A program made the translations under genes and the position numbers. The notes beneath the pieces are model-generated. The model worked only from the letters and a program-made list of their open reading frames with translations, was not told the origin of the DNA and did no database searches. DNA of 64,000 nucleotides from Zancudomyces culisetae HAW-14-8. Its lineage: Eukaryota; Fungi; Kickxellomycota. Below, piece after piece: positions 1 to 64,000 of the stretch. Positions within the stretch are counted from its first letter, which is position 1. Every line of letters starts with the position of its first letter. The DNA lies in contig JBNJNM010000010.1 in the NCBI GenBank assembly GCA_052426225.1, positions 496,001 to 560,000 on the forward strand, in the 5' to 3' direction.

Positions 1-2016
1 GATGATTTGGAAATCAAGAAGCTAATATATTTGTATTTGATTAACTACGCAAAAGTGCAACCAGAATTAGTAATCTTGGCAATAAACACATTTGTAAAGG
101 TAAGGAAAAAAAATAATAGAACAATAGAGTGGTACTGATAAAGGATTAGCATCGCCAACATGTGTGTGTGTTTATTAGAAATGGTTTTGGGTAATAGGAA
201 AATTAATAGAGAAACTTCTAAAGAAGGGGAACGTGTTGTGAATGGATATAATATATAGGATTCGGAGGATAAAAACCCATTATTGAGGGCACTGTCCATA
301 AGAACAATGGGATGTCTCCAGGTTCCAGAAATTTTGGATTACATAATAGATCCGCTGAAGAGATGCTTGAGAGATAAAGACGCGTATGTGAGGAAGACAG
401 CAGTGGTGTGTGTGGCAAAGATATACGAATTGAGTAGCGAGGCAGCAATTGAGTATGGCTTGGTATCTACGGTGAAGGGAATGGTAACTGATCCAAATGC
501 CATAGTAGTTGCTAATGTGATATCGAGCTTACGAGAGATGAATCTAAGCAGCAGAAAGAGATACGGAGAAAGTATATGGACACTGAATAAAGATTTGATG
601 GAGAAGCTGCTAAAAGTACTGAACGACACCACGGAATGGGGACAGGTCTCGATCCTGGAAGCGCTTGCAGAGTATGAGCCAGTAAATAGCAAGGAAGCGG
701 AGCGGGTGTGTGACGGTGTTTTACCAAGACTGCAACACGCAAATGGAAGTGTGGTTCTGACAGCTATTCGGGTGTTATTGCAGTACGAAAAACATGTCAA
801 CGATGAGGCAGCACTGGCCAAATACAGCAAAAAGATGGTTCCACCATTGGTATCCCTGATGAGTGCAGCACCAGAAATGCAGTATGTAGCACTCAGAAGT
901 ATTGGGTTGGTGATTCGACAACGACCAAAGCTGCTGAGGAACGAGCTTCGTGTGTTCTACTGCAAATACAACGATCCAGATTATATAAAGTTTGAAAAGA
1001 TGGAGTTGCTAGTAGCCCTTTGCGAGGAAAAGAACATCGAGATATTGTTGGCAGAATTGGGAGAGTATGCCCGAGAGGTAGATTCTGAAGTCAGCAAGCG
1101 GGCAATTATAGCCATAGAAAAAGTGGCACTGCAGCATCAAAGCGGCGCACTGAACTGTGCACAGCTGCTTATCGAGTTGTTGAATAACAAGGGCGCAGAA
1201 GGTAAACAGCATTGCTGTATCGCTTTAAGCAGCATTGCAAGAACGTATAATGATCTGGCTACGGGTATAATATCCCAGCAGGCAATTCCTACACTCATTG
1301 AGCAATACGAGGAGCTCAATAGTGATGCGGCTGCCAAGGCAAGTCTGATAGATATGGTGGGCGAGTATGAGCTTGATGAGAGCATGATGGCTTACGACTT
1401 TTTGGAGACACTCAGTGCTGAGTTTTTGACAGAAGAGGAAAAGGTGCAGCTAGCGATTGTTCACAGCACCGTCAAGTATTTCCTGAAAAACCCTTCACGA
1501 GCACAGGAGCTGTTGCTTAATATGCTTAAAATGGGTACTGAATCTAGCCAGAGTATGGACGTGCGTGATGTTTCCTACATGTACTGGCGAATGCTGAGCG
1601 AATCCAGCCCAGCCTTTGCAAAAAGAATTATTTTGGTTGATGGACGATCACCAGGTTCTACCCGCCCCACTCCAATTAATCCTTATGAATTGGAAGCCAG
1701 AATCAACATTCCTCCGCACTTGCTAGATACCTTTTTGAGGGAGTTGGGAAGTATCAGTTCGGTATTGCGTGTTGACAAGCAAAATAAACAATCTGCTTTG
1801 TTATTGTCTTCGCTTTCTCAACGAACTGCAGTCGGTGCAATAGCAAATACAAATGCGACCAACAGATATGTACTGTTTGGTGAGGACCACAGCCCTACTG
1901 GCGCTACATCTTCTTACAGAACTGCTGGTGTTGATTCTGATGGTATGATGTCACAATCAGCAAAAGAAAACGAGCCAGATGACCAAGATGAACCTGAATT
2001 GCTGATATCGTTTTAA
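1..2016 (+). CDS. APL2: AP-1 (AP-1/AP-2 family) adaptor complex beta subunit, 5' end outside the window; exons 1-99 and 259-2016
   Basis: Bases 1-99 read [40 protein letters not shown]...TAG intron (100-258) joins in frame to [19 protein letters not shown]...[21 protein letters not shown] and [13 protein letters not shown] are beta-adaptin trunk motifs. No ear domain follows. Confidence 0.92.
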
Positions 2017-2226
2017 ATAAATAAACAAATAAATCAAGCTTTTTATACTAGTTTTTCGTTTCACTTTTTTTTTTAAGAGAAAAAATACATTTATAAAAAA
2101 GATGACTTGAAACTATTACTAGCTACTATCAAAACAAAAACATTGGATACTAAATCAACCAAAATGTGCCAACGCTTTAACTGAAAAATAAAGTGAGGAG
2201 AGAGGAGGAAATCAGTGTAAGCCATA

Positions 2227-5200
2227 TCACAATAACAGTTCGTCTAACGTTTTGATCATGTTTTCGTTTAATTTGACAACATTGGATGAGAAGGAATTGT
2301 CATTTGTATTTGAATTGATACTGTTCCTATTACTAGTATTGTGATTGTGATTAGTATTGGTACTGGAAGTGGAAGTGGAGTTGAGATTAGCTTTTCTCAA
2401 CAAATCATTAGTAACACTAATGTCACTGAAATCCATTGTTAGAGCCATCGGTGGGTTTCCCAGATAATCCGGAATTCCGCTTTTACCATTTTCGTTTCCA
2501 ATGGTGTTGCTGCTACTAATATCCCGAACCATTGCCAAAAACGCCTTCATAACATATACACTGTCGTTTCCTGCATTGTGAGGATAATATAGCGAAGGCT
2601 TGTCTTTACTCTCATTGCTGCTGCCATTATTACCATTACTATTACCATTACCATCGCCATTTATCAGATTATAGTGATGTAGTATATTAATCAAGCTGGA
2701 TTTTTGTGATATCGATCTTGCTACAGCCATAAACAATACGCTTGTATCTACAATACCCCTGATATTCCTGTTAAAATTATGGTTTTCCTTATTGTTGTAT
2801 TCACCATTCATACCACCATTCATGTTGACATCAAGATCTATTCCATGTTGTTTGAGGATCTGTAAATCTGAACGAAGATCATGACCCAGAATCACTACAA
2901 GTGGACGTGTGTTACCACTCCCACTGCTGCTGCTGCTGTCATTTTCATTGTTTTTTTCATCGCAACCGTTTCCAATACTACTTAAATCACTTGCCAGCCT
3001 TCTTAGTGCTGTCCGTAGTGGTGCTACCACGCTTTTTCCATACATGAATTTGTCCCGATAATCTCCAACATATTTTGAGTTATGCAACTGATAATGCTCG
3101 GCTATGATGTAATGTCTAGCTAAAAACGCACCCTTTTCATCATCACCACCACCATCTTCTTCATACACATCTTCGCTACCATCACCAGCTCCTTTAGTTT
3201 TATCGTACATTGCCCACCCAATTTCTAACAAATAATTTTGATTTCTTTCCCACATTTCACAATCTATTGAAACCAGACATACATTTTGGGGCTGATTTTT
3301 ACTTTTGTTCTCATTCCCTCCAACCAACTGTGCGAGTTTGTGCCATTGCCCTATAATTTGCCGTAATATTGAGTTTTCTCGCTCCTGTCTGCCCAACTTC
3401 TTGTTTGTCTTTTTCACCTTGTCGTTCATTATTTCAACCACTCGCCTGATATTACCAAACGCACTTGTATTACCACTCGAGTTGTTGTCTGTTATCACTT
3501 TTGACGCCTTTTCAACAGCTAAACCTTTAACATCATATAACTCCACCTGTTCAAGAATATCCGGTTGAACGCTTGGTAGTTTGACCTGGTACTCACTTTC
3601 AAGCTGTTGTTGAACCAATGCGATAGATTCTAACCTAGCTACAATCCCCGCTTTTTTGGTTGTTCTCTCCACACCTATCCCAAATTCGCCTTTTCTCTCT
3701 TGGTGATCATCTTGAGCCTGAGCTAGAATACTTTTAAATATTTCATATTGGTAAAACAACCGCGTTAGTGTTGCTCTAAACGGATACTCTTTTCCCTCCG
3801 CTGTAGACATCCAACTCTTCTCTACCTCTTTCACAAAGCACCAATTCTGCAACATCTCCTGCTCTTTAATCACTCGTCTTGTTTTTACAGGCACACTCTT
3901 TTGCTCCTCTTTATCTTCACCGATTTCTATTACCTCTACACCTGATGTGGTTGTAACATCCTTATTTACACTCAGCGATTTTCTCTTATCCCCTTTCTCT
4001 CGCTCTGCTTGCAGTAATGCTGCTGCTGCCTTTGATTCCACAGAATTCTTATCCTGTGACGCTAACCCTGCTGCCAATATTCGATCCCTCTTGGTTGCAT
4101 ACGGCCCTACTACCACTGGAACAGGTCTCTCTATTTTCGCTGCATCATCAGTTCGCATGTTTGGCCACTCATTTCCTGACTCCCACCAGTGTGCACTTCC
4201 CTCCATTTCCTTTTCACCATCCATTCCACTTGTGTTGCCTTCCCAATCATCAGAAACTAGCTGTTGCCACGCCAAAGCATCCTTTTCTCGTTGAATATCT
4301 TCTGTATCATCTGTCAAGTCAATTATCTTGCCTTGTTCCGACTGCACTGCCAACTCCACTCTCATCTCCATCAAACTTGCGCTTTTGTTTTGTTCCGATC
4401 CGTTCATACCAGATGTTATCTTATCAAGTGACTCCTTCAATTTTTCCGAAACTTTGGCCAATCCTATTGACTCCTTCAATATTCTTGACTCTAGCGTAAT
4501 CTCATCTATAGCTGTTTGGTTCTCTTGTATACTATCGCCTTGTGTGTAGCTGGTGCTATCAAAAATTCTGTTCTTATCTTCACAAAACATGCTATCATTA
4601 CTAGACTTATTGATGTCATCCTTGTTCTCCTCACTCCCCTCAACCTTTGTCGAATACTTATACTTTCCTATTATTCCCGAATAGTCGGTTTTTTTAATGA
4701 CCTCCTCCATACTTTTTCTAGAAAAATCTCTTGATTCATCAAGCCTGTTGTCGCCCCAGTCGCCATAAATATCGTCACCATACTCGTTGTTATAATCACC
4801 AGTATCGCTATGGTTATTAGAATGTGAATCAACGTCGCTCCTTTTCGTATTTACATGCTTTATTATCGATGATACCTTTCTATGTGCCTTACTAGTACGC
4901 CCAAACGGTCGATTGAAAATAGTTACCGGTTTTTGCTGAGTAATTATGTTTTTCATTTCAAGACTCTCTTGCGCTTGATCCTTCTCTTGGTATATGCTTT
5001 GTTCGTGATCAGAACTATTGCTACTTTCGTATCCAGTCATTCTATTTCTTTTTTTGTGTAACCCTATCTTTATGCCGTTAGAAAGACTTTGTTTGCCACT
5101 TTTTTCACGACCTAATCCACGTTTACCTCCTCGTATACCACCGTTAATATCACTGTCTAAATTAAATTCGCCACCACTATTTATATCGCTGTTGCCGACA

Positions 5201-5376
5201 CTAATATGTGTGTTATTACCACTATAATTACCACCCTCTTCTTCGCTATCTAGTATCGATATTTTTCGTTTATTTGTGCTTCGCACCACGTCCGTTGAAG
5301 GTGTACTCTTTTCTATGAAAACAAAATGTTGTGCTGGTCCTATTACTGATGTTCTATATTCATACCCTTTGTTCAT
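2227..5376 (-). CDS. Gfd2/YDR514C/QIP-like DEDDh 3'-5' exonuclease with a long low-complexity N-terminus
   Basis: The C-terminal third has LVSIDCEMWE..LLEIGW (ExoI), RHYII.E...LHNSKYV...RDKFMYGKS, ILGHDLRSDL (ExoII), IVDT and HNAGNDS (ExoIII). The first ~700 aa are acidic and Asn/Ser-rich. Confidence 0.8.
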   Translation of the reverse strand: MNKGYEYRTSVIGPAQHFVFIEKSTPSTDVVRSTNKRKISILDSEEEGGNYSGNNTHISVGNSDINSGGEFNLDSDINGGIRGGKRGLGREKSGKQSLSNGIKIGLHKKRNRMTGYESSNSSDHEQSIYQEKDQAQESLEMKNIITQQKPVTIFNRPFGRTSKAHRKVSSIIKHVNTKRSDVDSHSNNHSDTGDYNNEYGDDIYGDWGDNRLDESRDFSRKSMEEVIKKTDYSGIIGKYKYSTKVEGSEENKDDINKSSNDSMFCEDKNRIFDSTSYTQGDSIQENQTAIDEITLESRILKESIGLAKVSEKLKESLDKITSGMNGSEQNKSASLMEMRVELAVQSEQGKIIDLTDDTEDIQREKDALAWQQLVSDDWEGNTSGMDGEKEMEGSAHWWESGNEWPNMRTDDAAKIERPVPVVVGPYATKRDRILAAGLASQDKNSVESKAAAALLQAEREKGDKRKSLSVNKDVTTTSGVEVIEIGEDKEEQKSVPVKTRRVIKEQEMLQNWCFVKEVEKSWMSTAEGKEYPFRATLTRLFYQYEIFKSILAQAQDDHQERKGEFGIGVERTTKKAGIVARLESIALVQQQLESEYQVKLPSVQPDILEQVELYDVKGLAVEKASKVITDNNSSGNTSAFGNIRRVVEIMNDKVKKTNKKLGRQERENSILRQIIGQWHKLAQLVGGNENKSKNQPQNVCLVSIDCEMWERNQNYLLEIGWAMYDKTKGAGDGSEDVYEEDGGGDDEKGAFLARHYIIAEHYQLHNSKYVGDYRDKFMYGKSVVAPLRTALRRLASDLSSIGNGCDEKNNENDSSSSSGSGNTRPLVVILGHDLRSDLQILKQHGIDLDVNMNGGMNGEYNNKENHNFNRNIRGIVDTSVLFMAVARSISQKSSLINILHHYNLINGDGNGNSNGNNGSSNESKDKPSLYYPHNAGNDSVYVMKAFLAMVRDISSSNTIGNENGKSGIPDYLGNPPMALTMDFSDISVTNDLLRKANLNSTSTSSTNTNHNHNTSNRNSINSNTNDNSFSSNVVKLNENMIKTLDELLL

Positions 5377-6095
5377 ATTTGTGCTATTTCACTATCCACA
5401 TTAAAGAAAATAATAAAGGTAAAAAACAAAAAACAAAACAGTATGAATGGACAGGCCCGAGGAAATATATACTATTACACTACTGCCTTTCGTTTCGCTT
5501 TTCTCTGTTCCCCGCGATTTTAGTATAGTCCGAAAGCTTTAAAAGCTTTAAAAGCTGAGTATCTTTTCAGGTTGTGGTGTTAAATTGCAATTTAACTTTC
5601 TGCAAAGTTACGTTATGTACTAGCACTATAACTAAAACCTCTTTGATTTCTTTTCCTCAACTTAATTCGTGGTTTATCTGTTTCCACACCTTTAAGGGAA
5701 AAAATTTTCCACTAATAAAAAAATGAACCTGGGCTTTATTATTTTTCAAACACATCGATTTATTTCGTGTTTGATGTTGTCCTTTAGCATTTCGTTAGTT
5801 ACACACAGAATCCACCAATCACACCTCCCCAGAGTTGTAGTATTTTTAGTAAACCACGTTCTCACCATCTCCCTCCGCTTATTTTTTTATTCTCTCAATT
5901 TTATTCTGCCTGGTATTCTGGTGTGTTTGGATAAACCATTGGAATTGAGCTTTATTAGAAATAATATTCATTTTCAAGAAAAACCAAGATCAATACCAAA
6001 AAGCACGGATGAGCAATAAGTGCAATGGCAAATAAAAAAATACGAAACTAAGAAAAGAGAAAGGTACATTAAAAAAAAACCCCAATCATGGCAAC

Positions 6096-8168
6096 TCAGC
6101 TTTGTGCATACATTTCTTCAATCTGTTTCTTATAATACTTTTGGGCAAAGGCTCTTTTAATCTTCATTGTTGGTGTGAGTATACCGTTAGTTGCGAAATC
6201 AAACGGCGTAGCTTCGATATGTATCCGTTCAACAATTTCATACCCATGCAACTTTGCTTCTCTAGAGGTCTTTATGATTTCTTGGTGTATTGCCTTGATT
6301 ACCTTGTCGTTATTTACCAACTGCTCCAACGAAATTTTTTGTTGTTCATCCATGCTATTCTTTAATATTGATGTTGCAAATGGAATAAATGTTTCTGGGT
6401 CTGGAACTACCACCGCTACCAAGTGACTTTTGTATGAATCGCCATACACAAATGCCTGCATGATATATTGGTTTGTGCAAATCACATTCTCGACTTTCTC
6501 TGGTGCTACATATTTACCCTGAGATAGCTTTAGTATATTCTTGAGCCGATCAATTATTGAGATGCTTCCATCTGCATTGAATTGAGCAATGTCCCCTGTT
6601 GCTAACCAGCCATCACCAACCAGTGTCTCATCGGTCTTCTCCTTATCTTTTAAGTACCCACTAAACACGAGCGGTGATCTAACATGCAACTCACCTCGTG
6701 GGTATGGTTTATCAGTGCTTAGATAATCCATACTCGGAACATCAACAAGTTTTACTTCAGTCGTTAGAAGTGGTGCACCAACGTTTCCTGTCGTTGGATC
6801 GTCGATTTTCTGCAATGAAATTAGCGAACTGGTTTCTGTCATTCCTGTTCCATTCGCTATAGGTGATATTAGTGCTACTCTCAGGACCTCGAGGACGTTT
6901 GGCATAATTGGTGCTCCACCAGATAGTATTACTTCAACTCTTTTACTAAGTATTGCTTTTGTTTTGTTGAATAGTATCCTATCCCATAAGGCATGTTGGT
7001 ACCCACCACCACTTCTTAAAAGTGCGATTTTATCACTAAATGCTTTTCTAGAAATCATACCCTTAAGTCCTGGTGCATTAATGGTAGCTGCGATGATTTT
7101 ATCGTATATTCTGTTCAAAACCCGGGGAACAGAGCATATAACGGTAGGTTGTAGTGCTTGGCAATCAATTATCAGTCTTGACACATCCCCAGTAAAGTAT
7201 CCTATTGTTCCCTGTACCATTGTTGCCGCGTTTTCTGCTTGCCTTCCAAATGCATGTGCCAGCGGCAAGTAGGAGAAATAGACAAATGGGTTTGGTCTCC
7301 TGTCAACTTGGTGAAAGGCCTTGGCTACAGCAGTATACTGCTCGTGAGTAGAAAGCGCACCCTTGGGTGTTCCAGTGGTTCCTGATGTGTAGCATATTGT
7401 GTACAAGTCACTTGGCTTTGGTGGAAAGTGTGGAATAGGATTGTTTTCACCTATTTTTTCCAGCTCGCCAAGGTCATATAGTTCGATATTTTTTTCTTGT
7501 GCCCATTTTTTTAAAATTGAGGCTGGGCTAATACCAGTAGCAGGCAGTGAATGTGAGGATGAAGCAAGCTCTTTTTTTTTGTGATCGAGTTGATCTAGCG
7601 GGTCTAATGATACTATGGCTCTTATGTTTGGTATCTTATCCGCGGCCCTTAGCAGGTTCGCAACTTTATCTAGGCTGCAGAATATCATTGGTGTTTCACT
7701 GTGATTGATAATGTACTCCATTTCGGATGGAGCACATGTGTCAAACAGTGATACAGTACACAAGCCCTGAGATAGAACAGCATACTCAGTCATTTTCCAT
7801 TCTGGTCGGTTGATTGCATAAATACAGACAGGCCAGTCTCTCTTGAGATTTGTTTCTGCTGGATGTGTTTTTTTATACAGCCATATTATACCACTTCCAA
7901 TATTTGAAATTCTTGTAGCAGTCTCTTTGTAGGTATAAAACTTGTATTCACCGTATGAATTCGACTCTACATCAAAGGGTCTATATCCTAAGTAGGGTGT
8001 ATCAGGCGCAAGTTTAACAGAGTTCCAAAACATGTCATAAACAGTTTTGACTTCAGGATAGTACTCAACATCGGGCGGGTTTCGGTCCTGAACACACCGG
8101 ATCACATATGATTCGCCTTCAACTTTGGGGCCTGGAACAATATACGATTTTTGATTCACGTGTGTCAT
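6096..8168 (-). CDS. Long-chain fatty acid-CoA ligase (ACSL/Faa family)
   Basis: AMP-binding motif ICYTSGTTGTPKG, plus SYLPLAH, GMTET, GWLATGDI, IIDRLKNILKLSQGKYVAPEKVE and LTPTMKIKR; intronless 690-aa ORF. Confidence 0.96.
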   Translation of the reverse strand: MTHVNQKSYIVPGPKVEGESYVIRCVQDRNPPDVEYYPEVKTVYDMFWNSVKLAPDTPYLGYRPFDVESNSYGEYKFYTYKETATRISNIGSGIIWLYKKTHPAETNLKRDWPVCIYAINRPEWKMTEYAVLSQGLCTVSLFDTCAPSEMEYIINHSETPMIFCSLDKVANLLRAADKIPNIRAIVSLDPLDQLDHKKKELASSSHSLPATGISPASILKKWAQEKNIELYDLGELEKIGENNPIPHFPPKPSDLYTICYTSGTTGTPKGALSTHEQYTAVAKAFHQVDRRPNPFVYFSYLPLAHAFGRQAENAATMVQGTIGYFTGDVSRLIIDCQALQPTVICSVPRVLNRIYDKIIAATINAPGLKGMISRKAFSDKIALLRSGGGYQHALWDRILFNKTKAILSKRVEVILSGGAPIMPNVLEVLRVALISPIANGTGMTETSSLISLQKIDDPTTGNVGAPLLTTEVKLVDVPSMDYLSTDKPYPRGELHVRSPLVFSGYLKDKEKTDETLVGDGWLATGDIAQFNADGSISIIDRLKNILKLSQGKYVAPEKVENVICTNQYIMQAFVYGDSYKSHLVAVVVPDPETFIPFATSILKNSMDEQQKISLEQLVNNDKVIKAIHQEIIKTSREAKLHGYEIVERIHIEATPFDFATNGILTPTMKIKRAFAQKYYKKQIEEMYAQS

Positions 8169-9324
8169 TATCGTGAAGCGTTTATACTAGCTCTTTTTGT
8201 TTTTTCGTTTTTTCGTTTTTTTTTTTTTGTGATAGTGATATTTGTGGCGATCTTAACGTTGAGCTGGTGTACTATTCCTTCGACTGTTTTTTCTCCTTTT
8301 TATATATGGAGTAAAATGTATTAGAGCCTGAAGGTAGTAAATGAAATATTAATTTGTATCCAAGCTAGAGTATTATTGCTGGTTTGAAAAAGCAGGAAAT
8401 ATGATGGAGTTAGCAATCACTCAACTAATCTTTATATTCAACAGAAAATTAAAAAAATTTAAAAACTCGCTAAACCAAAAACATCAAACCTGAAACACGC
8501 CAAAAACAATACAAGACAATTCTAACTGTCCTGGTAAAACCTGTATTTAACTGAATGCAGAAGTAGGGGTAGCCACTCTGCATGTTCTTCCGAAAATAGC
8601 AAGATGTTTCTAAAGAAAACTGGTTATACAAATAGTTGCATATTTTAAGTCCTAACCAATTTTGGAAACACGGAAAATGGATACTGGACTTGAAACAATA
8701 CAGCACTGATCGCTCTTCCCATGTGATATGCTCAAAAAATAAGAAAACGGTACGTCTAATTAACAATACAAGTGTTGTGGAGAGACGTTTTTGTCAAAAA
8801 TGTGTTAGTTTGCTCACTAGAACCATACAGTACCAACTCCGATGTAGGTTATGGAGTTTATCCCATACTAGGTACACTTTAAAAGCGTATATACTTCAAC
8901 AGGTCTAAAAGTAAGACTGGGAGGATAACTAAAACATACCAACCCTGTAATAGACTCAAATCACTTATAGTAGTGAGGTTAGTGTAGTCATCGCTTAATT
9001 AAGAGCTTTCACCAATAGCGATTGACTTTCTTGCTTATCATAAATTATCACGTTTTTGGTCAGGGTATCCTGTACCAAATTGAGAGAACGCTATAAACTC
9101 TAACTGTAACCAAATCAAAAAAAAAAGAAGTGAAACTAGGATCAAGTATGATATGTTAGCTCCTCTTAATGTTGGTCGTTGTTTAATGTCTACTTCAATA
9201 TATTATGCTAGTTCAATAGCATATAGTACGTGAAATGATATAGTATAGCGACAAAAGAAAAAAAGGTCTAATAAGAAATATCTCGTTCTTTCAAAAACGC
9301 CGATAGCCCACATCAAGCATACTT

Positions 9325-9630
9325 TTATTTAGAGTTATAAAGCTCACTAAATTCTCCATTAGATATTTTTTGAAGCAACGAGTCGCAACCACCTATGTGG
9401 GTAGAGTTGACAAAAATATTTGGAACCGTTTTCTGCTTTGTTAGGTTAAACAATTCCTCCTGGATTTTTTCCCCGTCCGATTCTAGATCCAATTCCATAG
9501 TCTTAAAGTTTACGTTCAACTTTGATATCTCTGACTTTGCTCGAGCGCAATATGGACAATAAGACTTGGAAAACACCATGATCTTGTTGGTATTAACAAG
9601 CGACTTTACTAATTTAGAAATTTGTGACAT
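9325..9630 (-). CDS. Dithiol glutaredoxin (CPYC); may have an upstream exon reaching 9827
   Basis: VFSKSYCPYC active site, QKTVPNIFV and HIGGCD motifs; ATG at 9630. Confidence 0.93.
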   Translation of the reverse strand: MSQISKLVKSLVNTNKIMVFSKSYCPYCARAKSEISKLNVNFKTMELDLESDGEKIQEELFNLTKQKTVPNIFVNSTHIGGCDSLLQKISNGEFSELYNSK

Positions 9631-10074
9631 TTCCGGTTCTTTTATCACTTCGGGCGTTTGATGTAATATTTCAAGCTTCCTTTCCTTAGGGTAGAATCTA
9701 CTTGATTGTTAGAGTATAGTAAATGTAATAAAGGAGCAAACAGTTGCCACAAAAAAAAAGTCAAAAGGAATGAAAAAATGCGATGATTAAGATTTGAGAA
9801 AGTGCAAGAGAGGGCAAAGTATTTCATTTTAATGGTTTGATGACTAATTCCACGATGAAAATTATAATTTTATTTCTGCTTGGTTATAACTGGCCGTCAA
9901 GAATCAAAGCTTAGTTGGAGTAATGAATTCATTAAACAACGCAAAAAAAAAGAGACTAAGGTCATCGCAAAAATAATCTATAGTTAAAAAGTTTAACGGA
10001 TGCCAAATGCCGAGTAATAGAGAGCTGGACGTCGACATGCTGTTTTAGATAAAAGTACATTAGAAATAAAAAAG

Positions 10075-11331
10075 ATGTTTAAGAAAAGGTCAAAGGCAAG
10101 AAATATCAGGCAGCCGCTGAGTATTCATTCTCACGAAGAAGGTAATACTATTTTGTATGCATTAAAAGAGGATATAAAAAAAAAAGGTTTGGTGAGATAT
10201 TAAAATTTTATTCGATAAAATTCAATAGATGAGATAAACATTGTTAGGCGGGAGGCACTCACCGGAAAAAAACCCGGAGACGCGACCAATGAATTTGAAA
10301 AAGTAAACACTCCAAAATCGACAACCGAAGCAAATCAGGAAGAGGAAGACCAGATAGAAAACGCCATTAGCGACATACAGCTGGAAGAACCTGATCAGAG
10401 AAACGATGGAGAGTCGGAGCCCGTTTTGTACAAAACAATAGATACCAAATCCTCTGAGATTACAGGAATTTTGAGTGTAGAGGAGATTGAACGAATCAAG
10501 AAGAAACGCGCAGAATTGGGGCGTATCAACCAGGAACACGACGAATATTTAGACTACATACCGTTGAATGATGAAACCGCTGATAAAACGAAAGAAGGAG
10601 CTTCGGGGGTTAACGCAAGGATATACGATGTTGATTACAATAATGATGACATGGAGGTAGAGTACAACAGTGATCTTGAAGATGGTACAATTGAAACCTC
10701 GAGTATAAAAAGGCAAAAAATACCAGTAAATGACCTTGGTGAAAGAGGTGTAGGGGAGGGGCTCAAAAAATTACAAAAGGGAGATGTAAGGGCAGATATA
10801 TCAATTGTAGAACAAATCAATAGCGAAGATGATATTATGAGTGAATGGGAATATTCGAGGATTATGGGGTCGGGAATTAATATTGATACAAACTATTTCG
10901 CATCTAAAGTGCCAAAAATTCAACCAACCCACAAGCCAAAAATACAAAAGAGCGAGGTTGTTAATATCTTTGAGGCCACTGCGCAATCAAGCGATAAAGA
11001 CGAGGATATGGCTGAAGATGACAACATCAATGGTTACGGCTATGGTGGTAGTGGTAGTGGTAGTGGCGATGCAAATGCTAGTCTAGGCAAACTTGCAGAA
11101 TTAGGTGATCCTGAGGAAATATCCAAACTTATTGATGACTCGCTGGCCACACAAGAATCAAAAATTCAAAATTACACAGAGGAACTTGAAATTGTTAATA
11201 ATGAAATAGATGAAATCGACTACAACATAGAAAGCGTTGAGAAAGATATAGAAAAGGCAAGGGAGTATCTAGAGTATTTTGAAAACCTACAAGCACAAAT
11301 ACAACAGGATGATCTAATTGAAAATTATTAA
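10075..11331 (+). CDS. Ntr2/PAXBP1/GCFC2-like spliceosome-associated protein; exons 10075-10141 and 10229-11331
   Basis: Exon 1 MFKKRSKARNIRQ... splices in frame (GTAATA...CAATAG) to the 10426 ORF. ILSVEEIERIKKKRAEL...DYIPL, EWEYSRI and a C-terminal coiled coil resemble the Ntr2/GCFC N-terminal region. Confidence 0.68.
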
Positions 11332-11403
11332 TGGATCAGCACGAGTGCGGTAAAGTACATAATAACAATTTTTCTGTTGTAAACTAATGAACGTAACCTC
11401 GAT

Positions 11404-14400
11404 CTAGTCAATGAATAAAATGCCCTAATCATCACAGTACAATATATATCTGTAAATACTTTAAAATACTGGTGGTGGTATGTGTATTTCAATTAAACTA
11501 TTGCTGAATAATTTCGTTCCTTTATATAAATAATAACCTGAGTGAAAGATTACCTGAGAATCTAGAAATGATGAGATTTTATTTTTGTTGTATTTTTCGT
11601 TTTCTTTACAAGCATGTTTGGTCTTGTCCAACAATTGAGCGATGCTTATAGGTTTATACAACAAAATGTTTGAATAAAGTTCAGAGTCATTTTCGATTAG
11701 ATTATACAGCTCCTTGGTTTCCGATGAGGAAATACAGTTTCCTTTGGTAAAATTGGAGCCGATTTTTTCGTAATGTGGATTCTGGTAGCTGTGACTCTCG
11801 GCTTGTTTACCATAATACCCAACGCTGCGATGGGTGGGATTTAGAGTACGCCATATTTTGGTTAGTTGGTGAGCTAGTAATCGCTTGGATGTATTCGTTC
11901 GAAGTCCATAATCTGCTCCGAGTTTCTATAATTTCAATGTTATTAGTTTTCTCTTGAGTTGTAAATAAAATCTTGGGTTCCATTTTATATTAACTGTTTC
12001 ATCCTGCTAACAGTAACAGTCTACAAAATAACCAATAGTAATAAACACAAAAGAAAAATGAGGGGGGAACGAAGTACCTTTAGCTGCTCGAATGTCATTG
12101 ACAGATAATCTGGCTCATCTTTTGGACTCGTAGAAGGCTGCCCTTTTTTGTTGTCGGAGTTTTCAGGCTGAATTCCATTTTGAATATTTGAACCGTTGCT
12201 TAAGGAAGGCGAACGATGTATGTAGCTGCTATTGTATTGGTTCCAGCTTGGTTCGAGATGAGTGCCAGCGGCAACTACATTGTCAAGTTCCTGTATTGCC
12301 AATGGGGGCGAAGAAGGTAGAATAAGGGAGACTGGTGGTGTTGGTGATGGCAATGGTGATGGTGGTGATGGCATTGGTGGTGTTTGTGATGGCATTGGTG
12401 GTGGTGGTGATGGCATTGGTGGTGTTTGTGATAAAAGTAACGCACTACTCAACTCAATATGTGGTGGTTTTTGGTGGGTTTTATCGGATCCACAACAACT
12501 ACCACCTGTATTGCTCTTCTTTGAATCCACAACACTATCAAACAGTGCATCTTTTAGGTTATCTGGATCTTCTGCAATGTTCGTGTTGTTTTCACGGCCA
12601 TCTAAATCGTAAAAACCCGTCCACTTTGGTTTCTTTCTCTTATCTTCCACCAAATTCACCTCGCTTCCTATATCATTACTACACCAATGCTGTTCACCCA
12701 CAGCGGAATTATTTAAAGTATTTCTTTCCATTTGTCTTCTCTTGGTCCGGCGCATTGCTCTATTAAGCTCATCTTTGTATTTTAATAATAGATTTTCGAG
12801 TTTTTTAGAATATTTTGCTGTTATACATTCATCTAGCTCTGAATCACTCTCGCCATGAGAATCTGTTTCACACGCTGACCTTTGTAGGGCACATTTCAGT
12901 CTCTCCAAATAAACACTCAAGTCACCTACTTTACCCTGCTTTCTACCTTTCTATCTATACAAATTATTAGCAACATTAATCAAAGTAGACAATACATTTT
13001 CAGTTAATATTGACCATATTGATATTATTTCACACTTTATGTGGGCAATAAAATTTCAAGCAAAAGTATAAAAAAACATAGTAATTGTTGATTCTTTACC
13101 TCCTTCTTATACATTTTGAATATTGGTGTATATAATACATCATTGGATACATCACTACTGATTGACGCCAGTGTAAATAAATTATCTGTGTTTTCCCTAC
13201 ACCGAGGTTCGGGATTCATCACCATATTTCTTTCTCCATTCCACATCTCTCCACCTTTTCCCACTCCTTCTCCCACTCCGTCTTCATCATTGTCTTCATC
13301 ATCTAGTACTATTACCTTTTTATATACATTTTCGGTATTGTATTCGACTTTAAAGTCCGAGTCTAGTTCCGATCTGCTATCAGACATACTATCTCCAGCC
13401 TTAAATACCTGTAAAGCAGTTGCTCTTTGTTTCAGATAGTCTATACCCTGTTCAGGCGCCATCAGTTCTGTTACAACTTGTATTTCACTACTCGTACCAC
13501 TTTTGTTGGGCTTGCCTCCTTGGAAGGCAATTTTTTGCTTGTAGCGCTGTTTTCCTAGTACTTCAAATACGGATCTCGTTCCTCTACTCCCAATATCAGA
13601 TGAACTAGACATTTTCTTGCTCTTCCCACCAATTTTGCCACTCTCGCACAACTCCAAATATGAACTGTCTCCGCTTTCTTGAACACTTAATGATGCTGAT
13701 AGCGCCAACCCAATTTGGTATTCTTCATCTAGTTCTAGAGGTAGTTTATCGCTTCTCCTTCTTGAACTCACTCCCGATTTCGATTCTCTTTTACTTTTTT
13801 GCTTCACTGGTTTCCAAAAATCGCTTTGAAAGTCATCCTGAAAATCACATCTACCTTTACTCGCAATCTGCATGATACCGTTCTTAGGCCTCCCTGATTT
13901 CCCGTTTGTACCCCTTTCCAGTTTTAACCCCAAGGGGCTTTTCACATCGCCAAGCTCCGATATACCACAAGGATTCACATATGTCGCCTCATTTGTCAGT
14001 GGTGCATCTTCTTGAGTGCTTGTGTAGTTTTCTTTGCTAAAATACACGGTCTTCTCAATGGAATCTTTTTTTTTCCTTTGTATTAGCTGATTATCTTTAT
14101 AGAATACAGCCATACCTAACCTTATATATTTATGTTTGACCAAAGCTCTGAACACTTTGCTTATGTCAACTTGTGCCTTTTCTATGCATATTACCATGTG
14201 CCTTGCCTTGTCGTGACCGTCCATATCTCTCTTCGTACCATCTGATGCGCCAAAATTACCTTGGACATCTATTTGTGGCTGTGATAGATACCTTTGCTCC
14301 CCAAACAATGTTGAAAACTTTTTTTTACAAATAATACACTTTTCTACGTGTTCCAGCTCACCCGTGTTTCTATTCATTGTCTCTTTCAAGCTCGAATGAA

Positions 14401-14842
14401 TCTCTTGTTGGCTTATGTCTAGCAAACATGTTTGAAAATGTAATACCTTCAAGATACTGGTCTCTTTTTCAAGTTTTTTATAGCATATTGGGCACTCTGC
14501 ATTTTTGTCTCGCTCTGCCTTGATTAATTTTTCGTTCCCCATGTGTTTGGTACTTCCCGGAGAGTATTTTTCGACATTAAAATAGTTTTTTATCCCATTA
14601 TTTTTAGTTAAACTGTTGGTTTTCACTAGGGGTGCTACATTATTTCTATTAACTGCCATATTTCTATTTCTTATCTCTTTTGTCCCCCTTCCGGAACCTG
14701 TACTAAATTCATCTGTAAAATCGCTACTAACAACATCGTAGTTCATACATGGCGACAAACATGAGAATGTTGTTTTTCGTTCACTTGCGCTTCTACTACC
14801 TGCTCTGCTCAGGAATTGCGTTATAGTTGTTTCCTCCGCCAT
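11404..14842 (-). CDS. SLX4: Structure-specific endonuclease scaffold subunit SLX4 (four exons: 14842-13100, 12950-12078, 11925-~11554, 11424-11404)
   Basis: Manual splicing restores a SAP domain (PDYLSMTFEQLK|KLGADYGLRTNTSKRLLAHQLTKIW) and the Slx1-binding C-terminal domain (LYSNILLYKPISI...SFLDSQ|GILFID*). The N-terminus has CPIC...H...C zinc fingers and an MLR-like QIGLALSASLS segment. Confidence 0.85.
12333..12432 (-). repeat. Imperfect tandem repeat encoding Pro-rich (SQTPPMP/SPPPPMP) units within SLX4
   Basis: Repeated ggtggtgatggcatt / ggtgtttgtgat units are visible on the + strand. Confidence 0.8.
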
Positions 14843-15857
14843 CTCTGCTCAATTGATATTTTTTTTGTTAATATATATCTTTTTTCCCCTTTTATGTTTA
14901 TTTTATGTTTGTCCAGAACTAATTGTTTGTGAAAAAGACAAATCAAAAATCCAAAATCCAAAATCCAGAAACGTAATTAAAAAGCGGATTCCAAGTTGTT
15001 TTTGAAGTTCTATTCCAAGTAGAGTTATTTCCAAAACTGTTTCGGGTAATTTCTTCAAGAAAATCAAGGTTAACGACCCTCGATCATACCATATTGAATC
15101 GTATACACTTGTACCTATGCTGAATATTAAAAATCAAACAATCGCAAAAATAAATAGTGTTTGTTGTACTTAGTATCGACTTTTTGAATTATAATACATA
15201 TTATGAATAAATTAAATATATGCGGTATTCTGTAATAAATGGATACAAACAAAATATAGCTCAAAATTATTGTGCTGGGAGGGAAAATATTACTTTTTGC
15301 ATCACCTTTGATGACAGTGCCCTACATACATACATACATACATACACTTGTGTCTATTCGATACAAAATTGTTTGTTTTTTACTCTTGTGATGTCTAAAC
15401 GCATGGTCAATGTGCTGAATCAAGTCTGCTCCGGTCTTACCAATGTAAAAAAAGTTGACATGGGGATAGCTAGTGTGCAGATGTGAACAATACTGTACTA
15501 CCAAGTCAGATCCGCATAGCTACACCCACAGTTTATGATATTATCCACCTTCAAGGATGTGGCAAATTGGTATGCGTAAATTTTGCAAAACTCGTTGTTG
15601 AAACAAAATATGTCCCATAATCCCTAATCAAAATCAAAATGTATTCTCTTGTTTCTCGCAGTGGTGTGTCCAATGAAAAAATTAGAATCAACGCATTTTA
15701 CCTGCTGAAACATTTATTTCGGATTAAATTGTTCTTGTTTCTCAAGATCTCTGCACTTTTTTTTTTGCTGAAAACTCTATGTTTCTGGTAAGAAGGATTC
15801 GTGTGGTTGTTTTGAAAAGGAAGTAAGAATACCAATATTTAGTTTGGATTTCGTTTT

Positions 15858-16144
15858 GGTGCAAGTGCAATAATAAGCCTTGTCGTTTTCCCGCACTATG
15901 TGCAGAAACAAGGGATTGGACTCTTTAAGAAGGTGAAAGCTTTTTTTTGGGGTTTCTTCCTTGCTTTTGTGCATTTTGTGGGAGATGATAAGAGTTTGCG
16001 TCCCATCCACTCTAGAAGGCCTTTTTTCTGTGCGCTTGGTGGTTTTAGGGTTGACTGGGGGACTAGTTTCTCAGTCGCTCTGAGACCTCCTTGCACGGAA
16101 TTCAGTAGGCTAGTGTGTTTTAGAACTAAATGGGACTCACATTT
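15858..16144 (+). ncRNA. Box H/ACA snoRNA; probable guide for the 18S pseudouridine equivalent to yeast Psi1290 (snR83/ACA4-like). 5' end approximate
   Basis: H box ANANNA at 15983-15993. Nested helices gtccca(t)/(a)tgggac, tctaga/tttaga, ggcct/aggct and ttctgtgcg/tgcacggaa contain G-U pairs on the + strand. The ACA box (16139-16141) lies 14 nt from the upper stem. Pocket strands TCCAC and ACTAA are complementary to conserved 18S UUAGU-[U]G-GUGGA. Confidence 0.75.
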
Positions 16145-16880
16145 CTATACCATTGTTTCTTTTCAATCAAAACATCTCAATCTCGCTGCACATCATGAAG
16201 AAGGATGTGATAGCGGAAATAGTTACAACTCATTCCTCTCCGAATTTTAGTTGATAATTTCTGTTCTCATCGTTACATCAGAATTCTACTGGTCGTCCCG
16301 TATCTAACGATGTTTCAAATACATGTGAATTTGTCTATACCGCGCTTGCCAAAGTGGGTGGTCAATTTCGGAATTGTATCTGAGTGTTCATGTCACATCA
16401 ATTTATAAGAAAATTTGCCGTGGATATTTTATCGCCCTTTTTTCTTGTTTGAAGTACAAGTGCTTGCAAATGTCCTAGATATATAAAGAGCGTGATTTTT
16501 GGTTGTCTCAGATTGATTAAATGTCTGGCTATACCAATACCCCTTAAACCAGGTTTGATAGCTGATAGCTAATTATTCTGAAAAACTAAATGGACCATTT
16601 GATAAAATCGATTACCGAAATCGAGAATTTTCCAATCAAAGGAAAAGCTAATGAACAAAACTAGACATAACAGGTCATGGGTGCCGAAAAAAAAAAAGTA
16701 TAAAGTTGAGGGGGAGAGAACAACCACTAGTCTGTGTTTGTATAACAAAATAAAAGTACTCAAAAGCTCTTCGAAATAGCTTTTAGCAAAACCATCCAAA
16801 AACACAGATACCCTATTTGGGAAACGAAATACACAAAACTATTTTAAGCACGAAAAACTAAAGTCTGAAAACTCGAACAA

Positions 16881-17881
16881 ATGAGGTAAGCAGCAAACTA
16901 TTATACCCATTAGTACCCCCACTCCCTCCCTTCCTACGGCTTTAGATAACCATAGTTAATATCAAAATGTGGGTGAAAAAGCGGATAATTGAAGATATTT
17001 ACGCGTCACTGTGCTATACTAAAATAGAGCGACTCGTCTATTTGGAAATTTTTCGCAATATACAGCCAGACAGGCTGTAACACGAGGAAAAAGCCTGTTC
17101 TCCACATCTGCAATTAACACACAAGCCAAACCGCTTAACAATGACAATTCCGTGGTCGCTGTGAACTTTGGAGATGGAACTTCAGCAAGATTCCATAACT
17201 ATTGGTTAAGAGATCACTGTAGATGCGAGAAATGTATTCACCCTACAACCAAACAGAGGACTGTCGACCCCTTGACCGTAACGTATTTTTTCAACAATTA
17301 ACGTGGATATATAGGAAAACATTTTGTATATGCTAATCGGGTGTTTCTACTCATAGTTTAGCGAAACGATAGCGCCAACTAAGCAAACAATAGTGGATCA
17401 AAAGCTGGTCTTGGAATGTACGTATTATTAACTACAGTCATTAAACATAAACATGGCGATACCTGTCTCTATTTTTTTATTATAAAAAATGCTGAAAAAA
17501 AACTACTATTGTTAATAGGGGATGGAGGCAAACATGTTTCCGAGTATCAACTGAGTTGGCTTAAAAGAAATTCGTATGACAAGGCAGAACCCAAGGCCCA
17601 AAAAATGTAAGTATAGCTCAAAGAGAACTACAAACTTCTATGTATATTTTTTTTTTCGCTTTGGGGTTACAAAAATCCGGCCAGAGTTAGATGTGTATGT
17701 TTTTTTTTTGATTTCAATCAGGATTTTTGGTAAAAATATAGCTTTCCATCGTCGGAAGTAAAAAGATGGGGATCAGAAATGACAGGAAAGATACCAACAG
17801 TAGACTATGAAAAAGTTATGAATACCGACGAAGGTCTTTATGAGTGGCTAAATAATATTGTATGTGTTAAGAAAATACTCA

Positions 17882-17916
<35 letters not shown>

Positions 17917-18892
17917 GTGTGCCAGCAACACATAGTTTTATCTACAAAGTGTTGCTAGATCATATTAACCCTAAAATTATTAAAACTGAATTAAAAACAG
18001 AGAATCTACGGACTTGGTACTGTATCAGGAGTTCCGGTCACTGAAGAGGTAAACTTTTGTATAGCTAAACAAATATAACCTGCAATATTAAGCAATAAAT
18101 CTTGCCGAATTCTAGGCCACAAAGAAGACGATTGAACGAATTGGTCCAATAAGAGATACACATTATGGTATGTTAACAGCCCTCTTTAATTAATATTATT
18201 ACCTTTGGATCTTTGATGCGATACCAATTTCCATTTTATTTGCATTCCTAGGCGCATTCTGGGCATTTACATCAGGATTTGCACATGGAGACTTGGCCTA
18301 TTCAACTCTTGAGATTCCAGCACACACAGATACCACATACTTTAACGATCCAGCAGGTCTGCAACTGTTTCACCTGCTGGAGGAGGCTGGTGTAGGTGGA
18401 GAACAATTTTATGTGGATGGGTTTGCTGCCGCTGAAATACTTAAGAAAGAAGATCCCGAGGCTCACAAGATTCTTTCTGAAGCTCGCGTGTATGGATACC
18501 AGGCAGGTGATGAGAATGTCTTTTTAAAACCCACAGCACAGCCTTACCCTTTGCTGAACTACAACAACAAAGGAGAGCTTTACCAAATTAGGTTTAATAA
18601 CGAGGACCGGTACATAATTAACAACTTGAAATTTGACATGGTTCCCAAGTACTATAATGCACTTAGAAAGTGGATGGAAATAGTCAGAAGGCCCGAGTCA
18701 GAGCTAGTTTTGGCGTTGAAACCAGGAACATTGATTGCTATTGATAACTGGAGAGTTATGCACGCAAGAAAGAGCTTCAAGGGTGGAAGAACGCTATCTG
18801 GTGGGTACGTTGATACCGATTATTGGAAGAGTAAATATAGAGTCGTGTCCTTCAGAGCCAAAGGCAAAGATTGCAAAGCTGAGCTACTCTAA
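16881..18892 (+). CDS. TMLHE: Trimethyllysine dioxygenase (carnitine biosynthesis; Fe/2-oxoglutarate dioxygenase), about 8 exons
   Basis: The spliced reading gives MRATRLFGNF..., the zinc-binding FHNYWLRDHCRCEKCIHPTTKQR, IRDTHYG|AFW, DLAYSTLEIPAHTDTTYFNDPAGLQLFH (HxD), IRFNNEDR and DNWRVMHAR. Introns are GT-AG and the first coding exon is 5 nt (ATGAG). Confidence 0.88.
17882..17916. repeat. (ATT)n microsatellite in a trimethyllysine dioxygenase intron
   Basis: About 11 ATT units are directly visible. Confidence 0.9.
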
Positions 18893-19117
18893 CTCTCTCT
18901 CTCTCCCCCCTCCACCGTTTCCTCCTCACTAATACTCCGTTATAGGTGACATGCGTGGAATGGGCTGAAATCGCGATCACAATATTGAATTTGCATTTTT
19001 TTCTTCTCAAGTTATCGATTATTTTTTAATCAATTTAGTGGGTGTTATATTATATCTATCATAGTACTATTATAATTCGCAAAAAAAAAGGAAATAAAGA
19101 CGAAAAAATCCATAAAA

Positions 19118-21348
19118 TCAAGCAGGTGGGAAAAAATTACTAAACAAAACAGCACCTATCATAGCATAGGTTACGATGTAGAGTACAATGACATTGGCAA
19201 AGGACCAGCAAAACTGGCGTATGTCTTTCCTCCGTGTGTTAAAAATAACATGTGACATGTACCAGTAAACAGTAGGCATTGATGACATAAACCTTGTAAT
19301 TACTTGAATGTGCATCGTCGTTGTCGATACAAACAATAGAAAGCACCATAGATATATGTATGGTAACACCACCACGCTGGTATAGCATTTGGCTGCGGGT
19401 ATTTCGTGGTTTACTATGCTTTGGTTCTTTGCAACTTTATCTGTTTGGAGCTCATCTTTGGTCTTAAATATGCCCAGAGTTAGAAACCTTGATGTATCAT
19501 GTTTGGCATACGCCATAATACCTTTAAAGCAGAGTATTATCATAGGCAGTGCAAACATAAAGTTTGGAAGCTGTTTTAGTTCGTAGTATTTTAAGAACCC
19601 GACATTCCTACAAGTAAACCAATGCAAACATTTGGTCGGAGTAGGATTATATTATAGGAGCCACTTACACATTTTGTACGCAAAGTATATGTACTAAACT
19701 ACAAAAAAAATGACAATTATAGTATGATTAGATTTGAGAAAAATACAAATTGACTTACCAGTAATGTTCCTGAACATAGTTATAAACAATGGGTACCCTT
19801 TTGTTGCACCAAGGTGATTCACCCTCCCTTGGTACCATCCTAACACAAAACTGATAGTACCCATGCACTTGAAATATCACAAACCCTGATACTGAAATCA
19901 TCCCCAAGATAATTAGCTTCACCACCCGTCCGACTAGCACCTATTATTTGGTTTGAGCAATTCACAAAATTTTAGTTTTAACGAGGAATGATTAGGCAAC
20001 AAAGACATCGTAGATTTTAGTACATCGTCAATGTAACAATCAAGCAGGATGAAGCCAAAAAGAAAGATAAAACTGGAAAGTCGCTGGTGGTTCTATCACA
20101 CAAGAAAACTTACTTTTTTACTTTCCATCCATTGCAAGTCTTGGAAAAAGAAATCGTACACAAAAAATCCCAGATAGCAAATACAATTAGACCTGGTAAA
20201 CGAACCAAGACCCAGATAAAATGCCGCTGTATAGTATTTCCGTTCTATAATCAACCTCATGCATACAAAAGTAAACAGCGCAAATGTACTCTCTGTATAT
20301 CTATCGATTAGTTATGAGCATTCTTTTATGGCCATGAGACATTTAAGTTTATGTATACTTTGTCTTTTCATATACTATTAATGAATATAAAATGACAACA
20401 GCAATAATAATAGAGGTAGCTATGATATTTATGAAAATAGTGTGTTTACATTGATGACATGAATATCCCAGCGGGTGTGAAACAATACAATATTGTTGAT
20501 AGATACGCAAAACTCTCGTTACCAAATAATACTATTCCCAGCCTACAACATATTGAAACAACAACGTGTTAGCCACCAAGCTAAATACCTGGACAATATT
20601 ACACAAGCATAATGAGCCAAAACAAAAATAATAATAACCATTACCTATAAAAGGCTATCGCCGACCCTATAAAAGATATGTTTGACACACATATGCCTGA
20701 CAACATATATGTTAGCTGGGTGCCTAGGGTTTCCTCCAGTGGATAAAACACTATATACATATATTTAAATTATCATCGCTGTATCAGTTGAAGTGATTTT
20801 TTTGAAAGCAAAAATATCGATTCACTACAATATACCATGTTTTATCATATTGTTTTATATATATCAAAATATACTCTGCGCTAAAAGCATGTAGTGGTAC
20901 CTGTTATGCTAAGAAAGCTGGTGAGTAAAGGAAACATAGGAAAAAATGCATTTTCCTGTTCGTACACATATCCATGTTGTGCAATGTGGTTAAAATAGAG
21001 TGCATCCCATCTTGTAAATACTTTAATCACATTCTTTACTGTGTTGTGAAGTAACCCATTTTCTTTTTCATCCGCAAAGAGAATATCGAAACAGCTATCG
21101 TAATCTGCGACAAACCAATTCGAAAATACTGCCACTATAAAAATCAACACTCTTGAAATAATTGCATAGTAAATTACATTTCGTATCCTCAATCCTAGCC
21201 ACCATCCTAGTCCCTTTTTTCTCGCCGCATCTACTGTTTTTTGGCTCAATTTATTTTTTTTGAGATTCCTGGCTTCTTGTGGAGGCATACATAGGCTTTT
21301 CATCCTTGAATTTTCCCGATTACGGGCTTTTTCCCCAGCAAGATCCAT
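19118..21348 (-). CDS. GPI18: GPI mannosyltransferase II (PIG-V), multi-exon
   Basis: RWDALYFNHIAQHGYVYEQENAFFPMFP, MSI|YTESTFA, RSN, PWCNKRVPIVYNYVQEHYW|NVGFLKYYELKQLPNF, MHIQVITRFMSS and terminal FFPPA are PIG-V motifs spread over exons separated by GT-AG introns. Confidence 0.93.
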
Positions 21349-22322
21349 ATTTCTGTACAGTACGTCCTTCGAGTTAATTTTTCGAATTTTCTTTCTTTAC
21401 TTTGAATTCGGCGTCCCTTTAAATGAATATGTATCTGTGTTGTGGTTACATTTGTTGCGAGTCCAAATAAAGATAGCGGGAAGATCAAACGCTCTGATTT
21501 ACACTCTTGAAAATGTACCTAAGTCTGCGATTGATCTGTAGCGTTACGTAAATTGTCTTTCGAATGCTAAAAGTGATAAGTTAGGATATAATTGCATCTA
21601 CCGTGGGTTGATTTGCGCAAAGTACAGTCCAAGTATATGCAAAAGATTTAGGTAAAACGGTATATGAATTTTTAGCTACCCTTCTCCGTTTCAGTTCTTT
21701 TTTTTTAATATTTCTCTTTGCTTTTATTTGCAAATATGTTTTGAAAATAATAATTGTTTACAACCCCATTTGCCAATTTGTCAAGCAATAATTTTCCTAA
21801 AATCTCAAAATATTCACATCTCCGCGCTTTGCTAGATATTCGTCCATTTCTATTGAAAAGGCGTCATTAACAGATTATAACAAAGGAAGAATCACGCTTG
21901 TCTTTTTATATCAACTTTAGTTATACTCGAGCTGTGTTTTGCAAACACAATCACATAAAGGACCGCTTAATCAGTAATTAAACAAGATACTTGCTTAGTG
22001 CAAAAGTAAAGATCTTTTTCTCCCACCAGAACACAAAGTTGCAGAGATGATGAAACCAGTTAATTTTATTACAGCTGATTGTGCACATTAACGAGGCATA
22101 TGGTGGTTGTTCACCTATACTAAATTGCAATTCCTCGGTTTTAGCAAAATCCATAATCCCATAAAAACAATAAACATAACATCAATAATGGTCCACCAAT
22201 AAAAAAGTTTATTAGCAAAAAATCACACATATCTACCATATAAATTATAAGCCATGTAAAAAGTCATTTCCAAACGAGTTGGAAAAGGCTTTAAAACTCT
22301 ATATTAGAAAGGAGTAAAGTTA

Positions 22323-22880
22323 TTAGATGCCTGGTGCAATTGGACCATCTTTGTAAACACATCCATCCTCGCGGCAGTAGTAGCGGTCGCCACAAGTCAC
22401 AAATTTCTCACCTCCGTAAGCAGCTTTGCATGCGTTGAATGCAGCACTGTTAGAAGGTCCTGGAAGGAATTCGTTTGTGCATGTAACGTTAGGAATTTGG
22501 GTAGGTGGGCATTGTGAACCGCCCCCATTGGTGGAAGTTGATGAACTGGTTGATGAACTGGTTGATGAACTGGTTGATGAACTGGTTGATGAACTGGTTG
22601 ATGAACTAGTCGATGAACTGGTTGATGAACTGGTTGATGAACTAGTTGATGAGCTGGTTGGCGAACTAGTTGATGAATTAGTTGCTGTAGTAGTTGCTGT
22701 AGTTTCTTCAGTGTTTGATGGTGTGACTGATGGTGTGGTAGTTGGGGCAGTAGAACCACTTGGTACTGTTGTTGTTACAGTAACATATACAGTTGGTCTT
22801 GCTGGACACTTTGATGTTGGTGCGTAGTCAGCGCTGGCCAAGAGCGATGAAAGCAATGAAACAATGACAAAAGCACGCAT
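22323..22880 (-). CDS. Secreted mucin-like Ser/Thr-rich protein with a C-terminal 6-Cys domain
   Basis: Signal peptide MRAFVIVSLLSSLLASA, an (SSST)n tract and a Cys-rich tail (CPPT..CTN..CKA..CGDRYYCREDGC); TATA-like sequence near 23000. Confidence 0.8.
   Translation of the reverse strand: MRAFVIVSLLSSLLASADYAPTSKCPARPTVYVTVTTTVPSGSTAPTTTPSVTPSNTEETTATTTATNSSTSSPTSSSTSSSTSSSTSSSTSSSTSSSTSSSTSSSTSSSTSSSTSTNGGGSQCPPTQIPNVTCTNEFLPGPSNSAAFNACKAAYGGEKFVTCGDRYYCREDGCVYKDGPIAPGI
22537..22683. repeat. 12-bp coding minisatellite (gttgatgaactg)n, about 12 copies
   Basis: Directly visible tandem array encoding SSST on the minus strand. Confidence 0.95.
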
Positions 22881-24572
22881 GTTCGAGTCGAATATCTATA
22901 CTGTTCTTTTTTGTTGGCAAAAATAAAACTACCTCAAGTTATTAAGGAGAATTAGGATGTTGTAAATTGCTTTTCCATGTCACTCTTTCATTTTTCCTTT
23001 TATATAAAATTTTTTACTGTAAATATTGGGTCCTGTTTTTCTTTTTTTACTATTGGATTAATCTCTGGATTTTGGAAAAGCCCATTTTACTCAAGCGCCA
23101 TAAGGTATAAGCAAACAGAAAATGTACATATTACATAAACTGGGAGATTTAGAGTAAACTAGTAAAAAACAACTTGATTCGAGATGTTGAGATATGTCTT
23201 TACAATTTTACGTAAATTTTAAAGCAATTGGTTTAATAAAAACAAAACAAATCACCTTGGCTAGGATAGGCTTAGATTAATTACAATATTTTTTTAGTTA
23301 AGCGTGAAATGACGTCTTTTGATGCCTTATGGATCGAAAAAGATATAGTTTATGAAATAATGGTAGTGATTGGGCGTATTAGCAATGGCTTTTGTTGAGT
23401 TGCTGATGAATATAAGTGAAAATAAATTATCGCTGTTTTATTTCACCATAGTTTTGACTTGTTTGGGTGGTGAGTGGTCAATAAAATATTCGCTTTTTTA
23501 AGAGCTAAGAGTCGATTATTATTGATAAGTTTTAGCTACCCAAAGAAATATAAATGCACAAACATACATGAAAAAGATTATTGTAAAAAAAATATTAATA
23601 ACAATCAAACAAAGTCATGTTAACTATTAGACGAGTAAGTTGGGAAAAAACGATAAGGTACATGGTGGTGTTTTTCTGTACAAATGTCGGTGAGCAAGCG
23701 CTATTCGACGATAATTTCAAATACCAATTTTTCCATTATTTTTAATGGAAGGATTAACCAACTTTGCTGAAAATTTTTGCAAAGTCGCGAGTGTGGTGAT
23801 TTTCCTTTTGAACCCAAAAGTCAGCTGTGGGCTTTTCACAAAGTCATAATAATCCCATCAGCTCCCCCCCTCCCAAAAAAAAGTTGTAAAAATACGAGCA
23901 AACAAATGTCGGAATAAAGTTCATGTTATTCAAGAAAAAATATTCAGGTTCATATTGTTACAGGTTGTTGAGATACACGATTAATTTTCTGAAACGCAAC
24001 AGCTTTGCCCAATGATAGCCGGGTAATCAAAATCAGTAAACTTTGGCACACTAAAATGTATACTTTTTCTCAATAAAATCAACACTCACTACCCCTAAGA
24101 GTTGTATCAGACGTTAGCTTAGAAGTAAATCAAGTTGTAGATAACCCAAATTATCAAGTTGTGGATAGAGCTGGCCCACCAACAGAAAAATATGCTCTTT
24201 GTTTTTGAGCACGCGGTAAAGCGAAAAGTTATCTAGCTGGGGTATTTGTGGCACAGATATATAAGCAATAACTGTGCAAAATAATACATTAATCAGTGAA
24301 ACCACGTATTGAATTTCTATAATTTCCCAGTTCCCAATTTGTATAATACTCGAATTTGGGAGAGGGAGAATTCAAGTAGTACCAGCTACACAAGATATAC
24401 TTTTTTACCCAAAAAAAGTAAAGAAAGCAACAAGATGTATCAATTTTAAGCTGATTTTGTTTTATGTGTGTTTTATGAATATTTAGAATGAGTAAACTTA
24501 AATTATTGCTCTGGACTTGTGAAAGCCGTAATATGTAATATTAATAGCAGACAGACAAAATTATATATAATC

Positions 24573-26183
24573 TTATGTCGTAAACTTACGTTTACGGAAT
24601 ACGATATTGCAATCTTTGTCAGGGTTTTCTGGGCATCTGGTGATGTATATTTTGTCTGGAAACATGCGTGGTTGGCCAGTTGCTGGATCAACGTTGTTTG
24701 GACCAAATTCACAATCATTTGGTATTTCAAACTCGTATTCTCTGAGCAGGTTAGCTAGTACAGTGTATATTTCGGTCCATGCCAGGTTCCTACCAACACA
24801 GATTCTAACACCAAGGGAAAATGCAATAATCTCTTTTTTCATTTCCTCCCCATTGGGCCCCAAGTACCTATCAGGGTTAAATACATGTGGATCCTTCCAA
24901 ACTCGCTCGTCATAGTGAATACCCTCCAAAAAGATGTTGATTATATGATCTGGTGGAATGTAGTAATCTGAAAGTTGGAATCCGTCTTCAGAAGTATCCC
25001 TTGGAAAAGTACCACCAACAACGGTTCTGTACCTCATGGCTTCAAGAATTACAGCAGTAAAATAATGAAGTTTCTTTCTTCCCTCATTTACTCTAATTAG
25101 CTGTGTTCTATCGGGAAACTCTCTGTCTATCTCCTCTACCACCTTTTTGTAGATATGGGGGTACAGAGTACAGGCATGTAAGAAATATGTCATGGTCATA
25201 CTTGTAGTGTCTATTCCCGCAATCAACATAGTACTCAGTTCTGCGTGTATTTGTGCTCTTGTTATTGGTTTTCCGTCAACACTCTCTTTATCGTCAATGA
25301 TCATCTGCAATATATCTTCCTTTACATTTTCTCGCCCAACCTTCTCAATCTGAGCATATCGCTCAGAGATGGAAGTTTCTCGAAAGTTCAGATATTTTTT
25401 ATAGTCTTTTATAGTAAAGAGTCCCAGGTAGACTTTAACTGGTCTCAAAAGCGGAAATTTTGCTGTTGTTATTGCTGAATTTACTGTATCATTCACCCAT
25501 TGTGTCAAAGGATGTCCACCTGAAGGCACAGCATTAATTTTTCTACCAAAAATCATGTGACCTATCACATCTGTTGTTATGCTCTGGAAATATTTGTAGT
25601 AGTTAACTTTGGCATCACCATTTCCTGCCTCAATCAGTTCAGTTAGCTTTTTATCTAGGGCAAAATACCCATCTTCTAGGATTTGATCTTCAATACTTGC
25701 CAAGTTGGTAAATGTAAATACTGGCCCAACCTGGCGTCTTCTCATTCTGTTAAACGCTTCATCACTGGTGGTAAAAATGCTTTGCACATTCATACCCAGC
25801 TTCTCATACTCCTTTGACTTGGGGTATTTGTATGTAGCTAAAATCTTCTTTGCATCAGACATGGTTGTAATCGAGACGGTTTTCGGCCCTATTCTGATAG
25901 TGGGACCATATTTTTTGTGGAGGCTTCCTAGGTATGTGTAACAATTTCCGCGAACAACTTCCAAGTCGACTGGAAGACTTGTGAACCTGCTCCACCACGG
26001 ACCAGGAACTTTCCTCAATGGATCAAATATTGTTGCCACAAGCAACTTGACCACCAAATAGGTACTCAGCGCCGCAATTAATGTTTTCCCATTGTATATG
26101 AGCTTTAATAGACTGTGGTAGTCCAATTTCTTGAGGCTCTGGACCAGCCAAGATGGCTCTGACATTTTACTAAGAATGCTCAT
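24573..26183 (-). CDS. Cytochrome P450 monooxygenase
   Basis: N-terminal anchor followed by PLRKVPGP, I-helix AGIDTT, ExxR (EAMR), PERF-like FNPDRY and heme motif FSLGVRICVG; intronless. Confidence 0.96.
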   Translation of the reverse strand: MSILSKMSEPSWLVQSLKKLDYHSLLKLIYNGKTLIAALSTYLVVKLLVATIFDPLRKVPGPWWSRFTSLPVDLEVVRGNCYTYLGSLHKKYGPTIRIGPKTVSITTMSDAKKILATYKYPKSKEYEKLGMNVQSIFTTSDEAFNRMRRRQVGPVFTFTNLASIEDQILEDGYFALDKKLTELIEAGNGDAKVNYYKYFQSITTDVIGHMIFGRKINAVPSGGHPLTQWVNDTVNSAITTAKFPLLRPVKVYLGLFTIKDYKKYLNFRETSISERYAQIEKVGRENVKEDILQMIIDDKESVDGKPITRAQIHAELSTMLIAGIDTTSMTMTYFLHACTLYPHIYKKVVEEIDREFPDRTQLIRVNEGRKKLHYFTAVILEAMRYRTVVGGTFPRDTSEDGFQLSDYYIPPDHIINIFLEGIHYDERVWKDPHVFNPDRYLGPNGEEMKKEIIAFSLGVRICVGRNLAWTEIYTVLANLLREYEFEIPNDCEFGPNNVDPATGQPRMFPDKIYITRCPENPDKDCNIVFRKRKFTT

Positions 26184-27566
26184 ATTTAGTGTTTGACCGC
26201 TGCAATGGCATCGATATTTTCTACCTTTGAATAAACGATTTAGCTATAACTTCAAAGTTGTACACTAGTCACCACTGACAGATTGTATTAGAGTTTATAT
26301 CTCAATTGTATGAAGAAAAGTGAAGAAAAAAACAAAAAAAACATCCTTTTGTGTTTGCTTATAAACATAAAATTTGGATAGTGATGAGGAATGAGAAATG
26401 AGGAATGAGGAACCCTTTGTCACAATCATCCAACAATACCCATTACCCATTACCCATGTCCGCTAGAAAATTACTAGTGAAATCACACATTTTGACGGAT
26501 AATCTTCCGGTTCGCAGCTAACTTCCGTCCTATCTGCTGTCTAATATACCCCTTCTCTTTTTTTCTCATATCATGTGGGCTTTGTACAACCAACCTGTTT
26601 TATATAGCTACAACAGAGTACTATTTAATTTAACTACAATGGCTTTTTTTACAATAAAAATAAACAAAAAAAAACTATGCCCTTTACCCCCGGTTTTGAC
26701 ATTGCAATGGTTTTGGCATGGTATAAGGCTAGTACATTATGTTTCAGCAGTTTATTAAATGTACCCATGATAAAAAGTGTTCAATATGTAACATGAACAA
26801 GCTACTGAAGCATATGCTATGGGATTTTGAGATCAACATAAGCATGCGTTGGAATTTGATAATCCTTTGGTTAAGTAGGAGTGCTTTCCAAATAAATTTC
26901 GGTTGTTTTTTTTTTTTTTTACAAGAAAAAGCATCATATGACAGAGATTCTTTTACTAAAGCTCGGTTTGCTTATTTCTTTAATATTGCAGGTTTTTGTT
27001 AGTCACAGACCAGCAAGTTTGTTCTCAGAAAAAAATGAACCGCAATATCCTGTATTCAATGTCTTTCTATCACACTGGAGATCCTAAATGCAGCTTCTCA
27101 GAAACGAACAAAGCTGGTTTTGTATGAACTTGAAAATGCGAATCTATCTCGGCAGGGTTTAGTACATGGAAATGTATTTGTTACAGATTTGGTTTATGGT
27201 GAACCATCCCGGAAAATATCAATGACCCGGAACACTGGGGACCGATATAAATGATTCCTAGCCTCATCAAACACTGAACACAAATAAAAGGCACAATTAA
27301 AAATGAGGGGACGGAAAAAATATATCCAGTCATATCTTTCCACCCCCCCCCCTGTTGGGAAAGAAAGCCCTAAATGGTATTGGATAAAATATAATTTACC
27401 TAACAAAGGTGTTTCACTCTGCATGAAGACCAGGATCCGTGCTTGATTCAAAAAACTTTTATTTTATATCATGGGTAAAGACTTGAAAGCCTAAAGCTAA
27501 AACTCAAACAAAAAAAATAAGGAAAAGAGAAAAAAAAAGCAAACCAGATCCGAAGGGGATGGTGAA

Positions 27567-29116
27567 TTAAAGCTTGGATTTGGCAGCGTCGGTCCTCTTC
27601 AAAAACTTCTTCACTTCAGATCGTCCAAGTTGGAACAAATGGACTTCGTCAGGTCCGTCAGCAAGTCTGAGTGTTCTCATGTTTGCGTACATTTCGGCAA
27701 GTGGGGTATCTGGTCCCACTCCCATAGCACCATGGGCTTGCATAGCTTTGTCAAGAACCTCTAGAACAACATTTGGAACGAATACTTTTGCCAATGCAAT
27801 TTCCTTTTTGGCGTTTGCTGGACCATAAAGATCGATTTTGTGTGCTGCATCAAGAACTAAATGTCTTGAAGCATCGATGTCTATACGTGCTTTGGCAATC
27901 CATTCCAAAATAACTCTGTTTTCTGCAAGAGTTTTTCCTTGAACTTTTCTTTTGGTAACTCTGGCCAACATGGTCTCTAGAGCTCTTTCTGCTACACCAA
28001 TTGCTCTCATAGTATGGTGGATACGTCCTGGTCCGAGTCTACCCTGAACAATTTCGAATCCACGGCCTTCACCCAGAACCATGTTTTCTTCGGGAATGAA
28101 TACGTTGTTGAACTCAAGTTCTGAGTGACCAATTGGGGCATCATCAAATCCAAATACTGTAAGTGGGCGTTTGACATTAACCCCAGGACTGTTCGCAGGA
28201 ACAATGACGACGCTGTGCTGACGGTGAATGCTTTTTATTCCACTTTCAGCATAGTTGTTTGTCAGCTCAGAACCCATATCCCCTGAACGAACCATCACCA
28301 AAAAAAGCTTGAGTGCTGGTCCACTGGCACCAGTGATCCAGATTTTTTTTCCATTAACAAGGTAGCCACCTTTGACGCGGGTCAATTTACAACTTATGTT
28401 TGTGGCATCTGATGACGCTACGTTGGGTTCGGTCATGGCAAATGCACTTCTGATTTCACCATTCATTAGTGGAACCAACCACTTCTTCTTTTGTTGTGCA
28501 TTTCCGTACTTAATCAAGACCTCCATGTTTCCAGTGTCGGGAGCGCTGCAGTTTGTAGCCTATAGTTTATTTGTACCGGATGGTTTAGAAGATTCATAGT
28601 AATAGGTAGATTATATTTAGTCTTGCATTTCTATTTGTGTAATAATATTCAACTTACGGTTGGGGCCAACTGAATGGAACGACCCATAATTTCACACAAA
28701 TGTGCGTACTCGTAGTTTGTCAATCCAGGACTTTCCTCATATTCGTGAGGAATAAATAGGTTCCACAACCCTAGGTTTCTGGCTTTTTGCTTTAGCTCTT
28801 GAATAACTGGAGGAATTCTTGACCATCTTTGGGCACCAACACCCAACTCTTGTTCGAATCTGTGCTCATTTGGAATGCATTCCTCCTATAATACACACAA
28901 TAATTATGGTTTAGTTGAGCTTATCTTGCTTGTTTTTATGTTCGATATCCAGCGCCGTACAACACACAAACTTGCGTTAGATATAATATCGCCACAAAAA
29001 AAAATTATGAATAGAAACAAGTGGTATATTATTACCTCAACGAATTTGGTCAAGGTCTTAATCATCTGGGCCACTCTTGGCGAGATTGGTGGTGGTGGTG
29101 GTGTTAGTGTTGTCAT
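27567..29116 (-). CDS. Peroxisomal acyl-CoA dehydrogenase (ACAD10/11-type); exons about 29116-29036, 28886-28658 and 28560-27567
   Basis: LKQKARNLGLWNLF, NCSAPDTGNMEVL, SAFAMTEPNVASSDATNI, QGRLGPGRIHH and RLADGPDEVH motifs; C-terminal SKL (PTS1). Confidence 0.93.
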
Positions 29117-30476
29117 TTTCAATTAATTTTAGTATTTTATTTCCTGTTTTTTATCAATTCACTGCAAAAGCGCTTGAAGGACTAGAATGTATGTTGGAAT
29201 AGGTTACAAAACGAAGATAAACGATCCTTATATATAAAAATATGTGCATGCTCCAGTTTTCCGAAACCAAAATTGGAAATTTGCGCATTCAAGATTTTGA
29301 CTTTCACAAGGATCCTATTTGAGACTGGTCCTAGCCAACCATTAAGCTGGCTTTTGTTCAATTAGCCATGCTTGCTGAAACATCGACCAAGTTCAAACAC
29401 ATTGTAATGTGATGGATGGCCTTTTTTTTTTTATAAGCCTAATAAAATACAAGTTAATAAAACTCCTTCATTTCCTATTTATTTAATTTTATTATCTTGC
29501 CACCTTTAGTAAAGCAAAATTAAACACATGGTAGTATTTACTAATAAAATGGCAACTATGTTACCCCTTGTTTGATACTCAACACCAAGACATATCCCTT
29601 TTTTTTTCTACTAAAAAACACATAGTAAGAAGACAACAATGTATGAAAAAAATAAAGGGTGTAAAAAACTGGATTGTCTAAAAGTGTCAAGGATTTGCTT
29701 GTGATGGTACACAACTCTCGCCATATTTTTCTTATCAAAGCACACCATTCTCTTACCCAGACAGATATTTTGGCACATTCAAGCTCAGTAAAACCAAACT
29801 CGGACCAACCTTTGTTAAAAGACAACTCCGAAATGCCAATTTTACTGGTTCCAAACATCCCATCCTATGTTGGTGCTCTTCTTAGCTCTGTTTTTTTTTT
29901 AATGACGCCAAACTGATATCTAGAACTCCCAAATTTTTCTTGTAAACCACTGCTAGTACTACTAAAAAAAATATTAAAAAAAAAGTTGAACATTCACCTA
30001 ATTTTGTATCAGAGCCATGTAGTGCAATATAATCATGTGCATACCAACTTCACTTGTCCTCCTTTTCTTTTAGCGTTTGTGTTTAAACATAGTAAGGACA
30101 ATTGTACGTGTTTTATATCTAGTGTGGAGTTGATTTGAAACTAAAAAATTATACTTTCTATAAATTTATACAAAAACCAACAAGCTGTGCTGTGGAGTTT
30201 GACTCGCAAAATTCAAATTACCAACTCCAAGGTAAACAGTAGAATGAGTGTGGAAAGGTGATTGCTAAGTAACTCGTATGTATGCTTGGCTTTCAATAGA
30301 TATGATATGCAAATAAAGAGATGGAGGAAATGGTGTAAGAAATCTCAGCGATATATCACTATGGCTACCATGACAAATATTTATTAAAACTAAATTAGTT
30401 TATTTTCTTTGAACTATAGTTAAACAAAGAAGAAAACAATAAAAAGTTTTATTTTCCAAACTCGTAGCAGAAATAT

Positions 30477-30995
30477 TTATGAACGGGCACCAAAGTCAGT
30501 AATCATGACTGGTATGATGCTCAAATCATCTTCTTCAGTAGTAGTTGAAGATGTTGAAGATGATGAAGATGAGGTTCTTGATGTGGTAGATGTCGTGGTA
30601 CGAGAAGTGGGTGTGGTTGTGGTACGAGAAGTGGATGTGGTTGTAGTACGAGAGGTAGGTGTGGTTGTGGTGCGAGAGGTAGATGTTGTGGATGTTGAGG
30701 TTCTTGTAGATGTAGTCGATTGGGTATAAGTACCACAGTCACATCCAAGCCCAGAGGCAGCTGTTATTGAAGCTATTGGGATACTACCTGCGGTTGGAAT
30801 AATATTAGCAAGCATGTTAATTGCCATTCCAAAGAGTTGATGATCTATGGCGTCTAGAGTATTGGCTCTCTTCTCCAAATTTCCTGCACGCTGTTGATCG
30901 AAGACACCATTTTTGCCATTGTTTGAGTTGTCAGCACTTACAAACACTGCTGGTAAAACGAGGAAAAGTGAATACAAAGTCTTTGATAGATGCAT
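30477..30995 (-). CDS. Small secreted Thr/Ser-rich protein with a putative Kex2 site
   Basis: Signal peptide MHLSKTLYSLFLVLPAVFVSA, LEKR dibasic site, CDC motif and TTTTPTSR repeats. Confidence 0.7.
   Translation of the reverse strand: MHLSKTLYSLFLVLPAVFVSADNSNNGKNGVFDQQRAGNLEKRANTLDAIDHQLFGMAINMLANIIPTAGSIPIASITAASGLGCDCGTYTQSTTSTRTSTSTTSTSRTTTTPTSRTTTTSTSRTTTTPTSRTTTSTTSRTSSSSSSTSSTTTEEDDLSIIPVMITDFGARS
30590..30690. repeat. 24-bp coding tandem repeat (TSRTTTTP/S units)
   Basis: gtggtacgagaagtgg(g/a)tgtggtt-like units occur about 3-4 times. Confidence 0.8.
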
Positions 30996-32900
30996 CTTTA
31001 CTTTACTTTTTTTTCGCTTTGTTGCTTATTTCTCTTTATGAGCACTATTATTAGGATGTTATGTTCCTATTGATTGATGTTGCTTTGATAAATCGTATTG
31101 TTTGGAAAAAAATTTTTTTTCTCTTTTACAATACTTTTACTTTGATGCTAATTTTAGGCCGTTTATTGTTTTCTTACAAGATTGTAAAACTTTCAAGATG
31201 CTGTGACCGGGTATCTCGCTATTGTCCTGAATATATGAAATGATGATAACAAAAACAATATGCTCTTATCTTTTTTGTTGTAACCAGAAGTATCTTTATC
31301 GTTCCAAGAAACTAGTATGGTATGCAAATAAGCGCTTGAAATTGTCAAGATATACACTATTTATGAATTTGATATTTTTATTTTCTTTTTCTTTTTGGAG
31401 CAATATTAAAAGCTTATGTATTTATACATGTTGAGTTTTACGTCAATCTTTGATTTTGATTTTTTATTTTACAAAAAGTTAAAGAAATCAGTGCTAAACA
31501 AAAATGCAGAAAAAAAAAGTATTAATATAGAGCTCGTATTCCAAGTCAAATTCTGCGCCGTACTTTTTTGATACACCATCATTAACCGTTGTGCTAGCCA
31601 ATAGGGGAAATAGTAATTGATTTTGTAATGTTCTATTTTCAGCACTAATTTGTGCAAATTCTGTTAAATGTACAAAACAGATAATAAACTGTTAAAATTC
31701 CCGCAACTTTTAAATTCACTTGAGGATTGAATAAAGGGAGGGGTGACGGGAGCGATTGCAGCGGTGTGCCAGAAATAGTGCATTCTAAACTTTTATGTAA
31801 TCGGTAACTTTGGTCATCATTACAATAACAAGTGAAAAGATGAGTGGTGGTAAGGCTAGTTTTTCTATGGATGACGTTTGACTACAAGTCTGTGTTGGGC
31901 AAAAGCTATAAAAACAATCTCAAATCCTCTTCAAGATACCGTAAGCCATTAAAAATTATCCATATATTATTACATAACCATTCTTAATATAAATTTTTAT
32001 TCAATGGTATGTGTAAATAAATTTGTAATTATAGAAATTGAGTTCTATTTATAAGACTAAGCAATTTGCACTATTGATCAAAATTGAAATAGCAATGTAT
32101 TTTATGGGTTGTATAGGGTTTTACTTTACTTTTAAAAAAAAATGCAACACATGATTTTAATGTAGCTCGAAAAGTAATTTCGGATCAATTTTGCTTTACA
32201 TTGTGTAAAAAAAAATTCAAGAAAAAATTCAAGAAAAAGTGGAAATCGGCGAATAAAAAAAAAGCCTAAAGCAAAAACTGAATAAGTTGTCAGAGTTGTT
32301 TAGAGAAGTTAGCCAGGTGTTTCTATATAGTGAGAGTCGCTAGAGCAGGAATGAGGATAAGAAAGGAGAGAAAAAGGGATGGGATGGGATGGGATGGGGA
32401 CGGGCGTGGTAGGGGGGTAAGTAAAAGAATATATCCAACAGTCGTTATTAATGTTCCCAGGTTCCACATATTTATTTAAGAATTCAAGCACAAAAGGCGA
32501 TAGGGGCCAACAAAAAAGAAAGTGGACAAGTACCAGAAGAGATAAACCAATGCAAACAGGTGATCGTTCTATTATTAACAACACCCATGTATTAGGTTGT
32601 TAATTTTACGATTATAGCATAATACAAAGGCAGTTTATACAAAAATAGATGATTTTAAAATTAATATGTTGTAGAAAAGGTGGCAATTTGTAATAGTTTT
32701 CACCAAAAGTAACAGAAGAAAAAAAAATGTGTTAAAAAAAAGTCGGTAAAAGAAGGAAGTAAGAGGGAATGAATATTAGTTGCATAAATCCCAAAGCAAT
32801 GACATTGTTGAAGCTTGTAAAAGCCACAGGTGGGAATGATATGCAAAAAGCACAAAAAAAAGACAGATGAGTGGATAAGAAAGAAAGAGGTGAGGACAGG

Positions 32901-35354
32901 CTAGAGTGATAGTTTTTTATCCAACTCCAAAAGTATATGCTCATAAACATGATCGAGATCGGCAAACAATGAAGGGGAAGATAACAGGTGGTCAATGAGT
33001 ATTAAGTAATCCCTATCATTCCAATACTTTTTACAAGCAGTGAGCAGAAAGGTGAAGGAGTCGAGCTGAAGCTTGATATCAGTGGACGAGCTTACGTTGG
33101 TAATACTTTTGGACAAGTGATGCAGAGTTATGGCAACTTTTGCGCTTATAAAATACAAATATGAGGCATGGGGAGCATAAAATTCCCATTCTAGGTCAGT
33201 AGAGGAAACGGATCTACTGCCATCGGGTTTACCAAACTGGGTGTGAGAGTAAGGTGGTGATGGCAGCGGTGTAGACGATAATAGCCGCTTTAAAGTGCGG
33301 TTACTTTCGTACTCGCCACCATTTTCACTGACAGACAAGAGCTTTTGCAGCCCCTTAACTCGGATATTTTCGGTGGCAATGGCAATCTTTTGCCAGGCAT
33401 GCGAAACAACGCTCTTTAGCCACAAGATGGGAATGCAGACAATGGATAACTCTTGTATATAGTTTTTAAGGCTGTTGTATACATACAAACCTAGCAGCTG
33501 ATGCTGGATAACAACAGCCGAAAATTTCAATTCGTTGTGATAGTTTGAAGCCGATAAAAACGAGTGGTGTGAGGATGTGTCATCGTTGTTGTTGGTAAAA
33601 TCTGTATTGGTACACGGAGAAAATGCCGAAGAGAAAAGCGACAAGCCGAGTGCTGACTCCCATTGAGTAATTTCTGCGTCGATGACCAAGTAGTTGCGCA
33701 GAAACTCGCTTAGACTCGATAGCCATCCGGAATCCGATAAAATTTCAGCAATCGGACGTTTCCTTAAGTTGGAACCAAATAGTCTAAAGGCAACTTGTCG
33801 CTGGTACATGATGTGGCCGATAATCAAGGTAAAAGGCGCAACGGTGTGGTGCCACCGAACAACGCGCACATCGTCGTACTGGCCAAATTCTGCATCCGAA
33901 CGTTTTGGTTGAGCGTGATTGTTGGGTTCGTTATTATACTCTCCAGTTGGAACTGTTATACTTTTGCTACTAATTTGATTGTCGTCAGTTATAGAGCTGT
34001 TGCCACTGGCGAATGTATCACTGTTATTCTTGGCGGGATAATCAGTAGTGTGATCGCTGGTGCTTGTTTTGGCACTGCCAGCATTACCAGTATTTATGGT
34101 ATCCTCGGTGTGCACCCCGGTATCTGAATACACTAGAATACTTGGAAGTCTTACTCTAAACGAACCCTCGTCTATTATTGGTCGTACTTCAGGTCTGCTT
34201 AAAATCATGGTAAAAAACCTGTCGCAATAAAGCAACAGCCACCATACTCGCCGACAATTTTCTGCAATAATCAATGCTCTCTCACGCCTGTTTTTTGGCC
34301 TGGAATCAAGCTGGTTAATTCCTGTCTTGTATGCTATTTGAATAGCCGATTTTCGTCTATCAAGTGCTTTGTTTGCATTTCCTATACCAAACTCGTAAAT
34401 TGAAAGCAAGAGAAGCGTTTGAATTAAACTGGTAGTAGGATCTTGTTGCATAGCTATTTCAGCAAGTGATGAAGAAATTGCTGCCAGATCCATTCCCGTA
34501 GAATACAGATTCTCTGATAATACCACTGAGGGCTGTTTTGAATACCTTCGAGATAATGCTCGCATGGCTAGCACTAAATACTTTGGCACTGTCCCATCAT
34601 CATACGCCTCTCTAAAACTAGGCCAATGTACTAATGGAATTTGTGTATTGAAATAATGAAAAAATGCCATAATTCCCGGATCCTGGTATGCCTTGGAAGT
34701 CATTGGCGGAGGTATTGCCGGAACTATTATTGTCGGCGTTGGTGACCTATTTCCCAGTTGTTTTGCAACCTCAAAGATTCCGCCAACACTGAATTGTCTT
34801 TTGTTCTCAACACCATTAATCAAAACATGTGTATCCGTATTCACAGACCCACCCATATTCTCGCCAACTTCGGACCTGGGTCTTTTATTTGACTTGTATT
34901 CATCGTATTGATCTATATGATTATTCGCAACCTCCCCTCTAGCAAATTCCACGTGATTATTAGTCATATTATTATTGTTGTTATTGTTATAGTACAGCTG
35001 TGTAGTGTTTCTACTTGGTCGAGTATATTCATACTTTTTGGTATTGATCCCTGGATTCCTCCACAACAATTCATCTTGGCCTCTAATCAAAATATGCGTA
35101 ATGTTGTGGTCTTCGGGTTTTTTGGGCAGGATCTTTGGAAGAGGTTCGTTATAGCTCCGTTCCGTGTCCTTTGGCACACGCGAAGGTCGACCCCTTCTCC
35201 TTGTAACAACATATATACATTTGTTCTGGGTTTTCTTACACATTCCACATGTTGGAAGTGTTCCATCACATTTTATTTTCTTTTTTCGGCAATAAGTACA
35301 TGCCATCACCTTTGGCAATTTGCTTTCTTCCTTTTTTGCTGGTTTTTCATTCAT
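32901..35354 (-). CDS. Zn(II)2Cys6 fungal transcription factor with a fungal-specific middle homology region
   Basis: ACTYCRKKKIKCDGTLPTCGMCKKTQNKC binuclear cluster followed by RRRGRP; FFHYFNTQIPLVHWPSF and ENCRRVWWLLLYCDR in the middle region. Confidence 0.94.
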   Translation of the reverse strand: MNEKPAKKEESKLPKVMACTYCRKKKIKCDGTLPTCGMCKKTQNKCIYVVTRRRGRPSRVPKDTERSYNEPLPKILPKKPEDHNITHILIRGQDELLWRNPGINTKKYEYTRPSRNTTQLYYNNNNNNNMTNNHVEFARGEVANNHIDQYDEYKSNKRPRSEVGENMGGSVNTDTHVLINGVENKRQFSVGGIFEVAKQLGNRSPTPTIIVPAIPPPMTSKAYQDPGIMAFFHYFNTQIPLVHWPSFREAYDDGTVPKYLVLAMRALSRRYSKQPSVVLSENLYSTGMDLAAISSSLAEIAMQQDPTTSLIQTLLLLSIYEFGIGNANKALDRRKSAIQIAYKTGINQLDSRPKNRRERALIIAENCRRVWWLLLYCDRFFTMILSRPEVRPIIDEGSFRVRLPSILVYSDTGVHTEDTINTGNAGSAKTSTSDHTTDYPAKNNSDTFASGNSSITDDNQISSKSITVPTGEYNNEPNNHAQPKRSDAEFGQYDDVRVVRWHHTVAPFTLIIGHIMYQRQVAFRLFGSNLRKRPIAEILSDSGWLSSLSEFLRNYLVIDAEITQWESALGLSLFSSAFSPCTNTDFTNNNDDTSSHHSFLSASNYHNELKFSAVVIQHQLLGLYVYNSLKNYIQELSIVCIPILWLKSVVSHAWQKIAIATENIRVKGLQKLLSVSENGGEYESNRTLKRLLSSTPLPSPPYSHTQFGKPDGSRSVSSTDLEWEFYAPHASYLYFISAKVAITLHHLSKSITNVSSSTDIKLQLDSFTFLLTACKKYWNDRDYLILIDHLLSSPSLFADLDHVYEHILLELDKKLSL

Positions 35355-38300
35355 TTTTGACCTCGTATTATTCTTTCCTTTTTCTCCCCCCCTCTCAGGG
35401 CTCGCGCAAAAATAATTTTTTTAAAGAATGTTCTTCGAATTCTCTCTGTTTTTGTCTTCCTCTTCCTCCTTTTGTATATTCCGATCCCCAGAATCCTTTT
35501 TTACCTGCTGTACTTTTGCAATTCGTATAGTTTTCCCAATATGTACAATAATGTTTTATTGCAAAATATGTTCTATACCTCTCTCGATAGTTTATACTTC
35601 TTTTTTTTTCGTTTTAAAGTATTTGGCTTTTCTTTTCCCTACTCTCCCAGTGGTAACAATCGTATAGTTTGATCCGATAATATGTTGTCTTGAATTATGA
35701 GTTAAAAAGTAAACGGTTTATAGAAACATAGTGTAACTATGAAGAGATAAAAGCTCACTTTTCGGATATATAAGTAGTTTTATTTTCTTGTGTGTATTTC
35801 TAGTCCTACCCCCGCCTCTTTTAGTTTGGCGTTTACTATACCGCTGTTGATTTTTATTTAAATACCGAGATTCCCGGAATACTCTACACTGAAAAGGAAT
35901 TTCCAAAATCTAAGGCCTGGATTTTATGATAACAAATTCTCGATGACACGTTTTTGGTTTGCAAAGCACAGTTCGATTTGTGAACAAAATATGGGTGTGA
36001 TATCACAGATTTGTTACTACTTTGAATCCTCCTCCCCTTTTCTTGCAAATTCCTACAGATCTACTATTTACACCCCAAATATATTGATTTATACTGTGGT
36101 GTTTTTTTATTTTATTATTATTTGGGTAGTATTAACAAGCGTATACCGAATTCGTTAAAATTGTTTCAGCTGTTTGTAATAAAATAATAATAATAATAGT
36201 AATAGATGCAAGATGAAAATCCTGCACTAATCAGTGTTTTATTTCACCTTCATAGCCTTTTTACTTTATGCCATTTACATTATTTTTTTCTACCCTTTCT
36301 CAAGTCACTGTATTTTTTTTTTGGCCTTTTAAAAAATCTCCACTTGCCAATTTGCTAGCAAAATTTCATATATTAGGTTCGATTCCTGAAATAAATCTAA
36401 AATTTTTATGGGTTCGCTCAACAATGTTTCAAATGTTTACATTGTAAAAAAGAAAAAGATTAAAAAAAAACTAATAAATGGCCTCTTTTCCACCAAGTTA
36501 ATTAAATGTTACAAAATTTTCAATGGATAAAAAAAAAATAAATCATAAAAACTTGTGATAACAATAATCAATCGAAGATAAAATAACAACATTTATTTTT
36601 TACGGTTATTACTACCATTTTCTTTTTTCGTTTTTTTTTTACCACAAACCCAAGTGTTTTATTAAGCTTTAATTTTATTTCAAAACTACTATTGAAAAAA
36701 ATTTTTTTTTTCTCCGTCTAGCTTTTATCTCACGATATTGTTAATATTAAACTTGTATCACTAAAAAAATATATAAAACCAAAGGGAGATTTAACAACCT
36801 CTCTACAAAATCCCATGATAAATAAAGTAATAAAACACTAACATGTAAAAATCACAGATATTTTTTTGGTTTTTTTTTTCATGGCCTTCTCCCTCCTTCC
36901 TAATTTTAACTGAATAGAGCTAAATAGCGCTTATCGATGCATTGATTAAAAATGCTGTACTTTATTTTTTTTTATGGGCATATGAGTAACTTACCAGAGT
37001 TTTTTTTTTTGCCTCCCCACTAATTAAACCATACTCTGAAGACAATTCCATACAATTACTTGCCTTGTTTTAAGGAGAAAAATAGACAAGAAAAAATAAA
37101 ATAAATAGGGCGAGTAGATGGATGGGTCTAGTCTCACAGGGTATAAAGGTTCGACGGGAAACATCTGTATTGCTTTTCAAATTAGATAAAATGTTGAAAT
37201 GTAGTGAAAAACTCAGGGGAGAGGAAAAAAAAAAAGATATACATGCATTTGCTGAGATTATTAGGTCAAAACTTCAAGCACTTAGACAAACATGTGATAC
37301 CATTTAGATATATTTTAATTATGGTTTTTGATAAGATGTTTGAACATTTCTTTTTATCAACTCTTGCATTTTTTTTTTTGAAAAAAAGGGCAAGAAAGGA
37401 AAAGTCTTGGGAAACTGGTTGATAGGATGAGTGTCATGGTGATATCTTGAATTTTGCCTAGAAAAAGAAAAAGAAGGAAAGGGCTGACTCAGAAAAGGAA
37501 AGGTTTTAGGTACAAATCAGTATCAGCATCAGTATCAGTGCATTTTCTTTGCGATACATCTCTAAAACATACAAATTGGTTTATGCGTAGATATGAAATC
37601 TATCGGAGGGTATGATACTTTACTATACCACAGAACTGGTAAATAACCAGTTTTCAACCCAACATACGCCCCCCACCCACCGCTCCTCCTCACCCACTTC
37701 AACGCACACATCCAATCTATCAACTGCTTTAAACCAGGATTAAAATTGTTCATTAATTGTATACGGGCAATTAAATTCTTGTGCCATCTCGGTTGAGCTC
37801 AGCACCGCTCTACCATTATTTTACTAGGCTAATATCCCTCCACTCAACCCATCATATACCAATTCAACCAAAAAGTAAAAGAAGTAAAAAGAAAAGACTG
37901 GACCCACAGAGGTCTTATATTAATTTTTTTTTAATCACCTCATCATTTGGTTCATCCACCCATAGTCCTAGTTGATGTGTTTACAATTTAAAAGGTACAT
38001 CAGAAAGGAGCGTGTAATATGAAGGAGTTTGTTTATTATGCTTTCTAAACGTTCCAAAGTCACGGTGATCAAATTCTTGAGAAAGGGAAAGAGTGTAATA
38101 ATGATGAGAATGAACTAATATAACAATGTTTATAGACCTGATTTTAATTTATTTTGACCTAATGTTATATTTTGAAAATATATTGAACAAATAATGATGA
38201 AAATACGAAACAAGACACAGAAAACAAGAATATGTTCAACAAGCCCAACCTGCTATATTATATTTATTTTAATTTCGAAATATATCAAAGTAGTTTTAAG

Positions 38301-38407
38301 GTACTCGACTAATCTTTACCATTTTAATGCTTATGGTGGTTGTGGTTGTGGTTGTGGAAGTGGAAGTGGTAGGAAGTGGTAGCAGCGTTTTATGTGAAAA
38401 ATGGTAT

Positions 38408-38445
38408 AATTGAAATTGAAATTGAAATTGAAATTGAAATTGAAA
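38408..38445. repeat. (AAATTG)n hexanucleotide repeat upstream of PUP1
   Basis: About 6 tandem copies are visible. Confidence 0.85.
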
Positions 38446-38690
38446 CGTACCCTAAAAAAAAGAGCACAAGAAAACAAAAATGATTACGTATGTAAACGAA
38501 AAAAGTAGGCGGGGGAGGATGGGGGGGAGATTTAAAGAGCTAACGAATAAAAATGGCATATTTATTTACAATTGAAAACTGAATATATTAACCGTTTACA
38601 AACAAAAATAGCAATAAAAACAATAATAAAAAAAACAAATTCAACTACCTTACCACTATAAAAATAAAAAAAAGGAGAGAAAGAATAACT

Positions 38691-39509
38691 ATGGAGGAAC
38701 AACAAACCGGGTTCAAATTTACCAATGCAAAGCGAAATTTACAACTGGAAAGTAAAGGGCTAAAATCCAAATTCACAAAGACTGGTACCACGATTGTAGG
38801 CCTGATTTACAAAGATGGTGTAATCTTGGGGGCAGACACACGGGCGACAGCGGGAAGCATTGTAGCAGACAAAAACTGCGCCAAGATTCACTACATTGCA
38901 CCCAACATCTATTGTTGTGGAGCAGGAACAGCAGCTGATACCGAGTACACTACAAATATGATTAGTTCACAGCTAACTCTACATTCACTAAATAATTTTG
39001 GACGCCAGAGCCGGGTCAATTGTGCACTGACTTTGCTTAAGCAATACTTGTACAAGTACCAGGGTCATATTGGAGCAGCATTGATTTTGGGTGGAGTAGA
39101 TGTTACAGGACCTCATCTATATACTATTTATCCACACGGCTCTACCGATAGTTTGCCATATGTTACGATGGGTTCGGGAAGTTTGGCAGCCATGGCAATA
39201 TTTGAAAGTCGGTATAAGGCAGGATTATCACGGGAGGAAGGGATTCAGTTGGTTAACGATGCAATTGAATCAGGAATCTTTAATGACTTGGGTTCAGGTA
39301 GCAATGTGGATGTATGTGTTATTCCTACCAATGGAGAGGTGGAATATTTGAGAAATTATAACAAGCCAAACCAAAGAATGCCCAAACAAAGAAACTACAA
39401 GTTTGCACCGGGATCTACTTGTGTTATAAGTGAAAATGTAAAATACTTTAAAAACAAGGCAGGAGATAATAAGGCAGAGGACGGGGTTGAACTAATGGAA
39501 GTAGTGTAA
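38691..39509 (+). CDS. PUP1: 20S proteasome subunit beta-2 (trypsin-like)
   Basis: Propeptide then TG|TTIVG catalytic Thr; [38 protein letters not shown] and [13 protein letters not shown]. Confidence 0.97.
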
Positions 39510-39733
39510 AGAAGCCAAAGTAAAGCAAAAAAAAAATTGAGAGAGAAAGAGCAGAGAGAAAGAGGAAAAAGATGAGAAAGAAAGAAGGTGGTGGATGATT
39601 GATGTTTTTACAACTATTTTTTTTTTGTTTTCCTTGGATAATATTTTTATTGAACATTGCAAAAGAATAAATATAAATAAATGAACCAAGGCGAAAAGAA
39701 AAAGGGAATGAAAATGAGAAAGATAGACAAAGT

Positions 39734-42700
39734 TTACCAAGCCAACTGAGATTTGTCAGAGCAGTTGTTTGATTTTAGGAATTTTTTAGGGTCAGAAGAA
39801 ATGGCGGCACGGAAAATAGATTTTCCATACAGCTTGTACATTTCAGTGACACCACCACCAGAGATGAGACGTTCTTCCATAAGACTTAGAGTGAAGGGGA
39901 AGGAAACACCAGCTACAGAGACGGTTCTGTTTGGAAGATCGATATCAACTTGGGCACCATCAACAGCCAATTCATAGAACTTTTCATCCTTCAAGCAAAT
40001 TCCCAAGAGAGCCATGTTGGGTTGATTTCTGGAGTAAATGAAGGCAAAGGATTTGGCAATGACGGCCTTTGTACCAGCACCCTTCAATGCACGAGGAGCT
40101 TCCTCACGACTGGATCCAGAACCGAAACCGATTCCAGCTACTACAATATCAAATCCTTGTTTAACACGTTCTCTAAATTCTGGGTGGGTGTGTTGGAAAG
40201 CATGAGTACCCAAATCCTCATCACTAGTTCCAGGCATAAATTGGGCAGGAATGATAGCATCGGTATCAATGTTATCACCAAATCTTTGGACTTTTCCAGA
40301 AATGATTGAAGTAGAGGCGGCCTTAGTAGCTGGAGCGTTTTCGGAGGCTGATTCAGCAACATTATCAGCAGCAGTAGTGGAGGTAGCAGCGGAAGCAGAG
40401 ATAAAGGTTGGGTTGGGTTCAGAAATGACAAAATCTTGTGGGCCTTCAAGCCATTCAGAAAGCATTTTCTTGTATCTATCTTTGTTAACCAAGTTGACAA
40501 GATCGGTAGGATCAGTAATCTTCATGCCAAATGATGATGCGGCTACAGTGGCGGAACTGGCCAAGTTACAGATAGAGCCAGGTCCCATTCTGTTCTTGAA
40601 GTTTCTGTTTTGTGATGACAGCCATACCTCACCCTTTCCTGCAATATCTGCAGCTACTCCAAGACAGTATGAACATCCTGGTGCACCAATATCAAAGCCT
40701 GCTCGTTGATAAATGTCAGCCAATCCCAATCTACGTAGCTTGGCCAAAATTGGAACTGATCCTGGTGTTACTCTTCTGTTCTTTCCTTCGACTGGAACCA
40801 ATCCCTTGTTAAGTCCTGCTTCCAATACCAAAGCTGCAAAGATCAAGTCCTCTTCTGCTGTTGTACATGCTCCAATAAACACTCCATCCAATTCGGTTCC
40901 TGCTGCTTGTGATGCGGGAACTACATTGTCTGGGCTTGGATATAGGGCCACCAATGGCTCAATCTTGGACAAATCAATGATGTGTGATTCGGCATACTCT
41001 GCATCCTCGTCTGGTTTAAAGTACAACGCCTTGTTTCTGTGTTCAGGGTTCTTTCTATGCGAAACAAATGCTGCTGTTATGTTGTCAGCCTCACACACTC
41101 CGGCAATTCCTCCAAATTCTGTTGCCATGTTTGCACATGCAAATCTTGCATCACATGACATATACTTGAGTCCTGGTCCTGTGTATTCCACTGCACGTTC
41201 AAATGCTACGGTATTACGTCCCAATGTTCCCAAAACTTGCAAGATGATATCTTTTCCTCCTATTCCAAATTGTGGTTCATTGACAAAGCGGATCTCCACA
41301 GTTTCTGGTACTTGAAGCCATGTTTCTCCTGTAACCATAGGCATAACTACGTCAGCTGCTCCCATTCCAATTGCCAATGATCCTACTGCTCCAGCTGAAC
41401 ATGTATGTGAGTCTGCTCCAATAATCAACTGTCCTGGCTGTGCTCTTTGGCGGTAGAATTCTGTGTGAAGAATTGTATAATTTGGCTTGTAGAAGTCTAC
41501 CAATTGTGCCTCCTCTGAGAACTTCTCTGATGCATCAACCAACTCCACTGTCAATGGTCGATCCATAATTCGTGGATCAACTGTGTGGTCAATTGCCAAC
41601 CAGAACCGATCGTTTCTGTGCACTCCTGGGTTTCCCATTTGTGCATATGTCTTGTCCATACCCTTCCATGTCAGTTCTGATGCAAGTGTCCAATCTACTT
41701 TTACACATACCATATCTCCTGGTTTGATATTTCCTGGTTCTTCCAAGCCAATAGCGTTGTGCAAGATGATCTTTTCAGAGATTGTCAATCCTCTTCTTCC
41801 TGTTGGTCTATTAAGCAATATCTCTCTTGGAATTTCCAAGTCCTCCGCATTCAACCCGTTAAGCATTGGTCCCAACGCTCTAACTACAGCATCTCCCATC
41901 TGTGTAGTTGTACATTCGCCTCCCAAATCTCTTGTGCGCATTCCATATCCATTGAGCTCATCATCATCCAATACCTTTCTCACTGCTTGCTCAATAGCAT
42001 TTGCCTCTGCCTCTCTGCCTAGTGAATATCTCAACAACATGGCTGCTGAAAGTATTGACCCAATTGGATTGGCTACTCCGTTTCCTGCAATATCTGGTGC
42101 TGATCCGTGAATTGGTTCGTACATTCCAAATATTGGCGATTTCCCGTCAATTACTCCCCCAAGACTGGCTGATGGCAACAATCCTAATGACCCTGGAATT
42201 ACACTGGATTCGTCAGACAGAATGTCTCCAAACATATTCTCAGTCAAGATTATACCATTAAGTGCTCGTGGATTCTTGACCATCAACATTGCTGCTGCGT
42301 CTACCAAATGGTGCTGCAACTCCACTCCTGGAAATTCTGCTTCAATAGTCTCTGTTACTACTTTTCGCCACAGTCTTGATGTTGCCATTACATTAGCCTT
42401 ATCAATGCTGTGAATCTTCTTGTGCTCTTTTCCTGCTGTTGCCAACAATCCGGCAAGTCTGGCTACTCTTTTGACCTGATCCACAGAGTATTCTGTAGTA
42501 TCCCATGCCTGTCCATTGGCATCAGTCTCTTGTCTCTTTCCAAAATACACTCCCCCTATCAATTCTCTAATCATCATAAATTCGGCTCCCTCTGCTACCT
42601 CATACTTTAATGGACTGCTCTTCAACAATGAATCCGATGCAAATGACATTGGTCGCAAGTTTGCATATAGTTGCAGTTCTTGTCTTAAATCCAACAACCC

Positions 42701-43012
42701 TTGTTCTGGTCGTGGTCCCAGTCCTTTGCTTGCATCATTGGCATCTACTGGTCTGGGCCACTGAGGTCCTCCTACTGCTCCAAGCAAGACGGCTTGGGCT
42801 GATTTACATGCTTCAAGTGTTGCTTGTGGCAATGGTACTCCCTGTGTGTCTATTGCCTTGCCTCCAAAATCATACTCGGCAAAATCAAGAACCCCACCAA
42901 TTGCATTGGACCTCAGTTCACTGACCTTTTTAAGTACTTTTATTGCCTCTGCGGTTACTTCTGGACCAACACCATCACCTGGAATCACTGCTATTTTAAT
43001 TAGGTTTACCAT
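39734..43012 (-). CDS. LEU2: Fusion of 3-isopropylmalate dehydrogenase (Leu2/LeuB) with an aconitase-family [4Fe-4S] isomerase, large and small subunit (LeuC/LeuD-like, not the Leu1 type)
   Basis: Residues 1-~385 carry [48 protein letters not shown] and [12 protein letters not shown]. Residues ~408-840 carry [29 protein letters not shown] and [11 protein letters not shown]. After an Ala/Ser/Thr linker come [22 protein letters not shown] and AKSFAFIY. The ORF is uninterrupted. Confidence 0.93.
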
Positions 43013-44156
43013 CTTTTTGTTCCCTTCCTTTTTTTGCTGCTCCTTAACGTTATTGTCTATTATAATATATTTTATTTTTGTTTAGTCATCAATAAGTTTA
43101 CTTTTTTTTTTTCAACCCAAATTACACCAAAAACCTATTCTTCCTCCCCCCCTCTCAGTCATCTTTTTCATTGTCGTACATATAAACTCTTTAGCATATT
43201 TTTATTTTCTTTTATTAGACATTTCGTTTTACCTTTTAATAATACTGTTTTTTATCAACTTTGAATAAACAAGAAAAGTAGTAATTAACTTGATACTTTT
43301 CAACTCTGCTTATTTTTTTTTACAATTAAAAGATTAAAAGAATCAACTTCAAAGATAATGCGTTTTATAGTTTTTTTTTAATTAAAACCCTCCAATTTCC
43401 AAAAAAAAAGTTGAACTTTTCAATTGCATGTTCACGATTTAAACTCACATCCAACTGGTCAAGGTAAACAGAAAATGAGTATAACATAAAAAAAACGAGG
43501 GGGAGGGAGGGGGGACCTGTGTATAGTATGTGTTATGTATTGTAGTGGTAAGGATAACGTGGAGGAAAGAGGGGGGAGTGTGCAAAGATAGTTAAAGTGT
43601 GATTAACGGCGTATTAATTTTCTTAGTGAGCTGTTATTGATCCGGTTTCAAAAATGCAAAAAATTGGGAACTGGCGATCCATTGGTAGTTGAATATCACT
43701 ATTTTTTAATTTGTTTTTTTTTTAATCACTACTAATTGCTAATTGCTAATGCCTTTTTGTATTTCTAAAGCTTTACTATTGCTCACAACAAAAGACGATA
43801 ATGAATAATTAAAAAACAAATATTTTTGATAATTTTTGATTTGCCTATTCGTCAAAATCTACTAAAAATAGCAATTAAAAATCAAAAAAAACATAAAAAC
43901 ATTATAAGAAAAATAAAATGGAAAATAGAAAAATCACGGACCCAAGAAATACAAAGAATCTTTGGTTTTGCTCACAGTTGAAAACATAATGACAAATACA
44001 TTTTTAGTAAGCAAAAAAAAACGATAAGGTGGTAAAAACGGTACATATACCAGCACTTGCCCATTATATTTCTCTTTCCCCATCTCTTATTCCCGCTAAT
44101 CCTATTGTTGCTTGAATATAAAAGAACGGACTTTTGTCAGCCTTAATACTTTCAAC

Positions 44157-44193
44157 GCTTTTTGCTTTTTGCTTTTTGCTTTTTGCTTTTTGC
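44157..44193. repeat. (GCTTTTT)n heptanucleotide repeat
   Basis: About 5 tandem copies are visible. Confidence 0.85.
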
Positions 44194-45900
44194 ATTCACA
44201 CACATGGATTGAATGTACATTTTCTTTGTATTCTCTTTACACTGTGGCTGTGGGCTTTACCCAATATTTAGCGAGTTTTAAGACAAATACATCTGCCTAG
44301 TTTTTGGTTCTATCTTCCTTTATTGTTTCCCTCCCCCCCCATTTTTTTTCTCATCCCCCTGCCTTAATCCCTCCCTCATCTTTTGTATGGGTGTACTGTT
44401 AATCTCTCTCCAACTCCAATAAAACCAAAGTGATTTTTGCTATTACGTTATGCAGATTTGCACCCAACGAATAATTGGATATTTTGATCATGTTCGAAAT
44501 AGCAATCACTTGGAAAGGAAATTTCAGGTTGATATCGATAACAAAGTACAGTTCTGTTATTTACTCATTTTCGCAGTACTTCTTGAAAAAAAAAAAAAAA
44601 AGAGCGAGAAAAGGGTCTTGCTAAAAATATTGGAAAAAACATTCATTTTGTATATGTGGTTTCTCATTTATTACCACCATCCTTAAAACCAAGTATTTCA
44701 GTGCAATTTTCTGGAAGCAATTCTGTCCATGGTACAATTAATTTTATACTCAGGCTGGTTTACAATATATTTATACAGTGTGCTCGTTTTGAGACTAAAC
44801 CCGTAATATTCTTAGTGTTTTATTCGACGATAGGGTGACGTGGAGGGTTGTTGTTTGTACATCCCGATCCTTTTGCTTGACATTTTCACCTACATTTGAT
44901 CGGGTTGTAGTAGAATACCCTGTGTACTTGCTGGTTTTCTCCCATTCTTTTTATTTATTTTTTCTTGGAACAGGTACCATCTGCCAAGACTAAAAAACAT
45001 GCTTTGTACTAATTCATGTCCAACTCGTTTACATTGTCACTTTATTTTATTCTACTTTCAAAAATCTGGATACTAGTTGAAAGTTATCAATCACTACACT
45101 TTTGTTCATGTTTAGTACAAAGGCCATTTCATTGTTTTGATTGATGAAAATGTGAATGTGAATGTGTATTTCTTTCTATTTGATCAATATATCTAGCAAT
45201 AGACAACAGATGTAAAAATTACAGGTTAATTTCTAAAGCATTAAAGAAAGAAAGCCTATATGTTAGGATTCCCTAACATCTTCCTTTCAAAGACCTGTGA
45301 ACAGAACTAAAATCACCCAATGATTCTTATTCACAAAGCCTTCAGTAGACTTTTCAGATCATAAAAAGCAATCAACGTTAATCTTCAATTGACCTTCAAG
45401 TTAAAAGGATTGTTACAACAGAAGTTTGCTTCGGCAAAACGGAAGTATCTCGACAACATAACTATGGACCAACGTTCTCAATGAAAACGGTCAAGTAGGT
45501 TAACATTCCCAAACTGATCACTTATTTTTCTAGTGTTTATTCTTGTTGTTCTACTGTCCTTTTGAACCTATAAACTATAATTCCTTCAAAATAAATTTCA
45601 AGCTTTAAAGATCATTATTAAAATCCTGGCAAAGTATATTTGAAACCCGACATATTACCCCAATCTCAAATTAAAAAATCACGCATAAATGGCGCCACTT
45701 AATTATTACCCAAAAATTCCATAAAAAAAACTAAAAAGAAAAAAGAAAAAAAACAAGCAATCGAATTTTTTTCACATTTTCTTGGCTCGTGATTCAGTTT
45801 CTTTTTTCTTTTTTTTTGTTTATAACTGCCAATTCTATTATTTTATAAAAGTAAAATAATACATTATATTCATAAAAAAAAACTACAGTATAGAATAAGA

Positions 45901-46371
45901 ATGATGGGAAAGCTAATTCATTATGCATTCGATCTCGCTCTAATCGCAGCACTGTTATCGGGAATAAGAAGAACAACAGGGTTCACGTAAGTTTATTAGC
46001 ATTTATATGTCGATTATTACACTTGTAGCCTTCTCGGCATTTAGTTTTGTACAATTGTATCACTGTTGAAACCCCTCTCCCTCAAGACATGGAATACCTC
46101 ACTACTTTCTCATGCTTTTACTTGTTGCTATCTTGATAATACATACACATCTAGAAATAGCGCTTGAAATGGTAAAATCTAAACGTAAAAATATTGATTG
46201 AATAGATTGAAATGTGCTGCCGATAACCAAAGTGGCAATAGCGATTCTCTCTCCAAAAAATATCTGCGATGGGGTGATTATGCATTTGATTTTGTTGTTG
46301 GAATCATGACAACATTCCCAAACCTCTTTGTTAGACTGCCACCAGGTTCCGGCCAAGGTCCAAACCATTAA
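45901..46371 (+). CDS. DUF1748-family fungal microprotein (83 aa); exons 45901-45986 and 46206-46371
   Basis: Exon 1 reads MMGKLIHYAFDLALIAALLSGIRRTTGF. A phase-2 GTAAGT...AATAG intron leads to TLKC...SKKYLRWGDYAFDFVVGIMTTFPNLFVR...NH*. Both halves match my recollection of the DUF1748 pattern (G.L.HYAFD..L....L.G..R.TG / KYL..GE...D). Not in the ORF track. Confidence 0.82.
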
Positions 46372-47147
46372 AATGCGAGTAAAATTTGGTATGCTTTTTT
46401 TTTTTTGATGGAAAAAAAAACAAAAGAGAGCCGCTCTTTCGCTGTTTGTACTAGATACCAATAATCCTGCTTGTACTAGGATCAGTACAGTTTGCACTAT
46501 TTTCATTGTTTTTTTTTTTCTACGATCCTTTTTATCATTTTGAATTGCAAGCTTTGAACAATATAATTATTACACATAAGGAAGAAAAAGGAAATAATAC
46601 TAATATGTGACTTTTATATGGCTTGCTTGTAAATAAAGCTGGTAGGTATATGTACAAGTTTACTATCGCGGTTTTGATAGTTTGATGCATAGCTTTTTTA
46701 ATAGTTACGCACATAACATTATACACCATCCCCCCCCCTTCTGTAACTTTGAATTATACCTTTTGATTTTGTACAATAAATGTTGGTCTGGTTGAAAAGG
46801 TTTTAGTCTAGATAAAAAGTCGACCTGTACAAATATCAGTAAAACTAATATAGGGTTTCGCACGATTTGATTCTCCTTATCTGACATATAGTGATATACT
46901 ACTCTAGACCTCAAATTCAAAAGAAAAAGAGAAGAAAAAGAGAAGAAAAAAAAGAATATTTACCTACACTAAAAAATCTATAGCAAAAAAACATGATACT
47001 TATAACAAATAGTTTATGCAAAAATATGTTGTAATAAAATACGTGTACAACAGTAACAACAACAATCAACGATCAAAAATACCAACAGAAATAAAAAAAA
47101 AGACAATCGGAGGGTAAAAACTCTTAAGATCACACCCACAGACAATT

Positions 47148-50100
47148 CTAGCTTTCTAAGGCATCAGCAAGTCGAACTAATCTTTTATCTGTTGTTAATT
47201 TTGACCAGACCTTGAGAACAGCCAAAAGTTGATTTCTGTCATTATAAAAGTATGCAAGCTTTTCCTTTAACCCAATTATAACAATGTCATTTGTGATAAA
47301 GTCATTCAACGACGGAATGTTATCACCATTGCTGTCAGTGTTAGTGTTGCTATCGGCGCTACTGTTATCGCCATGCGCGTCTTTGTGGATTATGTCATTT
47401 TTGTCATTGCTTTTATCATCTGAAGGTGCAGTAGTAAATAAGGATTGTTTTTTGGTACCAAATAAATTGTAATATCGGTTTTCCAAGATCTGTTCTCTTT
47501 TTTCAACAAATTTAAGGGTCATTAAAAACTTGTTGTTAAACGTGTTCAAAAGTGAGAAAAGATAGTCATTATTCGTTGAGCTGATCAGATTAGTCCTTTC
47601 GAATTCAGAATTTAAATGCATATCCTGCAATTGTTCATCCGTGAGCAGCGCGTCTATGTCAATCTTTGACAAAAAGTCAATGATTTCCTGGAATCTAGCC
47701 GATACCAACAGACATGAAATGTACTTGTTAACATTTTTGAATGTAAACTTAAAAGAAAGCTTGTTGGCGTTCTGCATTAGCTCCACAACTTTGTTAGACA
47801 AAAGCCATTGTTCATAATTAAAATACTTGTACTCGATAAACTTGGGAACGTAAAAACCAAACTGATTGTTGACATCATCCAAAGAGGACTCTGCAGCTTC
47901 ATCATCTGCAGTGCCTTTGTTTTTTATGTTAGTAGCTTCAAGGGAACCATCAACTCGTAAACCAGCGCCACCAAATGCCATTTCTTCAGGCGTTTTTAAA
48001 GATTCTTTTAAGACGGATTTATTTTTAGAGAAGTCGTCTCCACCAAGTGAATTTAGACCTTTGAAACTCTTTTCAAAGTGGTCATTCATTAGCTTTGAAG
48101 ATAAGGAGCTGGATGTCGATGATTTGAGTGAGCTGTAGATTTCGTTAAACTTTTGGAAGGCACTTTCAATCTTCATATTGGGTAAATAGCTAGATGATTT
48201 TTTAAGCACATATTGCGTTGCTGCTTCGGAAGTTATCAGATATTTGTCCAAGTTTTGTATTTTGTTGACATTATAAAACAACCCAATCTTATCTAGTAGG
48301 CGCAAGTAGCAGTTCAACATGCTATCTAGCGCAGAAGAATGAAAGTCAGCAGTAACAGATATACGTGGACCATCTGGGTGCAAGGGGTTTATAGTTAAAA
48401 TAGGATACGCCTTGAGCAATATATCCCACATTGAGTTAGCCTTTTCCAACATGTTATTTATTGCATAAACTCTGAGCAGTGAAAGCATGACAATCGGATC
48501 AAAATATCTCAAAGTCGAGTATTTGAAATCAGATGGAATGGCGTTTATGTCACGATCTATGTCTGCATATATATCTGGATTGTAACTTTTGGACATAAAA
48601 AACTGCATTTCAGATTCAAATATTGGTTTTGATAGATAGGACAGCTTGACAGATGGACTTGCAAGTAAAGTTTCTCTGAGTTCAGCTTCTTTACGACGAG
48701 CCTTTTTATACGCTGCCTCTGCACTGGAAATATCAGACATGTATCCGTATATGGCTATCAAAATCGAGTATATAGCTGCATCGGGTTCTATGGAATTTAC
48801 AATCATGGTATCTACAATCGCTGAACATCCTCTCCTGTCCTTTTGTTTCGCATAGTGATAGATGAGCGCTGCAAAAGTAAATCTGTTCGGTTTTATACCC
48901 AGCTGAACCATATCTGTGTAAAGAGTTAATGCATTCTTATGATATCCCAAAGCCAAGTATCCCATTATAAGGTAGTTGAATGCTCTAGTTGGAATTGTGG
49001 TTTTCAAAGATAGAGAGTTTTGTATCACGTCTTCTAATATTTGATGAGCCTCTATCAAATTTGCATTGGAAACATTTGCTTCTATCAAAGTAATCTTTGT
49101 AATGGTTCCTAGGTTAACATGCGAAGATGGGGAATTCATTTCTCGCACAAGAGCATTTATCTGGTCAACTCGGCCTATCATCGAGTATGCTTGGATTACT
49201 ATACTGTAGTGTATTTCTGTCGGCACATGTCCCCGCTCAATCATTTGTCTTAAAACCAAATATGCCTTTCCTGCCTGCCTTTTTTTCGCCAACTCCTTTA
49301 ACCACAGTGTATACAACGTAATGTTAACTGGTGTATCCATTGTCCTGTAAAAATAGTCGGAAACAACTTCAAACATTTCTATCATTCCATTTTTTAAAAA
49401 CCCATGCATAATGTTTGAAAGAATTGCTATGTTGGGTACAATTTTGTTCCTCGCCATTTCATCCAATGTATTTAAAAGTTGTGGAATATGGTTGATTTGA
49501 GTATAAATCTTCAGCTTTTGCCTATAGTATGTCCGCTTGTATGCATACGTTTCTTTGCTTTCAAACCCGACTTCACCAGGAGTACCTTTGGCTATTTTTT
49601 CAGCTGCCTGTAACCCAAGACTCGTTTTCCCTGCAGCCGTATATACTAGTAACAGTGCTGTTTTTACCTTTTCTATGGGAATATCCCCGTCATAAAAATC
49701 GTTCCATGCATTTAATAGTTCCGACGCCTGCTCCACATTATTATTCTTTACAAATAAGTACAGCAGCGGAACAAATAGTTGTGTATCGTATTGTTTCTGT
49801 AAAATTTCTTTCAAAGCCAATGTATCCTTACTCTCTACTGATTTTGCATCAGAGAATATCTCTCTAAGAATACAACTAACCTTGTCGATTTTGCCTTGAT
49901 CGGCATACAGCGCCAACAAGTGTGTAAACGCATCTGGATCAGGCATCATCTTCGCATCCACCAATTCGCTAAATAGTTTTTCGGCTAAATGAGGCTGTCC
50001 CAAAATAGCTGCGCCTCCTATTAACGTTGACTGAATCACCACGTCTGGTTTCCGGCATTTTTTTAATCTATACGCATGCACTTTTGCTTCCTCCCAGCTA

Positions 50101-51524
50101 CTGCTATATCTCTCAAAATGCCCCTTGTTTTTTTCACCACCTCTCTTCATAATCTCTTGAATGATCTTTGCTACCCACACTCTCTCGCTCCAATCATAGC
50201 CTTTTGTTCCTTTCTCCTTATTCTCAGAGTTAACCACTGCGGTTCTACCTATCAAAGAGGCCCAGATCGCTTCTTCCAACAATCCTCTCTGTACCAACAT
50301 TCTAACCGTGGATCTTTGTAGTTTTATGTCAACGTCACCTCCTGCAAGTACACTGTTCGCCCATAGCTTAAGCAATTCCTCTCTATATGCTAAACGCTCT
50401 AATGACCTTGCCAGTATTCTTACGACAGGCGTATTTGTTTGCAGTCTTTTGCTTGCGGTGGCCAACCTCTTTGACAGGTTTTCATCCCCGGTGCGTTCCC
50501 TTGCCATTTGTTCCAATAATTCAGATTCTTCAATCATTCGCTTGTACCCCCATATCACTCCCTTCAAATACCCTACGCTAGCAAACCCCCTTATTATATT
50601 GGCAAACCCATGACTAGAAAAAAAGAATGATCCCTCCTCACCATCCCTAGCGCGCTTTAAAAATTCTTCAGTCATTGAAACCACCCTCCTAAAACTTCCC
50701 TCTGTTCTATCGCGTGCCATAATCTCCAATAGCTCTGCATACTCTTGTTCACCTGGCTTGAATCCAATTTTTTGACGATCGTCGATTATCCTAACTATTC
50801 GTTCTGCAGCTGTTCTCAAGTTATTTTGGTCTCTATTTGCTGCAGTTTTTAAAATACCATAATTCTTTATTGCCTTTATCAGTTTAAACACAAGTACCGG
50901 GTAGAAATGTCGCGTTAGACCATCCTTAGAGAACTCTATGTACTGCTCGAATTCTAAATCTACATTTCTACTTTTTTCTATATTCCTTACTCGGATTGCA
51001 AAATCTTTCAATTTATTGAGCACCCCTTTTTCAAGAACCATTGCCATTTCATCGAGTCCAAGCAATCGCTTGTTCTCGTTAGATTTTCTGTTATTTTCTC
51101 CTTTTTGCTCATCACATTCGTTGGTTATCTCAGTGTTGATATCAAAGATATCTCCGTTCCCTTTCCCGTTTCTGTTCCCATTCTCGTTCCCGCTCTCATT
51201 CACATTCCTGGTCTTAGCCCTATTTTTCTCACCTGTCTCGTCCGCGCCTTTTCCACTTTTTTGGCTATATCCCCTAGTTATATTTCTGGTGTTACACGCT
51301 CTTTGTTTTCTTGTAAAAGATTCTGCTAATCTTCCAGCAATTACCACATTAGCCCCTGCATCAATGCTTGTATTCACTACACATGATTTCGGCGATCTAC
51401 GTGTTTTTTGCGATTCAGTTGTATAGACTCGTGAGATTGTTGGTATACTTATTCTACCTGAACATTTAAAGCTTGTTCGAATCTTGATGTTGCTTTTGCA
51501 GAGATTAAATAGATTCTCTACCAT
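47148..51524 (-). CDS. Mitochondrial pentatricopeptide repeat (PPR) protein
   Basis: Basic, Ser/Arg-rich N-terminus and many 35-aa PPR-like repeats (PDPDAFTHLLALYADQG, PTEIHYSIVIQAYSMIG, FNYLIMGY...MVQLGIKPNRFTFAALI, PDAAIYSILI). Confidence 0.9.
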   Translation of the reverse strand: MVENLFNLCKSNIKIRTSFKCSGRISIPTISRVYTTESQKTRRSPKSCVVNTSIDAGANVVIAGRLAESFTRKQRACNTRNITRGYSQKSGKGADETGEKNRAKTRNVNESGNENGNRNGKGNGDIFDINTEITNECDEQKGENNRKSNENKRLLGLDEMAMVLEKGVLNKLKDFAIRVRNIEKSRNVDLEFEQYIEFSKDGLTRHFYPVLVFKLIKAIKNYGILKTAANRDQNNLRTAAERIVRIIDDRQKIGFKPGEQEYAELLEIMARDRTEGSFRRVVSMTEEFLKRARDGEEGSFFFSSHGFANIIRGFASVGYLKGVIWGYKRMIEESELLEQMARERTGDENLSKRLATASKRLQTNTPVVRILARSLERLAYREELLKLWANSVLAGGDVDIKLQRSTVRMLVQRGLLEEAIWASLIGRTAVVNSENKEKGTKGYDWSERVWVAKIIQEIMKRGGEKNKGHFERYSSSWEEAKVHAYRLKKCRKPDVVIQSTLIGGAAILGQPHLAEKLFSELVDAKMMPDPDAFTHLLALYADQGKIDKVSCILREIFSDAKSVESKDTLALKEILQKQYDTQLFVPLLYLFVKNNNVEQASELLNAWNDFYDGDIPIEKVKTALLLVYTAAGKTSLGLQAAEKIAKGTPGEVGFESKETYAYKRTYYRQKLKIYTQINHIPQLLNTLDEMARNKIVPNIAILSNIMHGFLKNGMIEMFEVVSDYFYRTMDTPVNITLYTLWLKELAKKRQAGKAYLVLRQMIERGHVPTEIHYSIVIQAYSMIGRVDQINALVREMNSPSSHVNLGTITKITLIEANVSNANLIEAHQILEDVIQNSLSLKTTIPTRAFNYLIMGYLALGYHKNALTLYTDMVQLGIKPNRFTFAALIYHYAKQKDRRGCSAIVDTMIVNSIEPDAAIYSILIAIYGYMSDISSAEAAYKKARRKEAELRETLLASPSVKLSYLSKPIFESEMQFFMSKSYNPDIYADIDRDINAIPSDFKYSTLRYFDPIVMLSLLRVYAINNMLEKANSMWDILLKAYPILTINPLHPDGPRISVTADFHSSALDSMLNCYLRLLDKIGLFYNVNKIQNLDKYLITSEAATQYVLKKSSSYLPNMKIESAFQKFNEIYSSLKSSTSSSLSSKLMNDHFEKSFKGLNSLGGDDFSKNKSVLKESLKTPEEMAFGGAGLRVDGSLEATNIKNKGTADDEAAESSLDDVNNQFGFYVPKFIEYKYFNYEQWLLSNKVVELMQNANKLSFKFTFKNVNKYISCLLVSARFQEIIDFLSKIDIDALLTDEQLQDMHLNSEFERTNLISSTNNDYLFSLLNTFNNKFLMTLKFVEKREQILENRYYNLFGTKKQSLFTTAPSDDKSNDKNDIIHKDAHGDNSSADSNTNTDSNGDNIPSLNDFITNDIVIIGLKEKLAYFYNDRNQLLAVLKVWSKLTTDKRLVRLADALES

Positions 51525-53029
51525 TTTTAACTCCTCCCTTTTCTTTACTTGTCTGAATTTTAATCTTTATAAAAATCTACTCCGATCTCCCTAAATTGAT
51601 TTGTTTTCCATTTAACTTGCTTTTATGTTTTGTGCGTACTGTTTTTGTTTATTGTTCGCATATAATGAATATTTTCCAATGACTCTCAAGTCTCAATATA
51701 TGTTTTATTACAGCAAGATCTTTCAAGTCGGTTATATTACTATGTCTTGGTATCAGATGGTACTAACTTGATGCAAACTTGAATAATTGTTAACACAATC
51801 AAAGCAAACTCTGTTAATTTTATGTCTATGTATCAATATAATCTTTCTCTTCTTCCTTCAAGATTGTTCTTGATTTGATTACTAGAGTTTGGATTACTCT
51901 CACTTCAACTCAAACCCTACCTTTTTTTTAGTTGTAGTTTTATCAATAGCTTTATCAATTATATCTGCCAATTGAAGAAATTATTTCCGATATTGACTAC
52001 GAAAATATGGAATAAAAAAAAACCCAAAAACAAATAACTGATTCACCATTATTTGGCAAGTACTATCTTATTGATTGGTTTACTCAGTTTTTTCCCTCTT
52101 ATTCTTTATTTTTGAGTTGTATTTTTTTGCTTGATATTCGATTTTTGAGTTGTAGCTTTTCCTTGCGGAAAATTCCAAGGTAAACATCGTTTTTAGTGAA
52201 AATTTTTTTCCAAGCAGTCAAATCGTATCATTATTTTAGATAAAAGCAAAACATAGCTATAATTAGGCTTTGGAATTTGGGATTTGGGATTTGGGGTCTG
52301 GGTTCTAATAGGAGTCGGGATCTTTGATAATTTTAGCAAGGATCATTGAAGAAAAATAACAATATAAGTTTAGTATGCCCTATTTCAAACTTTCTTAAAA
52401 TCGAAAGTGTATATAGCGTGCTTGTGACCACACTTTATGTATTATACTACGTACACAAAGCATAGCAGGAGAATAGGAAAATTAAATGATATTATTATTA
52501 TTGTTTTAAATTAAAAACGTTTCCTGCACTGGAGGCACTGGAGCAATACTTCGGCTCCAACCCCACACAGTGAATTTACAAAATACCAGAAGGGTAGTGG
52601 AGGTACTTCGCACATCCAAAGGACACGTAGTTTGTGGCCAATGTTAATGCCATTTGTATATGTTCAGAATAGTACCAATCATAGACAGCGTCTACGATCA
52701 TCGCATAACGAAAATAACGGCATCGCACAGTAGGTGTGCAGTTCACCTTCCTTGCAAGTTGAAGATATGCAATCAAGCATCACTCCACAGCTTGGATCAT
52801 GAGTCTTCTCTCTATCACAACATTTGTGTATTATATGAATGTGGGATTTATTTAAACATCATATACTTGATTATATAAACACCCCAAAATGCTAATGTCT
52901 AAACAAATATACCTATGTCTTTAGGCTAAAAAAAACTTGGAGGAAAAAAAAGTACCTGTAGCTATAACAAAAGCACACCGAGTCTTTCCCTTACCAAAAG
53001 AACAAAGACAATGGTAAATAAGTTCTACC

Positions 53030-54097
53030 TTATTCCGTTTTTTGCTTGGTTACACCCATAAACTCTTTTAAATAATTGAGCCTATCCAAAACATATGTTT
53101 CATTAAGGCTATTTATATAATTGAGAATGTAGGTTGAATACTCGGTTGAACGCTGTGTAATATATTTGTAGCTTTCCATGTTTTGTACAAAAGACAACTT
53201 GTTTTGGCTTGCCATAAATTCATTGATGGTTGTTCTATTGGGGAGATAATTAAACATTGATACGCCATATGGTGTTATTTTTTCACTCAGTGCTGTTTTT
53301 CTGGCTTCGTATTTCACTTTCAGTTCTTCCAGTCTTGATGCATATTGTGCCCTTTTCTCCGATAGTGCTGCTTGTTTAGTTTGGACATACTCAGAAATCG
53401 ATTTTTGTGTGTTTTGGTAAGTTGATAGGAGGTCTTGTTTTTTCTGGCTAAATTTTTCTACATACAAATTGGACTGAGACTCATATACACCTTTTACCTT
53501 TGAAAAGGTCTCCTTTGGCTTTGAAACCAAATCTAGGGACAGATCCTTGACATATCCAAACAAAGTTCGGGTCGAGTCAACAACTTTTTCCCTGGATACC
53601 TCGGAATCAGAAACCTTTTTTTGTACCTTGGAGATAAGTTCTTCTGAACTCACTTTTGCCAGTCTGACTACTGTACCAACTTTTGGGTGGTTCTCTTGCA
53701 GTTCCTGCACTGACTTTTGCACTGCTTCCACAAGCTCGTCTGTTGGCTTTGTGAGTATGGGGTACTTTGTCTCAAGAGACTTCAGGGACTGGCAGGCCTT
53801 CGAGTCCAAAGCTGAGAGAGACTTCTCAACAGGTGTGAGTGTGTAAATGTTTGCCTCGGCGTATGAAGACAGCTTGGTGGCTACATTTGAAACCATTCCG
53901 GTGTACTTGTTCTCGGGAATGATGTTGCGTACGGAGAGGACCGCACTGTTCACGACAGGTAGTTCTAACAGCAGCCCAAAGAAGTTTTTGTTTGCTGAAA
54001 TGTCCTGATTGTTGGAAGCCATGGCGGTCAAAACCGGGCTGACTATTGTTGAAGAATCACTTGCTGATGCTTCCATTATGACTGTTTCTTGATACAT
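53030..54097 (-). CDS. Perilipin-family lipid droplet protein
   Basis: PAT-domain-like LLELPVVNSA...LDSKACQSLKSLETKYPILTKPTDEL followed by amphipathic helices; first ATG at 54097. Confidence 0.78.
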   Translation of the reverse strand: MYQETVIMEASASDSSTIVSPVLTAMASNNQDISANKNFFGLLLELPVVNSAVLSVRNIIPENKYTGMVSNVATKLSSYAEANIYTLTPVEKSLSALDSKACQSLKSLETKYPILTKPTDELVEAVQKSVQELQENHPKVGTVVRLAKVSSEELISKVQKKVSDSEVSREKVVDSTRTLFGYVKDLSLDLVSKPKETFSKVKGVYESQSNLYVEKFSQKKQDLLSTYQNTQKSISEYVQTKQAALSEKRAQYASRLEELKVKYEARKTALSEKITPYGVSMFNYLPNRTTINEFMASQNKLSFVQNMESYKYITQRSTEYSTYILNYINSLNETYVLDRLNYLKEFMGVTKQKTE

Positions 54098-57000
54098 CGT
54101 TGCTATGTTAACGTTGTATGTGTTTAATGTTCCTTCTTTTCTTCTCTGTATTTGTCTTTTTTTCAAGGTTTTGTTATACTTGTAAACTACTAAAGTTTAA
54201 TAGTAACGAGAAAGTTAATTGTGTATGAGGGAGGTCTAGAAAAGTGATTATCCGAGTGTTTATATATTAAATTTGGGTGTTGCTAAATGATTTTCACAAT
54301 GCAATTCAAAAAATTTTCATCCACAAAATGCTCTTAATTTTCCACCATTTGGGAACAAGAATTTGAAAATTGATATTAATAGTAAAAACATGAATAAGCC
54401 CAATATTCGACGTTGCATATGATTTGCTAATCTGAACTTTTGTACAATAAAGTGAGTGTTGATCATAAGATGAACTAAGAATAAATCGCTGCAATTGGGT
54501 TACCACATTGCAACTACGCTCAGCAAATTACACCACCCACCAAGAAAAGGAAGAACGGAAACCATAATAGATTTCAGCCAGATAAAAAATGTCAAAACAT
54601 GGGAAAGTAGTAAGAACTTGGAGACAAACTTGGCTTTATTGTTATATTCCATTGTTTTCTAAAATCATTGAGAACAGAAGCGAAGCTACCAAAACTGCAC
54701 CATTGCTATTGTGTAACTATTTCATTCAAAGAAAGCATGTTTTCTAATCTTTTTGTGTGATTCATCCAACTCTTTTGCGATTTCTTTTTTTCTCGCATCT
54801 TTAGTTTTTGTACAAAAAGGTATTCATTTCACCATATCTTTTCCTTGAATGTGATATTTTCTTAATCTTTTAATTTTTATAATTTGTTTTTTTACTTGGA
54901 ATTGCAATTTTACATAAATATTTAACTATGCGATTTTGAAAATAGTATTTTGAGAGCAAAAAAAAAATCAAAGCAAACTTCCGTGTCAATTATTATGTAA
55001 TTTCGGCTATTTTTTGCTTGTATAAGAGTTATTGAACATTAAATGAATCATTTGCATAAACGGTGGAAATTAAACATAAAAACCTAAGAGAAGTGCAGCT
55101 ATACTGTACCAGCTCTTAAAGCCAATGGAGCTTGGCACATTTGAAATATTCAGATACTCGCCTGCTTGGTATATTACCCGACTTATTACTAAAGATATGG
55201 GCACATATTTTTTTTTGTTGCGTGATTCCATTTTTTTTTCAGCTAGTTTTTTGATTTTTAGTTCAGAAAAATATCAAAGGCTACAATTTCACATGTGTTG
55301 TATCTATAGTTAATATCACAGTCATGGTGGGTTTGTATTTTTTCCGAGCCGCAGCCCGATTAGTCAATTATCGACTATTTACAAATTCCATGCTTGATTA
55401 TTAGACGATGTTCTCAGGTTATTAAAAATCTCAAATTTAGAGAATAATTTAAGAGCAATACTAAAAAATTATTGGGAAATTTGGTATTATTATGTGACTA
55501 AGCCAAAAAATATTAAAATGAATATAAAAATCATATGCTTACACAAAGCTCAACACTAAGTTAATCTCATTTCTAGGCACCACATGATTAAAAAAAAAGC
55601 TTGCTGAGCTTTAAAAAGAATGGGATAGTGCGACTTTGTCAAGACCGATAGTTTAGTATAAACGTGAAAATTAGGTTATGCACGTGTAAATCGAAAACGT
55701 GGATGTATTAACTCGTAGCTGCTTTCTTGTGAAGACATCTTGTCGTTTGCAAGGACGGCTACAAAGCGGTAGATAAAATGCAAGAAAAAGGTTAGAACAG
55801 CATGGAAGTACGTGCGGGTCGGCGTATATGCTTGAATGTGTCATATAACTATAGTTTCCAAGATTATAGTTTTACTTCAATCAGTAACGGGAGGTACAAT
55901 AAATCATGGGCTAAATTCTATGATGTATATAAAAAATAATTTCAGTGTTGATTTACTATTTGCTTGAAGTGTTGTCTAATGGCTTCTTTGCCGAAATATT
56001 CTTGATTAAACTCCCACACATTAAGGTACTTTGTAATACAATCAAAAAACGATTAGTTAATAACCAAGGGAAACAAACTGACAAAACCGTGTGTGTTAGT
56101 AGCAAATGAAAAAATAAAGAAAATTACAATTTATTATCGATAACCAATCGTCCAATTAAAACCATGATAGCTGACTCCAACTTTGCTTACTCATCTTTTG
56201 TTTTCGTTTTCGTATTCGTTTTCGATTTTTTTCGCTTATCTGCTCCTTTTATTTGTATAAGCCGGAACTAAACGGGCATTATAACTTTTGGTGCCCTACA
56301 AAAAATAAATATGCGAAATAAATACGACTACTGTCTTTAGAACAAGGAATGTTGAAGGCAAAAAAAATTCTCACCTATTTTATTGCTGTTAGCTCGACTC
56401 AGAAGTACAAAAGCACAAAGTACAATCATTAATTCACAAAAAAGAAAGGCGGTAACAGTGGATAGATCAGAGCATTGGACGGAATCCCCATAGAAAATAA
56501 CCAAATACTTGAATAGTAACCCCGATCATATACCAATACTGGCCTCTTGAACGAGTATCCAGAAAAACAAGCATATACTCCGATACACGTGGAGAGCATT
56601 GTACAGTCACCAACTGCATCCGCGAAAGATGAACTTATCTGCAGGCATCCACTAAGCTAATAGCCCTTTTCTGTAGTAAATCTTTGGACATATTTGATAG
56701 TTTTGAGCTCCAGTTAAGTTTGAACAAGCTTTGTTGATTAAAATCACTTTTATTTATTTTTCTCTCACTCTCCCAACTTTCCTCTTAGTTCATTTGGGTT
56801 GTAGCAAATCAACAAAATCCATCTAACCGATTTTTTTCTTCTTTTTTGGGCAATTTACTGAGAAGCAATCCAATATTTAGTGACCGAAAATTAGATAAAT
56901 AAAATCTTGCAAATGTCAATCCTGAGTCGAGTGAATGTGAAAGTGTGGTTACACAAGTACATAGTGGAACAAAAAAAAAAGCGATAGAAGTGGTAGGCTA

Positions 57001-57404
57001 CGTGGTTCACAGATATTTCCATGCATGTGAAATGCTTTCACCAATACTCAATTGTCAGGGTAAGAACAAAACAAGGAATCAGGTGATGAGCCCCACTCAA
57101 CAAAGAAATGAGATTCTGTGTTGCTCCTTTTTGCTGTATCTTGTACAGTTGGGTTAGCAGCAAAATCAGTACTGCCCTCCGATACAAAGGCGTAGGGCAA
57201 ACGGTACATTGGGGTTTATATCGTAAACCGAACCTATCTCAGCTGCTAGGGTGCGCCTGAATAATAAACGAAGAAGAAAGAAGTCTTATAGGGTGAGCAA
57301 TTGCTGGAATATTTAGACCAGGGAAAGTCAAATAATTCTATGGCTAGAACAGATTTACAAATATGGTGCAAAAAAATGATTAGTAAACCAAAAAACCTTA
57401 AAAA

Positions 57405-60400
57405 TCAAGCAGTAAATCTAGTTGGTTCGGGTGAATTAGTTGAAACCATGTTGTTATCTTCCGGTTTGGAATCAATGGCTATTTCTGGTGGGTAACTCTC
57501 TGTTAGATCAACCACAGGCACTTGGAGAAACATTGGTGTTTCATCATCCTCCTGATCCCCGCCACTATCTTTTTTCTTTTTTTCGTCATTGTCCTGGTCT
57601 TGCTCTAGCATATTTTGTTTGCGTTCCTGATCAAGGAGTTCGCTAATGTCATTTAAAGCGCTTGTCTTTGCCAACGGGGACGAAATCTCCCTTGAAAAAA
57701 GTTGAGACAAGTTTTTATTCAGTTTTTCCAGAGAGGAGTACGTTGAGATACCAGTACCAGACGAGAATTGCAAAATAGATGGTGTAGGCGTGGGACTCGA
57801 TGGCTGAGGCGTTTGTGTTTGTGCTTTAGTATCAGAGGCATAATATACATATGGATCGTGCGAGGCTGCCCTAGCTGCCAAGCTTGGAGGATTACTGAGT
57901 GGGTTGTTTGTTATTGTGGGCGCCCTAACAAACTGGTTTAGAAGAATAATTAAAACAATAGTCACTAAAATAGCCAGCTGCGCAAAATTGACACGGCGTT
58001 CATGCGCCAACTCGTTTGAAAGCGAATCAATTCGCGTGTAAATGGTATTGAATTCATCACGGTTTTGTTGTTGGTATGATTCCACGTCAAACAATATCGT
58101 TCGCCATATCTCCTCGCTTATTTCTACTAGCGATTTGACCTGTCTAGTGGTTGATCGGTTCAAATGATAGACTGCCCGGTTCAAGTGGTCAAAATTAGAT
58201 ATCTGCACTTTTGTCAATATTTCATTAAACGAATCGCTTTGATTATTTAGGAAATTTAGTGCCAACGTCATATTACGTTCCAAATACATCAGCCTTAGTG
58301 TTATTTTTTTAAATATACTATCTTCAGAACCATTTCCAATTCCAGGCGCCGACCCAAGCTCAGGTCCAGCAGCGACTGATGGGTAGCTCTCAGATCCATT
58401 TTTCTGCGGACTTGATGGATTTTTCTTGGCGTTTTTTTCCTCCAAAGGTAAAACCTGGGGTTTGTTTTCCTGTTTGTGAACATCAGCTGGTACATTTTTG
58501 CACATATCATCAGAATTCAATACCGTCCCACCAGCACCATCACACACTTTGTTTATGGGTTGAAGTTTATCGAGTTGTGGTGCATCGGTAGACATGGTAC
58601 AAGTGTTAGTGAACTTTTTGGCTTTTTCTAGCTTGAGCTGTGGCATGTCTATTAGTGCAGAGAGTGGTGAAACATACTGGATTGTTCCTGTTGGAATGTC
58701 CTCGTTTAGTCCCGCGGGATACTGTAGCTTTTCCTCGTAACCACTCTGCTCATCTTTCTCTATGTCTGAGCCCTGCTTCTCATTTCCAACTTTAGGAGCG
58801 TCTTTATTGACATCCAACATAGAATGAGGCGCGTCTATTTGCTTTTGTATGAGATCTGGCGACAATCCAATAACTAGCTTCTCAAAGTCGCTCATGTAAG
58901 CATTTAGAGAGCTGCTTGCGTCATGACCCAAGCCAGATCGCGTGATATATACGTTTGGAATGGATTCAGAGGGCGCATCAATAACGCTCATTTCTTCTTC
59001 TGCCTCATACCTGTACTTTTCAATCTGTGTAGTTCCATACACTTTAAACTCAGTAACTGGACAAAAATGTTCGTTTCTGTAGTGGCTTAGAATCTCTAGC
59101 TTTATGTACTTGGCCCATGTTTTGGGTTCCTTCATAACAAATACTTGTTCATTCCGATTGTTTTTTGCCGTAAATTCTCCCAGAACTGTCCAATTATTAT
59201 TCTTTGGTGGATACCTATCACTGACCAAAAACCGAACGTCTCGAAAAGTTGATGAAAAAAACTCATAATTCGACAACAGGATCCGATCAATCAGTATCAC
59301 ATCACATAATTCTACAACTACAAACTTGTCCTTTACCGAGCATTTATTGAGCATATATGTATCCCGCTTACTCGATAATATATTGCTGCTCTTCTTTGCC
59401 TCTTTGTTACTCTTTATTATCACTGCACCACAATCTGTAGACGCATAGTTAAATCGATCTTTTAACCGCAAACCATCATATCTAGACAGCCATGATGACT
59501 TTGGCTGCTGTTGTGTTGATTCTTTCTCATTCTTAGAATCTGCTGGATTGTCCTTTTCTTTTTCCTTTTGCATCTCTTTCACTTCATGTTCCAACTGTTT
59601 TTCTGTGTTGCTGCTATTGCATACCAGGGTATCTCCTGTAGACTCTACATTTTCATTGCTACTGGTGCTTTCCTGCACAGTGATATCCGAAGCCTGTGTT
59701 TTTTTGTACTGCTCAGACGCACTTTCAATTATAGTACTAGTATACTCTTTGGAAGCAGCAGTTGACGTGATGTGTACAGTATTTGTGTTGAGACCTTCCG
59801 CAGGGGCTTCGTGGCTTGAGCCGTCCGTTTTTCTACTCTCTAGATTATCTACATTTAACCTTTGACTCATTATACTAGTTTTTTCAATTCTTTGAATTTT
59901 TTCTAACTCTTCTAAAGCTTGATCACCCTTTCCTTGTTTAAGGCCATCACGCTCGCGTTTGCCCTCAACTTTGGAGCTCCTTTCGCCAGGTTTACTACCT
60001 GTTAAATGCATCTTTTCGTTTCTGGTTATTTCTGGTTTAACTATGCCATTTTCTCCGTGCTGTTCCACACTAGCTGAATCGTTATTAGCATTTTCGTTAT
60101 TTTCTGTACCCACTATCTTTGTGGATTTACTTATATTAGTATCAATTTTCTGCGGTTCATGAGAATGTTCTGCTAATTTAATTCCAGCAGGTGTCGATAA
60201 TGGTGAGGATTGTTGAGTACTGCTGCTAGACCTGTCATCTAAAAGCTTAGAGCCTACCGAATCTTCGCTCAGGGTGGTACTATTTTGAAGCTTTTCTTTT
60301 ATTTCAACTGTGTTCGTTGCTAGCTGGGATTTTGTTTTTTCTACAGGGGTGCCAGGCGCTGCTACTTGCTGTGCATACTTCTCTTCTCCTTGCTCTATTT

Positions 60401-60503
60401 TGAAATTACTCGCTGGATTTTGTACACTCAGACCGCTCAAGGCTAACAGCCATAAGATTACAACAAAACCTAACAATCCTAAATTGCGTGCAAATCTGTT
60501 CAT
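57405..60503 (-). CDS. SLP1: Mid-SUN domain ER membrane protein (Slp1/SUCO family)
   Basis: Signal/anchor sequence, then RFNYASTDCGA, YMLNKC, FVVVELCDVILID, NYEFFSSTF and HFCPVTEFKVYG; a DSIFKKITLRLMYLERN coiled coil and a C-terminal transmembrane segment. Confidence 0.92.
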   Translation of the reverse strand: MNRFARNLGLLGFVVILWLLALSGLSVQNPASNFKIEQGEEKYAQQVAAPGTPVEKTKSQLATNTVEIKEKLQNSTTLSEDSVGSKLLDDRSSSSTQQSSPLSTPAGIKLAEHSHEPQKIDTNISKSTKIVGTENNENANNDSASVEQHGENGIVKPEITRNEKMHLTGSKPGERSSKVEGKRERDGLKQGKGDQALEELEKIQRIEKTSIMSQRLNVDNLESRKTDGSSHEAPAEGLNTNTVHITSTAASKEYTSTIIESASEQYKKTQASDITVQESTSSNENVESTGDTLVCNSSNTEKQLEHEVKEMQKEKEKDNPADSKNEKESTQQQPKSSWLSRYDGLRLKDRFNYASTDCGAVIIKSNKEAKKSSNILSSKRDTYMLNKCSVKDKFVVVELCDVILIDRILLSNYEFFSSTFRDVRFLVSDRYPPKNNNWTVLGEFTAKNNRNEQVFVMKEPKTWAKYIKLEILSHYRNEHFCPVTEFKVYGTTQIEKYRYEAEEEMSVIDAPSESIPNVYITRSGLGHDASSSLNAYMSDFEKLVIGLSPDLIQKQIDAPHSMLDVNKDAPKVGNEKQGSDIEKDEQSGYEEKLQYPAGLNEDIPTGTIQYVSPLSALIDMPQLKLEKAKKFTNTCTMSTDAPQLDKLQPINKVCDGAGGTVLNSDDMCKNVPADVHKQENKPQVLPLEEKNAKKNPSSPQKNGSESYPSVAAGPELGSAPGIGNGSEDSIFKKITLRLMYLERNMTLALNFLNNQSDSFNEILTKVQISNFDHLNRAVYHLNRSTTRQVKSLVEISEEIWRTILFDVESYQQQNRDEFNTIYTRIDSLSNELAHERRVNFAQLAILVTIVLIILLNQFVRAPTITNNPLSNPPSLAARAASHDPYVYYASDTKAQTQTPQPSSPTPTPSILQFSSGTGISTYSSLEKLNKNLSQLFSREISSPLAKTSALNDISELLDQERKQNMLEQDQDNDEKKKKDSGGDQEDDETPMFLQVPVVDLTESYPPEIAIDSKPEDNNMVSTNSPEPTRFTA

Positions 60504-61234
60504 TTTATATTTTTAGCTCTTCTTTTTAACCATTTTTTATTCAATTGCTATGGTGATATCTGTATTAATCACGATTGCCACAGATAAGCGTTTATACAAT
60601 ATGCATCTCTAAATAATGAGCATTAAAAAAGTGGATTTGCCAAAGAAAAAATATGTAAAAATACTTGCAGCGTACTATACCATTCACAAAACTACACTAC
60701 ATTTCCTTGTGTTTGTTTTCGCAATTGACGCTGGATTTAATAATTAGCTCTACTTTTGAAATTTTTTTTTACATTGTGTAAGCTTTATTTCACCACCCTC
60801 TAACACCATTCTTGTATATTCATTTGCTTTCGCATAGCTTTCCCTCACATACAATTTATTACCTGCAAAAAACAAAATAGATGTTGTCAATCTAATATAA
60901 TGGCCAAATATCTACAATATAATCCTGAAATAGCTTTACACATAAAATTTAAAACAGCCATGATCCAGAGTCCAAAATCCGTTTGACGCTCTCATTAAAT
61001 GAAAACTAGACAAATTTGTACATGATTAACCAATATCATAAATACTGGTACCTCGAAAAAGTTGACCTTCTCATTCCTTCATTCCTTCATTCCCTCTTCA
61101 CCACCCACGCCCCCCCCCCCCCTACCTTTGTGCTGAATCTTAGTTGGCCTCATTATATCTGTTACAGTAGAACTAACCAAAAAAAAATTCAGCTTGCGAT
61201 CCTGAGTTTAGAACAGGTTTACAACAAAAATTTA

Positions 61235-62944
61235 TTAGTTAATTGCATCGGTATACAAAGTAAACAAGAATAATAGCTGGTCGACCCTAGAAAGTTCTAA
61301 AGGCTGAGACGCAGAATATTTTTCAGTATAAATTTCCATCAATCTATTGATCATAGTTTTCTTGGCCTCTTCAGTCATATTATTGGTGATTGTGTTCAAT
61401 GTTGGTAATGGTGCGGCTGGCGATGTACTACTGATAAGTGTGTCTGTGGCGGTCTTTGTGGTTTCTATGGCACTAGAAATAGCAGTTGATAAGGCTGGAG
61501 CAATCGGATTGACTTCTGCATTGATAGAAATAATATCAGCAGGCAAGTCGTCCATCTTTTTGTGGAATGGACCTACACCTCCAAACATTTCCTCTTCATC
61601 AAGGTTGGAATCCAATAGAGATGCCTCAGCATTAACTGCGCTACTATTCGCAGAGGTTGCTGTGGTAGTTAAGGGAGCGGGAGCGGGAGCGGAGGTGGAA
61701 GTGACGGTATCATTTGAAACAGAAGAAGAAGAAGTGGACGAGGAAGCTGTAGATGCTACGATGGATGCAATCGAGGGTTGTTCAACTGCCACTTTTGCTG
61801 CCTTTCCGTTTTGCGCCTGGTCTTCTCCGCTACACATCCCAAAGTTTTCACCTAGGCATTGGCCATTTCCATCCAGTATTTTCTTCAGTGAGTAATAAAT
61901 CTCTGAATGAAGTTCATTTATATACTTGGATTCTTCAGAGGTTAATGCAAGATCGCACACTACATTTGATGTAGAGTTGGTGCTTACATTCGCATTTTCA
62001 TTAATTTCTACTGCAGATAGCCGTGGAGGCTGTTCTTCTGAGGCCTTCGTCGTAGGATTATTCAAGACATCACCACCACTTTCCTGTGTCTGTACATTTG
62101 AAGGTGTTTCGGGACTACTACCAGGATTCAAATCGGTACTAGAGCTATTGTCGACCACACTATCACTGGCTGACGAAATCACCTCGGTTTCGCTTTTGTG
62201 GCTTTTAACTATTGGTTTTAGCTCCTGGCCGTTCAAAAACGGGATATCAACAATATCCGCCTGTTTTCTTCTTTTTATCAAAACACCAGCAGCAAATCCA
62301 TTAATTGAGCCGAGCGCACCACCGTTGTTTGTTGTTGACCCCAAAGAACTAGATATGCCGCGCACACGTTTAGCCTTGGCCTCTCCTTGCTGAGCGCACT
62401 TTTCCCTTGCTGCCTTTAATCTTTCAATAAAATTCTTTGAAAATTCGGTAAGTTCCTTGTATTTTTGCTCATTCTTCAGTTGAGTAGGACCGAAAGACCG
62501 CATTACTATTTTTTCAATCAACTTTTTTTCTTGATCATTTAAAAATTCTTTTTTCGGTAGTGCTGGATCTGCGATTTTGTCTTGAACTTGTACTTCAGGC
62601 AAGTTTTTGTCTTGTTGTTGTATTTGTTGAAGCTCTTGAGACTCTTGGCGTTGATCTTCTTCGCTAATTTCTGTGACTAGCGGCACTGAGATCGTAGGCG
62701 ACGCTTGTGTTGCTGCTAAATACTCATTTACCGATTCTTCACCACTTGAGATTACATAATAGTCACTATATTCACTTTCTTGTCGTTTTTGTACGTCTCT
62801 GTTGACATTGTCAAGGTCGTCTTTCAGAGCTTGTGATAAAAATGGCGATTTCAACTTTGTGCTGCCAGTATGTACTGAATGGCTTATTTTGGAAGGTCGA
62901 TGCTCAAAGGTTAAATTTACACCGCTTACGGAGATAACTGGCAT
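61235..62944 (-). CDS. Hypothetical low-complexity protein (569 aa)
   Basis: Long ATG-initiated ORF rich in Ser/Thr/Glu/Gln with a possible NLS (IKRRK); no family recognised. Confidence 0.7.
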   Translation of the reverse strand: MPVISVSGVNLTFEHRPSKISHSVHTGSTKLKSPFLSQALKDDLDNVNRDVQKRQESEYSDYYVISSGEESVNEYLAATQASPTISVPLVTEISEEDQRQESQELQQIQQQDKNLPEVQVQDKIADPALPKKEFLNDQEKKLIEKIVMRSFGPTQLKNEQKYKELTEFSKNFIERLKAAREKCAQQGEAKAKRVRGISSSLGSTTNNGGALGSINGFAAGVLIKRRKQADIVDIPFLNGQELKPIVKSHKSETEVISSASDSVVDNSSSTDLNPGSSPETPSNVQTQESGGDVLNNPTTKASEEQPPRLSAVEINENANVSTNSTSNVVCDLALTSEESKYINELHSEIYYSLKKILDGNGQCLGENFGMCSGEDQAQNGKAAKVAVEQPSIASIVASTASSSTSSSSVSNDTVTSTSAPAPAPLTTTATSANSSAVNAEASLLDSNLDEEEMFGGVGPFHKKMDDLPADIISINAEVNPIAPALSTAISSAIETTKTATDTLISSTSPAAPLPTLNTITNNMTEEAKKTMINRLMEIYTEKYSASQPLELSRVDQLLFLFTLYTDAIN

Positions 62945-64000
62945 TTTTAAAAATCGTATGTATAATTATGCGTTTATTTTATTGCTTGTATTCTTCTCGA
63001 TAATGAGACCTGATGCTAGTTCGTGCAAAATTTCCCCCTGTTATGTGTTTAGTTTGTTGAAAGTGATTAATAAAAAAAAGGATAGTTTATTTTTTACAAT
63101 GTGAATGTTTCTATGCCTTACTACCTTTACTATTCTTATTGCATGTGGAAAATTTGGAAGAAGGGATTTGAGGTTTAAGGTTACAAAAGTATGAAAATAT
63201 AAAAAGATTGACAATTGTAGGCTGAGCGGAAACGTTAATCTAGTTTTAGTGGCTGTCCCTTTTTTTCCTGAAAGTTTTTTTGGGGGGTCTTGAGTTCCAC
63301 AGAATTAACCAATTTATCAAACTTCAGGTGTTCAATTGAATTCAACCAAACTAATTAAATTTCTCTTTGGAATATCCCATTTGCTCACAGAAATTAAAAG
63401 TTATAATTAGAAAAGGTCTTGTGCTGAAATGGCCAGGGAATTGCAGGTTCGTTTTTTATTCCTTATGTAATTGAGTAGTTTTATAAGTGAGAAAGTTCAC
63501 CCAGATATTTTTAGTAGCAATTAATTATGTTATCGTGTTCTAGTTTCGTGTAAATGGTGCTAAGTAGATTTAGCTTTTTAGGAACTGGGATATTTGCCTG
63601 AACACCAATTCTGGAGAATCAAAGCAGCGGGACAAAAAGGCAATTTATGTGCAAAATCCAGTGGAAATCTCTAGAAAGTTCATGGAAAAATCCCATCATT
63701 CTGTGGAAGCTAATGTATTTCAATGGTAGAAAATCCAACCAAACAAACAAACAGGTAATTGGAAAAAGACAAACAAATACCAACACACCCTCAAGTAAAC
63801 AAACACAAGAAAACAACACAAATGCTAGCGGAATGATTTGTTCCGTAGGCAGAATATGCACTGTAAACTGCTTTTTGCGCATTCAAATGTTGATTTTGCT
63901 TCATGATGTTACTCTTCCCTTTCCCATCAACATTGTTGATTGGAAAAAGATGTTATAAACAAAGAAAAAAATGCACTGGCAGACCAGAAAAAGAACAGCA

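Follow-up and report, generated by a model that had tools for sequence, protein, structure and literature searches.

In model fungi two consecutive steps of leucine biosynthesis are specified by separate genes, LEU1, in which the large and small subunits of the isomerase are fused, and LEU2, which encodes the dehydrogenase. The closest described counterparts of the protein reported here are, for the dehydrogenase, fungal LEU2 and bacterial LeuB; and, for the isomerase, the Leu1/LuA proteins of yeast and Aspergillus, E. coli LeuC-LeuD, and the two-subunit archaeal IPMI MJ0499/MJ1277 and homoaconitase MJ1003/MJ1271. A LeuB-like and an aconitase-like enzyme also act as a pair on an alkylmalate in homotyrosine chain elongation (PMC8948627); unlike the fusion, HtyC and HtyD are the products of separate genes in a secondary-metabolite cluster, and they are likened to it by description only.

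The window analysed here is a stretch of 64,000 nucleotides from Zancudomyces culisetae HAW-14-8 (contig JBNJNM010000010.1). Its reverse strand carries at 39734-43012 a single intronless ORF of 1092 aa, running from ATG to TAA with no internal stop, which the earlier note had described as a full IPMDH joined to an aconitase large and small subunit. A Pfam scan of the ORF matched all three of the families proposed there, Iso_dh (aa 6-376, E 6.5e-122), Aconitase (best stretch aa 472-704, E 8.6e-73) and Aconitase_C (aa 945-1009, E 3.9e-15). The ORF and its three domains are thereby confirmed, the domain boundaries agree with those first drawn, the small domain having been placed from about 40306, and all three of the cysteines claimed as Fe-S ligands are present (Table 1).

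Table 1. Features of the fused gene, with positions in the window.
Feature	Residues	Position	Strand	Basis
Full ORF: LeuB-type dehydrogenase, aconitase-family large domain and swivel (small) domain in one chain		39734..43012	-	ORF and Pfam
3-Isopropylmalate dehydrogenase domain	1-384	41861..43012	-	TIGR00169, PDB matches, model, residues, tree
Connector between dehydrogenase and isomerase	385-407	41792..41860	-	Homologue lengths and pLDDT
Aconitase-family large domain, short archaeal type	408-848	40469..41791	-	Profiles, residues, model
Span of the three [4Fe-4S] Cys codons	C716, C780, C783	40664..40867	-	C716 40865-40867; C780 40673-40675; C783 40664-40666
Flexible Ala/Ser/Thr-rich linker between large and small domains	874-899	40316..40393	-	pLDDT < 50; length variable
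Swivel/small domain, archaeal LeuD/HacB type	903-1071	39800..40306	-	TIGR02087, 2pkp and 3vba alignments

The genes beside the fusion encode a proteasome beta2 subunit, a Zn2Cys6 factor and a PPR protein, and a local leucine gene cluster was accordingly rejected for this locus. No gene cluster surrounds the fusion at the Coemansia and Synchytrium loci examined.

The N-terminal half is predicted from its sequence to be an NAD-dependent 3-isopropylmalate dehydrogenase, acting as a homodimer. It scores 450 bits against TIGR00169 (cut-off 353.2) and keeps all the catalytic residues and the fold of LEU2 and LeuB: the IPM pocket (E103, L106 and L107, equivalents of Glu87, Leu90 and Leu91), three Arg (R110, R120, R149), Y156, K205, three Asp (D238, D263, D267) and, intact at aa 302-307, the NAD loop HGSAPD. 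The predicted model matches Thermus IPMDH 4wuo with Z 49 and rmsd 1.5. HICDH identity was rejected on profile scores and residues. The domain is about 60% identical to stand-alone fungal LEU2s and groups among them by species in trees that lack a Saccharomyces sequence and that, like all trees in this work, are quick IQ-TREE runs with SH-aLRT support only. What sets it apart from LEU2 and LeuB is the 700-aa aconitase module carried at its C-terminus. Since the IPMDH active site uses a Lys and an Asp of the partner subunit, a dimer bearing two isomerase modules is expected, and the isomerase would be dimerised through the dehydrogenase.

The C-terminal half has the Cys ligands, catalytic set, GSSRE serine and fold of an aconitase-superfamily [4Fe-4S] hydro-lyase. 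Residues D475-H476, H516, D534-S535-H536, N628, E632, N802-R803 and R808 are intact in the large domain, as are D918 and the GSSRE motif with catalytic S967 (40112-40114) in the swivel domain. With Leu1/LuA and LeuC-LeuD the module has the superfamily and catalytic set in common, together with the large-then-small order of Leu1, and the reaction is probably the same. Yet the name "LeuB-LeuC-LeuD fusion" proposed in the earlier note stands for its LeuB part and fails for its LEU1/LeuC part. The large domain scores 148 bits against TIGR00170 (leuC), for which the cut-off is 560, is 29% identical to E. coli LeuC and, unlike Leu1 and LeuC, is of the shorter archaeal type, with the canonical motifs HEVTS and GSCTN replaced by ASELTW and GACTT. 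It also falls in a separate clade from LeuC in the isomerase tree, for which fungal Leu1 was represented by E. coli LeuC and the TIGR00170 model. This clade is well supported and distinct in both trees; its signatures are xSELxW (ASELTW in Zancudomyces), GACTT and SQNRN, and a profile search revealed an identity gap between its members (about 44-70%) and proteins outside it (about 31-39%). Several residues near the substrate site are unusual, with Ser-Glu for the His-Glu of LeuC, GACTT for GSCTN and SSREE for SSREH.

The closest solved relatives, by both sequence and structure, are the archaeal enzymes: MJ0499 and MJ1003 are the best matches (E 1e-61), and the predicted model aligns with 4kp2 at Z 46.9 and with 4kp1 at Z 44.2. 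The swivel domain exceeds the cut-off of TIGR02087 (119 bits against 109). Unlike the archaeal enzymes, to which it is about 32-35% identical, the module is one chain and not two subunits, and its large domain scores below the cut-off for each of the best profiles (PRK00402, 314 of 385 bits; TIGR01343, 282 of 386; TIGR02086, 276 of 410). Homoaconitase identity was rejected both on score (TIGR00139, 199 bits against a cut-off of 530) and on residues, because the specificity loop of the swivel domain, QFMPG, which aligns with PYLRT of 2pkp, lacks the Arg of the homoaconitase small subunit. By these sequence criteria LEU1 and the isomerase half are not orthologues. The half falls within an archaeal-type aconitase clade (xSELxW/GACTT) that is uncharacterised, no measured activity having been found in the literature for any of its members.

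The fusion is not an oddity of one genome. When related genomes were searched for the architecture, 106 of the 120 best homologues, some of them from transcriptome assemblies, proved to carry all three Pfam families in one chain; together with the trees described below, this marks the architecture as widely conserved and probably ancestral. In fungi the three-domain chain occurs in Kickxellomycotina, Dimargaritales, Entomophthorales, Syncephalis, Glomeromycotina, Mortierellaceae, Jimgerdemannia and Calcarisporiella, and also in several chytrids, Piromyces, Blastocladiomycota and Neolecta. Outside fungi proper it is found in Amoeboradix, Chromosphaera, Salpingoeca urceolata, Physarum, Ancoracysta and Petalomonas; because contamination of transcriptome records is possible, isolated protist records carry little weight. 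Seven longer homologues, one of them from Leptophrys vorax, add an N-terminal HMGL-like domain, for which the best models were those of IPMS in all four tested. An automatically named ESM Atlas cluster with the fusion architecture has 437 members.

Close relatives of the isomerase module are far scarcer in prokaryotes. A pattern scan of 185,579 prokaryote genomes gave only four close loci, about 50% identical, all in high-GC MAGs, one of which is assigned to Myxococcota. Each of the four encodes the large and small domains in a single chain, and in three a leuB-like gene is close by. In the Myxococcota MAG a PRK03437 leuB overlaps the start of the single-chain homologue by ATGA, and a gene of the LeuA/homocitrate-synthase family follows 2 kb downstream. 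Direct descent of the fusion from this leuB-leuCD operon was rejected, because the PRK03437-type leuB is only about 35% identical to the fused dehydrogenase and more distant from it than E. coli LeuB. Since this leuB was not its source, the fusion probably formed in eukaryotes.

What, then, does the fused protein do? We propose that LeuA, the product of a separate gene, would supply 2-isopropylmalate, which the C-terminal [4Fe-4S] module (large plus swivel domains) would convert via isopropylmaleate into 3-isopropylmalate; the N-terminal LEU2-type domain would then oxidise and decarboxylate this with NAD+ to 2-ketoisocaproate. The protein would be a bifunctional enzyme, presumably cytosolic as it has no N-terminal presequence, and its isomerase module would be a non-orthologous equivalent of Leu1 from a clade with close relatives in a few bacteria. 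Gene content fits this scheme. Profile searches of the Z. culisetae genome recovered two aconitase-family genes, namely a mitochondrial-type aconitase and the fusion; and four Iso_dh genes, the fusion and three that are IDH-like. A LeuA that scores over its cut-off and is a typical regulated IPMS, ILV3 and KARI are all present, and no other isomerase or canonical LEU1 candidate was found by these searches of one draft genome. With no other candidate for isomerase or IPMDH, the fusion fills exactly the two missing steps. In Mortierella sp. GBAus27b, moreover, it follows the genes for the AHAS large subunit, KARI and the AHAS small subunit in a BCAA cluster.

The claim in the earlier note that one protein performs both steps is supported as probable by the sole-candidate gene content, the LeuA fusions and the BCAA cluster. 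The bacterial operon and a distribution complementary to that of LEU1 also make leucine the best reading, and the conserved catalytic residues of both halves and the loop without the homoaconitase Arg give further support. Counted against it are the placing of the clade below all curated large-subunit cut-offs, the unusual substrate-site residues and the catabolic-looking paralogues. Read against the directly observed ORF, domains, intact catalytic residues, clade membership, gene content and gene context, the C-terminal half probably has isopropylmalate isomerase function (EC 4.2.1.33), and we consider it likely that the fusion is a bifunctional leucine enzyme for the isomerase and dehydrogenase steps, the isomerase substrate being deduced.

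The paralogues raise a different possibility, that the module is mainly a catabolic alkylmaleate hydratase converting maleate, citraconate or dimethylmaleate into the matching D-malate, with the dehydrogenase removing the product or serving as LEU2, and leucine isomerisation done otherwise. IPMI and IPMDH enzymes do accept such alkylmaleate and malate substrates, and in Eubacterium barkeri the dimethylmaleate hydratase DmdAB works with a 2,3-dimethylmalate lyase (DMML). Paralogues about 56% identical lie in apparently catabolic clusters in Aspergillus, Scheffersomyces, Backusella and Fusarium, where they adjoin a PEP-mutase/ICL-family lyase whose best PDB match was the 2,3-dimethylmalate lyase of A. 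niger (3fa3) in both cases tested; PrpD is also encoded at two paralogue loci, and PrpD or a Zn2Cys6 factor is often nearby. These Dikarya and Mucorales paralogues, clustered with a DMML-like gene in a manner recalling the E. barkeri system, are probably catabolic, and their context suggests that the lyase-linked copies would act as alkylmaleate hydratases. They form, however, a subclade separate from that of the Zancudomyces gene, and grouping of the Mucorales stand-alone copies with Mucoromycota fusions was rejected (p-AU 6e-31). The Zancudomyces gene adjoins neither a DMML-like lyase nor PrpD; its genome has no PrpD, and its sole PF13714 match is isocitrate lyase. That no other isomerase candidate was found in that genome, with the BCAA cluster and LeuA fusions pointing to leucine, leaves the catabolic role improbable for the fusion. 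The Zn2Cys6 factor beside the Zancudomyces fusion has the zinc cluster alone in common with the regulators at the Backusella and Pestalotiopsis loci.

A broader role in 2-oxoacid elongation was also weighed, in which, as happens in some archaea, LeuA and the fusion would also yield the lysine precursor 2-oxoadipate and perhaps the isoleucine precursor 2-oxobutyrate. It was raised because LYS2, which exceeds the TIGR03443 cut-off, and a LYS1-like gene are retained in Z. culisetae, whereas no homocitrate synthase, LYS4 or LYS12 turned up in its draft assembly, and because the nearest family to the module is archaeal HacA/LeuC, homoaconitase included. Set against this are the IPM-specific Glu/Leu/Leu pocket of a dehydrogenase that exceeds the leuB cut-off, the swivel loop without the homoaconitase Arg and the typical regulated IPMS. 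Assembly gaps, or salvage of aminoadipate from the insect gut, are simpler explanations, absence from a draft being weak evidence, and we hold such a dual role to be a poor prospect.

It is very improbable that one half alone is functional, for example with a vestigial isomerase, or that the chain is cleaved into separate enzymes. Halves of this architecture can decay or change, as an ascomycete subclade illustrates: there the HGSAPD loop has been lost from the fused dehydrogenase of all 23 sequences. In the Zancudomyces subclade, by contrast, both active sites are nearly invariant, the catalytic residues of both halves being conserved in 62-65 of the 65 fusions that are not of the ascomycete type, and the connector is conserved and predicted to be ordered.

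The joining of dehydrogenase and isomerase in one chain is confirmed. The best database match, the public Z. culisetae record OMH78463.1, is equally unbroken and, differing from the window at 5 of 1092 residues, is a second version of the gene. Synonymous third positions do switch sharply at about codon 811, from 74% purine before to 19% after; a chimera was rejected on this point, because ACO1, LeuA and the Coemansia orthologue of the fusion drift from 5'-purine to 3'-pyrimidine in the same way, and the switch lies off the domain junction. That an assembly or annotation artefact joined two adjoining genes, which the abrupt switch might favour, is scarcely credible when the same chain recurs in the 5-residue-different record and in more than 100 other species-level clusters, transcript-derived ones included, and the drift is genome-wide; misassembly is very unlikely.

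The evolutionary history of the bifunctional leucine fusion can be read most directly from the dehydrogenase tree. Stand-alone LEU2s of chytrids, Basidiomycota, Mucorales, Saitoella and Basidiobolus interleave there with fused forms along species lines. Monophyly of stand-alone fungal LEU2s was rejected with p-AU 8e-46, the group being defined by this trait but tested after a first tree had been seen. At least seven changes between fused and stand-alone states are required on a tree with many open forks. As fused forms also occur in Holozoa and Amoebozoa, this interleaving is more simply read as repeated fission, and the sequences suggest that such fission produced the stand-alone fungal LEU2s, the direction of change being deduced. 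Among the 120 best matches, none is named as a complete stand-alone LEU2 from Kickxellomycotina, Glomeromycotina or Entomophthorales. Mortierellaceae provide the clearest example: at the KARI-AHAS-LEU2 site of M. alpina, syntenic with the fusion locus of Mortierella sp. GBAus27b, there is a stand-alone LEU2, about 89% identical over its main exon, which then ends, with no aconitase remnant at the site. For M. alpina ATCC32222 a canonical LEU1 homologue is reported from another contig, in a study that does not mention the fusion (PMC8880518); the strain of the locus compared here may be another. The fused gene is probably ancient, early fungal at least and probably older, and we infer that several fungal lineages later kept the LEU2 half alone, using canonical Leu1. 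The separate LEU1 and LEU2 of model fungi thus look like a derived state.

Whether the two enzymes are physically coordinated was approached through the connector, whose anchor-to-anchor length is 49-57 residues in 76 of 88 homologues and whose motifs LEGLN and RP..RR are partly conserved. AlphaFold2 modelled the whole chain with mean pLDDT 87.6 and pTM 0.86; the connector is ordered (block pLDDT 86-94), and disorder is confined to aa 874-899 and the C-terminal tail. Such a connector is compatible with fixed docking of the two enzymes. Channelling of 3-isopropylmalate, which the earlier note had envisaged, is possible. It need not be invoked to explain why fusion was favoured: co-expression, with a fixed stoichiometry drawing the isomerase equilibrium forward, would suffice. 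More speculatively, and to our minds rather doubtfully, the fusion (with LeuA in some protists) might represent an ancestral eukaryotic leucine multienzyme, a rigidly docked dimer handing 3-isopropylmalate directly from an uncharacterised isomerase family to the dehydrogenase, and in Harpellales perhaps promiscuous enough to feed lysine synthesis.

Public databases contain the architecture under automatic names such as 'putative aconitate hydratase' and '3-isopropylmalate dehydrogenase'. The earlier statement that no enzyme of this architecture has been characterised agrees with the literature searched, in which no paper describing or testing the fusion was found, although a listing in the fungal gene-fusion survey of Leonard and Richards (PNAS 2012) is possible. 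Larson and Idnurm traced fungal LeuA to two origins and saw nothing out of the ordinary in the isomerase and dehydrogenase of Phycomyces (PMC2904702). If the present reading is right, that double origin would extend to the isomerase step, with the clade described here as a candidate second, uncharacterised isopropylmalate isomerase family. The fusion clade may also explain some cases in which surveys based on yeast LEU1 scored leucine synthesis as absent, as was done for two choanoflagellates (PMC4339202); the choanoflagellate S. urceolata has the fusion.

The paralogues are candidate partners for the fungal 2,3-dimethylmalate lyase, an enzyme whose pathway, to our knowledge, is not known. The intronless fusion gene itself offers simple material for channelling tests and a possible one-gene leu1/leu2 marker, and it is relevant to metabolic models of arbuscular mycorrhizal, anaerobic gut and insect-pathogenic fungi. 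Less unique than first thought, the fusion is of wider evolutionary interest: in many early-branching fungi and several protists it probably serves as both isomerase and dehydrogenase of leucine synthesis, a protein that yeasts and moulds appear to have split, using a different isomerase gene, so that the textbook fungal leucine pathway would itself be the derived one.

The ascomycete LeuB-aconitase fusions form a second subclade, in which the NAD-binding HGSAPD loop of the fused dehydrogenase has disappeared from every sequence (23 of 23) and the substrate and metal residues are retained; this domain is possibly a pseudo-dehydrogenase, or one of altered chemistry. Zancudomyces and Coemansia genes favour purines at synonymous third positions near the 5' end and drift towards pyrimidines near the 3' end; in the Z. 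culisetae fusion ORF the change comes very abruptly, at codon ~811.

Z. culisetae has retained both LYS2 and a gene resembling LYS1, but searches for homocitrate synthase, LYS4 and LYS12 found none there. The genome also houses two ILV3-like copies of similar score, representing either a duplication or an uncollapsed haplotype. In Mortierellaceae, a branched-chain amino acid cluster unites AHAS, KARI, the AHAS small subunit and LEU2 or the fusion; in Basidiobolus, KARI adjoins LEU2.

Aconitase-module paralogues are clustered with a 2,3-dimethylmalate-lyase (DMML)-like gene in Scheffersomyces, Aspergillus, Backusella and Fusarium, often together with PrpD or a Zn2Cys6 factor; these clusters may represent a conserved catabolic pathway for fungal DMML.

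Locations of the features discussed (G000, Z. culisetae genome; C, contig; L, DNA locus; P, protein)
Feature	Location
Ascomycete fusion subclade	P0078-P0115, e.g. L095:10001-13436, L096:10001-13415
Third-position drift	window 39734-43012; L001, L009, L104
LYS2/LYS1-like gene	G000:C6:158106-162461 and L109:775-1956
ILV3-like copies	G000:C19:40019-41111 and C21:2348740-2349852
Mortierellaceae cluster and Basidiobolus pair	L103:678-13433, L108:1468-7236, L102:5612-9219
Paralogue/DMML-like clusters	L097:8057-15333, L099:8269-14792, L100:6513-14161, L096:8218-13415
Four-part chains	L013:585-5261, L014:832-5259, P0112
Fusions outside aconitase-module clade	P0342, P0279, P0290, P0300, P0309

The 69% GC contig DATGOH010000281.1 (L016), which closely resembles locus L015, is labelled Fredinandcohnia (Bacillota) and is probably mis-binned. 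Outside the aconitase-module clade, P0342 fuses a LeuA-like domain to a large subunit, and chains with the small subunit ahead of the large also occur. Finally, Leptophrys vorax and metagenome contigs encode LeuA-LeuB-large-small in one chain of 1340-1819 aa, a single protein comprising the entire leucine-specific pathway.
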